A stretch of DNA of 64,000 bases from Longimicrobiales bacterium (GTDB taxonomy: Bacteria > Gemmatimonadota > Gemmatimonadetes > Longimicrobiales > Gaopeijiaceae), in the NCBI GenBank assembly GCA_965219445.1, contig CBDCNQ010000004.1, positions 1,152,001 to 1,216,000 of the forward strand, read 5' to 3'. Under the pieces are notes generated by a model. The model worked only from the letters and a program-made list of their open reading frames with translations. It was not told where the DNA came from and searched no databases. Positions 1 to 64,000 of the stretch are shown in pieces. The position numbers and the translations under genes were made by a program. Within the stretch, counting starts at the first letter, position 1. The number at the start of each line of letters is the position of its first letter.

Positions 1-477
1 CACGTCAGTGCCGTTACGGTTGAACCCTCTGAGCGCCTGTTCTTGGTTCACTATACGCTCGAGTCCCTCCTCCTCTCCCGTGTCGCCCCAATCGTGGTTT
101 CCCGCTAGGAAGATTCCCTTGGCCGACGTCCCCGAGACCACCTCGACCTGCGCCTCCAGGAGCCGGAAGTCCTCGGGGTGCCCCTCCCGCAGTCCCTCGT
201 CGTAGACGTTGTCCCCGAGAAAGACCACCGTAGTCGGAACACCACGCTCGTCGAGCGCAGCTACGGCCGTCTTCATGCGTTGAAGGACGGGGTTGTCGTC
301 GAACTCCTCACCTCCAGCGTCCCCCACCAGGAGGAGAACCGCGTCCTGATCGTCTGACCCCTGATCGAAACACTGTGATAAGGGTGTTACGCAGTCACTG
401 TAAAACTGATAGGTGGCGCATGTCGTCGCGACAGCCCATCCGAGGGCGAGCAAGAGCGTCCAGGCCGCCAGCCTCAC
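1..477 (-). CDS. Calcineurin-like metallophosphoesterase, likely lipoprotein (runs off window start)
   Basis: Manual translation from GTG at 477: MRLAAWTLLLALGWAVATTC...LLVGDAG...VFLGDNVY...LAGNHDW, the metallophosphoesterase motifs. Confidence 0.8.
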   Translation of the reverse strand, partial: MRLAAWTLLLALGWAVATTCATYQFYSDCVTPLSQCFDQGSDDQDAVLLLVGDAGGEEFDDNPVLQRMKTAVAALDERGVPTTVVFLGDNVYDEGLREGHPEDFRLLEAQVEVVSGTSAKGIFLAGNHDWGDTGEEEGLERIVNQEQALRGFNRNGTDV

Positions 478-695
478 CGTCCTTCCGCCCAGGCCTCCCT
501 GTTCGCCTCCAGCAGCGACACGATGATCACGTCGTCGTCCATCGTGGATGTACCGGACGCGCATGCGCCCAGCATTGCCAGAGCCGCAAGACCACCCAGC
601 ACCGGTAAAGCCCGTGCGGCGGCGAGCCGCCCTGGGCCGAGCCCCGAGGTCCGGCACCTTGGGCCGACATGCGGCGACCTGAACGGACGAGACAT
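474..695 (-). CDS. Short hypothetical lipoprotein, possibly truncated
   Basis: Hydrophobic stretch and lipobox LGAC; stop overlaps the next GTG start. Confidence 0.35.
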   Translation of the reverse strand: MSRPFRSPHVGPRCRTSGLGPGRLAAARALPVLGGLAALAMLGACASGTSTMDDDVIIVSLLEANREAWAEGR

Positions 696-883
696 ATCGA
701 ATCTCCCTGAGGTCGAAGCGTCGGATGAAGGGATCTTATCCCAGGAAAACATTGGAAGGTCCAAGGACGCCTATACCCGCCCCATCTAGCTCCCACCCTT
801 CGGCGGTGCAAGATCATGTAGCGCACCGTCCGGAGAGCGGATAGTCTTGGCCACCCTACTTCGCAACCCTGGAGAAAGAACCT

Positions 884-1957
884 ATGAAATACCGCCCCCT
901 CGCCAACACCGGTGTTTTCGTATCGGAGCTGTGCCTCGGCGCCATGACCTTCGGCAGCCAGTGGGAGATGATCGGCGCCCTCAATCAGAAAGACGCCGAC
1001 GGGCTCGTGCATCGCTCGCTCGACGAGGGGATCAACTTCTTCGACACGGCCGACGTCTACTCGACCGGTGAGTCCGAAGAGATTCTCGGTCGGTCGTTGA
1101 AGGGCAAGCGTCACGACGTCGTGATCGCCACCAAGGTGCGCGGCCGCATGGGTCCCGGCGCGAACGAGGTCGGACTCTCGCGGCTGCACATCATGCAGGC
1201 CGCCGAAGCGAGTCTGAAACGTCTTGGCACCGACTACATCGACCTCTATCAGATCCACCGATCCGATCCCGAAACCGAGATCGAAGAGACGCTTATCGCG
1301 CTGACTGATCTCGTCCGGGCCGGCAAGGTCCGCTACATCGGGTGCTCCAACATGGAGGCGTGGCAGTTGATGCAGGCGCTGGGAATTTCGGAGCAGCGCG
1401 GCCTCGAGGCGTTCAAGTGTACCCAGTCCTATTACTCGTTGGCCGGACGGGAGTTGGAACAGCAGACCATTCCGCTGATCCAGGACCAGGGGCTCGGCCT
1501 CCTGGTCTGGAGCCCGCTCGCCGGCGGATTTCTTTCCGGAAAATTCACGCGAGAGGGCGGCCCGGAGGGCACGCGCCGAGCCACCTTCGACTTTCCGCCG
1601 ATAGACAAGGAGCAGGGCTTCGACATCGTGGATGTGATGCGGCCCATTGCTGAGACCCACGGCGCCTCCGTCGCCCGGGTGGCGCTCGCTTGGCTGCTCC
1701 ACAAGGAAGCCGTGACCAGTGTGATCATTGGGGCAAGACGGATGGACCAACTCGAGGACAACTTCGGATCGGTCGATCTGACACTCACCGCCGAAGAGGT
1801 CGAGCGACTCGACGAAGTGAGCAAGATCCCTCTGGGATATCCTGCGTGGATGGGCGCGCTCGGAGACGACCGGCGGCCGGGAGAATCGCGTGACCTCGCG
1901 CGGCTGTTGGGGAACGAGGAGGAAGCGGTGAAGGAGGCGGAAGCGGGGGCGGAGTAA
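884..1957 (+). CDS. Aldo/keto reductase
   Basis: LCLGAMTFG, FFDTADVY, SLKRLGTDYIDLYQIH, WSPLAGG motifs; RBS GGAGA. Confidence 0.95.
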   Translation: MKYRPLANTGVFVSELCLGAMTFGSQWEMIGALNQKDADGLVHRSLDEGINFFDTADVYSTGESEEILGRSLKGKRHDVVIATKVRGRMGPGANEVGLSRLHIMQAAEASLKRLGTDYIDLYQIHRSDPETEIEETLIALTDLVRAGKVRYIGCSNMEAWQLMQALGISEQRGLEAFKCTQSYYSLAGRELEQQTIPLIQDQGLGLLVWSPLAGGFLSGKFTREGGPEGTRRATFDFPPIDKEQGFDIVDVMRPIAETHGASVARVALAWLLHKEAVTSVIIGARRMDQLEDNFGSVDLTLTAEEVERLDEVSKIPLGYPAWMGALGDDRRPGESRDLARLLGNEEEAVKEAEAGAE

Positions 1958-2093
1958 CATCCTCTAGCTTGGCACGCGCGATGCCACGACGAACTCGGTC
2001 TGTGAGCAGGGATCGAGTTGCCAGGTTCCCGATCCGCTCGGTACTCTCACCGTCGGCTTCTTCTGGTATACCTGCAAATAAGAGGGGACCACC

Positions 2094-2888
2094 ATGTCAA
2101 TCCGTACTTCCCCACGCCATGTGGCGATGCTCCTGGCCCTCTGCACGGTTGCAGTGGTTGCCTCGGCCGTGCAACAAGCTCATGCCCAGACTCTGGTCGA
2201 GTCCAGCGCTGAAGCACGGTTTCAACTGGATCTCGAGGTGCCCCAGGCGGTGCTCATGCGATTTCTTCCATCGGGCTGGACGACCAACGTTTCCACTCGG
2301 GGAGCGGCTATGGACGCGAACCTCCGTGCCATCTTCATCGAGCGCATGACGATCAACGGGCCCGACGGGAGTCCCTTGGGGGACGGCTCGAACCTGCTGG
2401 TCTATCTCACCGTTCCGGTGACGAATCCGGAGGGAGACAACGTCCAACTCGTCATCGGTGGCATCACGGAGGACCCGGCCGACGCACCTGGGCCCTTTGG
2501 CGTCTATCTGCCGGCGACCACACATACCTTGAAACGCACAACAACCAGCGGATCGGGCCCCATCATCGAGACGCAGGATTGGGTCTTTGCCGCGGCGACG
2601 GGTGAGCATTTGGAGATGCACATCACGTTCGAGCGGGGTGTGGGGAACAGTCGCCCCGCAAGGGACAGGCTGTTTTACTCGGCAAAGAACCCGGATTTCT
2701 ATCAGATCTCCAGGTCACGGCAAGTTCTGGATATCTTACGAAACGTGACGACGACACCACGCGACCGGGTCCGGGAGTTCTCGTTCACGGCCGGGGGCGG
2801 TAGCTACGCAGGGCTGTTCGACGGCACCGAGAGGCTCTTGAGCTGGGACAACATCGTGTGGCTGAACCAGGAAGTGCTTCTGCCGTAA
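2094..2888 (+). CDS. Exported hypothetical protein
   Basis: Signal peptide ending AHA-Q; RBS GAGGGG; 264 aa. Confidence 0.7.
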   Translation: MSIRTSPRHVAMLLALCTVAVVASAVQQAHAQTLVESSAEARFQLDLEVPQAVLMRFLPSGWTTNVSTRGAAMDANLRAIFIERMTINGPDGSPLGDGSNLLVYLTVPVTNPEGDNVQLVIGGITEDPADAPGPFGVYLPATTHTLKRTTTSGSGPIIETQDWVFAAATGEHLEMHITFERGVGNSRPARDRLFYSAKNPDFYQISRSRQVLDILRNVTTTPRDRVREFSFTAGGGSYAGLFDGTERLLSWDNIVWLNQEVLLP

Positions 2889-2926
2889 CTTGCGCCCGCT
2901 TTGGCCGACAATTGATGGGGAGGGAA

Positions 2927-4522
2927 ATGAGCTTCATTGGAAGACTTGGCGTCTTCGTGCTTCTTTGCATGACGTCCGCGTGTCGGCAGAGCTCCGGAGA
3001 AGCCTCGGTGAGCGAGCCCACTCTGGCGATTCTCATGGTGGTCGATCAGCTCCGACCCGATCTCCTCGAGCGGTATGACGCTCTCTTCGTGGGAGGTTTC
3101 CGGAGGCTCCTGGACGAGGGCTATCACTTCACAAACGCGACCCACGACCATTCGTTGACAGAGACGGGTCCCGGACACACATCGCTGGCCACCGGGGTCC
3201 ATCCGACTCGCCACGGGATCGTGGGGAACTCGTGGTCTGAGTTCATTGAGGGCGAGTGGCGCCGAATCTACTCGATGGAGGATCTGAATAGTCCGATTCT
3301 GGGAAATCCAGAGCTTCGAGGACGGTCCTCGGCGAACATCGGCCGTCGAGGTCTTCCGGACTGGATCGTGGACCATGATCCGCGGTCACGCGTGGTGTCG
3401 ATCTCCAGGAAGGATCGCGCGGCGATCGGGATGGCGGCGAAGGCCGTAGGGGAGGTCTACTGGCTCACCGACCGAGGCAGCGAGTTCATCACCTCCGACT
3501 TTTACCACTCCGAGTACCCGGCTTGGGTAGCGGAATTCAACGCGACCACCATGCCGCTCCTCTACTCCGACACGATATGGGAGAGCAGACTTCCGCCTGA
3601 AGCCCTGTCTCTGAGTCGTCCGGACACCTCGCGATTCGAGTTGGATGGGGTTCATAGCGCCTTTCCCCATCTAGCGAGCGAGACCGTGGATGCCACTGAT
3701 CCAGGTGCGTTGAATTACTGGAGGTTCCGGTTTACTCCGTTCCCGGACCGAGCAGTGCTCTCCCTTGCTTCCCAAGCCATTCGGGAACTCCGGCTAGGAC
3801 AGCGAGAAAGTGTGGACTACTTGGGAATCTCCCTTTCTCAGACGGATCTCATGGGGCACATCTTCGGACCCCACAGCCGAGAGCAGCTCGATAACCTTCT
3901 CAGGCTCGATTTGGAGCTGGACCGGTTCTTCTCACTGCTCGATGAGACTGTCGGTGCGGGGGGCTGGGTCGTTGCGGTTTCCGCAGACCATGGCGTTATG
4001 GAGATTCCGGAACATCTCGTCGAGAGGGGAATCGACGCCACGCGGATCAGCCGGGGAGAACGCAGGGACCTACGGGAGTACATTCAACGGACGGTCGACG
4101 GCCTGGGTGAGGACGACGTTCAAGAAGACGCGGTAAAGGAGGCTCTCATGGCGTGGCCGCACGTCGCTGCCGCCTACACCTTCTCCGAGGTGGAGAACGG
4201 AGTGCCGGCTGATTCGTTCCAGGTGTTTTTCGCTCACTCCCACTCGAGGACCCGGGTTGTGCCCCCGGCTGGGTCGGCCGGTGTCTACGTGCGCTTCGAG
4301 CCGAATGTGCTTGCCTTGAGCAGGAACTCAGCAAGCCACGGCACCCCGTATTACTATGACCGCCACGTCCCCGTGATCTTTTTCGGAGGAGCGATCGGGC
4401 CCGGCGTGTCGAACGATCCGGTTGCGACGGTGGATGTCGCTCCGACGCTCGCTCGGCTCATCGGCACGCCAGCCCCGGACGACCTCGACGGCAGAGTGTT
4501 GGAGAGCGTGCTCGATCACTAG
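2927..4522 (+). CDS. Alkaline phosphatase superfamily protein, PafA-like lipoprotein
   Basis: VVDQLR, TETGPGHTSLATG (Thr nucleophile), DLMGH, SADHG, SHG motifs. Confidence 0.9.
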   Translation: MSFIGRLGVFVLLCMTSACRQSSGEASVSEPTLAILMVVDQLRPDLLERYDALFVGGFRRLLDEGYHFTNATHDHSLTETGPGHTSLATGVHPTRHGIVGNSWSEFIEGEWRRIYSMEDLNSPILGNPELRGRSSANIGRRGLPDWIVDHDPRSRVVSISRKDRAAIGMAAKAVGEVYWLTDRGSEFITSDFYHSEYPAWVAEFNATTMPLLYSDTIWESRLPPEALSLSRPDTSRFELDGVHSAFPHLASETVDATDPGALNYWRFRFTPFPDRAVLSLASQAIRELRLGQRESVDYLGISLSQTDLMGHIFGPHSREQLDNLLRLDLELDRFFSLLDETVGAGGWVVAVSADHGVMEIPEHLVERGIDATRISRGERRDLREYIQRTVDGLGEDDVQEDAVKEALMAWPHVAAAYTFSEVENGVPADSFQVFFAHSHSRTRVVPPAGSAGVYVRFEPNVLALSRNSASHGTPYYYDRHVPVIFFGGAIGPGVSNDPVATVDVAPTLARLIGTPAPDDLDGRVLESVLDH

Positions 4523-4564
4523 CTGGGATCGGGATGCACGGGCTTCACGACCCGAGTAGGGGCC

Positions 4565-6076
4565 TCACTCCACCCACGAAAGAACCTCCTCGAACGTCTC
4601 CACGGAGATTCCGAGCGCCAACTGGTCGACCAGAGCGCGCTGGACTCGGCTCCACTCCGCATCCCATTCGTCGTAGTCGAAGAGGCGGGCATTTCGGTTG
4701 TTCAGCTGGAGCTGCCACGGGTCTCCGTCGAACTCGCCCTCGCGAAACGACCCTTCCTGATGTGCAGTGATGGTGAATTCCGCCACAGCCCGGCCGTCCA
4801 GGTTCATGAGGAGTACCTCCGCCTCGGCCCGCACGACACGCTCCCCCGAAATGATCCGGTAGGTCACCGTGTCACCGATCTCGTACGTGACCCTTCTCTG
4901 GCTCGAGGTTCTGCTCGAATTCTGATCGGAGTTCCGGCCTCCGCCCCAACCGCGGCCTCGGCACTCGTCCCGGTCCAGTCCGACCCCACGACCTCGGTCC
5001 TGCCCACGGCCCGGTCCGACACATTCGTCACGGGTCGCATCTCGATCCCGATCCCGACTCCGATCCACATTCTGCCTGCGGATCACAGCGGTGCGCTCTT
5101 CGACCCTGAAGTCCTCGTCCGAGATCCTGATCGAGGTGACTTCGACCATGACGCCGTAGTCCGCACCGATGAGGTTCAGGGCCCGCCCGACCAAGGCCGG
5201 GGACTGTGGAATCCGCCCGCGCAGCAGCCCGCGAAGTTCCCGCCTTAGAATGTTGGCGTCCGCCATTTGCACGAACGGCGGTGCGTCCCGCCAATACCCG
5301 GTCTCCATGCCCTCGTCGAGTTCGATCTCGAGCTCGCTACCGACTATGTCACGCACCCGGCCGGTCGCGGACACGGGTAGAGCAGCGACGACCACCGTCC
5401 CCATCTCCAACGCCCGATCCTGAAGATCACGCACTTCCAGGACGATCGCCCGAGGTGTCGAACGGCGTACGGACAGAGCCCGCTCGGCGATGCCGTACGC
5501 GGCTCTTGGCCTTCGGTCTCCTAGCTCGACCTCAGCCCAGTCGATGAGGACGCGCGTTTGGGCGTCCAAAGACGCCTCCCTTTGGTCCCGCGACGGCGAG
5601 AACTCGCCCCGCGCGGAAGCGAAAGCCCGGACGGCGTTCCGCCATCGACCCTCACGCGAGGCGTCCTCACCCTCGGCCATATACCACTCGATAGCCCGGT
5701 CGTATGCCGTCCGGCGAGCCACCCGGTAATCCGCGGGTTCCGTGAGCCGCATCCCGACCGAGCGCACACGTGACATGAGTCGATCGATCGCCTGGAACTG
5801 CCCAGCAGCCGCGACGAGCTCACCCCGGCCATCGAGACGATCGGCTTCCTCCAAAGCGAGCATCACGGCCGAATCGCCCACGATCAGCAGCTGGTCCCTC
5901 GCCTCCTGAAGTGCTGGGTCTTTCTCCACCGCGTCCGCATACCGATACGCGGCCTCCATATACCGACCCTGGGCCTGAAGGTCGATGCCCTCGTTGAAAC
6001 GGTCCTCTGCAGACGCGCAAGCCGTCGCGAGGAGTATCGGCGATACGAGAAGCAAGCGTCTGAGCGTCGTGGCCAT
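4565..6076 (-). CDS. TPR-like lipoprotein with Arg/Gly/Asp-rich insert
   Basis: Lipobox ATAC, helical TPR-like N-terminus; divergent from the ECF sigma gene. Confidence 0.75.
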   Translation of the reverse strand: MATTLRRLLLVSPILLATACASAEDRFNEGIDLQAQGRYMEAAYRYADAVEKDPALQEARDQLLIVGDSAVMLALEEADRLDGRGELVAAAGQFQAIDRLMSRVRSVGMRLTEPADYRVARRTAYDRAIEWYMAEGEDASREGRWRNAVRAFASARGEFSPSRDQREASLDAQTRVLIDWAEVELGDRRPRAAYGIAERALSVRRSTPRAIVLEVRDLQDRALEMGTVVVAALPVSATGRVRDIVGSELEIELDEGMETGYWRDAPPFVQMADANILRRELRGLLRGRIPQSPALVGRALNLIGADYGVMVEVTSIRISDEDFRVEERTAVIRRQNVDRSRDRDRDATRDECVGPGRGQDRGRGVGLDRDECRGRGWGGGRNSDQNSSRTSSQRRVTYEIGDTVTYRIISGERVVRAEAEVLLMNLDGRAVAEFTITAHQEGSFREGEFDGDPWQLQLNNRNARLFDYDEWDAEWSRVQRALVDQLALGISVETFEEVLSWVE

Positions 6077-6190
6077 AGTCGATCTCTCTTTAGCCGGTAG
6101 AAATAATCGTCTGCGATTTGGTCTCCCCTCTAGTCTCGGAGTCCAGCACGGGCAGCGCAACGATTTTTCCTACCCCCACGACCCTCGTCC

Positions 6191-6216
6191 GTCACAACCT
6201 CCGCCCCCCGCTCGTT
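6191..6216 (+). promoter_or_regulatory. Candidate ECF promoter GTCAC-N17-CGTT
   Basis: Same motif and spacing at 10062-10087; lies upstream of the ECF sigma gene. Confidence 0.45.
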
Positions 6217-6337
6217 ATCCCATTGGACGGGGGTGGCGAGGCCCTTGCCCCGGGTAGAGTGCTCGGGTCTAATCCCTACGAAGGAATGACGCCCCGTGCG
6301 AGCCGAGCGTCACGCTACTTTCGGGGATCCGAGCCGC

Positions 6338-6841
6338 GTGAATTTTGAAGCGACATTCGAGGAGCTGTACCCGAGCCTCTTCCGGTATTGCCACCGATTG
6401 ACCGGCGATCCGGATCTGGCCGACGACCTCGCCCAGGAGGCGTTCGTGCGGCTGTACGACCGTCGGGTGAAGGGGACAGACGAAGGATTGCGGGCATGGC
6501 TCTTTCGTACGGCCACGCACCTGGTGCGGGATCGGCACCGGGTAAATGAGAACCGACGGAGGCTTCTCGAAGCCTATCCGGTCGAACCGGGCACCTCAGA
6601 GCCGGCCGACGAGGCGGTGCAACGACGAGAGAAGGTGGCCCCCGTGCGCGACGCACTGGCACACCTCAGCGAACGAGAACGGGAGATGCTGCTCATGCGG
6701 CACGCAGGCTTCAGCTATCGCGAGGTCGCTGAAGCAGTCGAGGTCGCGCCGAGCTCGGTGGGCACGCTGTTGGCGCGTGCCGAAAGGAATTTCGTGAATG
6801 TCTATAAGCCTCCAGGGGAGAGTGATGACGCATCCCGATGA
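6338..6841 (+). CDS. ECF RNA polymerase sigma factor
   Basis: Region 2 ADDLAQEAF..AWLFRTA; region 4 GFSYREVAEAV..VGTLLARA. Confidence 0.92.
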   Translation: MNFEATFEELYPSLFRYCHRLTGDPDLADDLAQEAFVRLYDRRVKGTDEGLRAWLFRTATHLVRDRHRVNENRRRLLEAYPVEPGTSEPADEAVQRREKVAPVRDALAHLSEREREMLLMRHAGFSYREVAEAVEVAPSSVGTLLARAERNFVNVYKPPGESDDASR

Positions 6842-7679
6842 CGGACGGCTTCGTGCCCTGATCGACGAGGAGTTGGCCGACGCGGACGCGAGGGCCGTGC
6901 GGCTGCACCTGGAGGACTGTGAGGCCTGCCGGAGCCGGATGGCCGAGCTCGAACGGCGCGCCGTGCTGGTCAGCCGGGCACTGGAGCAGCTCGACACGGC
7001 TGCACCGACCTCCGCAGCGCGTGACGCTGTGCTCGAACGCATCGGGTCGTCGCCCCGTGGGGAGCGGGTCGGCCCCATCTGGCAAGTCACTCCCGTGGAG
7101 GGACCCAGGTCGGAGAGCCGTGCGAGACCGTTCCGCACACCGCTCGCCCGCGCCGCCGTGCTGGTGCTGCTGCTCGGCGCCGGTGTCGTAACGGCACTGC
7201 CGGCCTCACCTGTACGGGGATGGATCGTCGCCGGTTGGGCCCGGACCATCGATCTCTTAGATTCCCCCGACAATGCGGGGACGCCGGTCGGTCCCAGCGA
7301 CGCCACCCTCCCGACTCCGGACGGAAACGTTGGGGCCCAGGACGGCACGCTCGCGGGAGTTCGACTCGATGCCCCCGGAGAAGAAATCTCGATCGAGCTT
7401 CGCGGGATGGGCTCCGGCGGTTTGATCGTGGTGCGTATCGTCCCGGGTGGAGAGGCCGGCGCTTTCGCCGACGACCCGGCCACCTTCCGGACCGGCGAGG
7501 GCCGCATTGAGGTTTTGGACGCGGCAGACCTTGTCTTCGTGGATATCCCTCAGGACGCCGCTGCCGCATCGATTGAGGTGAACGGTGGTATATACCTCAG
7601 AAAGGAAGGCGACCAGATCGACGTGACTGGTCCCGTCGAGGCGAGAACGGCGGAGGAAATCCACCTGAGGGTTCGATAG
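6825..7679 (+). CDS. Zinc-binding (ZAS) transmembrane anti-sigma factor
   Basis: H...HLEDCEAC (HxxxCxxC), one TM helix, overlaps sigma gene. Confidence 0.88.
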   Translation: MTHPDDGRLRALIDEELADADARAVRLHLEDCEACRSRMAELERRAVLVSRALEQLDTAAPTSAARDAVLERIGSSPRGERVGPIWQVTPVEGPRSESRARPFRTPLARAAVLVLLLGAGVVTALPASPVRGWIVAGWARTIDLLDSPDNAGTPVGPSDATLPTPDGNVGAQDGTLAGVRLDAPGEEISIELRGMGSGGLIVVRIVPGGEAGAFADDPATFRTGEGRIEVLDAADLVFVDIPQDAAAASIEVNGGIYLRKEGDQIDVTGPVEARTAEEIHLRVR

Positions 7680-7716
7680 CCTGCGGGATTGAACCTGGAG
7701 GAATCCTGGTAGACCA

Positions 7717-10044
7717 ATGATGTCCCCCCTCATGCTCGCGGCAACGCTTCTGGTCATGCAGGTGCCGGCCGACGGAGTGACGCCTGACGGAGCCGTCCCG
7801 GGGGGGGAGATACCCGGTGACGAGATCGTCTCCGGAGTGATCGAGGGGGTCGTGCGCACCTACGAGGGGACGAACGTGCGCCCCCTCCCCTTTGCCATCA
7901 TTCAGGCGTCGCTCCCGGGGGAGTTGCGGACCACCCTGGCCGACAGCCTGGGGAGATACCGCTTAGAGGCGGTGCCGCAGGGGACGGTGCTCTTGCGGAT
8001 CAGCCATGTCGGCCACCGTTCTGCGCGCGTGAACGTGGCGGTACCGGACGGCGAAACCGTCCTCCTCGACATCGATCTCGAATGGAACCCCATCGCCATT
8101 ACGGCCATCAGGGTCCTGGCCGATCGGATCCCCTCGCCAAGAGCGCCAGCGCAATTGGACACGCCCATTCCCAGAGTCGAGGTGATCGCTCTCGGGGTGA
8201 GCGCAGGAATGGCCGAGGCTGGACTCGGCGAGGCGGCGGCAGCCCTGCCCGGCAACGATCCGGCCGATCCCTCGGACGTCCTGTTTATGCGCGGCTCGAC
8301 GACCGATCTGAAGCTCGTGCTGCTCGACGGAGCGCCCGTCTATACGCCGTTCCACCTCGGTGGTCTGCTCAGCAGTTTCGATGCATCAGCGCTCGGAGCG
8401 GCAGTTTTGCATACCGGGGGCGCTCCCGCGCGCTACGACGGGGGGCTGTCCTACATCCTGGACCTGAGGACTCGCCCTCCCCAGCGTGACCGGTTCCACG
8501 TGCGTGGAGGCCTCGACCTCATCAGCGGGAATATCGCGGCGGAAGGACCGATCGGGGACCGTGTGGGTGTCGCGGCCTCCAGCCGAAGCCTGCACGACTA
8601 CGGCGCCGCGGTCTTGGGTGGTGGGCACACGCCGTACGGGTATCGGGACGCTCTTGGGCGAGTCGATGCGAGCCTGGGTGCCGGACACGTCCTAAGCGCC
8701 ACTGCATTCTGGAATCAGGAGTCCGTCCTCCTGAATCTGAACCGAACCGACTCGGACCCGAGTGCGTCGTTCGTAGTCCCCGAGAGTGCGACATGGGGCA
8801 ATCAAGCGCTTGTCATCGCCTACCGCGGGAGAGTGGCCGACGTCACCCTCGACGTGACGGCGTCCGCAAGCGGATACCGGGCCAAGCTTCCACTGCGGCC
8901 ACCCCCGGACGCCCAAACTCCGGCCGTGGAGAACGACGGGCTCCTTGCTGGTGCGGAGACCGAGCGGTTGCGTCTGGCCCTCGACGGTTCCGCCCCACTG
9001 GGCGTATCCCGGCTCCGATTTGGAGCCACGCTGGACCGGACAGAGAGCCTCTACTCGGCCCGCCGCTTCGCGGATGTCGGGACGGGCACCGGAGTCGATA
9101 CGAAGGCAGACGGGCTCGCAGCGGGAGTGTATGCGGACGGTGTACGGGGCTTGGCTCCGGGCCTCGACCTTCGGGTCGGCTTGCGCGCTGACGCGTTCTC
9201 GACGGAACGAGGAGTCCGCCTCGCACCCCGGGTCGCTTTCCTCTGGAGTCTGAGTGCCGAGGCGCTCCTGACGGTGGCAGCCGGTCGGTACCACCAGTTT
9301 TCGCGTGTATCAGATCAGCGGGTGGACTTCACGGTGTCGGACGGAGCGCTCGGGGCCCCCGGGGGAACGCTCCTCTCGGTCGCGACAGCGGACCACGTAG
9401 CTGTGTCGCTGGATCAGCAGCTGACCGATCGCGTACGCCTCGGCATCCAAGGCTTCTGGAAAGGGTTCACCGGCCTGGGAGTGTCCGGAAGTGAAGTCCT
9501 CCACAGCCCCGGCATCGACCTCCAAGTGCTCCACGAGGGGGCTCCGATCACGGCATGGGTCGGATACAACCTGTCCTGGTTCTGGTCCGGGGGAAGCGGA
9601 CTAGGCGGAACCTCGAACTTCGCCGGCCGGCAGCTTCTCAGCGCTGGCTTGAGGGGGTCACCCGAGGGACGGATCGGGGGAGCGGTGAGCATAGGATACA
9701 GCGCGGGCCTGCCCTACACGAGTATCCCGTTCGGGAGCAGAACCGCCGAGGATGCCACCCTTTCACCAGCGACTGCCCTTCCGGGTGAACTCGCGCAAGA
9801 GGATCCGGCGTTCTCGGGGCGCCCCGATGACGGATTCCTGCGCCTCGACGTCGAGTTGTTCACTCGTTTCAACGCACGGATCCTCGGACAAGACTTCGAC
9901 GTCCGACCCTACCTCCGGGTGATCAACGCGCTCGACCAGCGCGACGCGCTCTTCTTCTACTTCGAGCCGTGGCGCGATGCTGAGCTTCGCCCGCTCGCAG
10001 AGCGTAGTCTCCTCCCCGTTCTCGGTATGGAGTGGCGTTTCTGA
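7717..10044 (+). CDS. TonB-dependent receptor with carboxypeptidase-regulatory-like N-domain
   Basis: Plug motifs MRGS, LLDGAPVY, GGAPARYDG; C-terminal WRF. Confidence 0.88.
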   Translation: MMSPLMLAATLLVMQVPADGVTPDGAVPGGEIPGDEIVSGVIEGVVRTYEGTNVRPLPFAIIQASLPGELRTTLADSLGRYRLEAVPQGTVLLRISHVGHRSARVNVAVPDGETVLLDIDLEWNPIAITAIRVLADRIPSPRAPAQLDTPIPRVEVIALGVSAGMAEAGLGEAAAALPGNDPADPSDVLFMRGSTTDLKLVLLDGAPVYTPFHLGGLLSSFDASALGAAVLHTGGAPARYDGGLSYILDLRTRPPQRDRFHVRGGLDLISGNIAAEGPIGDRVGVAASSRSLHDYGAAVLGGGHTPYGYRDALGRVDASLGAGHVLSATAFWNQESVLLNLNRTDSDPSASFVVPESATWGNQALVIAYRGRVADVTLDVTASASGYRAKLPLRPPPDAQTPAVENDGLLAGAETERLRLALDGSAPLGVSRLRFGATLDRTESLYSARRFADVGTGTGVDTKADGLAAGVYADGVRGLAPGLDLRVGLRADAFSTERGVRLAPRVAFLWSLSAEALLTVAAGRYHQFSRVSDQRVDFTVSDGALGAPGGTLLSVATADHVAVSLDQQLTDRVRLGIQGFWKGFTGLGVSGSEVLHSPGIDLQVLHEGAPITAWVGYNLSWFWSGGSGLGGTSNFAGRQLLSAGLRGSPEGRIGGAVSIGYSAGLPYTSIPFGSRTAEDATLSPATALPGELAQEDPAFSGRPDDGFLRLDVELFTRFNARILGQDFDVRPYLRVINALDQRDALFFYFEPWRDAELRPLAERSLLPVLGMEWRF

Positions 10045-10061
10045 CGTTTCGTGTGTCTGAC

Positions 10062-10087
10062 GTCACGAATCACTTCGGCAGTTCGTT
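10062..10087 (+). promoter_or_regulatory. Candidate ECF promoter GTCAC-N17-CGTT (second copy)
   Basis: Matches 6191-6216; upstream of the ORF starting at about 10155. Confidence 0.45.
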
Positions 10088-10154
10088 TCTCTGGTGTGGT
10101 GTCCCGGAAGTTCCCTGGACACCGATCCGGTTCCTTTCGACTTGGAGAAACGAG

Positions 10155-11000
10155 ATGCGCCTCCCCAAACCGTCATCGTTCCTCACCTGCCCAGTGCCTC
10201 TAACGCGCTCCAAGCTGCTCACACGCGCAATACTGCTCACCGTGATCCTGGGTACGACCGTCCTGTGGATGACTCCGGTGCGTTCCCGAGCCCAGGTCAT
10301 TTCGCTCAAGACTGTCCCGGTGGCAACGGGCGATCAGTTCCTGCTCCTTCCTTCCGAGCGGCTCGGAATGGGAGGCATGTCTATCGCACTCGACGACATG
10401 CTGCTCGATCCCTTCGTGAACCCGGCGAAGGGCGCGCTCATCAGCGAGTCGGTCCTTCTGGGAACTCCGACGTTCTACGGAATCTCCAACGCAAGTGGCG
10501 CCGGCCGGTCCCTCCCGGTTAGCGCGCTCTTCCGCTCGAACCGCGGGTTCGGCGCCATCTCGTTCGCCCTACAGCAACTCGAGTCGGGTCAGCAGCAGGA
10601 TGTCATCTTCTTCGCGACCGACGTGTTTTGGGCGGGACCGCAACAACGCCTCAGCGAGTCGTCGGCCACCAATCTGTACCTGAATGGATCGGTCGGGAGG
10701 GAGCTCGGTGACAGTGGCTTTTCCGTAGGCGCGGGGGTCTCGTGGGCGGGCCTGAACGCTCTCGACGGTGTGGAGCACCTCTACGCCCTGAGCAACGGGA
10801 TCGACCAGTCAGGTCACCAGGCCGATTTCCGTGCGGGCTTGTTCTGGGATCGGCGGGAGGAGCACCATCTACCCATCCGGCCTGACCCGGGGCCACCAGC
10901 TGGTCCTGGGAAGTTTGGTCGTTGCCGTCAACCTAGGCGCTTATGGATTCCTGCTATGGCGGCGCTCCGCGGGTATATCCTCGGCGGAGGCCCATCGTGA
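10155..11000 (+). pseudogene. 3'-truncated outer-membrane beta-barrel protein
   Basis: Signal peptide, LGMGG..NPA and amphipathic strands; sequence becomes non-protein-like after about 10865. Confidence 0.55.
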
Positions 11001-11018
11001 ATAAGCAAGAGTCCCGCC

Positions 11019-13166
11019 CTAACGACTCGGCAGCTTGAAGACGTACAAGGCGTTCCCATTCTGGGGATGCCGGATTTCAGGCGTCACCGCGCGCGGCACA
11101 CCGCGCGGGCTCCCGCCCCCCACGCCAGTGCTGATGGCGATGTACTGTTCCCCATCCACCTCGAAGGACACCGGGAAGCCTTGGACCGACGTCCCGAGCC
11201 TGGTCTGCCACAGAACCTCACCGTTCCGAACGTCGTAGGCACGGAAGTAACGGTCGAGGTCACCCGGGAAGACGAGGCCGCCCCCAGTGCTCAGCGTGGC
11301 CGTGAGAAAGGCCGCCCGCTGTTCGACGCTCCACAGCTCTTCCATCGTATCGATTTCGTAGGCGCCGAGTTTACCCAAGCGACCGTTGGTTCCGGGCATA
11401 TCATTGAAGCGTCGGGACGCGCTCGAGCCGCCCGAACCGGGCTCGAGCACCATCGGTCGCCCCTGGATCTCCAGGCAACTCTGTGAGAGCGGAACGATGA
11501 GCGCGTTCACTTCGGGGCTATAGGACATCGACGGCCAGTTGTGGCCGCCTGCGGTGCTCGGGCACACGGCCACCCAGTCGCCGATCCCAGCCGAAGCGAT
11601 GTCTTCGCGGTAGCGGACCACGCCCGTCCGCGGATCGATGAAGTCGAAAATGTTCTGGTAGATCGACTCCTTGTGCGCCAGGTACTCTCCCCTCTCCCGA
11701 TCCAGCTTCCAGAGGATTCCGTGTTTCCCCATCGCGAACAGCAGGCGCTGGCCGTTGCGATCGATCAGGACCTGCTCGAAGGCCTCGTCCAGGTCGAGCG
11801 ATTCACCGGGAACGTGCTGGCGGTACCAGACGATGGAGCCGTCGTCCGGATCGATTGCCAGGGTGGAGTTGGAATAGAGCGCCGCGTCCTGAACCGTGAG
11901 GCCGCGGCTCGCGGCCACCCACGGCTTGGGCTGGGCGGTTCCCCAGTAGATGAGCCCGAGTTCGGGATCGTAGCTGCCGGTGTTCCACACGTCGACGCCC
12001 CCGCGGAGCTCCAACGGCAGATCACCCCAGGTGTCGCCCCCGGGCTCTCCCGGACGGGCGACCGTGAAGGTCCGCCACACTTCCTCGCCAGTGACGGCGT
12101 CGTGCGCCGTGATGAAGCAGCTCTCCTCGAAGAAGCGGGTGCACCCATTGATGCCGTTGAGTACCTTTCCCTGGACGACGATCGGACCGGCCGAGTTGGT
12201 GAAGCCCTGGTGATGGTCGGCGATCTGAGTCTCCCACACCGTCTCCCCAGTGCGGGCGTCTAGCGCTACCATGTAGGCGTCCCTGGTCGGGACGAAGATG
12301 TTCTCGCCGTAGATCGCCAGGTTGCGGAGTTGATTGAAACCACCGCGTGAAAAGTCGTCCGCGAATTCGCGCCTGTATTCCCAGAGCAGGGTGCCGTCGG
12401 TCCCGTCGAGCGCCTGAATGACGTTGCCCGGATTGGCGAGGTAAACGATGCCGTCATGCACCAGGGGCGTCGGCTGGTTGGTCCCGTCGCCCATCGCCCA
12501 CACCCACGCGAGCCTCAAACCGTCCACGTTGCTCCGGTTGATCTGGTCGAGCGGGCTGAAGCCCTGCGAATCGTATGTGCGCCGGTAGTTGATCCAATCG
12601 CCGTCGTCGGGATTGAGGAGATCCTGTTCGCTAACCGGCTCGAAGTCGGCGATCTCATGGAAGGTCCGAGTCACGCCCCTGGGCCCGGACGGATCGTCAT
12701 CGGCGGCCGCCCGCCGGCCCGCGTCGGCGGCCGCAGATACCTCGGCCACGGCACCCGTCAGCATGGACCCCACGGTCGTCTCGCGATTCGCTTGGACCAC
12801 CCGGCCGTCCCACTCCAAACCGTTGGCCGCTAGCACGTAGACCGTAATCGCATCGTATTCGGCCTCCCTCAACGAGTTAGGAGCCTCGGGAGGCATCGTA
12901 CGAACCGTCGCACGGAATTCGTTGAGCGTGCGCTCCGTCCAAACCGCACGGAAGTTGGGACCCGCCAACTCGGGCGCTTCGAACGATCCTCCGAGTGAGC
13001 CGAGGTGACAGGCCGCGCACACGCTTTCATAAGCGGCTTGGCCTGTGGTGTGCACCTCTTCGGTCAGCGAGAGAGGGGCCGCGTCCTGGGCGCTCAGCAG
13101 CGACCCCGGCGGCAGGAGAAACAGCGCAGCCGCGGCCCAAGCAAAAGATTTGGTAAAGCTCTTCAT
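11019..13166 (-). CDS. PQQ-dependent dehydrogenase family protein with N-terminal cytochrome c
   Basis: Signal peptide, CAACH heme motif, Trp-docking propeller repeats, CPSTAGGHNW. Confidence 0.9.
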   Translation of the reverse strand: MKSFTKSFAWAAAALFLLPPGSLLSAQDAAPLSLTEEVHTTGQAAYESVCAACHLGSLGGSFEAPELAGPNFRAVWTERTLNEFRATVRTMPPEAPNSLREAEYDAITVYVLAANGLEWDGRVVQANRETTVGSMLTGAVAEVSAAADAGRRAAADDDPSGPRGVTRTFHEIADFEPVSEQDLLNPDDGDWINYRRTYDSQGFSPLDQINRSNVDGLRLAWVWAMGDGTNQPTPLVHDGIVYLANPGNVIQALDGTDGTLLWEYRREFADDFSRGGFNQLRNLAIYGENIFVPTRDAYMVALDARTGETVWETQIADHHQGFTNSAGPIVVQGKVLNGINGCTRFFEESCFITAHDAVTGEEVWRTFTVARPGEPGGDTWGDLPLELRGGVDVWNTGSYDPELGLIYWGTAQPKPWVAASRGLTVQDAALYSNSTLAIDPDDGSIVWYRQHVPGESLDLDEAFEQVLIDRNGQRLLFAMGKHGILWKLDRERGEYLAHKESIYQNIFDFIDPRTGVVRYREDIASAGIGDWVAVCPSTAGGHNWPSMSYSPEVNALIVPLSQSCLEIQGRPMVLEPGSGGSSASRRFNDMPGTNGRLGKLGAYEIDTMEELWSVEQRAAFLTATLSTGGGLVFPGDLDRYFRAYDVRNGEVLWQTRLGTSVQGFPVSFEVDGEQYIAISTGVGGGSPRGVPRAVTPEIRHPQNGNALYVFKLPSR

Positions 13167-13240
13167 AGGAGTGCGTCCAGTAAGTCGACGGATCCGGTCT
13201 TGGGCGGGCTCGGCGCGCTCGCGGCGGCCCAGCTCCGGCG

Positions 13241-13741
13241 GTTGTGCTGCCGCAGGGCGCGCTCTTCCGCAAGGGTGCCGAGGGCGCCATTCGGCAGCAC
13301 CTCTTGGAGCGTGATCTTATCGAAGCAGTCATTGGGTTGGGCCCGAACATCTTCTATGGCACTGGGCTCGCGCCCGCGATTGTCGTCCTTCGGCGGGCGA
13401 AGACTGCCACGCGGAAGGGACAGGTGCTGATAGTGGACGCTTCGACCATGTTCCGGAAAGGTCGAGCTCAGAACTTTCTCGATCCCGAGCACCGCGAGCA
13501 CATCGTTGCCTGGGTGCACGCTTTCAAGGATGTAGCGGATCGCGCCAAAGTTGTCAGCCTGCGTGAGATCACGGCTGAAGATTGGACGCTCAACATCTCG
13601 CGCTACGTGCTGCCGCCTATCGGGGAGGAGATCCCACCGTTGCCAGAGGCGATCGCGGCCTTCAAGCAGGCGCTCTCTGAATGCCGAGGGGCCGAGGACC
13701 GCCTGCGGGAGGTCATGACCGACGGAAACTGGCTCGCATGA
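13241..13741 (+). pseudogene. hsdM: C-terminal fragment of a first type I methyltransferase subunit
   Basis: LPQGALFR, VIGLGPNIFYGT, TLNISRYV; SAM-binding and NPP motifs missing; stop overlaps next ATG. Confidence 0.85.
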
Positions 13742-15249
13742 GCACATCCGCTGAACACATGAGCCAGCAGGACCTTGAGTCCTACCTCTGGGGCGCCGCG
13801 AAGCTCTTGCGGGGCCTGATCGATGCCGGCGACTACAAGCAGTACGTCTTCCCGTTGCTCTTCTTCAAGCGCCTGTCGGACGTGTGGGACGAGGAGTACC
13901 AACGCGCGCGCGACGAGACGGGTAACGCTCGGGCCACTGCCGATGACCGTTTCGTGATCCCCGACGGCGCACACTGGTCCGACGTCCGCAGTGCGTCTCG
14001 CGACGTGGGCCGGGCACTGCTTAAGGCCTTCCGCGCCATTGAGGCGGCCAACCCGGAGCGCCTGAACGGCGTCTTCGGGAATGCCTCGTGGACAGACAAG
14101 GCGCAGATGCCCGACGAGACGCTGAAGAATCTCATCGAGCACTTTTCACAGCACACCTTGAGCTTGGCCAAGGTCCCAGAGGACGAGCTGGGCAACGGCT
14201 ACGAGTACCTCATCAAGCAGTTCGCCGCCGACAGCGGCCACACCGCGCAGGAATTTTACACCAACCGCACCGTGGTCCATCTCATGACGCAGATGCTTGA
14301 GCCGCAACCGGGTGATCGCATCTACGATCCAACGGCCGGCACGGCCGGCATGCTCATCTCGTCGCTGGCGGAGGTGAAACGCCGAGGCGGTGACGCGCGC
14401 ACGCTGGGGCTATACGGCCAGGAGCTGATCCACATCACGGCCGCCATTGCCCGGATGAACTTGGTCCTGCACGGCGTGGAAGACTTCGAGATCGTCGCGG
14501 GCAACACGTTGAGCCAGCCAGCATTCATCGACCGCGACCACCTACGGACTTTCGACGTGGTCCTCGCCAATCCGCCGTACTCGATCAAGAAGTGGAACCG
14601 CGAGGCGTGGCAGCACGACCCCTGGGGCCGCAACTTCCTCGGGACGCCGCCGCAGGGCCGCGCCGACTACGCCTTCTTCCAGCACATCCTCAAGAGCCTC
14701 GACCCACAGACCGGCCGCTGCGCAATTCTCTTCCCGCATGGTGTGCTCTTCCGCAACGAAGAAGCGGCGATGCGGCGACAGCTTGTCGAGTTGGACCTTC
14801 TCGAGTGTGTGCTCGGCCTCGGACCGAACCTCTTCTATAACTCGCCCATGGAAGCCTGCGTGGTGGTGTGCCGAACACGGAAGCCCTCCGGCCGCGAGGG
14901 AAAGGTCTTGTTCATCGACGCTGTGCATGACGTGGCACGGGAGCGGGCCCAGAGCTTCCTCAAGGCCGAACATCAGCAGCGCATTCTCACCGCCTATCAG
15001 GCGTTTACCGATGACCCCGGCTTCGCCAAGGTCGCGACGGCGACGGAAATCCTCCAGAAGGACGGCAACCTGTCGATCTCACGCTACGTGCGGCCAGTTG
15101 CCGGTGCAGCCGACGACGCCAGCCCAGGCGGCGATCTGCGGAGCGCTTGGGCCGAGTTCGAAGCGAGCGGCCGCGATTTCTGGCCGCAGATGGACGCGCT
15201 CGTAGACATACTGGATGGCGTTGCCACAGAGGAGACGTCCGATGCTTAA
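13738..15249 (+). CDS. hsdM: Type I R-M methyltransferase subunit (NPPY, m6A type)
   Basis: EFYT, DPTAGTAG, NPPY, FPHGVLFR. Confidence 0.95.
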   Translation: MSTSAEHMSQQDLESYLWGAAKLLRGLIDAGDYKQYVFPLLFFKRLSDVWDEEYQRARDETGNARATADDRFVIPDGAHWSDVRSASRDVGRALLKAFRAIEAANPERLNGVFGNASWTDKAQMPDETLKNLIEHFSQHTLSLAKVPEDELGNGYEYLIKQFAADSGHTAQEFYTNRTVVHLMTQMLEPQPGDRIYDPTAGTAGMLISSLAEVKRRGGDARTLGLYGQELIHITAAIARMNLVLHGVEDFEIVAGNTLSQPAFIDRDHLRTFDVVLANPPYSIKKWNREAWQHDPWGRNFLGTPPQGRADYAFFQHILKSLDPQTGRCAILFPHGVLFRNEEAAMRRQLVELDLLECVLGLGPNLFYNSPMEACVVVCRTRKPSGREGKVLFIDAVHDVARERAQSFLKAEHQQRILTAYQAFTDDPGFAKVATATEILQKDGNLSISRYVRPVAGAADDASPGGDLRSAWAEFEASGRDFWPQMDALVDILDGVATEETSDA

Positions 15250-16423
15250 ATCGGCGTCCAAGAACGGGTGGATCAAGCACCGCTTCGATGAGATGGCGGT
15301 CGTGGTCAATGACCGCATCGATGACCCTGCCAAAGCCGACGTTGAGTACTACGTCGGCCTTGAGCATCTCGACTCTGAGTCACTCGCCATCCGTCGATGG
15401 GGAGCACCCTCTGACGTAGGTGCAACCAAACTGCGATTTCGGGCTGGTGACATCATCTTCGGTCGGCGGCGGGTGTACCAACGCAAGCTGGCGGTGGCCG
15501 ACTTTGACGGCATTTGTTCGGCGCACGCCATGGTACTCCGGGCGAAGCCAGCCGTCGCGTTGCCTGAGTTCCTACCATTTTTCATGCAGAGCGACCTCTT
15601 TATGGAGAGGGCGAGGGAGATTTCTGTCGGATCCCTGTCGCCGACAATCAACTGGAAGACCTTGGCGAAGGAAGAGTTCGCCCTGCCGCCGCTGGGAGAG
15701 CAGCGGCGGATTGCTGAGGTTCTAGGTGCAGCGGAGTCGGTGGTTGAGTCGCTACGTAACCTGAGACGATCGCTCCACGCTGTAGAAATCGGACACCTTG
15801 AGGACGTCATGCTCGGAATGCCTAATAGTGCACTTGTACCTGTGGCGACACTACTCCGCGAGCCGCCGCGAAACGGCATCTCCCCGAGTGTAAACTCCGA
15901 TGGAGAAGGCCTCAAGACAGTGAGTATCAGCGCGGTCAGTGACGGGATCTTCGATCCAACCGGGTGCATCAAACATGCGAAGATCGATGCTGACGTTGCC
16001 TGCCAGTTCTTTGTAAAGCGCGGGGATGCCTTTGTCATTCGTGGCAACGGGAATCGTCAACTTTGCGGCAAGGTGGGCCTCAGCGACGAATCCCACGATG
16101 AACTCTTCTACCCGGATCTTCTAATTCGGCTTCGTTTTGACACGAACAAAATTCTCCCGCAGTTCGCAGTAGCACAGTGGAACTTGCCCAGCGTCCATAG
16201 GCGGCTTAGTGCTAAAGCTAAGTCATCAAATGGGATCTGGAAGGTCAATGGACAAGACATCCGTGCTCACCATCTCTTCGCCCCTGCTCCTGCGGAACAG
16301 CGGAGCATGATGGGAGATCTCGCCACGCTTCGGGCGGGTCTTTGGAATGTCCGGGCACGCGAAGGAGCCGCTCAGCGTATCAAAGGGATATTAACGACAG
16401 AGGTTGGGTCAATAGGTGTGTAA
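15242..16423 (+). CDS. hsdS: Type I R-M specificity subunit; last codons supplied by the IS256 end
   Basis: Two TRDs with PPLGEQRRIA and PAEQR spacers; C-terminal EVGSIGV is read from the IR at 16400. Confidence 0.92.
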   Translation: MLKSASKNGWIKHRFDEMAVVVNDRIDDPAKADVEYYVGLEHLDSESLAIRRWGAPSDVGATKLRFRAGDIIFGRRRVYQRKLAVADFDGICSAHAMVLRAKPAVALPEFLPFFMQSDLFMERAREISVGSLSPTINWKTLAKEEFALPPLGEQRRIAEVLGAAESVVESLRNLRRSLHAVEIGHLEDVMLGMPNSALVPVATLLREPPRNGISPSVNSDGEGLKTVSISAVSDGIFDPTGCIKHAKIDADVACQFFVKRGDAFVIRGNGNRQLCGKVGLSDESHDELFYPDLLIRLRFDTNKILPQFAVAQWNLPSVHRRLSAKAKSSNGIWKVNGQDIRAHHLFAPAPAEQRSMMGDLATLRAGLWNVRAREGAAQRIKGILTTEVGSIGV

Positions 16424-16428
16424 ATGTT

Positions 16429-17673
16429 TCAGGCGGCGTTTTTCCGCTGTTGGGTTGAGACGGGCTTTCCGTCTTCGAACTTTCTTCCTTCAAATACGTC
16501 CTTGAGGAGGTGAGGAGCGTCGAGCCTTCTGAAGCGCTTCTCCGCCACCAAGAGCAGCTTCCAGATCAGCGCCGTAGCGCTCTCGACCCGCTTGAAGCGC
16601 TTCGCCGCCGTTGTCCTGAGCCGTACTGCGGCAAAGGGGCTCTCGACCACGTTCGTCGTGCGTAGATGCTTCCAGTGGTCCTCGGGGAAGTCGTAGAACG
16701 CCACCATCCGCTCCCAGTCGTCCTCGAGTACATCCACCGCCTTCGGATACCACGGTCTGTAGCGCCTGGCGAACGCCTCACGGGCCTTCAGCGCCTCGGA
16801 CCGCCTCGGTGCGTAGACCACGGTCCTGAGAAGGTCCTTCGCCTCGCTCTGCTCCCGCTGAGGCAGCCGGTCCAGCACGTTCCTCATCTTGTGGTTCCAG
16901 CACCGTTGCTCGCCCGCCTCAGGCCATACCTGCCGTACTGCGCCCCAGATCGCCGCGTTGCCGTCCGCCATCAAAAGCCGGGGCGCCTCGATGCCGCGTG
17001 CCTTCAGATCCCGCAACACCTCGGACCAGGACTCGACCGACTCTCGGTAGCCCGATCTCAGGGCCAACACCTCCTTCGTACCATCTCGCATCGCACCGAG
17101 AACCACCAGCAGCGCTGCCTTGTCCCGCTCGAGCCCCGCCTTCACGTAGATCCCGTCCGCCCAGACGTAGACGACCTCACGGTCGGCCAGCGAGCGCTTC
17201 GACCATTCCTCGAATTTCCTTGTCCATCCCGCCCGCAGCCGCCAAATCGAAGACTTCGACAACGGGGCCCCCTCGCCCAGCAGGCCCCGCATCGCCAGCT
17301 CGAAGTCTCCCTCCGCCAGCCCGTGCAGATACAGCTCCGGAAGCAGAGCACCCACCTCCTTCGTCCGTCGTGCGAACAACGGCAACACCCGACTCTCGAA
17401 CCGCTCCTCAATGCCTCGAACCCGGGGCCGTCGGAGCATGATCGTGCCCGAGCTCATCGCCAGCCGCCGAGCCTTGCCGTAGCCGTTGCGGTAGCCTGGC
17501 GCCGGGTCTACGACCGTCTTCCGCTCCGACTTCTCCCGGCCGAGCAACTCCGTCACTTCCTCCTCCAGAATCCGCTGGACCATCTCCTGGGCCTTCTCAC
17601 GAACCAGCGCTTCCAAGCACTCCCACGTCGGCGTGCTGGACTCACTCTCGGGTCCCACCATATTCTTCCTCAC
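16429..17673 (-). CDS. IS256-family DDE transposase
   Basis: YRNGY, WADG, MADG, QRCWNH, RTTNVVES. Confidence 0.95.
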   Translation of the reverse strand: MRKNMVGPESESSTPTWECLEALVREKAQEMVQRILEEEVTELLGREKSERKTVVDPAPGYRNGYGKARRLAMSSGTIMLRRPRVRGIEERFESRVLPLFARRTKEVGALLPELYLHGLAEGDFELAMRGLLGEGAPLSKSSIWRLRAGWTRKFEEWSKRSLADREVVYVWADGIYVKAGLERDKAALLVVLGAMRDGTKEVLALRSGYRESVESWSEVLRDLKARGIEAPRLLMADGNAAIWGAVRQVWPEAGEQRCWNHKMRNVLDRLPQREQSEAKDLLRTVVYAPRRSEALKAREAFARRYRPWYPKAVDVLEDDWERMVAFYDFPEDHWKHLRTTNVVESPFAAVRLRTTAAKRFKRVESATALIWKLLLVAEKRFRRLDAPHLLKDVFEGRKFEDGKPVSTQQRKNAA

Positions 17674-17766
17674 GAGGCATCGTTCCTTTCCCCCGGGCGC
17701 TCACCCGGGATTCGCTGGTTAACTTCTTACTACCTAGCGGAAAGGTACGTCGCCTCTTTTTTTACA

Positions 17767-19666
17767 ATCGGGATAGGGGAGGACCGGCGATCCCGGTCCT
17801 TCCCCTCCCACACCACCAGGCATGCGGGTCCGCACCTGGCGGTTCGGTGAGTTGAGGTCAGTACGGCGTGAGCCGGGGCACACCCAGCTCGTCGAAGTAC
17901 GCCCCTGGCAAGGCCGTGTGCAGGGCGTGGTGCGCGGCCACGTGCCACCAGCTTCGCGCGAACCGAGCAGCTCGCCAGGCGAGGTTCTCGCTCACACCGC
18001 GAGCCCTCAACTCCCGGTACGCTGTCCTTCCCCGTTTCCACTGGCGTAATTGCAACGTACGCAGCCGGCGGTGGATCCATTGGTCCAGGTCTCGGAAAAC
18101 CCCCGGTGTATCCGCTAAGCCGAAGTATGCCTTCCACCCCAGCACGTAGCGCCGTAGCTCTTCTGCCACCTGTTGCAGGCTCCGCCCGCCACTCCGGCTT
18201 GTAATCTGCCGGACTCGCTCCTTGAACTTCGTCAGGGCCTTCTTGCTGACCCGGCGCTTCACGACCTTCCCTGCCGCTACCCAGAAGCTGTAGCCCAGGA
18301 ACTGTCGATCCCACACTCGCGCCACCGCGCTCTTTTCCTCGTTGACCTGAAGCCGAAGTTTCCCGTACAAGTGCCTCAGCGCCTGCATCACACGTTGTCC
18401 TGCCCGCCTCGACCGCACGTATACATTGCAGTCATCGGCGTACCGGACAAACGCGTGTCCGCGTAGCTCCAACTCCTTGTCCACTTCGTCCAGGAGCACG
18501 TTCGCCAGCAACGGCGACAACGGTCCGCCCTGAGGCGTCCCCATGTGCCGCTCCATCACCACCCCGTTCGCCATGACTCCGGCTTCCAGGTAGCGACGGA
18601 GGATCCGCAGCATCGCCTTATCCTCGATCCGCTTTGCCAGCCGCCCCATCAGCACGTCGTGGTTCACCCGGTCGAAAAACTTCTCCAGGTCCACATCCAC
18701 CACCCATCGTCTCCCCTCCTGGATGTAGTGCTGCGCTTCGCGCACCGCATCGTGCGCTCGGCGCCCAGGCCGGAAGCCGTGGCTGTGCCGACTGAACGTC
18801 GGGTCGAACCTCGGTTGCATCACCTGCAGGATGGCTTGTTGGATGAACCGGTCCAGCACGGTCGGAATCCCCAACTCCCGGACCCCTCCCCCACTCTTCG
18901 GTATCTCCTGCCTTCGTACCGGCTTCGGTTGGTAGGTCCCCGCCAGCAACCGCTGTCGGATCTCCCCCCAGTGCCTGCGCAAGTACTCTGGCAGCTCCTC
19001 CACGTTCATCCCGTCGATGCCCGGACTGCCCTTATTCTGCCGCACGCGTTTCAACGCTCCTACGAGGTTGGCACGCCCGACCACCTCCTGCATCAGGAGA
19101 TGCTCGCTTCCTGAGCGCTCGTCTCCATGGGCCACCGTTCCGGCTTCGCCACTCCCCTCTACCTTCGGGGCTTCACCCCTATCCTCCAGTGGGAGCTCCA
19201 GTTGCCTGGACTCCTGGCGCATGGCCTTGCCGAGGTCCACGGTCGTCACGCTCTCCTCTCCGTTCGGCCCTTCGTCCGACAAAGCTGGGTCCAAGCGCAT
19301 CATGCACTTCGTCGGCCTACTATGGCCTCTGCTGACTTCTCGCTCCGCCGGCAGGCCCAACAGCGCAGTGCCGGCGTCACCCTTTCAGGCGTCAGGCGAG
19401 ACCTCCCCGGGTAAGAACGATGACCTTCCCCGCACAATCGCCGGATCTACGCCGCTTCCCCTTGGTCGCAGGAGCTTCGCGGTCAGTGGTCCGCTCGCCC
19501 CGGTCCGCAGCGCCTCGTATCCGGTTCCTGTTCGTCGACTCACGGGTTCGTTTCACGCTTCGTTCAGCGTACGCCTCACGACGAACGCCTTGCGCTTCCC
19601 TTCGGTCCCTGCGACCAGGTTCCGGGAGGACTTTCACCTCCAAGTCATCGCCCATGCCGGGCCCAC
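17767..19666 (-). ncRNA. Group II intron, class C (1900 nt)
   Basis: 5' GTGGGCCCGGCATGGG; short domain V with CGC triad; domain VI with bulged A; 3' end CCCGAT; removal restores the IS256 IRL exactly. Confidence 0.92.
17858..19249 (-). CDS. ltrA: Group II intron reverse transcriptase/maturase, no endonuclease domain
   Basis: RT0 SPGIDG, DLEKFFD, PQGGPLSP, YADD, FLGY, domain X; GTG start with RBS (start uncertain). Confidence 0.95.
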   Translation of the reverse strand: MTTVDLGKAMRQESRQLELPLEDRGEAPKVEGSGEAGTVAHGDERSGSEHLLMQEVVGRANLVGALKRVRQNKGSPGIDGMNVEELPEYLRRHWGEIRQRLLAGTYQPKPVRRQEIPKSGGGVRELGIPTVLDRFIQQAILQVMQPRFDPTFSRHSHGFRPGRRAHDAVREAQHYIQEGRRWVVDVDLEKFFDRVNHDVLMGRLAKRIEDKAMLRILRRYLEAGVMANGVVMERHMGTPQGGPLSPLLANVLLDEVDKELELRGHAFVRYADDCNVYVRSRRAGQRVMQALRHLYGKLRLQVNEEKSAVARVWDRQFLGYSFWVAAGKVVKRRVSKKALTKFKERVRQITSRSGGRSLQQVAEELRRYVLGWKAYFGLADTPGVFRDLDQWIHRRLRTLQLRQWKRGRTAYRELRARGVSENLAWRAARFARSWWHVAAHHALHTALPGAYFDELGVPRLTPY

Positions 19667-19841
19667 CACCCTTCTATGGGGCTGGCGGTCAAGACGCACC
19701 TTCCCCACGCGCCGTCGGCTCATTTTTTGACCGTCGGCGTCCGCATGGTTTGGATTGCCCGGTCGACGACTCAGGGTGGGGAGGGGTGCGCTCGCAGGGT
19801 CCGCATCGCAGTCCGGAAGACGTTCACAGCCGTCGCGTTCT

Positions 19842-19990
19842 CCGCTCTGGAGCGGGAACCATCCTTCTATCTGGGACTCTGTGGCCCATCGCTTCGTTCG
19901 GCTCTCCAGGGGTGCATAGCCTTTGAGTGGGGGCTTGGGCTCTCTGCCCCGGCCCACGGTGTGTATGGATGCTGTCCCCTGTAACCGGTT
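19842..19990 (-). ncRNA. Predicted bridge/seek RNA (target and donor loops)
   Basis: Two stem-bounded internal loops carrying TACACACC + TCAAAGG (target) and GATG + ATAGAAGG (donor); transcript ends unknown. Confidence 0.8.
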
Positions 19991-20058
19991 CGCTTCCGTT
20001 TCGTCGGACCCCATGTTGTGACCGCTTTCGACCCCACGCTCGCCGATCCCAGGCCGGT

Positions 20059-21114
20059 TTACTCCGTCGCTTCCAGTCTCTTGGGGTCGTACGCTTCGCC
20101 CGTGCGCCACACCGCTAGCACGATCGAGGCGAGCTGACGCGCGATCGTCAGCTTCGCCAGATTCGGCTTCGTGCCCCCCTCCAGGAGTCGCTCGTAGTGG
20201 CGGTACAAGGGCTCGTCCTCGGCCCGACCGATCACCGTCGTCGCTGCGCCCTTGAACACACGCTTCAGCGTGTGGTTGAAGTTCCGATTCAGCCCCCGCG
20301 TCTGCTGTACCGGTTCCCTTACCCACCGCCCACCCGGACCCCGCACCCAGTCCGACGAGCTCCGCATCACGACGCCCAGTCCGCAGTACGCCCAGAACCT
20401 GCTCCGGCTCTGGAACCGGTACGGCGTCACCACCACCGGCAGGAGCTCCGCCGTCCGGATCGGACCCAGACCCGGGCACGTCTTCAGCACATGCCACTCT
20501 CGATGCTTGCGTGCTTCCGCCAGCAACGCCTTCTCGGCCTTCGCCCTCAATGCCACGAGTGCGTCGTGCTCCTCGTACAGCAACCCGGCCGTCGTCCTGC
20601 TCGCTTCCGGCAGCTTGGCCAACCACTCCTCCCGGTCGCGCTTTAAGTAGACCGAGCGCCCCGCGCCGTAGGCCACTCCTCTCGAGCGCAGCACGCTCTT
20701 GAGCCGGTTCTTCACCCGCACCGTGTCGCCGACCAAGAAGTCGTAGCTCTTCGCCCGTTCCCCCAGCCGCCTGAACTGGCCCCGGTTCTTGTAGACCGTC
20801 GTCTCCAGTGATCCGATCCGCAGCTTCTCCGCCAGGGCAAACGCGTCCAGCTTGTCGGTCTTCGGGCCCCGGCTCTTGCCGACCCCCGCCACCGTCAGCT
20901 CCTCCACGTGCGGCTTCAGCACCTCGTACAGCCACCCCGACAGCGTCCCTTCTTCCAGGCATAAGTGCCGGTTCCTCGGAATCCCTCGCAGCACCTCGAT
21001 CAGCGCCCGCGCGTTCGTCTCCACCACCTGCGAGCCCAAGCGCTTGCCGCTGGGGCCTACAATCCCCAGCGTGCAGCTCGACGCGTGTGCGTCGAGTCCG
21101 ATATACCTCTCCAT
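20059..21114 (-). CDS. IS110-family DEDD recombinase
   Basis: GLDAH, LEEG, KTDKLDA, CPGLG, YCGL..RSS; RBS GAGGAGG. Confidence 0.95.
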   Translation of the reverse strand: MERYIGLDAHASSCTLGIVGPSGKRLGSQVVETNARALIEVLRGIPRNRHLCLEEGTLSGWLYEVLKPHVEELTVAGVGKSRGPKTDKLDAFALAEKLRIGSLETTVYKNRGQFRRLGERAKSYDFLVGDTVRVKNRLKSVLRSRGVAYGAGRSVYLKRDREEWLAKLPEASRTTAGLLYEEHDALVALRAKAEKALLAEARKHREWHVLKTCPGLGPIRTAELLPVVVTPYRFQSRSRFWAYCGLGVVMRSSSDWVRGPGGRWVREPVQQTRGLNRNFNHTLKRVFKGAATTVIGRAEDEPLYRHYERLLEGGTKPNLAKLTIARQLASIVLAVWRTGEAYDPKRLEATE

Positions 21115-21309
21115 GGGCATCCTCCTCTTGGGTAGGACGGGTTGGGTTGCTTGCTTGCGCGAATAATGATGAACGCGCACCCGCTCCCGGAGGAGAACGC
21201 CTCTTCGTCTTCGGGCTGCTTCGCTGCTGATCGGTACCGGTAGCGGTCGCCATGCCCCTATGATGCCTTTGATCCTAGCTCCCTTGGCGACACACAGGGT
21301 GTGGCCTGG

Positions 21310-24279
21310 ATGGGTAGCTTCAACGAAGCCAATACGGTCGAAGCTTTCATCCGAGACCGTCTATGTGGCGGTACCACACATCACACCGCCGTCCGCTCCG
21401 GCCTGGCCCATCGTCACAGTCAAGTGTCCGGTCTTGGCTGGCACTACCTCGCACCACAGAATCTGTCACGCCAGCCGCACGAAGTCCTCGTTGAGGATCG
21501 TCTCCGTGAGGCGTTGATTCGACTGAACCCGGAAATTGCCGAACAGCCTGACCGTGCGGACGACGTCCTGTACAAGCTCCGCGCCATCATCATGGGCGTA
21601 CGTAGCGACGGGCTTGTCAAGGCCAACGAGGGGTTTGCGGCTTGGCTGACCGGCGAGCGGTCGATGCCGTTTGGCGAGCATGGCGAGCACGTGACCGTCC
21701 GGCTGATTGACTTCGAGGACCTCAAGCGCAATCAATACGTCGTCACCACCCAGTTCACCTACCGTGCCGGCGCGACCGAGAAGCGGGCGGATCTCGTCCT
21801 GCTGGTCAACGGCATTCCCCTGGCGGTAATCGAAGCGAAGACTCCCGTCCGGGCCAGCCAAAGCTGGTTCGACGGCGCACTCCAGATCCATGACGACTAC
21901 GAACGCAATGTCCCGGAGCTGTTCGTTCCAAACGTCATCTCCATCGCCACTGAAGGCAAAGAGTTCCGGTACGGGTCCATCGGTCTGCCGGTTGAACTGT
22001 GGGGACCATGGCGCATCGAGGCGGACGCTGAGACACCGGCCCTTGTGCGCATCGCCCAAGCCGTCGACTCGATGCTACGGCCGAATGTCGTTCTGGATCT
22101 ACTGGCCAACTTCACAGCGTACGCCACGGACAAGAATAAGCGCCGCATCAAGATAGTTGCGCGCCATCAGCAGTACGAGGCCATCAATCGAATCATGGAG
22201 CGTGTGGTCGCGGGCCACCCGAAAAAGGGTCTCATTTGGCATTTTCAAGGTTCGGGCAAGTCCCTCCTGATGCTCTTCGCCGCCCGCAAGTTGCGACTGC
22301 ATGCGGCGCTCAAGAATCCCACCGTGATGGTCGTGGTCGATCGCGTCGACCTCGACAGCCAGATTTCGAGCACGTTCTACGCCGCCGACACACCGAACTT
22401 GGTGAAGGCCGACAGTCGGGTCGAACTGCAGCGCCTGCTGACGCAGGACACTCGAAAGATCATCATCACGACGATCTTCAAGTTTGCGGAGGCCGAGGGT
22501 GTCCTGAACGACCGCGGCAACATCATCGCGATGGTCGACGAAGCCCATCGCACGCAGGAAGGCGATCTTGGCCGCACGATGCGCGAGGCGCTACCAAACG
22601 CTTTTCTGTTCGGCCTGACCGGCACACCGATCAACCGCGCTGACCGCAACACGTTTTACGCCTTTGGGGCCGAGGAGGACCAAGCTGGCTACATGAGCCG
22701 CTACGGTTTCGAGGAATCGATCCGCGACGGCGCCACGATGCCGCTCCACTTCGAGCCGCGGTTACTGGATCTGCACATCGACAAGGAAGCCATCGACCAG
22801 GCGTTCACGCAGCTCACGGGTCGCCTAAGCGACCTGGACAGGGACCAGTTGGCGAAGACTGCCGCGAAGATGGCGGTACTGGTGAAGTCCCCGGAACGGA
22901 TCCAGACGGTCTGCGCCGACATCGCGCGGCACTTCCAAGAGAAGGTCGCGCCGCACGGCTTCGGCGCCCAGGTGGTCACCTTCGACCGCGAAAGCTGTGT
23001 GCTCTACAAGGAAATGCTCGACGAGCACCTGCCGTCTGAGATGTCGGACATCGTGATGACGGTCAACAGCGGCGAGGACCAATATGCCGCGTACCGTCGC
23101 GACCGCGACGCCGAAGAGAAGCTGCTTTACCGATTTCGCGATCCAGCCGACCCACTGAAGATCTTGATCGTCACCTCGAAACTGCTGACGGGGTTCGACG
23201 CGCCTATTCTTCAGGCGATGTACCTCGACAAGCCGCTTCGAGACCATACGCTGCTACAGGCGATCTGCCGCACGAATCGGCCCTTCGGTGAGGTCAAGAC
23301 GCACGGGCTCATCGTTGACTATCTTGGGGTCTTCGACGATGTGGCGCAGGCGATTCAGTTCGACGAGGAAGGAATCACCAGGGTCATCAAGAACATCAGC
23401 GAGTTGGCTGGTCGTCTGCCCGAGGCTGTGCAGAAGTGCCTCGCGTACTTCCCGGACGTCGATCGGATCGTTACCGGTTACGAGGGCCTCGTGGCGGCGC
23501 AGGCCTGCTTACCGACCAACGACGTGCGAGATCACTTCGCCGCCGACTACAGCTACCTGGCGCGATTGTGGGAGGCCCTCTCACCGGATCCTGTCCTGAG
23601 TGCGCACGAGACCGACTACCGCTGGCTCACGCAGGTCTACGAGTCTGTGCGACCTTCGACGGGCACGGGCCGCCTTCTGTGGCATGCACTTGGCCCGAAG
23701 ACCATTGAGCTGATTCACGAGCACGTCCACGTTGACGCCATCAGAGACGACCTCGAAACGCTCGTGCTCGACGCCGATCTCCTTGAGGCTGTGCTCGGCG
23801 CGCCCGATCCAGGGAAAAAAGCGAAGGAGATCGAGATCAAGGTCTCGCGGTGGCTTCGGAAGCGTCTGCACGACCCTCGGTTCAAAGAGCTTGGAGAACG
23901 GCTGGAGGCGCTCAAGGAGAGACATGAGCGGGGACTGCTCACGAGTGTTGAGTTCTTGAAGGAACTGCTTAATCTCGCGCGGGATGTCGTGTCAGCCGAT
24001 CGCACGGTGCCTCCGATGGAACGCGAAGAGCAAGGGAAGGCGGCTCTTACCCAGCTCTTTGAAGAGGCGAGAAATCCCGACACTCCGATCATCGTCGAGC
24101 GCGTTGTGACCGACATCGACGAGATCGTGCGGTACGTTCGGTTCGACGGCTGGCAGAGTACGCATGCGGGCGAACGCGAGGTCAAGCTAGCCCTTCGAAA
24201 AACGCTCTTCAAGTACAAGCTCCATCAAGATCAGGAGCTGTTCAACAGAGCGTACGGCTACATCAGAGAGTATTACTAA
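21310..24279 (+). CDS. hsdR: Type I restriction endonuclease subunit R
   Basis: D..NG..EAK nuclease, QGSGKS, DEAH, TGTP, TGFD, QAICRTNR. Confidence 0.95.
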   Translation: MGSFNEANTVEAFIRDRLCGGTTHHTAVRSGLAHRHSQVSGLGWHYLAPQNLSRQPHEVLVEDRLREALIRLNPEIAEQPDRADDVLYKLRAIIMGVRSDGLVKANEGFAAWLTGERSMPFGEHGEHVTVRLIDFEDLKRNQYVVTTQFTYRAGATEKRADLVLLVNGIPLAVIEAKTPVRASQSWFDGALQIHDDYERNVPELFVPNVISIATEGKEFRYGSIGLPVELWGPWRIEADAETPALVRIAQAVDSMLRPNVVLDLLANFTAYATDKNKRRIKIVARHQQYEAINRIMERVVAGHPKKGLIWHFQGSGKSLLMLFAARKLRLHAALKNPTVMVVVDRVDLDSQISSTFYAADTPNLVKADSRVELQRLLTQDTRKIIITTIFKFAEAEGVLNDRGNIIAMVDEAHRTQEGDLGRTMREALPNAFLFGLTGTPINRADRNTFYAFGAEEDQAGYMSRYGFEESIRDGATMPLHFEPRLLDLHIDKEAIDQAFTQLTGRLSDLDRDQLAKTAAKMAVLVKSPERIQTVCADIARHFQEKVAPHGFGAQVVTFDRESCVLYKEMLDEHLPSEMSDIVMTVNSGEDQYAAYRRDRDAEEKLLYRFRDPADPLKILIVTSKLLTGFDAPILQAMYLDKPLRDHTLLQAICRTNRPFGEVKTHGLIVDYLGVFDDVAQAIQFDEEGITRVIKNISELAGRLPEAVQKCLAYFPDVDRIVTGYEGLVAAQACLPTNDVRDHFAADYSYLARLWEALSPDPVLSAHETDYRWLTQVYESVRPSTGTGRLLWHALGPKTIELIHEHVHVDAIRDDLETLVLDADLLEAVLGAPDPGKKAKEIEIKVSRWLRKRLHDPRFKELGERLEALKERHERGLLTSVEFLKELLNLARDVVSADRTVPPMEREEQGKAALTQLFEEARNPDTPIIVERVVTDIDEIVRYVRFDGWQSTHAGEREVKLALRKTLFKYKLHQDQELFNRAYGYIREYY

Positions 24280-24299
24280 ACTCAAGCGAGGCTGCAGGA

Positions 24300-24695
24300 T
24301 CGTCCAAGGTAGTGTGGGCTCAGCCGATGGCCATGGCACCATAGCCGAGGCTCGAACCGATGGAGGCTGTTGGCACCAGTGCCGAGCGCACCCAGAGCGG
24401 CGCGTAGTGCCGCGCATACTGGATAGCATGCCCCGCCTCGTGCGTGGTCACGCCGACGGCGGCGATGGAATCCGACGCATAGACCGGCTCGGAGAGCGCC
24501 AGCTTTCTTCGTCACCGGGTTGGAGTGGTCGGACAGCACGCCGTGGGCGCGGACAATCTGCACGTCGGTGATGCCTGCCCCGCGCAGGAGGGCCGCTGCG
24601 GCCTGGGCGTCCGTGAACCCGCGCCGACCCTGGACCTTCGCACAGTAGTTGAAGGTGCGCTTGACCCGCGCACTCGCCCAGGGCGAGAGTCCCAA
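24300..24695 (-). pseudogene. Frameshifted zinc metallopeptidase (YugP-like) fragment
   Basis: GVLSDHSNP then, in another frame, LALSEPVYASDSIAAVGVTTHEAGHAIQ. Confidence 0.7.
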
Positions 24696-24714
24696 TCCGG
24701 GGAGGGCGGGTTGA

Positions 24715-25270
24715 TTACTGACGATCCTAGGGGTCGAGCGCAGGGGGTTCCTGCTAAGTGCGACGCTCGGGCTCGCGATGTGGAACGCGATGAACTCGCT
24801 CGTGACGGGCGGCGTGGTGTTCGCGGTGGGTTACGGAGCCGGGTGGCCGGCCAGCCGGAAGGACCCCGACATGCTTGGCGTGCTACGCTCGGGGACGCGC
24901 TACCCGGCTCGCTTCGACCCTGGCAAGTGGGCCGACGAGCCCTGGCATCTAGTGATCCGGAGCGGGCGATGAGGATCTCCGCGGAGCTCAGGGACTACGA
25001 GGCGGCCGGTTCGCTGACCTAGGAGCTGCCCTACTGGGGCTGGCTCGAGGACGGCTGTACCTGCCCGACGCGCTCCGGCGAGCTGATCGCGGTCGGACGT
25101 CTGGAGCCCGCGGTCGTGGATGGGCGTTCACCCGAGCAGATCGACCGTGTGCTGGGCCGCTGGCAGCGTCTGCTCTCGGGGTTGGACGACCATACGCGTC
25201 TCTACTTCTATCTACTCCGCCGGCCGGCCTCGCCCGAGGCCGCGGACATCGCGGGCTCCGGCATCGTAGC
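24715..25270 (+). pseudogene. VirB3-like and N-terminal VirB4-like T4SS remnants
   Basis: TILGVERR..KDP..FDPGK followed by overlapping MRISAELRDYEAAGSL*ELPYWGW with an in-frame stop; family call from memory. Confidence 0.55.
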
Positions 25271-25824
25271 GGGTCGTTCCCGGCCTCCCCCCAATTTGGA
25301 CCTCCACGGTCCGACCAAACGGCTACGCTCACGCCGGCAACGCCTCGTATCGGGTGCGGCCAACCCCTGCCGCAGCGGCCCGTTCGTTTTGTATATCCGA
25401 AGTGATCCACAGCGTATCGGTGACCGGCTAACCGCCAGCGTAGTAACGGGTTACTGAATAATTCGCCGGTTCAACCCAGACTGCACGATCTGCCGCACTT
25501 GCCGTTGGCCGTTGGCTGATTGCAGCGTACCGAAATAGCGAGAAAACGGCATCGAATGTCGGGAATCCGGGTCGCATCGGGTCCCGTGTCAGCAGTTCGT
25601 CGTGAGTTCCTCACGCTGGCCAAGGTCACGTGGGTGGCCCCCCGTATGACGGCCCACACCTACGCGGGACTCTTCAGCGATCACAAGTGGACGATAGGTC
25701 AGTGGTGGTACGGGAAGGCAGACTGCTGCATCGACCGATGGGCCGGGAACGGGCGCGGCGCCCACACGATCGTTCACGAGGTCTTCCGCCTGTTCAGATT
25801 TCGGCGCCCGGACACACCGCCCGA

Positions 25825-25966
25825 CAGAGGCGTCGTCGCCGAGCCATGCGCGGAGCTTCTTCACGACAGTGCGCACGCGATTGGTATCGTCCGAGCCCCG
25901 GCGCCCCCACACTTGGCGGAGGAGCGCGTCCGTGGTCACCCCCGCATGGTCGTGGGTAGCCAACAA
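25825..25966 (-). pseudogene. OmpR/KdpE-type winged-helix fragment
   Basis: LLRQVWG...VRTVVKKLRAWLGDDA. Confidence 0.55.
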
Positions 25967-26069
25967 GCAATGCTCCCTCCTCGATCAGCAACGCCAGCAC
26001 CGACCGCAACTTCGTTAGGTCCTAAGCCGGGGGCGGTCCCGGGCAGCTCCGGGCGGGGCACCGTCCGCT

Positions 26070-27155
26070 TCAGCGGCGCACGGCCTCGAGCAGGAGCTGC
26101 CCGACCTCCTGGTTCTCCTTCAGTCCACCGAAGCGCTCCGCACCAGGACCCACGGCGAAGAGCGGAACGAACGCGGCCGAGTGGTCCTCGGTGGTGTACT
26201 GCAGGCTGTCGGTGCGGCGCTCGGCCGTGGGGAGGCCGATGCCGCCGGTCTCGTGGTCCGCGGTCACGACGACGAGCGTCTGGGGGCTCCGGCGGCGGAA
26301 GTCGAGCGCCAATCGCACCGCGTCGTCGAAGGCGAGCATCTCCCGGACGAGGATCTCGCGCCCGGCGTTCCGATGAGCCTCTGTGTCGGTGCCCTCGCTT
26401 TCCACCATCAGGAAGAACCCCCCGGGGCGGCCCTCCAGCATCTCGAGCGCGACGGACATCATGGCCGCAAGGCTGGGAGACCGCTCCACTGCGGGCGCCA
26501 TCTCGCCCTCGGCGAAGAGGCCGAGGAGAGCGGTCTCCTGATCGGTACGGACGGCTTCCAGCTCTGCGACGGACTCGACGATCTCGTACCGCTCCCTGGC
26601 CGGAGTCCAGAGATCGACGCCCGCCCGCTCCTCCGCAATGTCCAACAGCCCTCGTCCGCCCCCCATGAGCACGTCCACGGGCAGGTCGATCATCTGCCGG
26701 AAGATGCTCACTTGCTCCGTGCGTGAGAGGGCATGGGCGCCGAAGGCTGCCGGAGTGGCATCGGTGATGTACGTCGTCGTGACGAGCCCCGTCCCCATCC
26801 CTTGCCGCTTGGCGGCTTCCAGTACGGTTTCCAGGGAGGTCGAGTCGGGCCCGACGGCAACGGCTCCAAAGAACGTTCGGGTGCCGGTCGACAGCGCAGT
26901 GGCGCCCGCCGCGCTTCCCGTCACGACATGATCGTGGCCTCTGGTATCGACGAGGCCTGTCACGGGGAACTCCCGCACCGCCAGCTGGTTCCGGGCGAAG
27001 TGGGCAAGCGTCCAGTGCTCGACGCCCGCCCCGTCGGCGATCATCACGATGAGGTTTCGGGGCGCCAGCCCGCTCGGAGCGTCGGGGGTGCAGGCCGACA
27101 CCCAAAGCGCGGCGAGCGCGACGAGCCCGAGCGAAGGACGGGAAGATGCGGTCAT
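26070..27155 (-). CDS. Alkaline phosphatase, PhoA-like lipoprotein
   Basis: MIADG, GSAAGATA, DATPAAF, DTEAH, TADHETGG. Confidence 0.9.
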   Translation of the reverse strand: MTASSRPSLGLVALAALWVSACTPDAPSGLAPRNLIVMIADGAGVEHWTLAHFARNQLAVREFPVTGLVDTRGHDHVVTGSAAGATALSTGTRTFFGAVAVGPDSTSLETVLEAAKRQGMGTGLVTTTYITDATPAAFGAHALSRTEQVSIFRQMIDLPVDVLMGGGRGLLDIAEERAGVDLWTPARERYEIVESVAELEAVRTDQETALLGLFAEGEMAPAVERSPSLAAMMSVALEMLEGRPGGFFLMVESEGTDTEAHRNAGREILVREMLAFDDAVRLALDFRRRSPQTLVVVTADHETGGIGLPTAERRTDSLQYTTEDHSAAFVPLFAVGPGAERFGGLKENQEVGQLLLEAVRR

Positions 27156-27437
27156 TGAAAAGGTCCTTAGGCTCATCCTAGATCCACGCGCCGTCCTTGA
27201 TCGACCCAGACACTCAGGGGTTGGCGCTCTCGCTTCCTCCCCGCCAATCCGCTCCTCCGGTGGCGGAGTCCGCGGGTCCTGGCGCAAAGCGTCCTTTCCC
27301 GGGGCCTCCCGAGCACGCGGTCGGGCCCGCCGTCCGGAGGCTCTGAGTCGTTCCTATGCCGCGTGCGAGAATGTAGCAGGCCGGCTGTCACGAGCCCGAG
27401 AGCTTCTTGCATCGGCGCTTGCCAGCCCCCCGGCCGG

Positions 27438-28277
27438 CTAGGCGGTCGCCCTGGCCCCGGCGCGGCGGCGGAGCCACTCCACCGCGCACAAGAGCAGTAC
27501 GGCAAAGCCGATCAGGAAGGTCGCCGCGGCCAGGATCGCAGGACTGATCTGCTCGCGCACGCCGGCCCACATCTGTCGCGGGATCGTGCGCTGCGCCTCG
27601 CCGGCCATGAACAGCACCACCACCACTTCGTCGAACGAGACGGCGAAGGCGAACAGCGCGCCCGAGACGACGCCGGGTGCGATCAGCGGCAGCTCCACTC
27701 GGCGGAACGTGCGCCACGGGCCGGCTCCCAACCCGTTGGCGGCACGCGTCAGGTTGCGGTCGAAGGATGCGAGAGTGGCGGTTACGGTGATGACGACGAA
27801 CGGCGTGCCGAGAGCCGCGTGGGCCAGGATCAATCCCAGGTGGGTCTGCGCGAGGCCGAGCGCCGAGTAGAAGAAAAACATGCCGGTCGCCGAGATGACG
27901 AGCGGCGTGACCATGGGCGAGAGGAGGAGCCCCATCGCGAGACGGCGCGCCGGCATGGCGCGGTTCGCGAGCCCGAGGGCGGCCAGCGTGCCCAGGCCGG
28001 TCGCCAGCAGGGTGGCCGCCGTGCCGATGAACAGACTGTTCGCGAGGGCGCGCCGCCACACCGGGTCGCTGGTCACCTGGCGGTACCAGCGGAGCGAGAA
28101 CGCCTCGGCGTCGAGGCGCAGCATGCCCTCGGTGAACGTGAAATACGGCTCGACGTTGAAGCTGAGCGGCACCATGACCACCAGCGGCACGAGCAGGAAC
28201 GCGAAGATCCCTACGCAGGCCGCGAGGTAGGCCGCGCGCCCCACGCCCACGCCGACGCCGAGCCCCTCCGCCCTCAT
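27438..28277 (-). CDS. Polyamine-type ABC permease (PotC-like)
   Basis: EAA-like loop RAANGLGA, SFDEVVV. Confidence 0.88.
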   Translation of the reverse strand: MRAEGLGVGVGVGRAAYLAACVGIFAFLLVPLVVMVPLSFNVEPYFTFTEGMLRLDAEAFSLRWYRQVTSDPVWRRALANSLFIGTAATLLATGLGTLAALGLANRAMPARRLAMGLLLSPMVTPLVISATGMFFFYSALGLAQTHLGLILAHAALGTPFVVITVTATLASFDRNLTRAANGLGAGPWRTFRRVELPLIAPGVVSGALFAFAVSFDEVVVVLFMAGEAQRTIPRQMWAGVREQISPAILAAATFLIGFAVLLLCAVEWLRRRAGARATA

Positions 28278-29458
28278 CCCAGCCTCATCCGCTCCACCCC
28301 GACCACCCGGTCGTAGACGAGGTAGAGCGCCGCCACCGACAGGAGCAGGATCCCGCCCAGCGCGCTCGCCAGTCCCCAGTTCAGGGAGGTCTGCATGTGG
28401 TAGGCGATGAAGTTCGAGATCAGCTGGCCGCTTTGGCCGCCCACGAGCGCCGGGGTGATGTAGTAGCCGATGGCCAGGATGAAGACCAGCAGCGAGCCGG
28501 CGCCGACGCCCGGCACGGTCTGGGGCCAGTAGACGCGCCAAAAGGCCCGGGGGAAGCCGGCGCCCAGCGAGGCGGCGGCGGCCATCTGCCGCCGGGGGAT
28601 GGAGCGCATCACCGAGTAGAGGGGCAGGACCATGAACGGGAGCAGGATGTGGGTCATGGCCACGAGCGTGCCGGTCATGTTGTGGACCAGGGCGATGCGT
28701 CCGTCGTCGGCGACGAGCCCGGCCCAGACGAGCAGGTCGTTGATGACGCCCTGCGTCTGCAGCAGGACGATCCAGGATGTGGTGCGGACCAAGAGCGACG
28801 TCCAGAACGGCACGAGCACGAGCGCGAGCAGCCAACCGGCGCGCCGCACGGGGGCGTGCGCGATGAGGTAGGCGATGGGATAGCCCAGGAACAGGCAGAA
28901 CACCGTGACGGCTAGGCTGACGGCGAACGTGCGCCCGAACAGCCGTACGTAGATACGCTCGTCCGCCGGGCGGAGCTCGATAGAGCCGTCGGGCGCTCGG
29001 TCCAGATCGACGGCGTGCAGGTAGTGGCGCGCCGTCAGCCGGTCGCCGGCCGTGCGGACGGCGCGCCAGGTCCCCGGATCGCCCCACTCGGGGTCGATGT
29101 CGAGGAACGCCTCCGGCCCCGCGCCGGCCGGCATGTCACGGAACTCGCGCGCCGTCCGGACCAGGACGCTCCTGAGGCCGCCCTGCACTCGGTTGATCCG
29201 CGTGGCGACGCGGCCGAGCGTTCCTTCGTCCGCCGCGCGAGCGAGCTCCGTGGCGGCCGCGGCGTAGACGGCCTCGGGGGGCGGCTCCCGGCCGTCCCAC
29301 TCGCCGAGCAGGGCCAGCGTCTGGGGCATGACGTCCGCCACCGTCGGATCGTAGACGCTCCTGACGAGCATCATCGCTACCGGCAGGGCGAACGTGACCG
29401 TGATGAACGCAGCGAGCGGCAGGACCAGCCCGCCGGCCCTGAGCCGCGCTCGGATCAC
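28274..29458 (-). CDS. Polyamine-type ABC permease (PotB-like)
   Basis: PFWTSLLVRT, AAASLGA, YITPALVGG. Confidence 0.88.
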   Translation of the reverse strand: MIRARLRAGGLVLPLAAFITVTFALPVAMMLVRSVYDPTVADVMPQTLALLGEWDGREPPPEAVYAAAATELARAADEGTLGRVATRINRVQGGLRSVLVRTAREFRDMPAGAGPEAFLDIDPEWGDPGTWRAVRTAGDRLTARHYLHAVDLDRAPDGSIELRPADERIYVRLFGRTFAVSLAVTVFCLFLGYPIAYLIAHAPVRRAGWLLALVLVPFWTSLLVRTTSWIVLLQTQGVINDLLVWAGLVADDGRIALVHNMTGTLVAMTHILLPFMVLPLYSVMRSIPRRQMAAAASLGAGFPRAFWRVYWPQTVPGVGAGSLLVFILAIGYYITPALVGGQSGQLISNFIAYHMQTSLNWGLASALGGILLLSVAALYLVYDRVVGVERMRLG

Positions 29459-30546
29459 TGCGCCAGCCAGGCGCTGAACCGCTCGTTCATCTCGTCCATG
29501 TGGTCGCTCCACCACAGCCAGTCGCTCTGTAGAACTCGCGCCATGTTATCCGGGTGCGTCGGCATGTGGGGATTCATGTCGACGCCGGTCTCGACGTGCG
29601 TCCCCACGAGCGGCAGACCCGACCGTCGGGCGGGGCTGTAGGCGATGTGGCCGCCGACGGCGGCCATCGACTCCGCGGTGGTGGCAAAGCGGACCAACTC
29701 GAGCGCGGCCTCGAGGTTCCTGGTGCCGGCGACGATGCCCAGCTGGCCCGTATCGAGCACCTGGCCGTCCCAGACAATCACAAAGGGCTGGCTCTCGAGC
29801 ACCTGGGCGTTGAAGATGCGGCCGTTGTAGGCCGTCGTCATCGCCACCTCGCCGTCGGCGAGCATCTGCGGCGGCTGCGCCCCGGCCTCCCACCACACCA
29901 CCTCATCCTTGATGGTGCCGAGCTTGCCCAAGGCCCGCTCCACCCCCTCGGGCGTGTCGAGCACGGCGTATACCTCTTCGAGGGGCACGCCGTCAGCCAT
30001 CAGCGCGAACTCCAGATTGACGAGAGGGGTGCGGCGCATCCCGCGGCGGCCGGGAAAGCGCTCCAGATCGAAGAAGTCCTCGATCGTCCGGGGCTTCTCG
30101 CCCGGCGTACGCGCGTCGTTGTAGGCGTAGACGGTGGAATAGAGCACCATGCCCACGCTGCATTCCAAGAGCGTCTCGGGAAGGAAGTCGTCCGTGGCCG
30201 GCGTGCCGTCGGGAGCGGGCGGGAGCTGGGCGGCGTCGATCCCCTCGAGCAGGCCCTCGTCGCAGCCGCTGACCGCGTCGGCAATTTCAAGGTCGACGAC
30301 GTCCCAGTGCACGTTGCCCGACTCCACCTGGGCGCGCACCTGGGCCAGGCCGCCGTTGTAGTCCTCCAGGCGCACCTCGATTCCGGTCTCGGCCATGAAG
30401 GGCTCGAGGTAGCCCTTCCTGATGGCCTCGCCGTAGGAGCCGCCCCAGGAAACGACGGTCAGCGAGTCCGCGGGCTCGCCGCCGCAGCCCAGGGCCAGGG
30501 CCGCGATGGCGGCCGCACCGATGGTCCATCCGTGTTTGCCTGTCAT
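29455..30546 (-). CDS. Polyamine-type ABC substrate-binding lipoprotein (PotD-like)
   Basis: Lipobox LGC, VSWGGSY, WDVVD, FPGRRG. Confidence 0.88.
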   Translation of the reverse strand: MTGKHGWTIGAAAIAALALGCGGEPADSLTVVSWGGSYGEAIRKGYLEPFMAETGIEVRLEDYNGGLAQVRAQVESGNVHWDVVDLEIADAVSGCDEGLLEGIDAAQLPPAPDGTPATDDFLPETLLECSVGMVLYSTVYAYNDARTPGEKPRTIEDFFDLERFPGRRGMRRTPLVNLEFALMADGVPLEEVYAVLDTPEGVERALGKLGTIKDEVVWWEAGAQPPQMLADGEVAMTTAYNGRIFNAQVLESQPFVIVWDGQVLDTGQLGIVAGTRNLEAALELVRFATTAESMAAVGGHIAYSPARRSGLPLVGTHVETGVDMNPHMPTHPDNMARVLQSDWLWWSDHMDEMNERFSAWLAQ

Positions 30547-31667
30547 GGCGTGTCCTCCTCGTCTTCGGGGTCGAGCACCCTGCAGTCGGTCGGGGTCCAG
30601 CCGATGCGGACGCGGTCGCCTTCCAGAACGGCGCCGTGGCCGACCATGTTGGGAATCTTGACGATGAAGTCCGAGTGGCCGCAGACATCGACTCTCAAGC
30701 GAAGATGGTCGCCCAGAAACGTGATGTCCTCGAGGCGGGCGTCGAACTCGTTGGTGTAGAGGCCCGGCGTCGGCGCGATGGCGACCCGCTCGGGCCGGAT
30801 CGAGATCGTCGTGCGGTCGCCGGGCCCGCATTCGGCGACGCGGAACGCCTGGACGAGCTGGCCGCCGACGTCGACGTCGCATATCGCGTCCCGGACGGCG
30901 ACAACCGTGCCGGCCAGGCGGTTGTTCTCGCCGATGAAGCGAGCGACGAATGAGCGCTCCGGCTCCTCGTAGAGCGTTTCGGGCGAGGCGGCCTGCTCGA
31001 TGCGGCCGGCGCGGAAGACCGCGACCCGGTCCGACATGACCATCGCCTCGTTCTGGTCGTGCGTGACGTAGAGGACCGTGACGCCCAGGTCGGCGTGGAT
31101 GCGGCGGATCTCGTACTGCAGCTCCTCCCTTAGCCGCCGGTCGAGTGCGCCGAGCGGCTCGTCCATCAGCACGAGCTCGGGCTCGAACACCAGCGCTCGG
31201 GCAATGGCCACCCTCTGCTGCTGGCCACCCGAGAGCTGGCTCGGCCGCCGGTGCTCGAGCCCCTCGAGCCGCACCAGCTCCAGGGCGCGGCCGACCCGCT
31301 CGCGGCGAGCCGCAGGATCGAGCCCGCGCACCTCGAGCGGGAACGACAGGTTCCCGCCCACGGTCATGTGAGGAAACAGCGCGTAGTTCTGGAACACCAT
31401 GCCGATGCCCCGGCGCCGGGGTGCCACCTCGTTCATGGCCCGGCCGTCGATGCGGATCGTGCCCGAGGTAGGCTCCTCGAACCCGGCGAGCATCATCAGG
31501 CAAGTCGTCTTGCCCGACCCCGAGGGGCCGAGCAGCGTGAGGAACTCGCCCTTTTGGACCGTCAGGTCGAGGTCGCTTACGACCTCGGTCCGCCCGTTGA
31601 AGCTCTTGGTGACACGTTCGAACTCGACATGGTCAGGACCGTCGGGCGGCTGGCGTCTTGGCCGCAT
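30543..31667 (-). CDS. Polyamine-type ABC ATPase (PotA-like)
   Basis: GPSGSGKT, LSGGQQQ, MDEP, TOBE-like C-terminus. Confidence 0.92.
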   Translation of the reverse strand: MRPRRQPPDGPDHVEFERVTKSFNGRTEVVSDLDLTVQKGEFLTLLGPSGSGKTTCLMMLAGFEEPTSGTIRIDGRAMNEVAPRRRGIGMVFQNYALFPHMTVGGNLSFPLEVRGLDPAARRERVGRALELVRLEGLEHRRPSQLSGGQQQRVAIARALVFEPELVLMDEPLGALDRRLREELQYEIRRIHADLGVTVLYVTHDQNEAMVMSDRVAVFRAGRIEQAASPETLYEEPERSFVARFIGENNRLAGTVVAVRDAICDVDVGGQLVQAFRVAECGPGDRTTISIRPERVAIAPTPGLYTNEFDARLEDITFLGDHLRLRVDVCGHSDFIVKIPNMVGHGAVLEGDRVRIGWTPTDCRVLDPEDEEDTP

Positions 31668-31810
31668 CCTGCGGGTTCCCTCCCGCAGCTCACTACTTAG
31701 AGTCGTCCCACCCTGAGTTGTCCCACCTTCGCGCCGCTCTCGCACAACGGTGCCCTTTATCCTTTAGATCCCGGGTCCCGGGGGCGGACTCACCCTCGGG
31801 TCGACGGTCG

Positions 31811-32560
31811 TCAATCTTCGAGTTCTTCGAAGGTCAGATTGAGGATCGGATAGTCGGACCAGGCCCGGTAGTCGAAGTGCCACCACTCGTAAGGATAGAT
31901 CGTGAATCCCTGCTTCTCCATCGCCGTTCTGAGCCGGTTCCTGCTCTCCCGCTCCCGCACGCTCAGGCCCGGATAGTCGGGATAGGAGCGTTCGGTGAAC
32001 TCATCGTAGCCGCTTCCCATCTCCACGTGCCGGCCCGACCCCAGGTCGTAGAGCGTCAGATCCACGGCCGCCCCGCGGTTGTGCCGCGATCCAGAAGCCG
32101 GATCGGCCACGAAGTCCCGGAGATCCTCGGGCGTCCCCTCCCAGAACATCCAGGTGACGTACCACGGACGATAAGCATCGAAGATGAGCAGGCCAAAGCC
32201 TTGCTCCCCGAGTTCCCGATGGGCTGCTAGCAGAGCCTCGGCCGCCGGCCGCTGGAGGTAGGCCTTGGCCTGCCGGTACAGGGCCGCGCCCATGAAGTTG
32301 TTGGTTCCCGCGTAGCGGACGTCGAACCGCAGGTCCGGATCTAGGAGCGCGAGGTCGACCAGATCGGGCGCGAGCTTCTCTCCATCTTCCACGGGCGGAG
32401 TGGCGGCCAGCGCCTCGGCTTCCAGCTCCTCGACCGGCCGCTGGAGCTCGACGCGGAACGAGCCGGCGTCGCCGGGGCGGTCGCACGCAAGGATAAGGAC
32501 GGAGAGGGGGAGCAGCAGGGCTCGAGCGACTTGACGGGGAATCAAGGAGGGTCGGGCCAT
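31811..32560 (-). CDS. D-Ala-D-Ala dipeptidase, M15 (VanX/DdpX-like) lipoprotein
   Basis: DAYRP, SRHNRGAAVD, EWWH. Confidence 0.9.
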   Translation of the reverse strand: MARPSLIPRQVARALLLPLSVLILACDRPGDAGSFRVELQRPVEELEAEALAATPPVEDGEKLAPDLVDLALLDPDLRFDVRYAGTNNFMGAALYRQAKAYLQRPAAEALLAAHRELGEQGFGLLIFDAYRPWYVTWMFWEGTPEDLRDFVADPASGSRHNRGAAVDLTLYDLGSGRHVEMGSGYDEFTERSYPDYPGLSVRERESRNRLRTAMEKQGFTIYPYEWWHFDYRAWSDYPILNLTFEELED

Positions 32561-32916
32561 GTTCCGTTCGCGCGCGTTTGAGAGATCCGGGCAGCGGGCA
32601 AGACCCCGAGGCGGTCCTCGGGCCGGCGCCTGAAACCTAATCATCCACCGGCAAAATCCGAGGGGGCCGGCGGCCGGGCCGCTTTCGTTCGGGGGGCGCC
32701 CAGCCGGAAGGCGGACGGGCGTTCGCCTTCCTTCCGGCAATCGCGTCGTCTTCCGCCGGGGGCGGCGCGACGCCGAAGCGGCCCCGGGAGTGCGCAGGGC
32801 GGGGCACGGAGCCTCAGGGGCCACCTCGCCCGTGGAACCGGGGCCGCCCGAATCGGCCAAAGTGACAGGTACAGATGTCTACACCGATCTGGGGAGGCCA
32901 TTAAGTCATTGTGGAG

Positions 32917-33956
32917 GAGGTTGGGTCAATAGGTGTGTAAACGTATCAGGCGGCGTTTTTCCGCTGTTGGGTTGAGACGGGCTTTCCGTCTTCGAACTTT
33001 CTTCCTTCAAATACGTCCTTGAGGAGGTGAGGAGCGTCGAGCCTTCTGAAGCGCTTCTCCGCCACCAAGAGCAGCTTCCAGATCAGCGCCGTAGCGCTCT
33101 CGACCCGCTTGAAGCGCTTCGCCGCCGTTGTCCTGAGCCGTACTGCGGCAAAGGGGCTCTCGACCACGTTCGTCGTGCGTAGATGCTTCCAGTGGTCCTC
33201 GGGGAAGTCGTAGAACGCCACCATCCGCTCCCAGTCGTCCTCGAGTACATCCACCGCCTTCGGATACCACGGTCTGTAGCGCCTGGCGAACGCCTCACGG
33301 GCCTTCAGCGCCTCGGACCGCCTCGGTGCGTAGACCACGGTCCTGAGAAGGTCCTTCGCCTCGCTCTGCTCCCGCTGAGGCAGCCGGTCCAGCACGTTCC
33401 TCATCTTGTGGTTCCACCACCACCAGCGCCGCCTTGTCCCGCTCGAGCCCTGCCTTCACGTAGATCCCGTCCGCCCATACGTAGACGACCTCACGGCCCT
33501 CCAGGCGACGCTGGCTCCATTTCTCGAACTCCCTTGTCCATCCCGCCCGCAGTCTCCGAATCGAAGACTTCGACAGCGGTGCCCCCTCGCCTAGCAGTCC
33601 CCGCATCGCCAGCTCGAAGTCTCCCTCTGCCAGTCCGTGCAGATACAGCTGGGGAAGCAGAGCGCCCAGCTCCTTCGTCCGCCTCGCGAACAACGGCAGC
33701 ACCCGACTCTCGAACCGCTCCTCGACGCCCCGAACCCGAGGGCGTCGGAGTGTGATCGTGCCCGAGCTCATCGCCAACCGCCTCGGCTTGCCATATCCGT
33801 TGCGGTAGCCCTCGGCCGAGTCCACCGTACTCCTGCGCTCTGACTTCTCCCGGCCTAACCACTCCGTGACTTCCTCCTCCATGATCTGTTGGATGAACTC
33901 CTGCGCCTTCTCCCTAACCATCCCCTCGAGCGTCTCCCACATCGGCGTGCTGGACG
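32917..33956 (-). mobile_element. Defective IS256 copy (internal deletion, IRL lost)
   Basis: Same IRR as 16400; 3' part nearly identical to copy 1, about 200 bp missing at 33418, 5' part divergent. Confidence 0.9.
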
Positions 33957-35242
33957 TGACCAGCCCCCAAGAGTGGTACCATCTACTGTGTTAAGTCCGA
34001 CCGCCTCCTGGAGCCTGGGGAGAGGGCCTCGGAGTCTGGGGAGATTGAGGAAGGCCGGCTCAGGCCGGATCGCCTCCGGGGCCGGCGGCTGATAGGCCAG
34101 AGAGCTATGCGGTCAGATGGTGTTGTACTCCCGCCGCCACTGCTTGATGAGCACCTGTGCCTCCTCCAGAGAACAGAAGATCTCGCGCTTCAGCACCTCG
34201 TCGCCGAGCGTTCCGTTGAAGCTCTCGTTGTAGCCATTCTCCCACTCGGGCTACCCGGCTCGACGAACAGCGTCTTCACGCCCAGCTGGCCTCAGCCACT
34301 CGCGCACCGCCGTTGCCGTGAACTCGGGGCCGTTGTCGGAGCGGATGTTAGCCGGTGGACCGTGCTCGGCAAAGAGTTCACTCAGCGTCTCCAGGACATC
34401 GTCGGACTGAAGCCTGCGAGCCACCACAATCGCCAAGCACTCCGCGGCTGTACTCATCGAGCACCGTCAGCATCTTCAGCCGCCGACCGTCGTGGGTCCG
34501 GTCCGCCACGAAGTCATAGGCCCAGACGTGGTGCCGGTACAAGGGCCGGAGCCGGATGCAGGAGCCGTCCGTCAACCACAAACGCCCCCGCCTGGGCTGC
34601 TTCTTCGGCACCTTCAGCCCCTCCTGCCTCCAGATCCGCTCCACCCGCTTGTGGTTCACCACCCAACCCTTCGTCCTCCAGCATCCCCGTCACCATCCGG
34701 TACCCGTAGCGTCCAAACCTGCGGGCTACTTTCACCACGTCCTCCCTCAGCGCCTCTTCGTCCGCACTTCTGTTGCTCCTGCGGCGCTGCGTCGTGCGGG
34801 CCTGGCCCAAGACCCTGCACGCTCTCCTCTCGCTCACCCCGAACCGCTGACGAACTTCTGCCACGCACCGCCTCCGCCGCTCGGGGCTCAAAAGTTTCCC
34901 TTGGACGCCTCCTTCAGGATCAGATTGTCCAGGGTTAAATCGGCCACCGCTCGCTTCAAGAGCTGGGTCTCCTTCTCGAGCTCCTTCAGCCGCCTCGCCT
35001 GGCTCGTCTTCATCCCTCCGTACTCCCGCCGCCACCGGTAGTAGGTCTGCTCGCTCACGCCCAGCTCCCGGCACACCTCCTTGATCCTCTTCCCGTTCGC
35101 AATCCCGACTTCGGCCTTCCGGAGAGCGTTGATGATCTGTCCCGCAGACATCCTCTTCCGCGCTGCCATGTTGACCTCCTCCTGGTCCCGACCGGCCCAA
35201 ATCCTAGCACTGGACCTGGCCTCGTTTCAGGGGGTCAGGTCA
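33957..35242 (-). mobile_element. IS3-family element (IS407-like) with frameshifted orfB
   Basis: TGACC..CCCCC IRs; orfA 34888-35169 with GGGAAAC slip site; orfB WAYDF, DNGPEF split over several frames. Confidence 0.88.
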
Positions 35243-35667
35243 CAGTGATCTGAGACGAAAACCATCTGAACAGTTCATAATGAGAGAGGGCAGGGGCCAT
35301 CGACAACCGCCCTCCGGCAAGCTTCGCTCCTTCGCCGTTTGCCGCAGCTTCCCAATCTTCTTCATCTTCTCGGCACGAGCCGCCGTGTCCGTGCCGGTCA
35401 GTTCGCGATGGCGGCCCGGTAGGCGGCGGGGTCATCGCACCGGTCACGCCGTCGAGAGTGAGCCGGATACTCTACGGAGCAATGGACCCTTCGGCCCCTC
35501 GCCTTGGGACTTAGGCTGATCGCTCGAACTTGTCCGCGGTCGCCTGCGGCCCCGCAGAAACCCAACGGGTAACACGACTTACGACCTTCGGACACACCAT
35601 GTGATACACGTCTCTCACAAGGTGTTGCCAAATCTTTGTCCCATAGAGACTTGCGAAGACTGATCCC

Positions 35668-36138
35668 GGCTTCCCGCTCAAACTGCCGGTCGCGCTCGAA
35701 GCGGAGCGCGCCGTGTTCGTCTACGTCGATCCCGGACACGATACCGCGACCGCGCTCCGCTCCTGGGCCGTGGCACATCGCGGCCTCTGGCGCGCGCTCA
35801 GCGAGCCCGGCCGGTCCGTCGAGGTCGTGGCCGTCGTCCGCACCGTGAGGGAGCTGCAGCGGGCCCTGACGATCCTCGAGAACTGGACCAACACATCTAC
35901 AGCATCCGGCCCCTCCGCTGTTCCGGAACCCGACAGTGCGGCCCGCCGCGAGATCGCCCGAATCGAGCAGGCCATCCGCGCCAAGGATGAGCGGGTGCTC
36001 AAAGAGTATGGCGACCTGCAGGTCTGCCTCAAGCGGATCGTCGAGCTGAACGACCTCCACCGATCCTCGACTCCCGGAACGATGATCCACGGCTTCGCGA
36101 CATGGCGCTCGAGACGGCTCCCTGGAGGCCGATTTTGA
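35668..36138 (+). pseudogene. C-terminal fragment of an ICE/plasmid-type hypothetical protein
   Basis: FPLKLPVALEAERAVFVYVDPG with no proper start; next to the integrase. Confidence 0.4.
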
Positions 36139-36558
36139 ACGCGGATCGGCGAGGGTCGTTGCTGATCGGCGCGCGCACATCAGACATCGGGGTGCATGTG
36201 CACCGAAACGCCATTTTCATGTGCGCGCCAGCGCTCCCTTATGTGCCTGGCTGTCTTGCAGTTGCGGCACGGCCGCCGGAGCTGCGACGCCGCTCCGGAG
36301 CTTTCGGCCGAAGAAGGGAGCGACCCCCCTGTTTCGATGCCTGGTACGGCATCGGGGAGGGTGGACATGTGCACGCACCTGCCACCCTCCCCGGCGGGTC
36401 GCTCCCGGTCCAATGATCCCTCCGGGAAGGGTATTCAACGCCGCTGTTAGGCGGCGGATCGCCAGTTCGCCAGCCGTCCAGCCGGTGTGTGTGTCTGCGC
36501 CACCGCCCAAGGGACCGGGCGCGGTGCCGCGGACAGCGCCCACCGTGGGAGGTGCTGC

Positions 36559-37842
36559 TCAGCTACCGGGAACGGCGAGCCCCGAGTTGGCGCTCCAGAT
36601 CCCCAGCGCCGTCGGTATGTAGATGGCCCCGGTTCCGTGAGTCGCCTCGATCTCTTCCCCCGCCCTGAGCCGGTCCAGATAGTCGGCCCAAGCCTGCATC
36701 ATCACGCGGCGCTCGGGCAGGAACGCCGTCCGGTTGTAGGCCCGGCCGTTGGGATCCCTGACCCGGTGGGCCAACTGGTGCTCGATGAAGTCGGGCCGAA
36801 AGCCCAGCACCTCGTCCAAGATGGTGCGCGCCATCGCACGGAAGCCGTGCGGCGTCATCCGTTCCCGCGGGATGTCCAAGGCCCGGAACGCTCCCCACAG
36901 CGTGGCGTCGCTCATCATCCGCTCCCGCTGCGGATAGCGCGCGTTCGGGAAGACGTAGCGGTGGTGCCCCGTCAGGGGATGCAGCTCGCGAAGGATCTCG
37001 ACCGCCTGACGCGCCAGTGGGACCACGTGCGGCGTGTCGGTCTTCGTCACCGTGTAGCGCCATTCTCCCCCGTCGAGGTCGATGCCGCCCCACTCGGCCT
37101 TGCGCAACTCGCCGGGCCGCACGAAGAGCAGTGGTGCCAGACCGAGCGCGCACCGCACCGGCAACGTGCCCGTGTAGCCGTCGAGGAGACGGAGAAGCGG
37201 GCCGACCTCCTTCGGATCGGTGATCGCCGCGAAGTGCCTCCGCTTCACCGGGGGGAATGCCCCGCGCAGGTCCCACGACACGTCCCGCTCGGCCCGGCCC
37301 GTCGCCACCGCGTAGCGCAGGATCCGCCCACAGAGCTGAAGCGTGCGATGCGCCATGTCCAGGTGGCCGCGTTCCTCGATGCGGCGCAGCGCGGCCAGCA
37401 GCTCCGGCGCCGTGAGTTCCGCGACCGGATTCGCTCCGATCCACGGGAACACATCCTTTCCCAGATCGCATTCGATCCGCCAGACGTAGCGGGCGGACCA
37501 ATTGGGCGAATGCTTCGCGAGCCATTCCGTGGCCACGGCCTCGAAGCTGTTGCTGGCCCACTGCCGCTTCGACTGCTTGCGTGCCTTCCGGTAGGCGCTC
37601 GGGTCGATCTCCCGGGCCAGAAGCTTGCGGGCCTCGTCCCTCCGCTCCCGCGCGAGCTTCAGCGAGACCTCGGGATAGATGCCCATGGAGATCCGCTTCT
37701 CCTTCTCGGCGAAGCGGTACTTGAAGCGCCAGGCCTTGGTGCCGCGCGGGGCGATCTCGAGGTACAGGCCGCGGCTGTCGTAGATCTTGCGCGGCTTCTC
37801 GCGGGGCTTGGCCTTCCGGATGGCCGTGTCGGTCAGTGGCAT
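36559..37842 (-). CDS. P4-like tyrosine integrase
   Basis: Arm-binding N-domain (GLYL..WRFKYR..YPEVSL), RPGE, HGFR, LAH, AYNR. Confidence 0.95.
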   Translation of the reverse strand: MPLTDTAIRKAKPREKPRKIYDSRGLYLEIAPRGTKAWRFKYRFAEKEKRISMGIYPEVSLKLARERRDEARKLLAREIDPSAYRKARKQSKRQWASNSFEAVATEWLAKHSPNWSARYVWRIECDLGKDVFPWIGANPVAELTAPELLAALRRIEERGHLDMAHRTLQLCGRILRYAVATGRAERDVSWDLRGAFPPVKRRHFAAITDPKEVGPLLRLLDGYTGTLPVRCALGLAPLLFVRPGELRKAEWGGIDLDGGEWRYTVTKTDTPHVVPLARQAVEILRELHPLTGHHRYVFPNARYPQRERMMSDATLWGAFRALDIPRERMTPHGFRAMARTILDEVLGFRPDFIEHQLAHRVRDPNGRAYNRTAFLPERRVMMQAWADYLDRLRAGEEIEATHGTGAIYIPTALGIWSANSGLAVPGS

Positions 37843-38215
37843 GTTGGGGCACCGTGTGAGGGATACGGTAGTCTGCCCCGAAATAGTGCCCCATAAAACT
37901 ACCGGCTGTCAAGGGGTGTAACGGGGTCTCTCTGGAGTATGGAAATCTCCTAACTCTTTGTATATCAGGTGTTATTGGGCTTTTATGGAGCGCTACTGAA
38001 CGTCAATAGATGCGTCGATCCCTCCCAGTCATCCTCGTCCGACTTCCCCGTCCGTCCTCGGTGACTGACGGACATGCTCCGAGCCACGGTAAAGAGCCCT
38101 GGCTCGGCTCCTCAGTTCCTTGCGCTACCGGGTGAGATGGCGTTAGGGGGGAAAACGTTAAGTCGGGCTGCTCTTGAAGGCTCGTCCAACCAAGCTAGTG
38201 GCCGCGAGAGAACAA

Positions 38216-38255
38216 ACGGCCACCCCCATCGTTCGAAGGTGGCCGTCTTGTTGTT
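38216..38255 (+). terminator. Hairpin, possible intrinsic terminator
   Basis: ACGGCCACC / GGTGGCCGT stem then T-rich tail. Confidence 0.4.
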
Positions 38256-38446
38256 CGATCTAAGAATTCTTCAACGACCGAGTCGCAACTATTCATTAGA
38301 TCCGCCCTCGCAATTTTTCGCAGTTTTCAGTTTTCGAGTGGGACGGTCTGGAGAAGGTCGCTCGCCTTGCAGGTCACGCCTCGTGTCGGCATCCTGAAGC
38401 GCAGCAGAATCGCAGAACCGTTAGACGGACGGGAAAGAACACCGGA

Positions 38447-38998
38447 ATGCTGATTACACTAGGTGGGGCTTCCCGTAGCGGGAAGGGCATCATCTCCAGC
38501 GCGTTGGTCCGAAAGACTGCGATCCCACTCCTGCCGCTCGATGTGCTGAAAATGGGACTGCACCATGCGGTCCCGTCCGTTGGTGTTGACCCATCCGCTC
38601 CCTCGGTTGAGGTCGCAGAAAAGATGTGGCCGCTTGTAAGGGCGATGGCCGAGAATGCGCTCGAGTCCAACGTTGACTGCATCTTCGAGGGTGACATGAT
38701 CGTGCCAAAACACGCCGCGGAGCTCCGGGGTCTCGCCGGTGATGACGCGCGTGCTTGCTTCGTGGGCTACGTGGATATTAAGCCAGAGCAGAAGCTGGCA
38801 GAGATCCGCCGACATTCTGGAGGCCCGAACGACTGGTTGAACGAGCATACCGATGAAGAAGTAATGGATCTGGTCGAGGAGAGCATCCGATTCAGTCGAT
38901 ATCTCTCAGAGGAGTGCGACCGTCTGGGGTTCAGGTATTTCGACTGCTCGACCGATTTCGAGGGGACGGTTGACGCAGTTGTGAGCTACCTCATGTAG
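38447..38998 (+). CDS. Small P-loop kinase-like protein
   Basis: N-terminal GGASRSGK and IFEGD. Confidence 0.75.
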   Translation: MLITLGGASRSGKGIISSALVRKTAIPLLPLDVLKMGLHHAVPSVGVDPSAPSVEVAEKMWPLVRAMAENALESNVDCIFEGDMIVPKHAAELRGLAGDDARACFVGYVDIKPEQKLAEIRRHSGGPNDWLNEHTDEEVMDLVEESIRFSRYLSEECDRLGFRYFDCSTDFEGTVDAVVSYLM

Positions 38999-39152
38999 CC
39001 CGTCCAAGCCACGAGAGCACTCCAGCCTAGCCCGGATACCGAATAAACACCGAAGAAGCTTAGAACGCGAATACAGGCTTCTGAGAGGCTTCTGCTTGCG
39101 CCTACCGGCCCGCTCTCGGATGTTGAACGCAGTCTGATCCCGGAGTGCGCTC

Positions 39153-39254
39153 ATGTCCGACGCAGTCGCTCGCCTGAACGCAGCCCTCGCAGGTCGCTAC
39201 GCCATCGAGCGTGAGTTGGGTGAAGGCGGGATGGCGACCGCCCCTCGCACGTGA
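39153..39254 (+). pseudogene. Ser/Thr kinase 5' stub 1
   Basis: MSDAVARLNAALAGRYAIERELGEGGMAT then stop. Confidence 0.85.
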
Positions 39255-39377
39255 CCGTTCGACGCAACGACAGTGATCGTCACGTCAGGATCAAGATCGA
39301 TCTCGTCCCCCGGCATTAGCCGGATCTCGTTCTCTGCGACGCCATCGTATCGAATGATCTGCGCCTGGGTGACCTTG

Positions 39378-40046
39378 CTACGACTTCATGCGGAACCGGT
39401 CTTCCATGTAGCGCGCGACGACTTCTCTCGATCCGAGACCGACGGCGAGGGCTCCCGCAAGGCACGCAGCGCCGAACAGAATCAAGAAACCGTTTGCTAC
39501 GATATCCTCGCCGATTCGTAGCTGGTTGAGGGCAATCGCAAAGGTAAAGATGATCAGTGCGTATCGCGCCACCACCGCGACCACTTCCGCCTCAGCAATA
39601 CCAGCGTTGGCCGCCGCCGTTCGCACTAGGCCGGCCACGAAATTCGCCGCGTAGAGCCCCACGACGAGCACTATAACCGCCACGATGATATTGGGGATAT
39701 AGAGGAGAATTTCATTGAGCAGCTGCGACGCCATTTCCAGTCGCAGGGCGTTGACGGTGGTCAACAGCACCATCAACATGACGAGCCAATACACCAGTAC
39801 GGCGACCAAGTCTGTCGATGATTGCTTCACGCCGCCCGTCTGTAAGAAACCATCGATTCCTGCCTTTTCCGCGATGGTAGGGAATTTTATCAGCTGCAGA
39901 CCACGACGGACGGCGCCTCGGAAAACTCGAGCGAACAGCCAGCCAATGATGAGGATGAGGATCGCCGCCAGGATGTTCGGCAAGAAATCCCCGACGCCTT
40001 CAAGAAATGCCGCGACCGAATCACGGATGATTTCTTGGATTTGCAT
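39378..40046 (-). CDS. TM-helix-repeat membrane protein (MscS N-terminal/CmpX-like)
   Basis: Repeated LPNILAA / IPNIIVA helices, AVGLGS. Confidence 0.8.
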   Translation of the reverse strand: MQIQEIIRDSVAAFLEGVGDFLPNILAAILILIIGWLFARVFRGAVRRGLQLIKFPTIAEKAGIDGFLQTGGVKQSSTDLVAVLVYWLVMLMVLLTTVNALRLEMASQLLNEILLYIPNIIVAVIVLVVGLYAANFVAGLVRTAAANAGIAEAEVVAVVARYALIIFTFAIALNQLRIGEDIVANGFLILFGAACLAGALAVGLGSREVVARYMEDRFRMKS

Positions 40047-40119
40047 GTCAACCTCCCGGAAAGAGTGTGTTCATCTGCGGCGGCGCCTGTCCGTTTCCCG
40101 TCAACCTGACAGTGCCACG

Positions 40120-41628
40120 CTAGTCTCCGCCAACGATCCTCAGGAAGTCGGTGTGCGCTCCAACCTGCCCGTGAATGCCGGCATGCCGTTCCACATCAAG
40201 ATTCAGTCGCTGAACGTTTTGATACAGACTCCTCGTGCTCGCACTGGCGGAGGGAGACTGTGCGCCCGGCGCCGGCGGTGAATACAGATCTGCGTTGATC
40301 AGGATCCGTTCCGTTGGGAGATACACGATCAGCATATTGCCATTGTGCCCCAAGCCTTGGACCGGATAGATGTCCATCGTTCGCACACCGTCGCTGAGGA
40401 CGTATTTCTCGTTGACCGTCTCAAATGCCGGGATCCGATTCCCCGCAAACCACGGCATGCGGCTCGACAAGATATCAGGCGCTACTGTCCGACGGCCCGG
40501 GTGGAAGAACACAGCATCGTAGAAGTCGCGGTTCCCCTGATGGGTAACCACCGTCGCGCTCTGGGCCACGTACGTTCGGAGCCCACCGGAATGATCGAAG
40601 TGGTGGTGTGTGTTCACCACGTACCGAATCGGCTTAGAGGAAATAACGCGCCGGACTTCCGCGATGACTGCCAAGGACCGCTCCTCGTTCTGGGGCGCCT
40701 CCACCACCGCGACGAAGTCACGAAACTCAACTGCGATGCTGTGATGAGACCCACCGGCAATCCGCCACACGCCGTCGGCCAGCTCGGTGGACTCAACTCG
40801 GGCGGTTGGTACAGTGGCCTGTCGCACGCTGGCGGGCACGGTCAGAGCAGTGACATCCACGTTGGCCCGGACGCTCGTTACTCGGATTTCCATCCAGTTA
40901 TGGCCGGCATTCAAACGGGGATCGCCCTGGTGGGAGTGAAGCACGGTCGGGAACATGACACCGTCGAAGTCTTGATACCCGGTGTACCGGTGGTCGTAGA
41001 TCATGTCACCCAATATGGGGTTCGACACCCAGGTCTGTGTGCGCTCGACCAAGTGGTCCTCATTGATCGTGCCATTGACGCGGTACCTGTTCATTGCTTT
41101 AAAGGACACGATGGTCAGTTCGCGCCCCTCCAGCATCAATGAGACTGCCGTAGCGTCATCTGCCTCCATCGCCGCTTTCAGGAAACCGTGAGGAGACATC
41201 CAGATGTCCAGCTGGCGGACCTCGGCTGCCGCCGGTTGAGGAGCCGGATCGCTGCCATTCATGTTCCAGCTGTAGTCGCCGCTGGTCAGGAGTCGTCGCT
41301 GTTGTTCACCTTGTAGCGGCGCTCCTCCACCGCCCAGAGCTGGATAGTCGCCTTGCCGGCGGATATAGCTTTCTCTCGAAGACCGGTTTTCGTAGTCGAT
41401 CGTTCGCGTGTAATTGATGACGTCGAACCGCGGCCAGTCGTCGTTCGGCGTAAAGCTCTGTCCAACGGCCGCCACCCATCCAGCACCGGAGTATTCGATG
41501 GACCTCACGGTGCCGGCGTCACCCATTGCATCGGCAGCGGCCCGCAACACGGCTTGGGCGTCCTGAGCCGCCGCCTTTCCCGCCAGCAGCGTCCCTAACA
41601 CGACGAGAACACCTAACGTCTTTGTCAT
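40120..41628 (-). CDS. Exported MBL-fold metallo-hydrolase
   Basis: Signal peptide, THHHFDH, GH, ADLY, IHG. Confidence 0.88.
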   Translation of the reverse strand: MTKTLGVLVVLGTLLAGKAAAQDAQAVLRAAADAMGDAGTVRSIEYSGAGWVAAVGQSFTPNDDWPRFDVINYTRTIDYENRSSRESYIRRQGDYPALGGGGAPLQGEQQRRLLTSGDYSWNMNGSDPAPQPAAAEVRQLDIWMSPHGFLKAAMEADDATAVSLMLEGRELTIVSFKAMNRYRVNGTINEDHLVERTQTWVSNPILGDMIYDHRYTGYQDFDGVMFPTVLHSHQGDPRLNAGHNWMEIRVTSVRANVDVTALTVPASVRQATVPTARVESTELADGVWRIAGGSHHSIAVEFRDFVAVVEAPQNEERSLAVIAEVRRVISSKPIRYVVNTHHHFDHSGGLRTYVAQSATVVTHQGNRDFYDAVFFHPGRRTVAPDILSSRMPWFAGNRIPAFETVNEKYVLSDGVRTMDIYPVQGLGHNGNMLIVYLPTERILINADLYSPPAPGAQSPSASASTRSLYQNVQRLNLDVERHAGIHGQVGAHTDFLRIVGGD

Positions 41629-41818
41629 TGCTAACCTCCTGAGCTCTGCTGGGCTGATGGGATCGTCCGATTCTAATCCCAGGAATTCAATGGTGATGTC
41701 AAGTTGAGGTGAACACCCTAGCTTGATGCCCAACCCGCCGGGGCAGTCCCCTCCGCGACCTCCTGGTTATCAGGCTGATGCCGAGTTCACTGTCAGCCTT
41801 GGGTCGGTCGCCGAGAGC

Positions 41819-43104
41819 TCAGGCGCCCCGGTACATCACTCTCCAAATTCGGCCGGTCCTGTCGTTCGAGATGTAGACGCTACCGTCCGGACCCACGGCG
41901 ATGCCCGAGGGCCGGTACGTCGCGTCGTCGCGGTTCATCAAGGGCGTCTGGCCGGCGAAGCCGTCCGCGAAGATTTCGTAGTCGCCCGTGGCCGGCGCGT
42001 CGCCATCGAACGGCACGAACACGACCTTATACCCGCCCTGGGGCAATGGCGCCCGGTTCCACGAACCGTGGAAAACGATGAACGCACCTCCCTGGTATCT
42101 CTCCGGAAATTGCTCGCCCGTGTAGAACATCAATGCATTAGGTGCCCAGTGGCCCGGGAAGCCGATCAAGGGGAGATCGAACTCGCCGCAGCGGCCGACC
42201 TCCATTCCGTCGCCACTGTACTCCGGCGACAGCACCCGCTTGTCCTGCTGCCAGTCGTGGTAGCAGTACGGCCAGCCGAAGTTCGAGCCCTCTTCCACCC
42301 TCATGAACTCCTCTGAAGGCAGCTCGGCGTTCTGCTCCTCCGTGAAGCCGTCCCACAACGTGTTCAGCTGATCGCGGCCGTGCTGAACCAGGTAGAGCCC
42401 CGCCGCGAACGGATGCCAGGCCATGGCGAAGTTCTGCCGCATGCCGGTCGCGTAGCGAGTGCCGACGCCTGCGTCTGACCAGGCCGATCCGCGTCGAACT
42501 TCCACACGCCGCCGTGATTCTCGAGCAGCGGGCACGGGTCCATGCCGGGGACTCCGGGCTCTCGATCCTCCGACTGCCATGCGTTCGCGGGTGCGCCGAC
42601 GTTCACGTAAATCCCGCCCTCGCCGTCGAAGGCAAAGCCCTTGGACGCGTGGGACCGCTGATCCGGTAGCGTCGCGATCACCTCGGCAAGCCCGTCCGCG
42701 ACGAGCTCGCCGCGCGTCATCGGGTAGCGGACGATCGCGTTGTCGCGACCGAAGTACAGATAGTCGCCGCGCAGCTGTATGCTCTTTCCGCCGTCCTCGC
42801 CGAATCGCTCCTCAAGGTCGGCCCGGCCGTCTCCGTCGGTGTCGCGCAGGGCGATGATCCCGCCGGGGGCGTTCTGCTGGTTACGGATTGCCACGAAGAT
42901 GTCGCCGTTCGGGGCCACATCCAGGTGCCGCGCCGCGCCGAGAGCGTCCGCGACGACGAGTGCACAGAACCCGTCTGGAAGCTGGATGCCGCCGTTGTCG
43001 GCGTCACATTCAGGGAAGGCCGTCTGCTCCGCGCAGCTCGTGGTCGTGAGCGCGACCGCCGTCGCCAGGGCGAATCGGAGCGAACCGAGGATCGAGAGTC
43101 GCAT
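41819..43104 (-). pseudogene. Sorbosone/PQQ sugar dehydrogenase-like lipoprotein, frameshifted near 42470
   Basis: LPDGFCA, ATGMR, FGWPYCY, HGSWNR, RPSGIAVGPDG split across two frames. Confidence 0.85.
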
Positions 43105-43261
43105 GGCTCCTCCCTATCAAAGAAGAAAACTTCAGCTCCCAGCAATAGCGACGCTCGCAATGCTCGCGTCGCCTTCCGGAGATTCTCAATGTACGCGGAG
43201 GTCGGCTCCGCGCACTACGCGCGTCGCACGGGCCGCTTTCTTCCTCGGTGGCCGAAATGAT

Positions 43262-43299
43262 CCCGGACGGTCGCCCCGGCGACCCCCTGAACCCCATTC
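43262..43299 (-). repeat. tRNA-Pro(GGG) 3' fragment, att scar
   Basis: GAATGGGGTTCAGGGGGTCGCCGG identical (24 bp) to 63352-63375. Confidence 0.75.
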
Positions 43300-43518
43300 G
43301 TCCACAGGATGGGCCGAATCCCGGCAAGAACACGTGTAAACCCTTGGTAGGACGCACGATCTGCCGTTCTTGCCTTCAGACTATGCCGGAATCTGCCGCC
43401 TTCAATCGGCCCAATGACCGGCCCAATCGACACAAGAACCGACACAAAGCCGGAAATCGGGGCCAAGCGAAACCCTGGCCGGTCTGGTAGGACCAACCGG
43501 GCAGCCCTGTTCCTCGAA

Positions 43519-43562
43519 GTGGGCCTGGGAAGACTCGGACTACCGACCTCACGCTTATCAGG
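43519..43562 (-). repeat. tRNA-Ile(GAT) 3' half, att scar
   Basis: CCTGATAAGCGTGAGGTCGGTAGTCCGAGTCTTCCCAGGCCCAC: anticodon loop through acceptor strand, decayed T arm. Confidence 0.8.
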
Positions 43563-43848
43563 CGCCTCAGCGGGGGTCGGAATCACGGTAGGATGTCGGA
43601 AAACTCAGATGGATCGCGCGATTTGCCGCCTTCGCGATTCGTGGATGTCGCGATCTGCCGGGTTCAATCGACAGGACAATCGACAGGACCCACCGACGGT
43701 ACTCCCCTGCCCCGTCGCGGCCACCCCGTTCCCGCTCGGCCACTTTGACCTTTCTGTTGCGAAGAGGCCGGTCAGGAGGTTTATTCGGTCGGCCGCTCCC
43801 GCGTGCGGCCTGGTCTTCATTTACCAAGTTCCGGACAGGCAGACCCCC

Positions 43849-46230
43849 TTGCGCCTTCAACCACATTGGGTTCTTCTAGCATCGGTGCCGGCTCTCGCGC
43901 TGATTCTCTCGACGGCACCCGCGCCCCTGGCCGGTCAAACTCCGAACCCACCTCGGACGACAACGGCAGACGGTATTGACGATGTCCGGCAGCTTCGCGA
44001 TCGAACATCAAATCCGGGTGTCCCGACCCTGGCCGAGCTGGGCCTCCTTCCTGGGCGGCCGAGGGTCACACCCACCCGGACGGACACACCGCCCGCGATC
44101 GACGGGATGTTGGACGACGAGGTCTGGCTGACCGCTGCCCACATCACCGAGTTCACGCAGCAATCCCCCTTCGAGGGCGAGCCAGCCACCGAGGAGACCG
44201 ACGTCTACATCGCGTACGACTCGGACAACATGTACTTCGGCTTTCACGTGCATTACGAGGACCCGTCCATCATGCGGGCGAACAGGGTCGACCGGGATGG
44301 AGCAGCCATGGACGACCTGATGACCGTGTACTTCGACACGTTCACGGACCAGCAGCGTGGGTACGACTTCGACGTGAACGGTTACGGCGTCCAGGGAGAC
44401 GGGATCATGACCGCCGCCCGGGGCGGGGGTCGTGGTAGGGGTGGCGGTCGCGCGGTGACGGCTATTCCTCCGGCGGACAGATCCTGGGATGCGCTGTTCG
44501 AGACCGGCGCGCGGATCGTCGAGGATGGGTTTGTGGCCGAGATGGCGGTTCCCTTCAAGAGCCTTCGCTATCCCATGCCGCCCGATGGAGAGCCTCATCG
44601 TTGGGGCTTCCAGATCGTGCGCGAAGTCAAGTCGAAGGACCGCGAGAATCAGGTCTGGGCGCCGATGTCCCGCGATGAGACCAGCTTCTTCGCCCAGATG
44701 GGTGTGTTGGAGGGGATGACGGATCTCTCCACCAGTCGCAACATCGAGATCCTACCCACCTTTACAGCGATCCAGTACGGGGAGATCGATCCGACTCTGC
44801 CCGGCTTCGAGAATCAGGACGCGGATCCGGACGCGGGGGCAAACCTCAAGTACGGCATCACATCCGACCTGACTGCCGACTTCACGATCAACCCGGACTT
44901 TTCCCAAATCGAGTCGGACCGTCCGCAGATCGAGGTCAACCAGCGCTTCCCGCTCTTCTTCTCAGAGCTCCGGCCCTTCTTCGTGGAAGGAGCGGAAATC
45001 TTCAACATTCAGGCGCCGGTAACCTTCGTTCACACGCGGACGATCGTGGACCCTGACTACGGAGCAAAGCTGACCGGCCAGGTCGGAGGGTTCTCACTCG
45101 GATTCCTCACCGCGAACGATGTCGCGCCTGGAAGGGTCGAGGATCCTGCAGAGACAGGCTTCGGCGAGAGGGCGTGGACCGTCATCGGGCGAGTCCGTTA
45201 CGATCTTTACGCCGAGTCGAATATCGGGGCAATCTTCACGGATCGGGAGTTCGTGGACAGCCACAGCCGGCTGGTCGGCACGGATGGCAACTTTCGGCTG
45301 AGTCCGACCATCGCGGCCGACTTCAGAGCCGTGGGCTCCTTCTTCAAAGACTTGGGGGAGGACGAAGTGGACGGCCACATGTTCCAGGCCGGCGTGCGGC
45401 GCGCCGGTCGCTTCTGGAGCTGGGGGCTCACCGGTTACGAGATCTCGCCTGAGTTCGCCACGCAGGTTGGTTTCGTCCGTCGGACGGATACAAGAAGGCT
45501 CGAGGGCAACGTAGGATATCGCTTCTGGCCTGAGACGTGGCTCATCGACTGGGGACCGCAGCTCACCCTCGGGCGGACGTACGATTTCGATGACGTCCTA
45601 CAGGACGAGAACGTCGGTGCTCGCGTGAACTTCTCTTTCGCCCGAAACATCGGCCTGAATGCCAGCTTCGATCGAGACCTGGAGCGGTTCGAGGGGATCG
45701 ACTTCACCCAGCAAAGGGTTTCGATGGGCGGGAACGTAAACACCAATCGCCGATACCAGTTCGGGGGGAACATCGCGTTCGGCGATCAGATCTTCTTCGA
45801 CGGGCCCTTCCTCGCCTACGAATTCCGTTGGAGTGTGAACGGCACCCTGCGTCCCTTGGACCGGCTGCAGACGAGCCTCAACTTCACGTCCAGCCACCTC
45901 ACGAATCCGAACGACGGCGATGCCGAGTTGTTCGACATCAAGATCATCCGGTCCCAGAACTATCTACAGCTCACGGACCGGTTGGGCTTGCGGAACATCA
46001 CGGAGTGGAACACGGAAGACCAGACCTTCGATCTCAACTTCCTGTTCAACTATCGGGTGAACGCGGGAACGGTGTTCTTCATGGGATATGACGATCACTA
46101 CCAGCAAGCCGACCTGATCGAGGGAGACCGGGATGGAGACGGAATCGACGAGCAGCTCTTCTTCCGGGATAGGCTCCGGCGAACGAATCGGGCGATCTTC
46201 GTGAAGCTGCAGTATCTGCTCCGCTACTGA
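43849..46230 (+). CDS. CBM9-like / DUF5916 outer-membrane protein
   Basis: PPAIDGMLDDEVW, AEMAVPFKSLRY, INPDFSQIE, ELRPFFVEG; start uncertain. Confidence 0.85.
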   Translation: MRLQPHWVLLASVPALALILSTAPAPLAGQTPNPPRTTTADGIDDVRQLRDRTSNPGVPTLAELGLLPGRPRVTPTRTDTPPAIDGMLDDEVWLTAAHITEFTQQSPFEGEPATEETDVYIAYDSDNMYFGFHVHYEDPSIMRANRVDRDGAAMDDLMTVYFDTFTDQQRGYDFDVNGYGVQGDGIMTAARGGGRGRGGGRAVTAIPPADRSWDALFETGARIVEDGFVAEMAVPFKSLRYPMPPDGEPHRWGFQIVREVKSKDRENQVWAPMSRDETSFFAQMGVLEGMTDLSTSRNIEILPTFTAIQYGEIDPTLPGFENQDADPDAGANLKYGITSDLTADFTINPDFSQIESDRPQIEVNQRFPLFFSELRPFFVEGAEIFNIQAPVTFVHTRTIVDPDYGAKLTGQVGGFSLGFLTANDVAPGRVEDPAETGFGERAWTVIGRVRYDLYAESNIGAIFTDREFVDSHSRLVGTDGNFRLSPTIAADFRAVGSFFKDLGEDEVDGHMFQAGVRRAGRFWSWGLTGYEISPEFATQVGFVRRTDTRRLEGNVGYRFWPETWLIDWGPQLTLGRTYDFDDVLQDENVGARVNFSFARNIGLNASFDRDLERFEGIDFTQQRVSMGGNVNTNRRYQFGGNIAFGDQIFFDGPFLAYEFRWSVNGTLRPLDRLQTSLNFTSSHLTNPNDGDAELFDIKIIRSQNYLQLTDRLGLRNITEWNTEDQTFDLNFLFNYRVNAGTVFFMGYDDHYQQADLIEGDRDGDGIDEQLFFRDRLRRTNRAIFVKLQYLLRY

Positions 46231-46281
46231 GGGCGTAGAGGTCCAGTCGGACCGTCGGTCCCTGGGGAACGGGGTCGGGCG

Positions 46282-46301
46282 CCGACCTCACGCTTATCAG
46301 G
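46282..46301 (-). repeat. tRNA-Ile(GAT) fragment, att scar
   Basis: CCTGATAAGCGTGAGGTCGG identical (20 bp) to 43543-43562. Confidence 0.7.
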
Positions 46302-46594
46302 CCCTTCCGTTCGGGATCGAATCACGGCAAGGAATCGTCTAAACCCTTACGGGGCTGCACGATCTGCCGCCCTTGCCAACATGTGATGCCGGAAGCTGCC
46401 GGGGTTCAACAGCGGGAATAACGGCGGGAACAGCGGGAAAAAGAGCGGGAATTTCTACGCTCAAACCCACCCCTCAACCCCTGATCATTTCTTCGGGTGG
46501 TCATCCACGTGAGCCCTCCGTGACGGGGCCAAGAGTGCGCTGTAAACTGGGCTTGGTGCGTCTAGCCCTCTTCCACCCACCGTGAGGCTCTCCT

Positions 46595-46945
46595 ATGAAA
46601 AAGCTCAATGAGCGGTTGGCGCTCTATGCGCTGCTCATAGTCGGGCAATACGACGAGGGCCGCGAAGCACTGGCAAACTACGCGCGACTGAGAACCGATG
46701 ACGTTGACGTAGACGCATGGAGCGCAGCATTTGAAGCGGCGGTTCGCTACCGCGAAACCGGTGAGCCGCAGCCTCTTTCTGAATTAGGGGACGTGGCTAC
46801 GGGGCAGAGCTGGGTGTACGCGGAGACAGGACACGCCGACCGCGCAATCGAGCTGCTCGAAGAACTCGTCGGGGAAGGAATCTACGGATGGTTGGCATCT
46901 AGCCACGTACGGCACTTATCCGAGCTCCTGAGCGACGACCCCCGC
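46595..46945 (+). pseudogene. TPR-type C-terminal fragment, probably of a Ser/Thr kinase
   Basis: Helical repeats ending LLSDDPR; rest of the ORF is antisense run-on. Confidence 0.45.
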
Positions 46946-47167
46946 TCAGCGAAGCCACACTCACGATCCATCTGGAGGAATCTGGTGAGAGCCAGAGGTT
47001 CTTGGCGACCGTTCTGGGAGGGGTCCCCGCTTTCGGACGCTGGGGACCCCAAGTTCAGCGCAGCGGCATGCACCAACGCCGTAAATCAACAGCTCCCCGC
47101 TCACCGCTCCCAGCGCAATGGTGGGAAGGGACCGGGCGGGAGTTCTTCTAACTTCTATCTTCTTTTC

Positions 47168-50100
47168 TCAGAAGCCGATAACCGCATTGGAGACGGCTCG
47201 GGGCTGGGGAGGCATGGAGTAGACGTTTCGTTCGTAGTCCCGGTTGTACGGACTGATGTTCAACGTTTCATCCCCGACCACGAGTGTGCTGCTTCCGCCG
47301 GGATCAAAGCCCATGGCGCTCTCTGCGCCGCGCGCGGAAAGAATCTCGGCCATTTCCACATGGGTCGCACCGACCGATTCTCGGATGCGTCCGTTCACGG
47401 TCAACACCGAGAGCGTACCGCTCCCGTCGACTCCGACCGCGATCCTCGGCCCTCTCATGGCGAGGTAGTCGAGCCGCGCCGCCTGTGTGGCGAGCGAATT
47501 CTTGGTCTTCCAGCCCTCCGCATCCATATCGATGCAACTGCAGCCACCGGACACGAGCATCGGCCCCGCTTCCACCGCCTGATCCACGTCGACCAGGTCC
47601 GTTAGTTCGAAATCGAGCCGCGCGCCATCGACCCATCCGTCCGGCAACTCGCCTCTGGCGAAGGAGAGACACAGTCCCACCGGCAACACCGGAACGTCTT
47701 GACCGGCGCCGGTGTGGATCACCTCCATCACCTGCGTGCCGGCCAACCTCACCAGTGTCCGTCCATCCCCGGGCAGCTCGCTCCCCGGGAATAACAGATC
47801 GTAGACGCAGGGTCCCGCTCCCGGTGTCACCGCGTTGTAACAACTGCGTTCGAAGTCCACTGACACGCCCGCGCCGCTGACTCGCATGCCGGACCGAGCG
47901 TTGACCCTCCGAATGGAGAGCGAGCCGTCGATTCCCACCAATAGTGCCGGCTTGTTGAAGAGTGGGGGACAGATGACCTCGCCGTCTGAGATGATCATAC
48001 CCAGCGGAGAGCCGATGTAGGACTCCGGTAGGCCCAATTTGCCCACGAGCTCTGCGTTCAGGACATAGCCTCCGTTCCACGCGATGCGAGCCCTTGTTTT
48101 TGCACCCCGGTTGAAACGCGTGATGAAATCGAGCACAGTGCGGGGTGGTCCGTTAGACCGGACAATGCGGTACCGCATCCCTGCACCAGCCGGCACGCTG
48201 GCCAGCGCACCGGACCAGGGGAACCCGTCGGCGTAGAGCCCGTTGATGGCCTGCGCCTTGACAGCAGACCTCCTCCCAGCGGGTGGCGCTAACAGTTGCT
48301 CGAGGACGCTCACGACGGGCGATCCTCGCTCCTGGGCGTCTCGCCTCAATTCCTCGAGAACTTCCTTTTCACCCAGTCTCTCGCACGCCTCGCGAAACAG
48401 CGGCCCCTTGAACGTCTCGCTCAGGCTGCGCGCGGTCTGTATCGGCGTCGGGTAGGCGAGCGTAACCCTGAGACCTGCAGGCACCCACTGGACGTAGCCG
48501 TCGCCGGGCGAGAGGCCCATCACACTGGCCGTGAGTATGTCAGACACCTGTCCGACGTGGAACCGCTCGATGTCAACCATGTCGGTGGTGAGGGAAGCGT
48601 GTTCGGTCGCTCCGATCAGGAATCCACCCCCGGAGCGCACCTCGGCTAGCACGCGAAGGGCACGCTTGCCGAGTTGCCTGACGTCAATGCCCACCGAAAT
48701 CTGGTTCGTCGGAACGACGCTGCAGACGCCGTTTTTAAACAGCAACCGCAGCTCCTCGTTGCGGATCTCATTGATGTAAGCCTTCAACGTATTAGCGGTG
48801 AGGTGGTTTCCCAGTGGGTTGCTGCGCTGAAAGATGTAGATAGGCGCCAGCTGCTTGCGCCTCAGAAGCCTGCCGGTCATCGTTTCGTGGGTCTCGAGAC
48901 CGAGACGGGCACGCACCGATTGGAGGATGAAAAGTTCGATCTCCACCTGTAGCGGGCTGCCGGCGAAATACGCAATGGGCACGTCGGTCTGCAGGCGTTC
49001 CAAAAGCTTGGCCCGATCGTCGATCGCGAGGGATCCGCCGCACCTTTGCTCGATCATCAAATCCCAGTTCGAGAAATGGGACGCGCCGTGACGGGGCGCA
49101 CCAAACGAAGGCGGCGCCGCCGCAATCTGCGCGAACAGCAGGTTGATGACGCCTGTCAACTCGTGCCAGGTGAGGTCGCGATACTTGTGGTTCCAGCGGT
49201 TGCGATGCCGATAGGCGAACGCGTGGTCGAACATGATCGGCAGGTCGCCCCCTCGAACCAAGAACAGATTGTCCACGCAATTGAAAAACTCGTGAAATTG
49301 TTCGCGACTCAGGATAGACGGGTCCGGGTTGTCGTACACCAACTGCTGAGCGAATGCGAAAGCCATCCCGCGCTGGCGCTGTTCTTCGACGCGGAAATAA
49401 CTCGGGTCGATGAGCGACTTCAACATCAGCATGAACCCCATGCGTCCGTGGCCCGGCAGGTATTCGCGATTGTCGGTATTCATAACTGTGCCAAGCTCGC
49501 CGCGATGACGTCGCACTCGCCTCTCGAACCGCGATAGCACGTCCGATGCGGTCTCCAGGTCACGATCGTTTACCCGAAGTTGCCGGTGGAGCTGTCGGAA
49601 GCAACTCTCGAAGTCGCGGGCCAGCGATTCCATCGCGTAACGACCCTCAACGACCTGGCGGTTGTGTGCGTTGGCCGCCCTGAAACGCAGCGGTTGGAGC
49701 AAATGCTCTTTGACAGACGTGATGAGAGCGGGTGTGATCCGATTGCGAAAAGAGATTACCTCCAATCGCTCGTCTCGTGCCAGGTGTTCGCCAATCACTT
49801 CGGCGAAAGCGTCCTCCGGATCGTAGCGCCGCGTCATTGTCGAAACACCACAGGCGGCGGATTCTATGATCGGTAGGCCACGGCCCTCCGTTTCACTCGG
49901 TAGCACCACGAGTGACGCAACCCCGTACAGGTCGGCGATCGTACACGGCCGGTCGAACTGTTTTCGAAAACCCGGATGGTCTATCCCGCTGAACAACAGC
50001 GCAAAAAACACCCGATCCTGCACAGACCCTGGAAGCTGGGACACGCACCTGTCGAAGTCACGCACCAGCCTCAGGAAGTAACGTTCGTTTTCGCCCGCCA

Positions 50101-51313
50101 CCGGCCCCGTAACCAGCAGCGTAAGCTTGAGGTTCGGAGAGTCTTGGAAGGCGTTGATGAATTCCGCATCGGAAAACAGACGCGAAATGATGCGAAAGTT
50201 GGTTTCGATCTTCTTGCGCTTGATGATCCGAGTGGGCTGCAGCACGATCATGTTGTCGCGGACGAAATCCACGTTTCTCATTTCTCGGACCGCCAGCAGT
50301 AATGGCTGCGGCCAATCGGCCGCCAGCGGGTTCTTTCGCAGGATTGCGGCGCCTGAATTGGCGCCGAGCCGCTTGCGTGATCCCGTCAGCAGGCTGGAGA
50401 GTTGCCGTAACACCTCGACGCGCCTGGGACGGTTGAGAGGTGCGTAGAGGGCCGTGTTCACGGCGGTACCCAACTCCGCGACGTTGGCCGGGTTGTGGCC
50501 AAACCGCTGCACCAGTTGGGCCGATTGATTGCGGCTGATGTTAGCCGAAATCCAAGTACGCGCCGCCCAGGGATAGATCATTTGGATGATCGAGAATACC
50601 TCGCCCAGGTGCGAGTTGGTGAAGAAATGGTCGCGCGGTCCTGCAAGGCTCCCCTCCTTCTGTCGTGCTGCGCCGCCCTCCCAGTAGAAGTCGTGGTTGT
50701 TGGCGATGACCGGAATGCGCATGTGTTCGGAGATCAGCACCATCGCCAGGGCCAGGGCAACATTACCCGGGTTAGAATTGACGTTGATGATGTACAACAA
50801 ACGAATGTCACAACGCTCGATCAGCCTTCCGAGGCGTTCCGCGAGAACGAGCACGTCATCCCAGAGCGCGAGAATCAGGGAGTTGTAGAGAGGGCTTCCC
50901 CGCTCCATGCGACGATGGAAGAAGTCCCTGTAGAGGTGCCAGTCAGCAAATCCGTCAATCTCGGGCAACACGTGGCGCTCGACCCTGGGACCCACGATCG
51001 GTTCCGCGCGAACATCGAAACGACCCGTGATCAGGTGGAGTTGCGGCTCCGGCAGTACGTGCCGCATAGCCTCGACGTATTTCGCAATCTCCACTGTAAC
51101 GCCATCCACCGAGCAGTGGAATGTCACAAGCCCCACTCCGCGACTTATGTGCCGGGCGAAGGCGTCTAAATCATCGTCGAAATTCAGGCTCGGTGTGCCG
51201 CGCCCGTCGCGGAGCCGGTCGAGCATCAACCCCAGGTCGAACCAGGTGGTTATACCCTCGTCTCGCAGGGCATCGATCATGCGGTCCGCGCTGTAGCGCC
51301 GTCCTCGGTGCAC
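47168..51313 (-). CDS. GT4 glycosyltransferase fused to a NAGPA-like phosphodiester glycosidase domain (1381 aa)
   Basis: DGVTVE, NHDFYWE, EGRGLPIIE; C-terminal NGGY, AGPMLV, PRIAVG, VNGR, DPGGSSTL. Confidence 0.85.
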   Translation of the reverse strand: MHRGRRYSADRMIDALRDEGITTWFDLGLMLDRLRDGRGTPSLNFDDDLDAFARHISRGVGLVTFHCSVDGVTVEIAKYVEAMRHVLPEPQLHLITGRFDVRAEPIVGPRVERHVLPEIDGFADWHLYRDFFHRRMERGSPLYNSLILALWDDVLVLAERLGRLIERCDIRLLYIINVNSNPGNVALALAMVLISEHMRIPVIANNHDFYWEGGAARQKEGSLAGPRDHFFTNSHLGEVFSIIQMIYPWAARTWISANISRNQSAQLVQRFGHNPANVAELGTAVNTALYAPLNRPRRVEVLRQLSSLLTGSRKRLGANSGAAILRKNPLAADWPQPLLLAVREMRNVDFVRDNMIVLQPTRIIKRKKIETNFRIISRLFSDAEFINAFQDSPNLKLTLLVTGPVAGENERYFLRLVRDFDRCVSQLPGSVQDRVFFALLFSGIDHPGFRKQFDRPCTIADLYGVASLVVLPSETEGRGLPIIESAACGVSTMTRRYDPEDAFAEVIGEHLARDERLEVISFRNRITPALITSVKEHLLQPLRFRAANAHNRQVVEGRYAMESLARDFESCFRQLHRQLRVNDRDLETASDVLSRFERRVRRHRGELGTVMNTDNREYLPGHGRMGFMLMLKSLIDPSYFRVEEQRQRGMAFAFAQQLVYDNPDPSILSREQFHEFFNCVDNLFLVRGGDLPIMFDHAFAYRHRNRWNHKYRDLTWHELTGVINLLFAQIAAAPPSFGAPRHGASHFSNWDLMIEQRCGGSLAIDDRAKLLERLQTDVPIAYFAGSPLQVEIELFILQSVRARLGLETHETMTGRLLRRKQLAPIYIFQRSNPLGNHLTANTLKAYINEIRNEELRLLFKNGVCSVVPTNQISVGIDVRQLGKRALRVLAEVRSGGGFLIGATEHASLTTDMVDIERFHVGQVSDILTASVMGLSPGDGYVQWVPAGLRVTLAYPTPIQTARSLSETFKGPLFREACERLGEKEVLEELRRDAQERGSPVVSVLEQLLAPPAGRRSAVKAQAINGLYADGFPWSGALASVPAGAGMRYRIVRSNGPPRTVLDFITRFNRGAKTRARIAWNGGYVLNAELVGKLGLPESYIGSPLGMIISDGEVICPPLFNKPALLVGIDGSLSIRRVNARSGMRVSGAGVSVDFERSCYNAVTPGAGPCVYDLLFPGSELPGDGRTLVRLAGTQVMEVIHTGAGQDVPVLPVGLCLSFARGELPDGWVDGARLDFELTDLVDVDQAVEAGPMLVSGGCSCIDMDAEGWKTKNSLATQAARLDYLAMRGPRIAVGVDGSGTLSVLTVNGRIRESVGATHVEMAEILSARGAESAMGFDPGGSSTLVVGDETLNISPYNRDYERNVYSMPPQPRAVSNAVIGF

Positions 51314-51324
51314 GATGACTCACC

Positions 51325-52599
51325 TCACTGGGGAAAGATCGCCTGAAGCTTTTGCTCCAACACGTCGAACGAGAAGTGCCTCCGCCCCAGTTCGAAGTTA
51401 TGCTCGGCGATTTCCACCTGGAGTGCCTGATCGTGGACAATCCGGTCGATTTCGGCCACGGCCTCGTCCGTGAGGTTATTGTCCTCCAGCATCACGGTCT
51501 TGAAGCCGTGGCTGCCGATATCCGGCCAGTAAACAGGTTTGTAGTTGTTCACGAAAACGGGCCTCCGGGCGACGACCGCCTCGACAAACGCGTTTCCGAA
51601 GCCCTCGTAGGTGCTGAAATAGGTGCAGGCGACGGCGTGTGCGTAGGCGTCGGCCAGGGAGAAAATCCGCTCGCCCGTACTCGACGATCCCCGGCCGCTG
51701 AGAAGCTTGTGGTGGGCAAAGAGGACCCGGTCTTTCAAACCGTTCCTCCCGATCTGCCCGAGAAGCTCCCTGTAGTAGCCCTTGCGATAATCGTCGGCCG
51801 CGCTCCCGGTGATTACCAATTTGACCTTCGGGTCTTCCAGCCGGTCGACGAGTTCGACGGCAACTTCGATCCCCTTGCGCTGGACAATCCTGGTGATCTG
51901 GAAAAGGGGGATGTCACCTTCCTGTAGCCCTATGCTCCCGGGCAGATGGGCGTTGTACAAATCCTTTTGAGCGAAAGGTTTGTCGAAATCCATCACGTTG
52001 GGCACGACCATGGCATCGATGTCGAACTTCTCCTTGAGAACGCCCTTCTGATTGGAGTTGATCACGGCGTGTCGGGCATTGGAGGTACGCAGGGGGAACG
52101 TCTCTTCGACTATCTGCGTGATTTCGGGAAACGGTGAGGCGTAACGCGAGCCCCGCTCCCAGGAGAAATCGTGGTGATGAATGACGATCGGAAGATCGAG
52201 CAGCTCCGCACAACGCATGATGCCCATGCCCAGCGACAAATGGGCTGGCAAGGACGATGCGTTCTCGACGAGGAGCACCTCGATGCGACAGTCCAGGATC
52301 CACTGGAAAATAGTAGTTGCAACGTGATTGGCGGTCCCGTCAAGGTGACTCAGCAGTCGTTCGGAATCATCCGGTGGAAAGAAAAAGGCCCGGTTCTGCT
52401 CCCATTCGCACTCGGGGGAAAAGAACGAGAGAAACCGAAGGGCCTTCTGGTTCTCCGGTTCAATCACATCCTCTTTGAAATGACCGGAAAGAATGAATAT
52501 CTCGTGCCCCATTTTCTTCAGGACTTCTATCCACTTTTCAGTCTCCAAGGCGACGCCGTCGACGTCCCCGATGCGACCGATGATTATTCCGATTTTCAT
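51325..52599 (-). CDS. GT4 glycosyltransferase, mannosylglucosylglycerate synthase-like
   Basis: DGVALETEKW, HHDFSWER, RIVQRKGIE, EGFGNAFVE. Confidence 0.8.
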   Translation of the reverse strand: MKIGIIIGRIGDVDGVALETEKWIEVLKKMGHEIFILSGHFKEDVIEPENQKALRFLSFFSPECEWEQNRAFFFPPDDSERLLSHLDGTANHVATTIFQWILDCRIEVLLVENASSLPAHLSLGMGIMRCAELLDLPIVIHHHDFSWERGSRYASPFPEITQIVEETFPLRTSNARHAVINSNQKGVLKEKFDIDAMVVPNVMDFDKPFAQKDLYNAHLPGSIGLQEGDIPLFQITRIVQRKGIEVAVELVDRLEDPKVKLVITGSAADDYRKGYYRELLGQIGRNGLKDRVLFAHHKLLSGRGSSSTGERIFSLADAYAHAVACTYFSTYEGFGNAFVEAVVARRPVFVNNYKPVYWPDIGSHGFKTVMLEDNNLTDEAVAEIDRIVHDQALQVEIAEHNFELGRRHFSFDVLEQKLQAIFPQ

Positions 52600-52659
52600 A
52601 TCATTAACTTACTGTGTTGGATCTGAAGTCGCCGCCACGGTGGGCGTCGGGTGGGAGAG

Positions 52660-52900
52660 CGATACGACGGATGAGAGAATGGGATTGTACTGGGTCAGAA
52701 CGCCGACTTTCTGGATGCCTGAGTTGACACAATTGGACAACGCAAAATCGATGATCCGGAATTTCCCGCCAAAGGGTACCGCCGGCTTGGCTCGCCATTC
52801 GGTCAACATTCTCGAGGCGGGAGCCGCGACCGCCGGCGAGGATAAGCGCTACCGTGTCGCGGGTGAGCCGGCTGACGAACCGGGACTGTCTTGCGGGCAT
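52660..52900 (-). pseudogene. glgC: Glucose-1-phosphate adenylyltransferase 5' remnant
   Basis: [10 protein letters not shown], frameshift, [26 protein letters not shown], then truncated. Confidence 0.9.
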
Positions 52901-52983
52901 CTAAAGCTCTTTCACGGGTCGGGATAACGTGAGGGGCAGGACCAAAGCGGTCAACAACGCGGTTCTCTCACGCTTCCGGAGGG

Positions 52984-54180
52984 TTACATCTGACTCGTCA
53001 TGATAAACAACGGCCGTGACCCGAACGTGCTGTACTTCGGCCTGAGCCGCTCGGTGTTGTAGAAGAGGTCCACGTCCACGACCTTCTTCTCCACCACCAA
53101 ATCCACGGGCACCGAGGAGTATACTCCGTTGCGGACCGCCACGAGGAGCCCAACTCTGTTCTCCAGGATGAGGTCCAGCGCCAGGTTTCCGAAGGCCATG
53201 GGTACGATGGAGTCCAGGGCGTCGGGATCCCCGGAGCGCACCAGGTAGCCGAGTCGCTGGTTCACAGTGTTGATCTGCTTCCCGTCGTTGAATTGGGATG
53301 AAATCCGCTTGATGGCTTCCGATAGTCGGTCCCCGATCCCCCCGAGCTTCTTGTGCCCGAACTGGTCGGTCTCATCGGTGGAGAAGACCATCGCCTCCTG
53401 CCCCACCATGGTGGAGCCCTCGGACACCAGGACCACCGAGTAGCTGCTCGGATTCCGCGCCCGGTCGTCCGCCAAGAGTTCGGTAAGCAGGGCGGGATCG
53501 ACGGGATACTCTGGGATCACGCACCGGTCCGCCGCTCCGGCCATAGTGGGAAGCATCGCCGTGAACCCTGCGTACCGACCGAAGACCTCGATGACCAGGA
53601 TCCGCTCGTGGGACCCTGCCGATGTGCGCAGCCGATGGGTCAACTCGATGGTTCGGGTCACGCAGGTGCTGAAGCCGATGCAGTAGTCGGTGCCCGGGAC
53701 GTCGTTGTCCATGGTCTTGGGAATGGCCACCACCTTCACCCCCTCCCGGTGGAGGTGGTACGCGTACGACAGGGTGTCGTCACCCCCGATGGGGATGAGG
53801 TAGTCCACACCCAGGAAGTCCAGGTTCTTCAGGATGTCCGGCGTGAGGTCGTTGATCTCGTCCTGGTACTTATCCTTCAGGTGCTCCGGCACGAATGCCT
53901 TCGGCAGATGGCTCGCCCGCGTCCGGGACGTGTGCAGGAACGTGCCGCCGGTTCGACCGGCCCGCTGGACGATCTCGGAGGTGATTTCGACGACACAGGC
54001 CGAGTTGTCGGCGTCCTTGTCGGGCACGAGGTCCGCCAGGCCTCGCCACCCGCGACGGATCCCGAGCACGCGGTAGCCCTCCCTCAGCGCTCGCATCGTG
54101 ACGGCTCGGATGGCCGGATTCAGGCCAGGTACATCGCCGCCGCCCGTGAGAATGCCAATGGTTCCCTTTGCACGAGCCAT
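52984..54180 (-). CDS. pfkA: 6-phosphofructokinase, probably PPi-dependent
   Basis: TGGGDVPGLN, GGDDT, PKTMDND, EVFGR. Confidence 0.9.
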   Translation of the reverse strand: MARAKGTIGILTGGGDVPGLNPAIRAVTMRALREGYRVLGIRRGWRGLADLVPDKDADNSACVVEITSEIVQRAGRTGGTFLHTSRTRASHLPKAFVPEHLKDKYQDEINDLTPDILKNLDFLGVDYLIPIGGDDTLSYAYHLHREGVKVVAIPKTMDNDVPGTDYCIGFSTCVTRTIELTHRLRTSAGSHERILVIEVFGRYAGFTAMLPTMAGAADRCVIPEYPVDPALLTELLADDRARNPSSYSVVLVSEGSTMVGQEAMVFSTDETDQFGHKKLGGIGDRLSEAIKRISSQFNDGKQINTVNQRLGYLVRSGDPDALDSIVPMAFGNLALDLILENRVGLLVAVRNGVYSSVPVDLVVEKKVVDVDLFYNTERLRPKYSTFGSRPLFIMTSQM

Positions 54181-54311
54181 ATAGGACTTCCCCCTGAATC
54201 TCGGATGCGTAGAATCGTCGTACGGGAATGGCGGCGCAACGGTTGAGTTCAGCGAGGGCTACTGGTGGCGTACTACTTGGTTGAAGCAGTGGCTAAGGGA
54301 AGAGGACTATT

Positions 54312-55566
54312 TGGAGTTGGCCCCGCACGGTGGACGGTTTTGGACTAGAGATTCACGCGGCGGGGGCGTGTTCCTTTTCGTAGTTAAGAGGAGACAATTG
54401 GCCGAGGGCAGAGTGCCGTCGGTGGGGATTGTACCAGGCTTCGATGAAGTCGAACACGGCCATCCTGGCCTCGGCCTGATTGCGGAAGCTCTTTCGTTCG
54501 ATGAGTTCGGTCTCGAGCGTGGCGAAGAAGCTCTCGCACATCGCGTTATCGTACGCGTCGCCGACCGAGCCCATCGAGGGTCGGACGCTGGCCTCTTTGC
54601 AGCGTAGGCCGAAGGCGATCGAGGTGTACTGGGTACCCTGATCGCTATGATGGATGACACCGTTCGGTCGTCGTTGCTGCAGCGCCATGTTCAGCGCGTC
54701 GAGCACGAGATCGGTCTTGAGATGCGTCTTCATCGACCATCCGACCACATGGCGGCTCCACGCATCGACGACGACTGACAGGTACAAGAAGCCGCTCCAG
54801 GTCGGCACGTAGGTGATGTCGGCAACCCAGAGCTGGTCCGGGCCGTGCACACTGAAGTCGCGCGCGACGAGATCGGGGGCAGGTCGAGCATCTCTGTTTC
54901 GCTTCGTCGTGCGCCACTTCCTTCGCCGCGTAGCGCCTTGTAGTCCTGCCAGCCTCATCAGACGACGCACCCGCTTGTGGTTGACCTGCCAGCCGTCGTC
55001 CCTGAGCTCGGCGTACATCCGTGGCTGGCCATACGTCTCACGGCTGAACGTGTGGATCTCACGCATCCGACCTAGCAGTCGCTCGTTCTCGACCGCGCGA
55101 TGCGATGGAGGACGCTTTCTCCATGCGTAGTACCCGCTGGGCGAGACGCTCAGGACTTCGCACATCATCTGCACGCTGAACTCGGCCTGGTTGGCCCTCA
55201 CGAACTCGAACGCTTCGGGGGCACCGAGTCGGACTCCTGAGCGAACCAGGCCGCGGCTTTTTTTAGGATCTCCCGCTCGACACGAAGCCGCTTGTTCTCA
55301 CGCCGAAGCTCGCGGAGCTCCTCGCGCTCTGACGACGTCAGGCCGTCGCTTCTGACTCCCGTGTCGAGGTCCGTCTGCTTCACCCAATTGTGGATCGTCT
55401 GCGCTGTGGGCTCAAACTCCCGACTCAGCTCCTCAGGCGTGCGACCTGCTTTGACCAGCTCCACCATCTGCTGGCGGAACTCCAACGAATACGGCGGTCT
55501 CGTTCTTGGCATCGTGGACTCCTCTCTCTAAAGAGAATAGGTGTCCACCGTCAGGGGCTAACTCCA
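54312..55566 (-). mobile_element. Intact IS3-family element with ATT target duplication
   Basis: IRs TGGAGTT(G/A)GCCCC..ACGGTGGAC; orfA 55198-55512; A7G slip site; orfB to 54353 with WVADITY, HSDQG, ESFF. Confidence 0.95.
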
Positions 55567-55684
55567 ATTGTTCTCCACCACTCGCCCAGGAACGCGCTAC
55601 CTGGAGGCACTCTGGGGGCGTAGAACCATCGATCAGAATCGGCGCCTCGCTCTAGCCGTTCATGCGTATGTGGACGGCCGCTCA

Positions 55685-55735
55685 TGAGGGTCCGGGGAGA
55701 TAGGTAACAGATTGAGTCCGGGAGATAGGTAACAG
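55685..55735. repeat. Tandem GTCCGGG(G)AGATAGGTAACAG repeat, orphan IS481-like end
   Basis: Two copies 5 bp apart after a TG terminus; no transposase nearby. Confidence 0.5.
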
Positions 55736-55902
55736 TTTTCTAAGTTTTTGGGTGACGCATCACAAGGCCTCGGGAGTCAGTGATGCGACCGATTTTTTCG
55801 AAAAACCTTCCGAGCAAACGCCCACCCCCTCCGTTGGGAATAACCACAAAGCCACCAGAAACGCTTGCCTGTAGGCGCAGACGAGGCGCATCTTGTCCGC
55901 AC

Positions 55903-55992
55903 ATGTCCGACCCCATCACCCGCCTGAACGCAGCCCTCGAAGGCCGCTACGCCATCGAGCGTGAGCTAGGCGAGGGCGGCATGGCCACGGTG
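55903..55992 (+). pseudogene. Ser/Thr kinase 5' stub 2
   Basis: MSDPITRLNAALEGRYAIERELGEGGMATV. Confidence 0.85.
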
Positions 55993-56029
55993 ATGGCTAC
56001 GCCGAATCGATCTATGTCAGGAGGCAATA

Positions 56030-56992
56030 GTGAATAGAAAGTCTTGGTTTGCAGCGGTCGGCGTCACTTCGCTCCTGGCGGTAAGTACACCAAGTCCGTC
56101 TGAGGCGCAGACGCCGAACTACACACGGTTCGTCGAGGTGGCCAACGGGTACCGGCTCATACCGAACGTCACCTATCTCCGGGCCGGCGGCCAGGACCTC
56201 AAGCTCGACGTGTACCAGCCGCGGGGGCTGTCGGCGCCAAATCCGACGCTCATCTACTATCACGGAGGCGGCTGGACCAACGGCAGCAAGGAGGGCTCCG
56301 CGCTCACTTTCTTGCCCTACCTCGAGATGGGCTGGACAGTGGTGAATGTGGCGTACCGGCTGGCTGACGTCGCGCACGCGCCCGCGGCGGTCGAGGACTG
56401 CCGGTGTGCGCTGCGATGGGTCTACCGAAACGCCGAGCAGTACGGGTTCGACACAGACGAGATCGTCGTGACTGGCAACTCGGCCGGGGGTCATTTGGCG
56501 CTCATCACCGGATTCCTCCCCGAGTCCGCCGGACTCGACCGTCAGTGCCCTGGTGACCGCAACCGGACGTGGTCGACCGGCACGACATCGACCGACGAGC
56601 TGAAGGTCGCGGCGGTCGTCAACTGGTACGGAATCACCGATGTGTACGACCTCGCCCACCGTCCGGCGGGCATCTCTGGGTCGTTTACCGAGGCCTGGCT
56701 AGGAAGCGCGTCGGACCGTGACGAAGTCGCGAGGCGTGTGTCACCGATGGAATACATGCGGAGGGACCTGCCGCCGGTTATCAGCATTCATGGCGACTCC
56801 GACCCGATCGTGCCCTACGACCAGGGCACCCGTCTGCACGAGGCGCTCGACGACGCGGGGGTCCCCAATAAGCTGGTGACGGTCCAAGGCGGTGGTCACG
56901 GTGGGTTCACGAGCGAGGAAAACGTGAGGATCTACAACGCGATACTTGATTTCCTTAGGACGCACGACCTCATGGAGACATCGAACAACTAA
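56030..56992 (+). CDS. Exported alpha/beta hydrolase (HSL-like esterase)
   Basis: HGGGW, GNSAG, HGDSD, GGH. Confidence 0.92.
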   Translation: MNRKSWFAAVGVTSLLAVSTPSPSEAQTPNYTRFVEVANGYRLIPNVTYLRAGGQDLKLDVYQPRGLSAPNPTLIYYHGGGWTNGSKEGSALTFLPYLEMGWTVVNVAYRLADVAHAPAAVEDCRCALRWVYRNAEQYGFDTDEIVVTGNSAGGHLALITGFLPESAGLDRQCPGDRNRTWSTGTTSTDELKVAAVVNWYGITDVYDLAHRPAGISGSFTEAWLGSASDRDEVARRVSPMEYMRRDLPPVISIHGDSDPIVPYDQGTRLHEALDDAGVPNKLVTVQGGGHGGFTSEENVRIYNAILDFLRTHDLMETSNN

Positions 56993-57003
56993 TCGCTAGG
57001 ACG

Positions 57004-57172
57004 ATGACCGACCCGATCACCCGCCTGAACGCAGCCCTCGAAGGCCGCTACGCCATCGAGGGCGAGCTGGGCGAGGGCGGCATGGCAATGGTCTACCTGG
57101 CCGATGATCTCAAGCACGAGCGCAAGGTCGCGCTGAAGGTACTCAAGCCTGAGTTAGCCGCCGTGGTCGGGG
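57004..57172 (+). pseudogene. Ser/Thr kinase 5' stub 3
   Basis: G-loop GEGGMA and VALKVL, ends after ELAAVVGA. Confidence 0.88.
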
Positions 57173-57262
57173 CCGCGGCCCGTGGGGACCTACTCGCCAA
57201 CCCGTGCCCCTATTCACCTAGATCCTTGCCGTCCCACACGCCTTAGACACCTGTTGTCCGCA

Positions 57263-57321
57263 ATGTCTGACACCCTCACCCGCCCGAACGCTCGAAGGCC
57301 GCTACGCCCTCAAGCGTGAGT
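57263..57321 (+). pseudogene. Ser/Thr kinase 5' stub 4 (decayed)
   Basis: ATGTCTGACACCCTCACCCGCCCGAACG-CTCGAAGGCCGCTACGCC, aligns to stub 2 with a small deletion. Confidence 0.75.
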
Positions 57322-57481
57322 TACGAAAGTGGACGCACAGATCAAACGAATCGTAGTGCTCGCGAATTCCATCAAGAAGTGCGGTCGATGCATAGCTGAG
57401 CGCGAGGTGGCCGCCGAGCCCCGGTGCGCCAGTGATGGAAGACGTGGAGGCCGGAACAGATGTCCGAGCATCGGGCCTACG

Positions 57482-59686
57482 TCATAGCTCGCCCAGCCGG
57501 AAGACGTACATCGCGTTGTGCCTGTTACCAGGCGGAATCAGGATCTCGGGCGCGAGGAAGGTCGAAACCCGCCATGGGCTCCCTCCAATCACGCCAGTGG
57601 GTACGGCGAGGTACTGCACCCCGTCGACCTCGTAAGTAGTCGGAAAGCCCTGAACCGCGGTGCCCAAGCGGCTCTCCCACAACGTCTCACCGGTCGTGAC
57701 GTCATACGCCCGAACCCGTCGGTCATAATCGCCAGCGAAGGCGAGCCCCCCAGCGGTAGTGAGAATCGAGGTCAGGAATGGAGCTCGCTGCTCCACGCTC
57801 CACACCTCCTCCAGTGTCCTGACATCGTAGGCGGCGAGCTTTCCGAGGTTCCCATTCGTTCCGGGCATTTCCGACCACATCCGACTTTGCCCGGTGCCTC
57901 CGCCCCCCAACACCATGTCGATCTCGCTGGCAACGCTCTCCATGCAGGTCTGGCTGAGCGGGATAACCATCAGGCCGGATTCCGGGTGGTAGCTGGTCGC
58001 ATGCCAATTTTTCCCCCCGGCCGTGGAGGGGCAGACCGAAACCCACTCGCCGACCTGTGCATCGCGGATGTCCGGCCGATACGTGCTCGTACCGGTCTCA
58101 TAGTTCAGGTCCAGAATGTTTTGAAAGACGGTCTCCCTCAGGCCAAGAAACCGACCGTCGCGGCGGTCCAGCTTCCAGAGGATGCCGTGCTTTCCAATCT
58201 GAAAGAGCGTTGGCTGGCCATCGATGTCGATCAGCACCTGCTCCATCGCCTCGTCCATATCGAGGGACTCGTCCGGAACGTACTGCCGGTACCATACGAT
58301 ACGTCCGGTGTTCTCATCTAACGCCAGCGTCGAGCTGCTGTATAGGATCGAATCCGCCTCGGTCCGGACGGTCCCCCGACTCACCGGCGCCCGCGGCTTC
58401 ATTTGGGATGCGCCGAAGTACACTAGCCCCAACTCCGGATCGTAGCTCCCGATATTCCAGACGTCGCCCCCGCCACGCAGCTCAAAAGGAAGTCCACCCC
58501 ACGTGTTTCCGCCGGGCTCGCCTGGGCGCGCGATCGTGAAAGTGCGCCAGAGCTCATCCCCGAACCGGGCATCGTGCGCGGTGATGAAGCAGCTCTCCGG
58601 GATCAAACGGGTACAGCCGTTGATGCCATTGATGATCTTGCCGTTGGCGATGACAGGGCCGCTCGAGTTCTCGTAGCCCAGGTTCGGCTCGGCGAGCTTG
58701 GCTTCCCACCGAAGCACACCGGTCCGGGCATCCAGAGCGATCACTTGGGCATCGTTGGTGGACACGTAGATCATGTCCTCCCAAATCGCCAGGGTCCGAA
58801 CCCGGCCGCGACCGCGACTCATGCCCTCGGGGAAACTTCGACGGTACTCCCAGAGAAGGTCTCCCGTGGCGGCGTCGAGCGCCTGAATCGTGTTGCCCCA
58901 ATTCGGCAGGAACATGACTCCGTCTCGAATCAACGGCGCCGGCTGACTCCGAGTTCCATCCTCCATCCCCCAGACCCAGACGAGCTCGAGGCGATGGACA
59001 TTCTCAGTGCTGATCTGACTCAGCGGGCTATAGCCCCACGAGCCCAGGTTTCCCCGGGGGCTGAGCCATTCGCCGTCTGGTGGGTTTCTGAGCTCTGCGT
59101 CGGTAACCGGCGTGAACCCTTCCAATCTTCTATACGTCCGGGTAACCCCGGTGGGAGTCTCGGACAGCCCGCCATATGGAGGAACGGCGTTTCTGCCCCC
59201 TGGCGAGGGGATCGAACCCGCAACACCAGGAATGGGCGTGGTGCCGCCGGCGGCCAGCACGGCCCCCTCGGCCATCGCCAATCCCCCCTCCGACGCGAAG
59301 CTCAAGGGAGTCGTGCCCGGGTCGACTCCGTTCTGGCTCATGATGTACGCGGTTATGGCGGAGTACTCCTCGTCGCTCAGCGACCCTTCACCTCCGGGCG
59401 GCATGGAAGAGCGTATGTAGAGCAGCACCTGTGAGACGGGCCGGCCCCCCCAGGTGTTACGGAAGTTGGTTCCCGCGAGCTGGGGCGCGGTGCCGCCCTG
59501 CAGATCAGTGAGATGGCAGGCGGCGCACGCCGCCTGATAAATTGAAGCCCCACTATTCGCCTGCTGATCCGTATAGGAGGCCTGTTGAGCAAAAGCCGCG
59601 GACCGCGGAACGAACACACCGGCGAACACCGCCAGAGCGACCGAGGTGATGCGTACCAACCTGGGTCGTCGGTTCACTCGTTTCAT
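57482..59686 (-). CDS. PQQ-dependent dehydrogenase family protein with N-terminal cytochrome c (paralog of 11019-13166)
   Basis: [23 protein letters not shown], propeller repeats. Confidence 0.9.
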
Positions 59687-59825
59687 CACTTCACTCCTAA
59701 CCGGTAGCGGTGGCGCTGAGGGTGTCGGCCGTAGACGAGAACTTGAAGATCCCCTCGGGGGGATTGGGCCCCGGGGGGATCCCCAGTCATGGCTCGGGCG
59801 AAAGGTTGACCCGCGTGCGAGCGGG

Positions 59826-61016
59826 TCATAGGGGTAGGTAGATCGCCTCTCCTGTCCGGGCACTGCGATAGACGGCCTCGGTAAACTCCATGTAATGGAC
59901 GCCCGTTTCGAAAGGCACCATCGTAATCTCCTCGATGCCGCGGATCGCGTTGATGAACTCCTCCTCGACGCGGGAATACGCCTGTTCCTCCCGGGGGTTG
60001 GGCACGGGAGAGAGCTCGGAGTCGCCCTGGCGCCCCGCGAAGACATTCATCCGCTCGTCGACGTGGAGCGTGCCTTCCGTTCCGTAGATCCAGGTCTGAT
60101 TCCCGTTCGAGAGGCCCGTCGAGGCACTGAACCTCATGTGGACTTGAGCCCCGTTCATCAGTTCATACATGATATCCACGTGATCGGGGATGGTCACTGA
60201 GGTCAGTTGACCGCGATTGTCGTATCGGTAAGGAACGTGGACCTTGGACATCGCCATGACCCGGGTGCCCCGGCCCAACCAGCGGATCATCGACTCCTTG
60301 GTTGAACCGATATTCAGGGAGTTCATTCCGCTGAACTGGCGGTCATGGCGCCAGCTCAAATCACCGCCGGTATCGGCGAATCCCCCGGGTCCCGTTCTGG
60401 CGCCCGTCTGCAAGCGCTGGATCTCGACCGAGAGCACTTCCCCAAGATATCCTTCGCCGATCAGCCGCTTGATCACATTGTCGATCCGGTAGCTCGTCGA
60501 CGTCGGCACCAACTGGCTCACCAGCTCAGGGTGGCGTAGCGAGGCCTCGAGCATGTCTCGAGCTTCCTGCCCCGTGTTTGCCATGCGTGCTTGGCACAGC
60601 ACATGTTTGCCAGCCTCGAGGGTGGCCAGCGTAAGGGTGCGGTGCATATACGGCCACGTCCCGATAAGGACCGCATCTACGCCGTCATCGTCCAGCAACT
60701 CTTCCCAACCGCCGTACGGCCTCGGAATATCGAACTCGTCCGTGACTCGCTGGCTAGACTCAAGACTGCGATTCGCCACCGCAACTACCTCGCATCCCGC
60801 GATACGTCGAAAGGCCGGAAGCATCACGTTACGAACGTTCGCACCCGCCCCGATGATCCCGACACGGATCGTACTCTGTACAGACCGCCTCCTCGTCGCC
60901 CTCTCGGAGCCGAACTCGGTGGCTTCGGCGGCAGCCACAAGCGGGAGAGCTCCCACGGAAAGAAACTCTCGGCGATTCAGTCCCCCAGCAGCTTGGCTAT
61001 CGAATCCGTCGCTCAT
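59826..61016 (-). CDS. Tat-exported Gfo/Idh/MocA oxidoreductase
   Basis: [22 protein letters not shown]. Confidence 0.88.
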
Positions 61017-61129
61017 TTCGTCTCTGCCCCCGTAGCGTTAGTGGAGTCCCGAATGAATGCATGACCGGCGAGGTCGTCATCGCGATCAGCGTACCGGGGG
61101 GTCGAGTCGCACGCAAGACTCGACTGACG

Positions 61130-61516
61130 AAGACCACCCCGTTGACGAATTTCGCGGCAAGATTGAGGTTTTCGTGCGTCCTTTTCCCGAAGCGGGCACG
61201 TCCCTACGACAAGTGTCCGTGAATGGGGGGACGGAACCCGTGTGGGCGCACCGCGCGCGAATCGTTCTACCGGAACGGGGCGAACGAACTCGTCGCCGTC
61301 CAGTTGAGCGCGGATTCTTCGTTCGCCTGGGATCGTCAAGACGTCCTGTTTTCCATGGCTGATTACCCGCGGAGCGCACGACACCAGATGTAGGACGTAA
61401 GCCCCGACGATCAGCGGTTCGTGATGTTGCGGTTCGGTGACGCCGAGAACGCCGAGTCCGATGTCTACCTCGTCACCAACTGGTTCGAGGAGCTTCGCCA
61501 GCGGATGGAGAATTGA
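61130..61516 (+). pseudogene. TolB-like propeller C-terminal fragment typical of kinase fusions
   Basis: EVFVRPFP, QVSVNGGTEPVWA, *DVSPDDQRFVM, VTNWFEELRQRM with stop and frameshifts. Confidence 0.75.
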
Positions 61517-61556
61517 CCCCTGAAGCGACCCACTGAAGCACCATCAGGTGTACCCG

Positions 61557-61640
61557 ATTCATTATTCGGGGTGTTTTCCTGAGTTCATCTGAGTGTGGAT
61601 CAGTGCCGTAAGTGTATTCTCCGTTGGCACTTAGGTGAGG
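61557..61640 (+). repeat. Diverged direct repeat of 63372-63455 (att-flanking arm)
   Basis: ATTCATTATT..GTTTTCCTGAGTT..TAAGTGTAT..GTTGGCACTTA in both copies. Confidence 0.8.
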
Positions 61641-61655
61641 CCACTCCTCTGCTCG

Positions 61656-62948
61656 CTACCACTGCGGCAGATAGGTCCGTCCGCCCTTGACGGTTCGCCA
61701 CGGTACCAGCTTTTCCCGGCCCACTCTCACTCCGCCGAAAGCATCCACGAACCTGTGCTCGCCGGTCTGCAGCTCGAAGATGGCGACATCGCCCTCCGCG
61801 CCCACGCGAAGGGTTCCGATCTCCACGTCCCATGCTAGTGCGGCGGCGGGGGTTACCGTGGTCCTCCGCACCGCTTCCTCGAGCGAGAGCCCGAGGTACA
61901 AGAACTTGGAGAGGGTCGTTGCCAGGTCATACGCCGGCCCTTCTTCACCGACGTTATACGCGTGTACGTCACTGCTTATCGTGCTCGGCAGTACGCCCTG
62001 TCGCATCGCCATTTCCATGGTGTCGAATGAGAAGCTCGACTGACCGTGGCCGACGTCGAACAGCACGCCCCGCTCCAAGGCCTCGCCCGCGGAAGTGCGA
62101 AGGATTCCTTCGCTCGTCAGGATCCCGTCGTTCGCTGATTCCGGCGTTCCGGACCGGCGGAAACTGTGGGTCAGCAGGTCTCCGGGTCGCAACATCCCAA
62201 GGAGCTCATCGATGGGGGTCACGGTCGAGGTAATGTGCATCATGATGGGCAGTCCAAAGGCCTCCGCGGCTTCGAGGGCTCGCTCGACCGCGACCAAGTC
62301 GTTCGGTCCGGACTGACCTCTGCCGGCCCGGACCTTCACCCCCAAGATCACGTCTCGATGCTGCTCGATGGTTTGAACGGCACGGTTGACGTTGGCGTGC
62401 TCCAGGTCCTCGAGCTCTCCCCGCAGATTGGTGACCATACCTGTGGCGGAGATGTTCAAGAACGTCCGAATTCGGGTGGACTGCACCTCGATGACATACT
62501 TCCGAAAGCCGGGGAAGGTCTGTGCCCCGGCGGATCCGGGATCCAGGATCGTCGTGGAGCCTCGGCTGAGACAATACTTGTCCGCGTTTATGCCATAGTG
62601 GGAAACGCCTTCGAAAACATGGGCATGCAGATCGATCAAGCCGGGCGTCACGATCCGCCCGTCCGCCTCGATGACCTCCCGCCAACCCGCAGGATCAATC
62701 ACCTGGGCCACTTCGGCGATTCTGCCGTTCCGGATGCCAACGTCATATCGGCCGCTCAACTCCTGCGACGGATCCACGACCCTCCCGCCACGAATGAGAA
62801 CATCCGAGGCCTGCTGTTTCTCGATCAAGGTGGGCGTTGATGCAAAGGCCCGCCGGCCAGAGAGGCCTGTAGTCAATGCAGCAGCTGTTCCTACGGCGGC
62901 TGTCAAGAAACGCCGTCTCGGTATGGCATGTGCGTGTTTGTGGCCCAT
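61656..62948 (-). CDS. Tat-exported amidohydrolase/deacetylase (dihydroorotase-like)
   Basis: RRRFL, PGLIDLHAH, GVKVR, DVGHG, SSDVH. Confidence 0.9.
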   Translation of the reverse strand: MGHKHAHAIPRRRFLTAAVGTAAALTTGLSGRRAFASTPTLIEKQQASDVLIRGGRVVDPSQELSGRYDVGIRNGRIAEVAQVIDPAGWREVIEADGRIVTPGLIDLHAHVFEGVSHYGINADKYCLSRGSTTILDPGSAGAQTFPGFRKYVIEVQSTRIRTFLNISATGMVTNLRGELEDLEHANVNRAVQTIEQHRDVILGVKVRAGRGQSGPNDLVAVERALEAAEAFGLPIMMHITSTVTPIDELLGMLRPGDLLTHSFRRSGTPESANDGILTSEGILRTSAGEALERGVLFDVGHGQSSFSFDTMEMAMRQGVLPSTISSDVHAYNVGEEGPAYDLATTLSKFLYLGLSLEEAVRRTTVTPAAALAWDVEIGTLRVGAEGDVAIFELQTGEHRFVDAFGGVRVGREKLVPWRTVKGGRTYLPQW

Positions 62949-63250
62949 GACATCCACTCCCTGAAAGCGTGAATGGGTACGAAGTCGCGCGAGGCACTCC
63001 CAGTGAACAGTTCTCGGCTCTTCCACCAGCCTGGGAGGTCCAGCTTAGCCAGACGAGGTGTTGCTCAACAGTGCGAGGGATTAACCAAAGTCCGAACAGA
63101 GGCGGACCAGGGATGCGGTTCCCTGCGTGAGGCGAGACAGCCGCCTACCACGAGGTGGAGGCAGGATTACGCTGTTGGTGCTTGGTGTTGTTGTCCGGCT
63201 TGTCGGCCGACAATTGTGAATCCGGCCGCGGTCAAGAAAGAAATCGTCAA

Positions 63251-63376
63251 TCGGGACGGCCGGATTGACCTCCGGTCGCCTTCGGCGATCCTCGCTCGTC
63301 TCGCGGAGGCCATGCGGATCTATCGAGAGCGCTGCTGACGCTCGGCTCGAACCGGCGACCCCCTGAACCCCATTCA
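63251..63376 (-). repeat. tRNA-Pro(GGG) 3' half split by an 81-bp insert in the T loop
   Basis: TGAATGGGGTTCAGGGGGTCGCCGGTTCG (63376-63348) + AATCCGGCCGTCCCGA (63266-63251). Confidence 0.78.
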
Positions 63377-63582
63377 TTATTTGGGCTGTTTTCCTGAGTT
63401 TGGCTGAGTATGGCTCAGTGCTGTAAGTGTATCTTCTGTTGGCACTTATGTGGGGTTGCTCTTCCGTTCAGTATTTTCCTGTTTGGCCTTGTTTGGCTGA
63501 GTTGGCACACTGGTGGCACACAAAATCGGCCGTGATTTGGCGCTTCTCGGAGGGCGTCTGGCTGACCGGCACACTTTGGGCG

Positions 63583-63624
63583 AGCCGGCGGGTGGATTCG
63601 AACCCCCAACCTCCTGGTTAACAG
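63583..63624 (-). repeat. tRNA 3' half att scar (Thr-like acceptor end)
   Basis: CTGTTAA CCAGG AGGTT GGGGG TTCGAAT CCACC CGCCGGC T; no 5' half. Confidence 0.7.
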
Positions 63625-63981
63625 GCGGGCCCAGTAGGGGCCGTATTTCACAAACCGCCGCGTGATCTTCAGGATCCGGTCGTCGTCCGAGGCTACCGGA
63701 GTCGGTCGGCGCGTTCTTATGATCGTTTCCTCCTTGTCGTACAGACCCGCCGAACGCCCCTCACGACACGTAGTGCCTCGGCGCACGGCCATCGGCTGGA
63801 CATCGAATACCTGGGCCATGCTCGTGGGAGATGACCTGGCCATCCGTAGCCGAAGGAGGCACAAAGTACGCATTGGTCGGATGAACTTCAAAAGAGCTAC
63901 TTACAAATTGTAAGCGAAACTGTGCACAAATCACCGAGAGAATCAGGACTTACAGGTAGTCACAGAGGCACTCGGAAAAAC

Positions 63982-63997
63982 TGGCATACTAGTTGCA
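63982..63997 (+). promoter_or_regulatory. Sigma-54 -24/-12 promoter
   Basis: TGGCAT-N5-TTGCA; palindrome TTACAAATTGTAA at 63901-63913. Confidence 0.6.
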
Positions 63998-64000
63998 CTT

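Follow-up and report, generated by a model that had tools for sequence, protein, structure and literature searches.

How did an IS256 element, an IS1111-group element and a group II intron come to lie within one another between hsdS and hsdR, and did two of them seek the same site? The window analysed here is a 64,000-nucleotide stretch of a Longimicrobiales contig. The original prediction held that both inserts are RNA-guided and that the left inverted repeat (IRL) of IS256 serves them as a shared landing pad, much as attC does in integrons. As shown below, the two inserts are unequal partners: the IS1111-group element is a specialist for this repeat and the intron is not.

Nested inserts in the IS256 left repeat

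The features of the locus are:
15215..16423, + strand: hsdS, type I R-M specificity subunit (profile search, sequence)
16400..16424, - strand: IS256 right inverted repeat, 25 bp, intact
16429..17673, - strand: IS256 DDE transposase, 414 aa, intact
17761..17766, - strand: IS256 left repeat, inner 6 bp; its first base, T, is the 3' exon base of the intron
17767..19666, - strand: class IIC group II intron, 1,900 bp
17811..17843, - strand: intron domain V, CGC triad, short stem (folding)
17858..19249, - strand: intron-encoded RT/maturase with YADD
19483..19490, - strand: candidate EBS1 loop ACCACUGA
19667..19670, - strand: IS256 left repeat, middle 4 bp (GGTG), being the intron IBS1 and the start of the IS1111 right target
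19671..19672, - strand: putative AG core, right copy
19673..21266, - strand: IS1111-group element, ends in AGA; 1,596 bp including one core copy
19677..19707, - strand: weak hairpin (-6.1 kcal/mol as DNA) of the IS1111 right end, stopping 10 nt short of the intron
19687..19692, - strand: -35-like box TTGACC
19863..19870, - strand: predicted IS1111 donor guide ATAGAAGG
19920..19928, - strand: predicted IS1111 left target guide ACTCAAAGG
19958..19965, - strand: predicted IS1111 right target guide TACACACC, complement of GGTGTGTA
20059..21114, - strand: IS110-family DEDD recombinase, about 351 aa, intact
21267..21281, - strand: IS256 left repeat, outer part including the left AG core copy
21301..24279, + strand: hsdR, now 4.9 kb from hsdS

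Excision of 19670-21265 and 17767-19666 rebuilds GAGCTAGGATCAAAGG/GTG/TGTAAA (slashes mark the joints), which matches the right repeat (16400-16424) at 20 of 25 positions, as originally predicted. This level was reached by 0 of 200,000 random 25-mers drawn from contig C4. The rebuilt 25-mer is found unsplit in relatives: of the 60 free left repeats listed there, 59 are letter-identical to it and the remaining one has a change at position 4. One locus with an identical outer flank is empty in one relative (G006, L060) and filled in another (G007, L052). The nesting of inserts in the IS256 left repeat is confirmed. At the hsdS site itself, no empty allele was found among the 260 family genomes searched.

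The host element encodes a Mutator-type DDE transposase (PF00872; NF033543 at 295 bits, cut-off 150), whose DNA is identical in 16 genome copies, and terminal inverted repeats are present. Its right repeat now supplies the last seven codons and the stop of hsdS. Target duplications of 8-9 bp were seen at 10 of the 24 full IS256 copies and are absent at the window copy (CGCCAAGG vs TGTCGTTA); the flanks of many copies have been swapped between copies. A sigma-70 scan of 16300-21400 gave 0 promoters, with none of hybrid origin serving the IS256 gene or hsdR.

Reads cover part of this structure. Contigs of runs X1 and X2, from one study, pass from hsdS into the right repeat as far as 16427 with no differences, and the intron-free joint has a depth of 146 and 127, respectively, vs 5-7 for single-copy sequence. 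With 11 differences from the window in its main intron contig, X1 is probably another strain. Neither the intron junctions (one comparison, four contig sets) nor the altered free repeats described below were among the read-based rows listed, so that the third layer, the intron, is known from the assembly. Copies of both the IS1111 element and the intron are mosaics of two haplotypes, and conversion or assembly mixing therefore blurs all ordering.

These mosaics, the missing intron junction among the listed read rows, the few matching target duplications, the swapped flanks, and three altered repeats with letters resembling the IS1111 right junction would all fit a mixing of reads from many repeat copies, which would make artefacts of the altered free repeats and of the junction bearing the intron. 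We consider this very unlikely. On both sides the intron is joined with single-base precision and in keeping with its exon rules, and the 16 IS256 bodies are error-free. Furthermore, a 3-bp junction duplication is also present in another genome (G007, L053), and the altered repeats of a second relative, G219, carry target duplications of their own.

The IS1111-group element and its predicted guides

The recombinase scored over the cut-offs of PF01548 and PF02371 (DEDD RuvC-like and Transposase_20, respectively) and under that of NF033542 (111.8 bits, cut-off 140); a PDB sequence search gave no match. About 390 nt of non-coding sequence lie downstream of tnp vs about 150 nt upstream. Near-perfect subterminal repeats of 11-13 bp with 7- and 3-bp extensions are expected in the IS1111 group. 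Here the repeats, around GGGGC, are imperfect: ATAGGGGCATGGCG and ATGGGGCTGGCG align only with two 1-nt gaps, and the 7/3 spacing fits if counted from the AT. The element occupies a single site in a single orientation, with no target duplication beyond the core, and each of its junctions has a copy of AAGG. On the right, relatives show different bases after AG (AGA, AGT, AGC), whereas the G on the left is constant, so that AG is the likely core; this would place the element at 19673-21266 including one core copy. The two insertion sites were first put at 3 bp apart; from this putative core to the intron the distance is about 4 bp. Joining the ends in silico puts TTGACC 17 bp from a -10-like CATCAT, a spacing that arises only in the circle junction; no circle joint was among the read-based rows listed.

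The prediction that IS1111 targets the IS256 left repeat was borne out by 23 of the 24 IS1111 left junctions in the present genome, all at the same base of the IRL, and the filled hosts include some that are only 79-89% identical. Junctions at this base were also found in 6 of 300 other family genomes. The left target guide has a 7-nt match to the IRL and matches the single off-target site at 9/9, while the donor guide has its match in the circle junction, on the side of the right end. The right-guide target GGTGTGTA spans the intron site, as had been noted, and the intron lowers its match from 8/8 to 4/8. In the predicted fold, both target guides lie unpaired in a single internal loop (z -2.07), and they are invariant in 23/23 copies having both ends. 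Their order is top-strand complement first, and both target strands are covered. Folds of the IS1111 donor loop and of EBS1, taken alone, were no better than shuffles (z -0.21 and 0.07).

Relatives that have other flanks carry correspondingly changed guides, for example L073, L076 and L084, in a comparison in which 3 of 25 other rows are misaligned and L071 and L091 misfit their right flank. The target predicted from the L071 guide did not occur as a repeat in the five genomes searched. A guide variant in G255, AACCAAAGG, was considered as a sign of host-change tracking. It sits in GGAACAA repeats and was not counted, because it does not complement the changed base. The IS1111-group element is an IS256-end specialist, with a predicted guide RNA that would read the left repeat.

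Filled copies could also multiply as daughters, with the IS256::IS1111 composite moving as a unit or the IS1111 excising cleanly beforehand. The 16 identical IS256 copies point to a recent burst, yet the genome has no intact free copy left, and in G219 all five filled copies share a junction variant seen in no free copy, as co-transposition would also give. Restoration of the target by excision is described for IS621 in the available part of PMC13626964. Nevertheless, we judge this reading unlikely: identical hosts never carry identical passengers, and near-identical passengers sit in diverged hosts. There are 22 distinct IS1111 haplotypes among 23, and the sole identical pair is in hosts 89% alike. 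Host and passenger splits disagree in G219, and the filled hosts of G321 comprise three different IS256 types. Within the IS1111 group itself, the accessible text of two papers has empty targets not being regenerated by ISEc11 (PMC11187229) or by IS4321/IS5075, the latter with 0 deletion junctions (PMC5001619). Donor flanks are needed for movement.

The class IIC intron and the likely order of insertion

The intron is present in 13 copies that are 98.8-100% identical, which imply probable recent mobility. Its ORF, for which GGAGAGGAG upstream suggests a GTG start, matched TIGR04416 over the cut-off and has a GIIM domain; no profile match to an endonuclease (En) domain was obtained. The best structure match of the RT was the GsI-IIC RT (E 4.7e-145), and domain V has the short stem and CGC triad that we take to be a class C hallmark. 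The predicted EBS1 candidate, ACCACUGA (19490-19483) closed by GCGG/CCGC, was recovered both in the Rfam D1 alignment and by folding; its CAC(U) would pair with the exon end (G)GTG. Because only 3-4 exon bases pair, calling the intron RNA-guided overstates the case.

At the 13 intron sites, G at exon -3 and T at -2 are invariant and +1 is a pyrimidine in 12. Hairpins of -10 kcal/mol or stronger, the top 4% of 3,000 background sites, precede nine of them. The introns lie on locally G-rich strands at 10 of 13 sites, and a replication-strand bias is weak and noisy. The window hairpin is weak, as 29% of background GGTG/Y sites fold equally well, and no conservation of it was seen by eye among relatives. 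Once IS1111 is taken out, a fold of -5.1 persists in the flank, its hairpin then lying farther upstream.

These sites bear directly on the landing pad, under which both elements would have specialised in the IS256 left repeat, like the IS1111-attC and IIC-attC elements in attC. One stacked case does exist, and the chance of at least 1 of 13 introns falling in 21 such sites among about 8,350 loose candidates is about 3%, a post hoc estimate that ignores selection for harmless sites. The introns, however, show no preference for IS256 or IS1111 ends, an outcome that the original prediction itself had named as refuting it: only 1 copy of the 13 here lies at such an end, and among 25 distinct sites in five other genomes there was none. 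Terminator-like hairpins precede most of the sites. No case was seen in G321, G339, G366 or G255, each having the intron together with free or filled repeats, and free left repeats lack a hairpin (-0.3 to -3.8). Of 261 family genomes only the present one has the stacked junction, which was seen in no metagenome contig. The shared pad was rejected as most improbable. Instead, the class IIC intron is likely a hairpin or terminator seeker and the stacked copy a one-off visitor.

The insertion order was likely IS1111, then the intron, as proposed at the outset. The genome holds 21 intron-free IS1111-in-IS256 junctions. Of the alleles that were to be sought, the empty repeat and the repeat with IS1111 only are present among relatives, whereas a repeat with the intron only, or a second stack, is absent from 23 genomes.

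Apparent saturation, proposed history and known systems

In the assembly, IS1111 has consumed every intact left repeat. No free perfect 14-bp target is left, and all five free repeats, at C4:199262, C4:1221680, C5:267938, C5:483712 and C5:635832, are altered at guide-read bases. In G219, 5 copies are filled and 10 are free with an altered core. Not every genome is saturated: G321 combines 6 filled repeats with 5 that are intact and free, and G323 has 1 filled and 44-45 free. In G195, 37 core-altered and 3 intact free repeats were counted, and the present IS1111 element was absent by two patterns, so that core variants need no current IS1111. The present genome and G219 suggest saturation of left repeats and IS256 escape, but G195 shows such variants in abundance where the element is lacking. 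A fuller arms race is a tentative and rather doubtful extension: a bridge-RNA element exhausts the left repeats, IS256 escapes via core changes spread by transposition, imprecise loss leaves immune scars, and the hunter's end makes a site where a IIC intron locks the hunter. As for imprecise loss, IEE-driven deletions near IS length via 2-4-bp microhomology are described in the available text of bioRxiv 10.1101/2023.06.07.543989 for IS629, ISApl1 and other DDE copy-out elements; IS110/IS1111 appear there only as circle-forming families. The present genome encodes an AEP-TOTE plus helicase protein.

We favor, as quite probable, a history in which a guide-RNA-matched IS1111 fills IS256 left repeats and a hairpin-seeking intron came later by opportunity, not by IS256 targeting. 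IS256 would first have entered the hsdS-hsdR junction. An IS1111 circle, with RNA expressed from its junction promoter, would then have paired with TCAAAGG and GGTGTGTA and recombined at the AG core, splitting the repeat by a mechanism taken from known family members. This insertion would have put a weak hairpin 10 nt upstream of an EBS1-readable GGTG/T, at which the intron may have reverse-spliced. The halved right-guide match may now lock the window IS1111 copy in place. Immobilization of the IS256 host by IS1111 is plausible and likely, although the outer 13-16 bp of its left repeat persist after insertion, which counts against it, as do the target restoration by IS621 and the junction variant shared in G219.

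The locus provides a natural example, open to counting, in which an IS fills nearly all copies of another by means of a predicted programmable RNA. Targets in the filled, free and altered states allow comparison both inside one genome and between genomes, which makes it testable whether these elements hold their hosts in check and whether the hosts escape. Relatives provide naturally reprogrammed guide/target pairs and point to the AG core of an uncharacterized IS1111 branch. The three-layer stack is a curiosity and no new targeting system.

An IS110 element with a bridge RNA and an IS256 target was not found in the literature searched; ISfinder-based tables in supplements could name IS256 ends. 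Nearest among known systems are IS4321 and IS5075 in Tn21 repeats. They too belong to the IS1111 group, insert at a fixed position within the terminal inverted repeat of a different mobile element and have an AGA right terminal extension (available text of PMC5001619 and PMC11187229); the former describes one strain with all available sites occupied. In contrast, the present element targets an IS256-family IS of Gemmatimonadota (Longimicrobiales-type relatives) at its 25-bp left repeat, and the subterminal repeats are imperfect. As described in the accessible portions of PMC11187229 and PMC11208160, ISEc11, ISKpn4, ISPa11 and ISPst6 share with the present element a long non-coding region downstream of tnp, a donor guide, two target guides in IS1111 order (top-strand complement first, PMC11187229), a junction promoter (here a candidate one) and natural reprogramming among relatives. 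They differ from it in that the present target is new, the recombinase distant and the guide RNA predicted from sequence. GsI-IIC class introns resemble ours in having no EBS2 requirement, a short EBS1 pairing, an RT without endonuclease and insertion behind DNA stem-loops, mostly terminators (PMC8643678, in part); the present intron differs in its 5' end, GTGGG, and in having one copy at an IS1111 end hairpin. Finally, IIC-attC and IS1111-attC elements likewise come to rest only a few bases apart, inside the recombination site of a different element. According to the available text of PMC3001079, each of those lineages is attC-specialized, whereas here only the IS1111-group element is specialized.

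A three-element nest between hsdS and hsdR

Three mobile elements lie within one interval of a type I restriction operon. The features are listed below, guides being predicted bridge/seek RNA segments of the IS110-family (IS1111) element.

Features of the nest
16429-17673, minus strand: IS256 transposase, between hsdS and hsdR of the type I restriction operon
17767-19666, minus strand: group II intron, 1,900 bp, same hsdS-hsdR interval
minus strand: IS110-family element, between hsdS and hsdR, beside the intron and IS256
19965-19958: right target guide TACACACC, complement of GGTGTGTA, downstream non-coding region
19928-19920: left target guide ACTCAAAGG, downstream non-coding region
downstream non-coding region: donor guide ATAGAAGG

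Excision of both inserts yields a 25-mer that agrees with the IS256 right repeat at 20/25 positions, a level reached by 0 of 200,000 random 25-mers. It is a genuine repeat, identical in 59 of the 60 free (unsplit) repeats listed from five relatives, and its intact centre is present in 41/44 metagenome matches. These results confirmed the original observation that excision rebuilds the IS256 left inverted repeat (IRL). An empty allele was also found, at one locus where the repeat is empty in relative G006 and filled (split by IS1111) in G007. The three-element nest is real. Read-derived contigs (sets X1 and X2, one study) confirmed the hsdS-IS256 junction. The intron-free IS1111-IS256 joint had depths of 146 (X1) and 127 (X2) versus 5-7 for single-copy DNA, and intron junctions were absent among the matches listed.

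The nest parts hsdS (15215-16423) from hsdR (21301-24279) and gives hsdS a new C-terminus; it may uncouple restriction from methylation. No target duplication surrounds IS256 (21282-21289 versus 16392-16399). The last nine letters of the left flank recur in the flank of the C4:110844 copy, from which this left flank, joined at a 3-bp microhomology to the apparent start of the expected duplication, may derive by carry-over or conversion.

Intron sites and likely order of insertion

The intron is of class IIC, by its best structural match (the GsI-IIC RT) and its insertion habit. A hairpin of at most -10 kcal/mol (top 4% of background) precedes 9 of 13 copies in the source genome, two of the nine sites having an identical flank. 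The exon always has G at -3 and T at -2, and 12/13 sites have a pyrimidine at +1, in agreement with the proposed EBS1; the class IIC behaviour described in available text of PMC8643678 agrees with both patterns.

The proposal that the intron shares the IRL with IS1111 as a landing pad was refuted. Only the window copy, among the 13, contacts IS256, and none of 25 distinct upstream flanks from five other genomes (30 loci, the remainder being duplicates or without the exact 19-nt start) is an IS256 or IS1111 end. Neither an IRL-intron nor a stacked junction pattern occurred in 23 genomes; across 261 genomes the stacked junction was seen in the source genome alone, and in no metagenome contig. 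Because none of the intron sites listed elsewhere lies at these ends, the suggested attC analogy (comparison system from parts of PMC3001079) holds for IS1111 and fails for the intron. In G006, a 219-bp internally deleted intron retaining both ends only (C2:512460-512921) directly abuts the 5' part of another intron.

As first proposed, IS1111 likely preceded the intron, since 21 intron-free filled junctions were found in the source genome (the anticipated allele with IS1111 only), no intron-only allele was detected by junction pattern in 23 genomes, and the match of the right guide, which indeed spans the intron site, drops from 8/8 to 4/8 once the intron is present. The IS1111 right end carries a hairpin that stops 10 nt short of the intron site, whereas the five free repeats of the source genome lack one (-0.3 to -3.8). 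Counting against this hairpin argument, the fold is weak (-6.1, with 29% of background equally strong) and the window flank minus IS1111 still folds to -5.1, farther upstream. The chance of one such intron hit is about 3%, a loose, post hoc estimate. Because IS1111 donors require correct target flanks for movement (PMC11187229, in part), the intron-bearing copy, its right flank being altered, would be locked in place.

Predicted guides and target of the IS1111 element

In the source genome, 23 of 24 IS1111 left junctions fall at one identical base of the IRL, bearing out the proposed IRL targeting, and the lone exception (C2:336726) fits the left guide 9/9. The identical right junction is present in 6/300 other family genomes; named relatives whose recombinase is 95-99% identical are Longimicrobiales MAGs. 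TACACACC and ACTCAAAGG are unpaired inside one loop of the predicted fold. The guides are invariant in 23/23 copies having both ends and switch along with the flanks in relatives bearing other flanks, as at locus L073 (flanks GGATAGG/AAATCCAA; guides GGATAGG and TTGAATTTC). Of the 25 other rows compared, three were misaligned, and two, L071 and L091, have guides that mismatch their own right flank. Joining the ends in silico gives TTGACC-17-CATCAT. Since the right-hand AGx differs among relatives at its third position while the left side retains G, we infer an AG core, which would place intron and core 4 bp apart, not the 3 bp originally described.

At L071/L171 (G267) one 94%-identical IS1111, whose guides differ, lies with its left side in an IS256 right repeat and borders unrelated DNA on its right. 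At C5:1611142-1613245 (source genome) and L291 (G105) about 0.5 kb of the right part, including part of the non-coding region, is duplicated in tandem. A reciprocal insertion is present in G007 (C3:56723-58118), where an IS1111 copy is split by an IS256-like element of 1.4 kb with a duplication of 8 bp.

Possible target exhaustion, altered repeats and known systems

Of greater interest than a shared pad is possible target exhaustion and escape of IS256. No free perfect 14-bp target is left in the source genome, and each of its five full left repeats that are still free carries changes at bases read by the guides. TCAGAAGG, TCGAAGG and TCAAGG occur in copies whose remaining sequence matches the window IS256 at 100%, TCAGAGG and GTGAG in 88-89% copies. 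The first three are absent from 60 free repeats (five genomes) and 44 metagenome matches, three of the latter having same-length changes in the A run. Two of the three retain right-end-like letters, as imprecise IS1111 loss would leave; assembly mixing could also produce these. G007 has a 3-bp duplication at the junction, and the source genome encodes an AEP-TOTE and SF2 helicase protein (C5:1202836-1205352) of IEE-like architecture (compared with parts of bioRxiv 10.1101/2023.06.07.543989).

In relative G219 (also G440), 15 full IS256 copies include five filled, with an AG-A junction. Ten free repeats have altered cores by pattern (8 AT, 2 TA; one on a partial IS256 copy), mostly in copies with target duplications of their own, and neither an intact free repeat nor a filled AT copy was found; the altered core is a candidate escape allele. 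On its contig C1 (e.g. L294-L303), altered-core copies are all free and the five AG-A copies filled. An arms race is opposed by G195, a complete genome with 37 AA-core free repeats (L312 and others), three intact ones and no IS1111 match, and by two unsaturated genomes, G321 (6 filled and 5 intact free repeats) and G323 (1 filled against 44-45 intact and free). Copies and genomes in these counts are mutually non-independent.

The IS1111 insertions look independent and later than the spread of IS256, since identical hosts never share identical passengers (22 haplotypes in 23), near-identical passengers occur in diverged hosts, and in G219 the split among hosts does not agree with that among passengers. 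This reading, and that of immobilisation, is weakened by mosaicism: in the source genome the IS1111 and intron families are both mosaics of two haplotypes, nearly every copy being distinct. On the same side, one junction variant is common to all five filled copies of G219. IS1111-group elements regenerated no empty target in two studies (parts of PMC11187229 and PMC5001619); IS621 does (PMC13626964, in part). Judged from sequence, the host IS256 is likely immobilised by IS1111. Matching duplications are lacking at 14/24 full IS256 copies in the source genome, the three scarred young copies among them. Many of the flanks have been exchanged cyclically from copy to copy, which implies that copies have undergone inversions or translocations with one another, or were misjoined.

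Among the paper listings searched, none reports IS256 ends as the target of a bridge RNA. The window element is of a known kind, the IS1111 group: most of the tested group features (from sections of PMC11208160) are present, its subterminal repeats being imperfect, and its guide order agrees with that described for IS1111 seekRNAs in available text of PMC11187229. As far as PMC5001619 describes them in part, IS4321/IS5075 in Tn21 repeats work alike, and IS4321 has the AGA end in common with it.

Follow-up and report, generated by a model that had tools for sequence, protein, structure and literature searches.

An RNA-guided mechanism of insertion, and the habit of IS1111 elements of targeting the ends of other elements, are already published. 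IS4321 and IS5075, of the IS1111 group, reportedly insert in the terminal inverted repeats of the Tn21 family, as Partridge and Hall are said to have described in 2003. Also, in the portions of the literature available to us, attC and REP sites are published targets of IS1111 elements. As far as the accessible text goes, ISEc11, ISKpn4, ISPst6 and ISPa11 are seekRNA elements, and ISEc21, from the IS110 group, has the catalytic-codon region of IS3-family elements as its natural target (PMC11187229). Circle formation, a junction promoter, dual-strand pairing and serine strand exchange come from the work on IS621 and ISEc11, in the sections available (PMC11208160, PMC11208158, PMC13626964, PMC11187229). 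An IS256 end as target of an IS110/IS1111 element was not found in the literature searched, which comprised neither ISfinder nor subscription journals, and the word IS256 is absent from the text and searchable supplements of PMC11208160 and PMC11187229 and from the main text of 10.64898/2026.08.14.744561.

Here we describe an IS1111-type element in a window of 64,000 nucleotides (the whole stretch of DNA analysed, to which plain coordinates refer) from a Longimicrobiales bacterium. A first-pass annotation had proposed that an RNA from the non-coding end of this element is programmed to attack the IRL (left terminal repeat) of an IS256-family insertion sequence. With a probability of about 0.9, we consider that the right-end RNA programs the recombinase to insert the element in a 14-bp site (TCAAAG/GGTGTGTA) of this IRL. 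Sequence comparison is the source of the element ends, the target, the near-exclusive use of that site, the covariation of guides and flanks and the conserved stems.

Anatomy of the locus

Read on the minus strand, the locus is a nested stack in which the outer IRL of an IS256 (21281-21266) is followed by an IS110-family element (21265-19670), the bases GTG, a group II intron (19666-17767) and the remainder of the IS256 (17766-16400).

16400-17766, minus strand: IS256-family body, with inner IRL from 17766, transposase 17673-16429 (414 aa) and IRR 16424-16400
17767-19666, minus strand: group II intron, RT/maturase ORF 19360-17858, inserted into the right target
19667-19669, minus strand: GTG, IRL bases separating the IS1111 element from the intron
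19670-21265, minus strand: IS1111-type IS110 element, CATCAT...ATAGAAGG, 1596 bp
19670-20058, minus strand: long right non-coding end, 389 nt (the left end has 151 nt)
19676-19687, plus strand: right sub-terminal inverted repeat ATGGGGCTGGCG, imperfect
19687-19692, minus strand: -35-like TTGACC, paired with CATCAT at 21265-21260
20059-21114, minus strand: DEDD recombinase, 351 aa, Pfam PF01548 and PF02371
21248-21261, minus strand: left sub-terminal inverted repeat ATAGGGGCATGGCG
21266-21281, minus strand: outer 16 bp of the IS256 IRL, left target plus core

The recombinase exceeds the cut-offs of both Pfam domains (39.7 bits for PF01548, 32.4 bits for PF02371), and its residues D8/E54/D87/D90 and S253, which align to the catalytic residues of IS621, are invariant in 24 homologs. 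Given that its score with the NCBIfam equivalog NF033542 (112 bits) lies under the cut-off of 140, its sequence places it in a divergent IS110 clade. Among 72,556 plasmids its best matches show at most 27% identity, and the relatives of the element at 95-99% identity belong to Longimicrobiales. The long right non-coding end, the order of the guides, with the top-strand guide first, and the predicted junction promoter mark the element as IS1111-type. It has the IS110 trait of inserting in one site and one orientation without a true target duplication, only the GG core being shared.

The left junction reads GAGCTAGGATCAAAGG/CATCAT (21281-21266/21265), and the right one ATAGAAGG/GTG (19677-19670/19669-19667), followed by the intron and then by TGTAAAA (17766). 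In 29 of 30 relatives GG closes the left junction; at the right junction the base after ATAGAAG differs among them (dinucleotide GG in 20, GA in 4, GT in 3, GC in 2, AG in 1). From this pattern a crossover between the two core Gs is probable, with element ends at 21266 and 19671. The sub-terminal repeats share 12 matched bases with two 1-nt gaps and would lie 10 bp apart in the predicted circle; the junctions of the relatives suggest extensions of about 5+5 outside these repeats, as against 7+3, with perfect or near-perfect repeats of 11-13 bp, in the IS1111 group. Only in the predicted circular form does a TTGACC-17-CATCAT promoter arise, as a sequence match, and TTGAC at this spacing is kept in 26 of 30 distinct relatives; a promoter scan of the linear sequence found none. 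A circle junction of abutted ends was seen neither in the genome nor in the contigs of four read runs, contigs being assemblies that drop rare forms.

Additionally, a tandem duplication of the last 511 bp of the element, RNA region included, stands behind a complete right end at G000 C5:1612735-1613245. Three copies in G374 (L305, L307, L308) fall short of full length by about 70 bp, carry a break in their interior around position 1121-1166 and are probably defective. In distant relatives (L002, L017, L030, L036, L038, L090), 3 nt are repeatedly duplicated at the right end (AGAAG AAG).

The transposase of the host IS256 scores 295 bits with NCBIfam NF033543 (cut-off 150). Its IRL and IRR are alike over 24 bp; the IRR reads TCAATAGG and is not targeted. 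Target duplications of 8 bp, within the 8-9 bp usual for the IS256 family, flank 10 of the 24 IS256 copies that have both ends and are absent at this copy. A type I restriction locus encloses the whole stack, with hsdS on one side and hsdR on the other (15215-16423 and 21301-24279 of the window). Since the hsdS frame terminates inside the IS256 IRR and the composite lacks a perfect target duplication (6/8), the locus may be rearranged.

Regarding the intron, it was the sole Rfam match over 16300-21400. As 12 of its 13 copies are located elsewhere, mostly behind hairpins and ending in GTG or GTT, we discarded it as a component of the RNA-guided system. The intron destroys the right target, and for this reason it most likely arrived after the IS1111 element, via the hairpin in the right end of the latter. 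In two other genomes, IRLs (L276 in G264, L287 in G374) are broken after GGTGTG by other DNA that begins with GTGTGCCGTGG and may be another group II intron; several parasites may thus share the IS256 IRL as a hot spot.

Guide RNA and its covariation with flanks

The right non-coding end holds two hairpins with guide segments and a third one downstream.

19838-19858, minus strand: third hairpin (TTC CCGC...GCGG A GAA), slightly outside the originally flagged 19842-19990
19859-19901, minus strand: donor-binding hairpin, closed by CCG/TGG
19870-19863, minus strand: left donor guide ATAGAAGG
19890-19887, minus strand: putative right donor guide GATG
19908-19980, minus strand: target-binding hairpin with internal loop, from covariation
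19920-19926, minus strand: left target guide TCAAAGG, in the 9-nt loop ACTCAAAGG (19928-19920), which would pair with the bottom strand of the left target plus core
19958-19965, minus strand: right target guide TACACACC, complementary to the top strand GGTGTGTA

All four guide segments named by the first-pass annotation (TCAAAGG, TACACACC, ATAGAAGG and GATG) lie where it had placed them. The right target guide is 5' of the left one, so that the top-strand guide precedes the bottom-strand guide. When the 369-nt end is shuffled 20,000 times with its dinucleotides preserved, single guides arise 524, 38 and 48 times, and both target guides together never. The fold of the single sequence, which the annotation had suggested as a check, turned out unremarkable (z of -0.95 and -1.18), and support for the RNA structure comes from covariation: among 44 relatives, 95% of cells are paired and 13 of 30 pairs show double changes, which exceeds all 500 shuffles and all slid controls. 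GAAC/GTTC, originally taken as the closing pair of the second loop, was discarded, as none of its four pairs has a compensatory change and 500 of 500 shuffles reach as much; TTC pairs instead with the downstream GAA of the third hairpin. CCG/TGG closes the donor loop better, with 99% of cells paired, although there are no double changes there either. The single RNA run, a small-share one available as contigs, covered 286 nt of the ORF and left the non-coding end uncovered; its coverage does not speak for habitat or expression.

Covariation of guides with flanks was followed in 189 related loci, 171 of them with a near-full gene, among which feature calls were incomplete (left end 107, target loop 119, right end 72). 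The left target guide was compared over five non-core positions in 75 of 76 rows (L135, which has no core, was left out) with 32 distinct guides, and it matches the left flank at 4.41 of 5 positions against 2.70 +/- 0.15 after shuffling, a value reached by 0 of 10,000 shuffles; the match spans about 8 nt and is gone at position -9. The right target guide was compared in all 70 rows, with 34 distinct guides, and the better of its two registers was taken for the data as for the null; its agreement with the right flank is 5.41 of 7 against 2.94 +/- 0.20 (0 of 10,000), and the test is also significant in each single register. Thus both target guides covary with the flanks, a check that the annotation had suggested, in shuffles that ignore kinship; the flanks are host DNA, which switches together with the guides among relatives at 77-82% identity. 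The match is poor in several relatives (L062, L100, L030, L057, L089).

The donor loop, said to match the circle junction of the element itself, fared unevenly. Its left guide follows the donor end more closely than after shuffling (6.26 of 7 against 5.91 shuffled, 47 distinct, 0 of 10,000, four mis-parsed rows being kept); the changes are few but concordant, and at positions 3, 5 and 7 guide and end change in pairs. The putative right guide GATG shows no covariation in the relatives: ATG/CAT is nearly invariant and the first base varies independently.

These data bear on whether the recombinase protein, or a structure of the DNA at the IS256 end, might choose the site, with the RNA matching only by coincidence. 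A logic of sequence plus structure is reported for another IS110 (10.64898/2026.03.19.712850), so that structure may contribute, and the RNA reads noted above come from the ORF and none from the RNA region. Nevertheless, relatives at 77-82% identity (L012, L013, L163, L164) use other sites with guides altered to match, and the two target guides do not arise together in the shuffled ends, which makes an incidental match very improbable.

Among other members of the clade, the commonest guide programme targets a motif in sites of the GGATAGG/AAATCCAA type. Three such loci (L026, L049, L070) adjoin Y2 (IS91-like) transposase frames. Where relatives have other guides, no Mutator transposase came up in a Pfam search of 150 of their 172 flanking frames. 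At G000 C2:661602, GGATAGG, the commonest target of the clade, is followed by a diverged piece of a left end, the trace of another relative.

Occupancy of target sites in the genome

BLAST gave 25 matches to the left end. With a diverged fragment of 59 nt set aside, 24 are true left ends; 23 of these lie behind an IS256 IRL at the identical position, and the remaining one is off-target (C2:336726, ACTCAAAGG/TGTGACG). The 25 right-end matches comprise 21 that continue directly into GTGTGTAAAA, the intron-split copy, the off-target copy, one tandem partial duplication and one truncated end. In agreement, the right flank that the annotation had reconstructed by removing the intron is real: besides these 21 copies, an intact empty IRL is present in 15 of 200 family genomes, and an occupied junction in 6 of these 200. 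The guides are identical in all 23 RNA copies found. This gathering of flanks, together with the covariation in relatives, bears out the targeting of the IS256 IRL by a programmed RNA.

The intact empty target has no occurrence in this genome, and its five free IRLs are each altered within the 14-bp target; a chromosomal match of 12/14 at C1:205750 is empty. None of 30 IRRs is occupied, so that the preference for IRL over IRR claimed at first holds here, but it is not absolute, given the off-target copy and a sibling (L010) that abuts an IRR. Off-target copies (C2:336726, L300, L211) still match both guides in part and read GG/TGTG, one base shorter than the IRL site, from which we conclude that the right target guide can slip in register.

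It is possible to imagine a different history for the copies, with one or a few RNA-guided insertions in an IRL and then copying of the 3-kb IS256::IS1111 composite by the IS256 transposase, the element being a passenger and not a steriliser. Transposase and IRR are intact in the composites, which also retain the outer 16 bp of the IRL, and in G264 all five share a G-to-A change at the right junction that is absent from 10 free IRLs, four of the elements differing by 0-3 nt, which fits composite spread. Composite copying would couple host and element alleles; however, 11 identical host IS256s hold 11 different element alleles (1-31 differences, median 16), and perfect 8-bp target duplications at 8 of 19 full composites do not discriminate, both counts carrying the caveat that the assembly may be a population consensus with flanks swapped between several copies. 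Additionally, diverged hosts (0 to 154 differences, plus subtypes at about 78-80%) are hit at the same base. These alleles and hosts favour repeated homing over composite copying in this genome, and the passenger account seems unlikely to us. Swaps of IS256 flanks in G000 composites (e.g. C2:416881, C2:467815) are either real recombination or assembly across repeats.

Sibling elements and altered target sites

In genomes with occupied junctions, intact free IRLs are scarce in some cases (0 of 5 here, 0 of 10 in G264, 0 of 1 in G137, 1 of 4 in G426, 1 of 2 in G345), compared with 29 of 31 in a set of nine genomes in which, G240 being left aside, no junction is occupied, a biased pick as they were chosen for holding an intact target. 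This is suggestive of an escape of IS256 through altered IRLs. We give roughly even odds to the altered free IRLs being instead ordinary allele variation of IS256 or scars of imprecise excision, not selected escape. In this sense, G240 has 37 of 40 free IRLs altered and 3 intact with no occupied canonical junction, and intact free IRLs persist beside occupied ones in G374 (4 of 4 beside 6) and G392 (42 of 44 beside 1). Furthermore, the free IRLs TCAGAAGG, TCGAAGG and TCAAGG (G000 C4:199262, C4:1221680 and C5:267938) are readable as the left target joined to the right end of the element, in IS256 bodies 100% identical to occupied hosts, and are possible imprecise-excision scars that also block re-insertion.

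Siblings differ in their guides. G345 has one copy with the canonical guide in the canonical IRL, and a 94% sibling with left target guide AACCAAAGG in the variant GGAACAAAGG (three copies) plus one off-target; this link between guide variant and site variant is a correlation and not a Watson-Crick repair. The IRR-abutting L010 (95% sibling, guides ATCACTAGG/TACGCACC, the altered left target guide being ATCACTAGG) is a single copy with a mismatched right flank. An IRR-type junction (L240) was seen in 1 of 314 family genomes, G346, where 7 IRLs are still intact and 9 IRRs are empty. The 61% relative L088 lies in the IRL of another IS256-family element, on the opposite strand and with matching guides; the short frame there has a weak Pfam match, over the cut-off, and no NCBIfam match. 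The short pattern for fetching sequence contexts gave no excess over its control.

From the AACCAAAGG sibling of G345, the ATCACTAGG sibling at the IRR and the independent IRL targeting of L088, a retuning of guides may be read. Tentatively, and with the odds somewhat against it, an arms race can be envisaged in which the element puts IS256 out of action through the split IRL and fills all the intact copies, IS256 survives via target changes and siblings retune their guides.

Discussion

By analogy with the biochemistry of IS621 and ISEc11, the element would excise as a circle, whose joined ends would form the TTGACC-17-CATCAT promoter and transcribe recombinase and RNA. The target loop would then pair with the two strands of the IRL, the donor loop would pair with the junction of the circle, and serine-mediated strand exchange would insert the element. 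The element probably spread for the most part by homing, time after time, into IS256 copies that were already there, and in the end no intact site remained. The split IRL probably immobilises the host IS256, and the intron would have entered this copy afterwards.

Our study adds a divergent clade of bridge recombinases with a fully readable set of recombinase, guide, donor and target. The natural table of on-target, off-target and avoided sites helps to learn the RNA pairing rules of IS1111 elements, such as core tolerance and the register slip of the right guide. Additionally, this may be a case of one insertion sequence capping the spread of another, and the allele data render escape and counter-adaptation directly testable.

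Like IS4321 and IS5075, as these are reported, the present element has sub-terminal repeats and targets the terminal repeat of another transposable element in one position and orientation; here, however, the target is an IS256-family IRL, the recombinase clade is distant (plasmid hits at most 27%) and a genome-wide saturation is readable. With the seekRNA elements, as far as the available text describes them (PMC11187229), it shares the long non-coding region downstream of tnp, a top-strand guide before a bottom-strand guide, a spacing of about 10 bp from one sub-terminal repeat to the other in the circular form, a junction promoter (predicted here) and natural reprogramming, seen there in ISEc11/ISXne4. 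Unlike in that description, the sub-terminal repeats of our element are imperfect, its relatives place the crossover at about 5+5 instead of 7+3, the target loop is followed by a conserved loop that matches the donor, and the targets differ. The bridge RNA system of IS621, in the accessible sections (PMC11208160, PMC11208158, PMC13626964), has in common with it the DEDD and serine catalytic residues, two internal loops for target and donor and a short core at both junctions, whereas here the RNA is in the right end with the guide order reversed, only the first base of the GG core is firmly shared, the right target guide has 8-9 nt in two or three registers, and similarity is very low (E 2.4e-05). 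ISEc21, from what is accessible, is also an RNA-guided insertion sequence that naturally targets another one, but with an upstream RNA and a target in a coding region instead of a terminal repeat. What the present case adds is the saturation of the IS256 target, the altered free IRLs and the seemingly retuned guides of the siblings.
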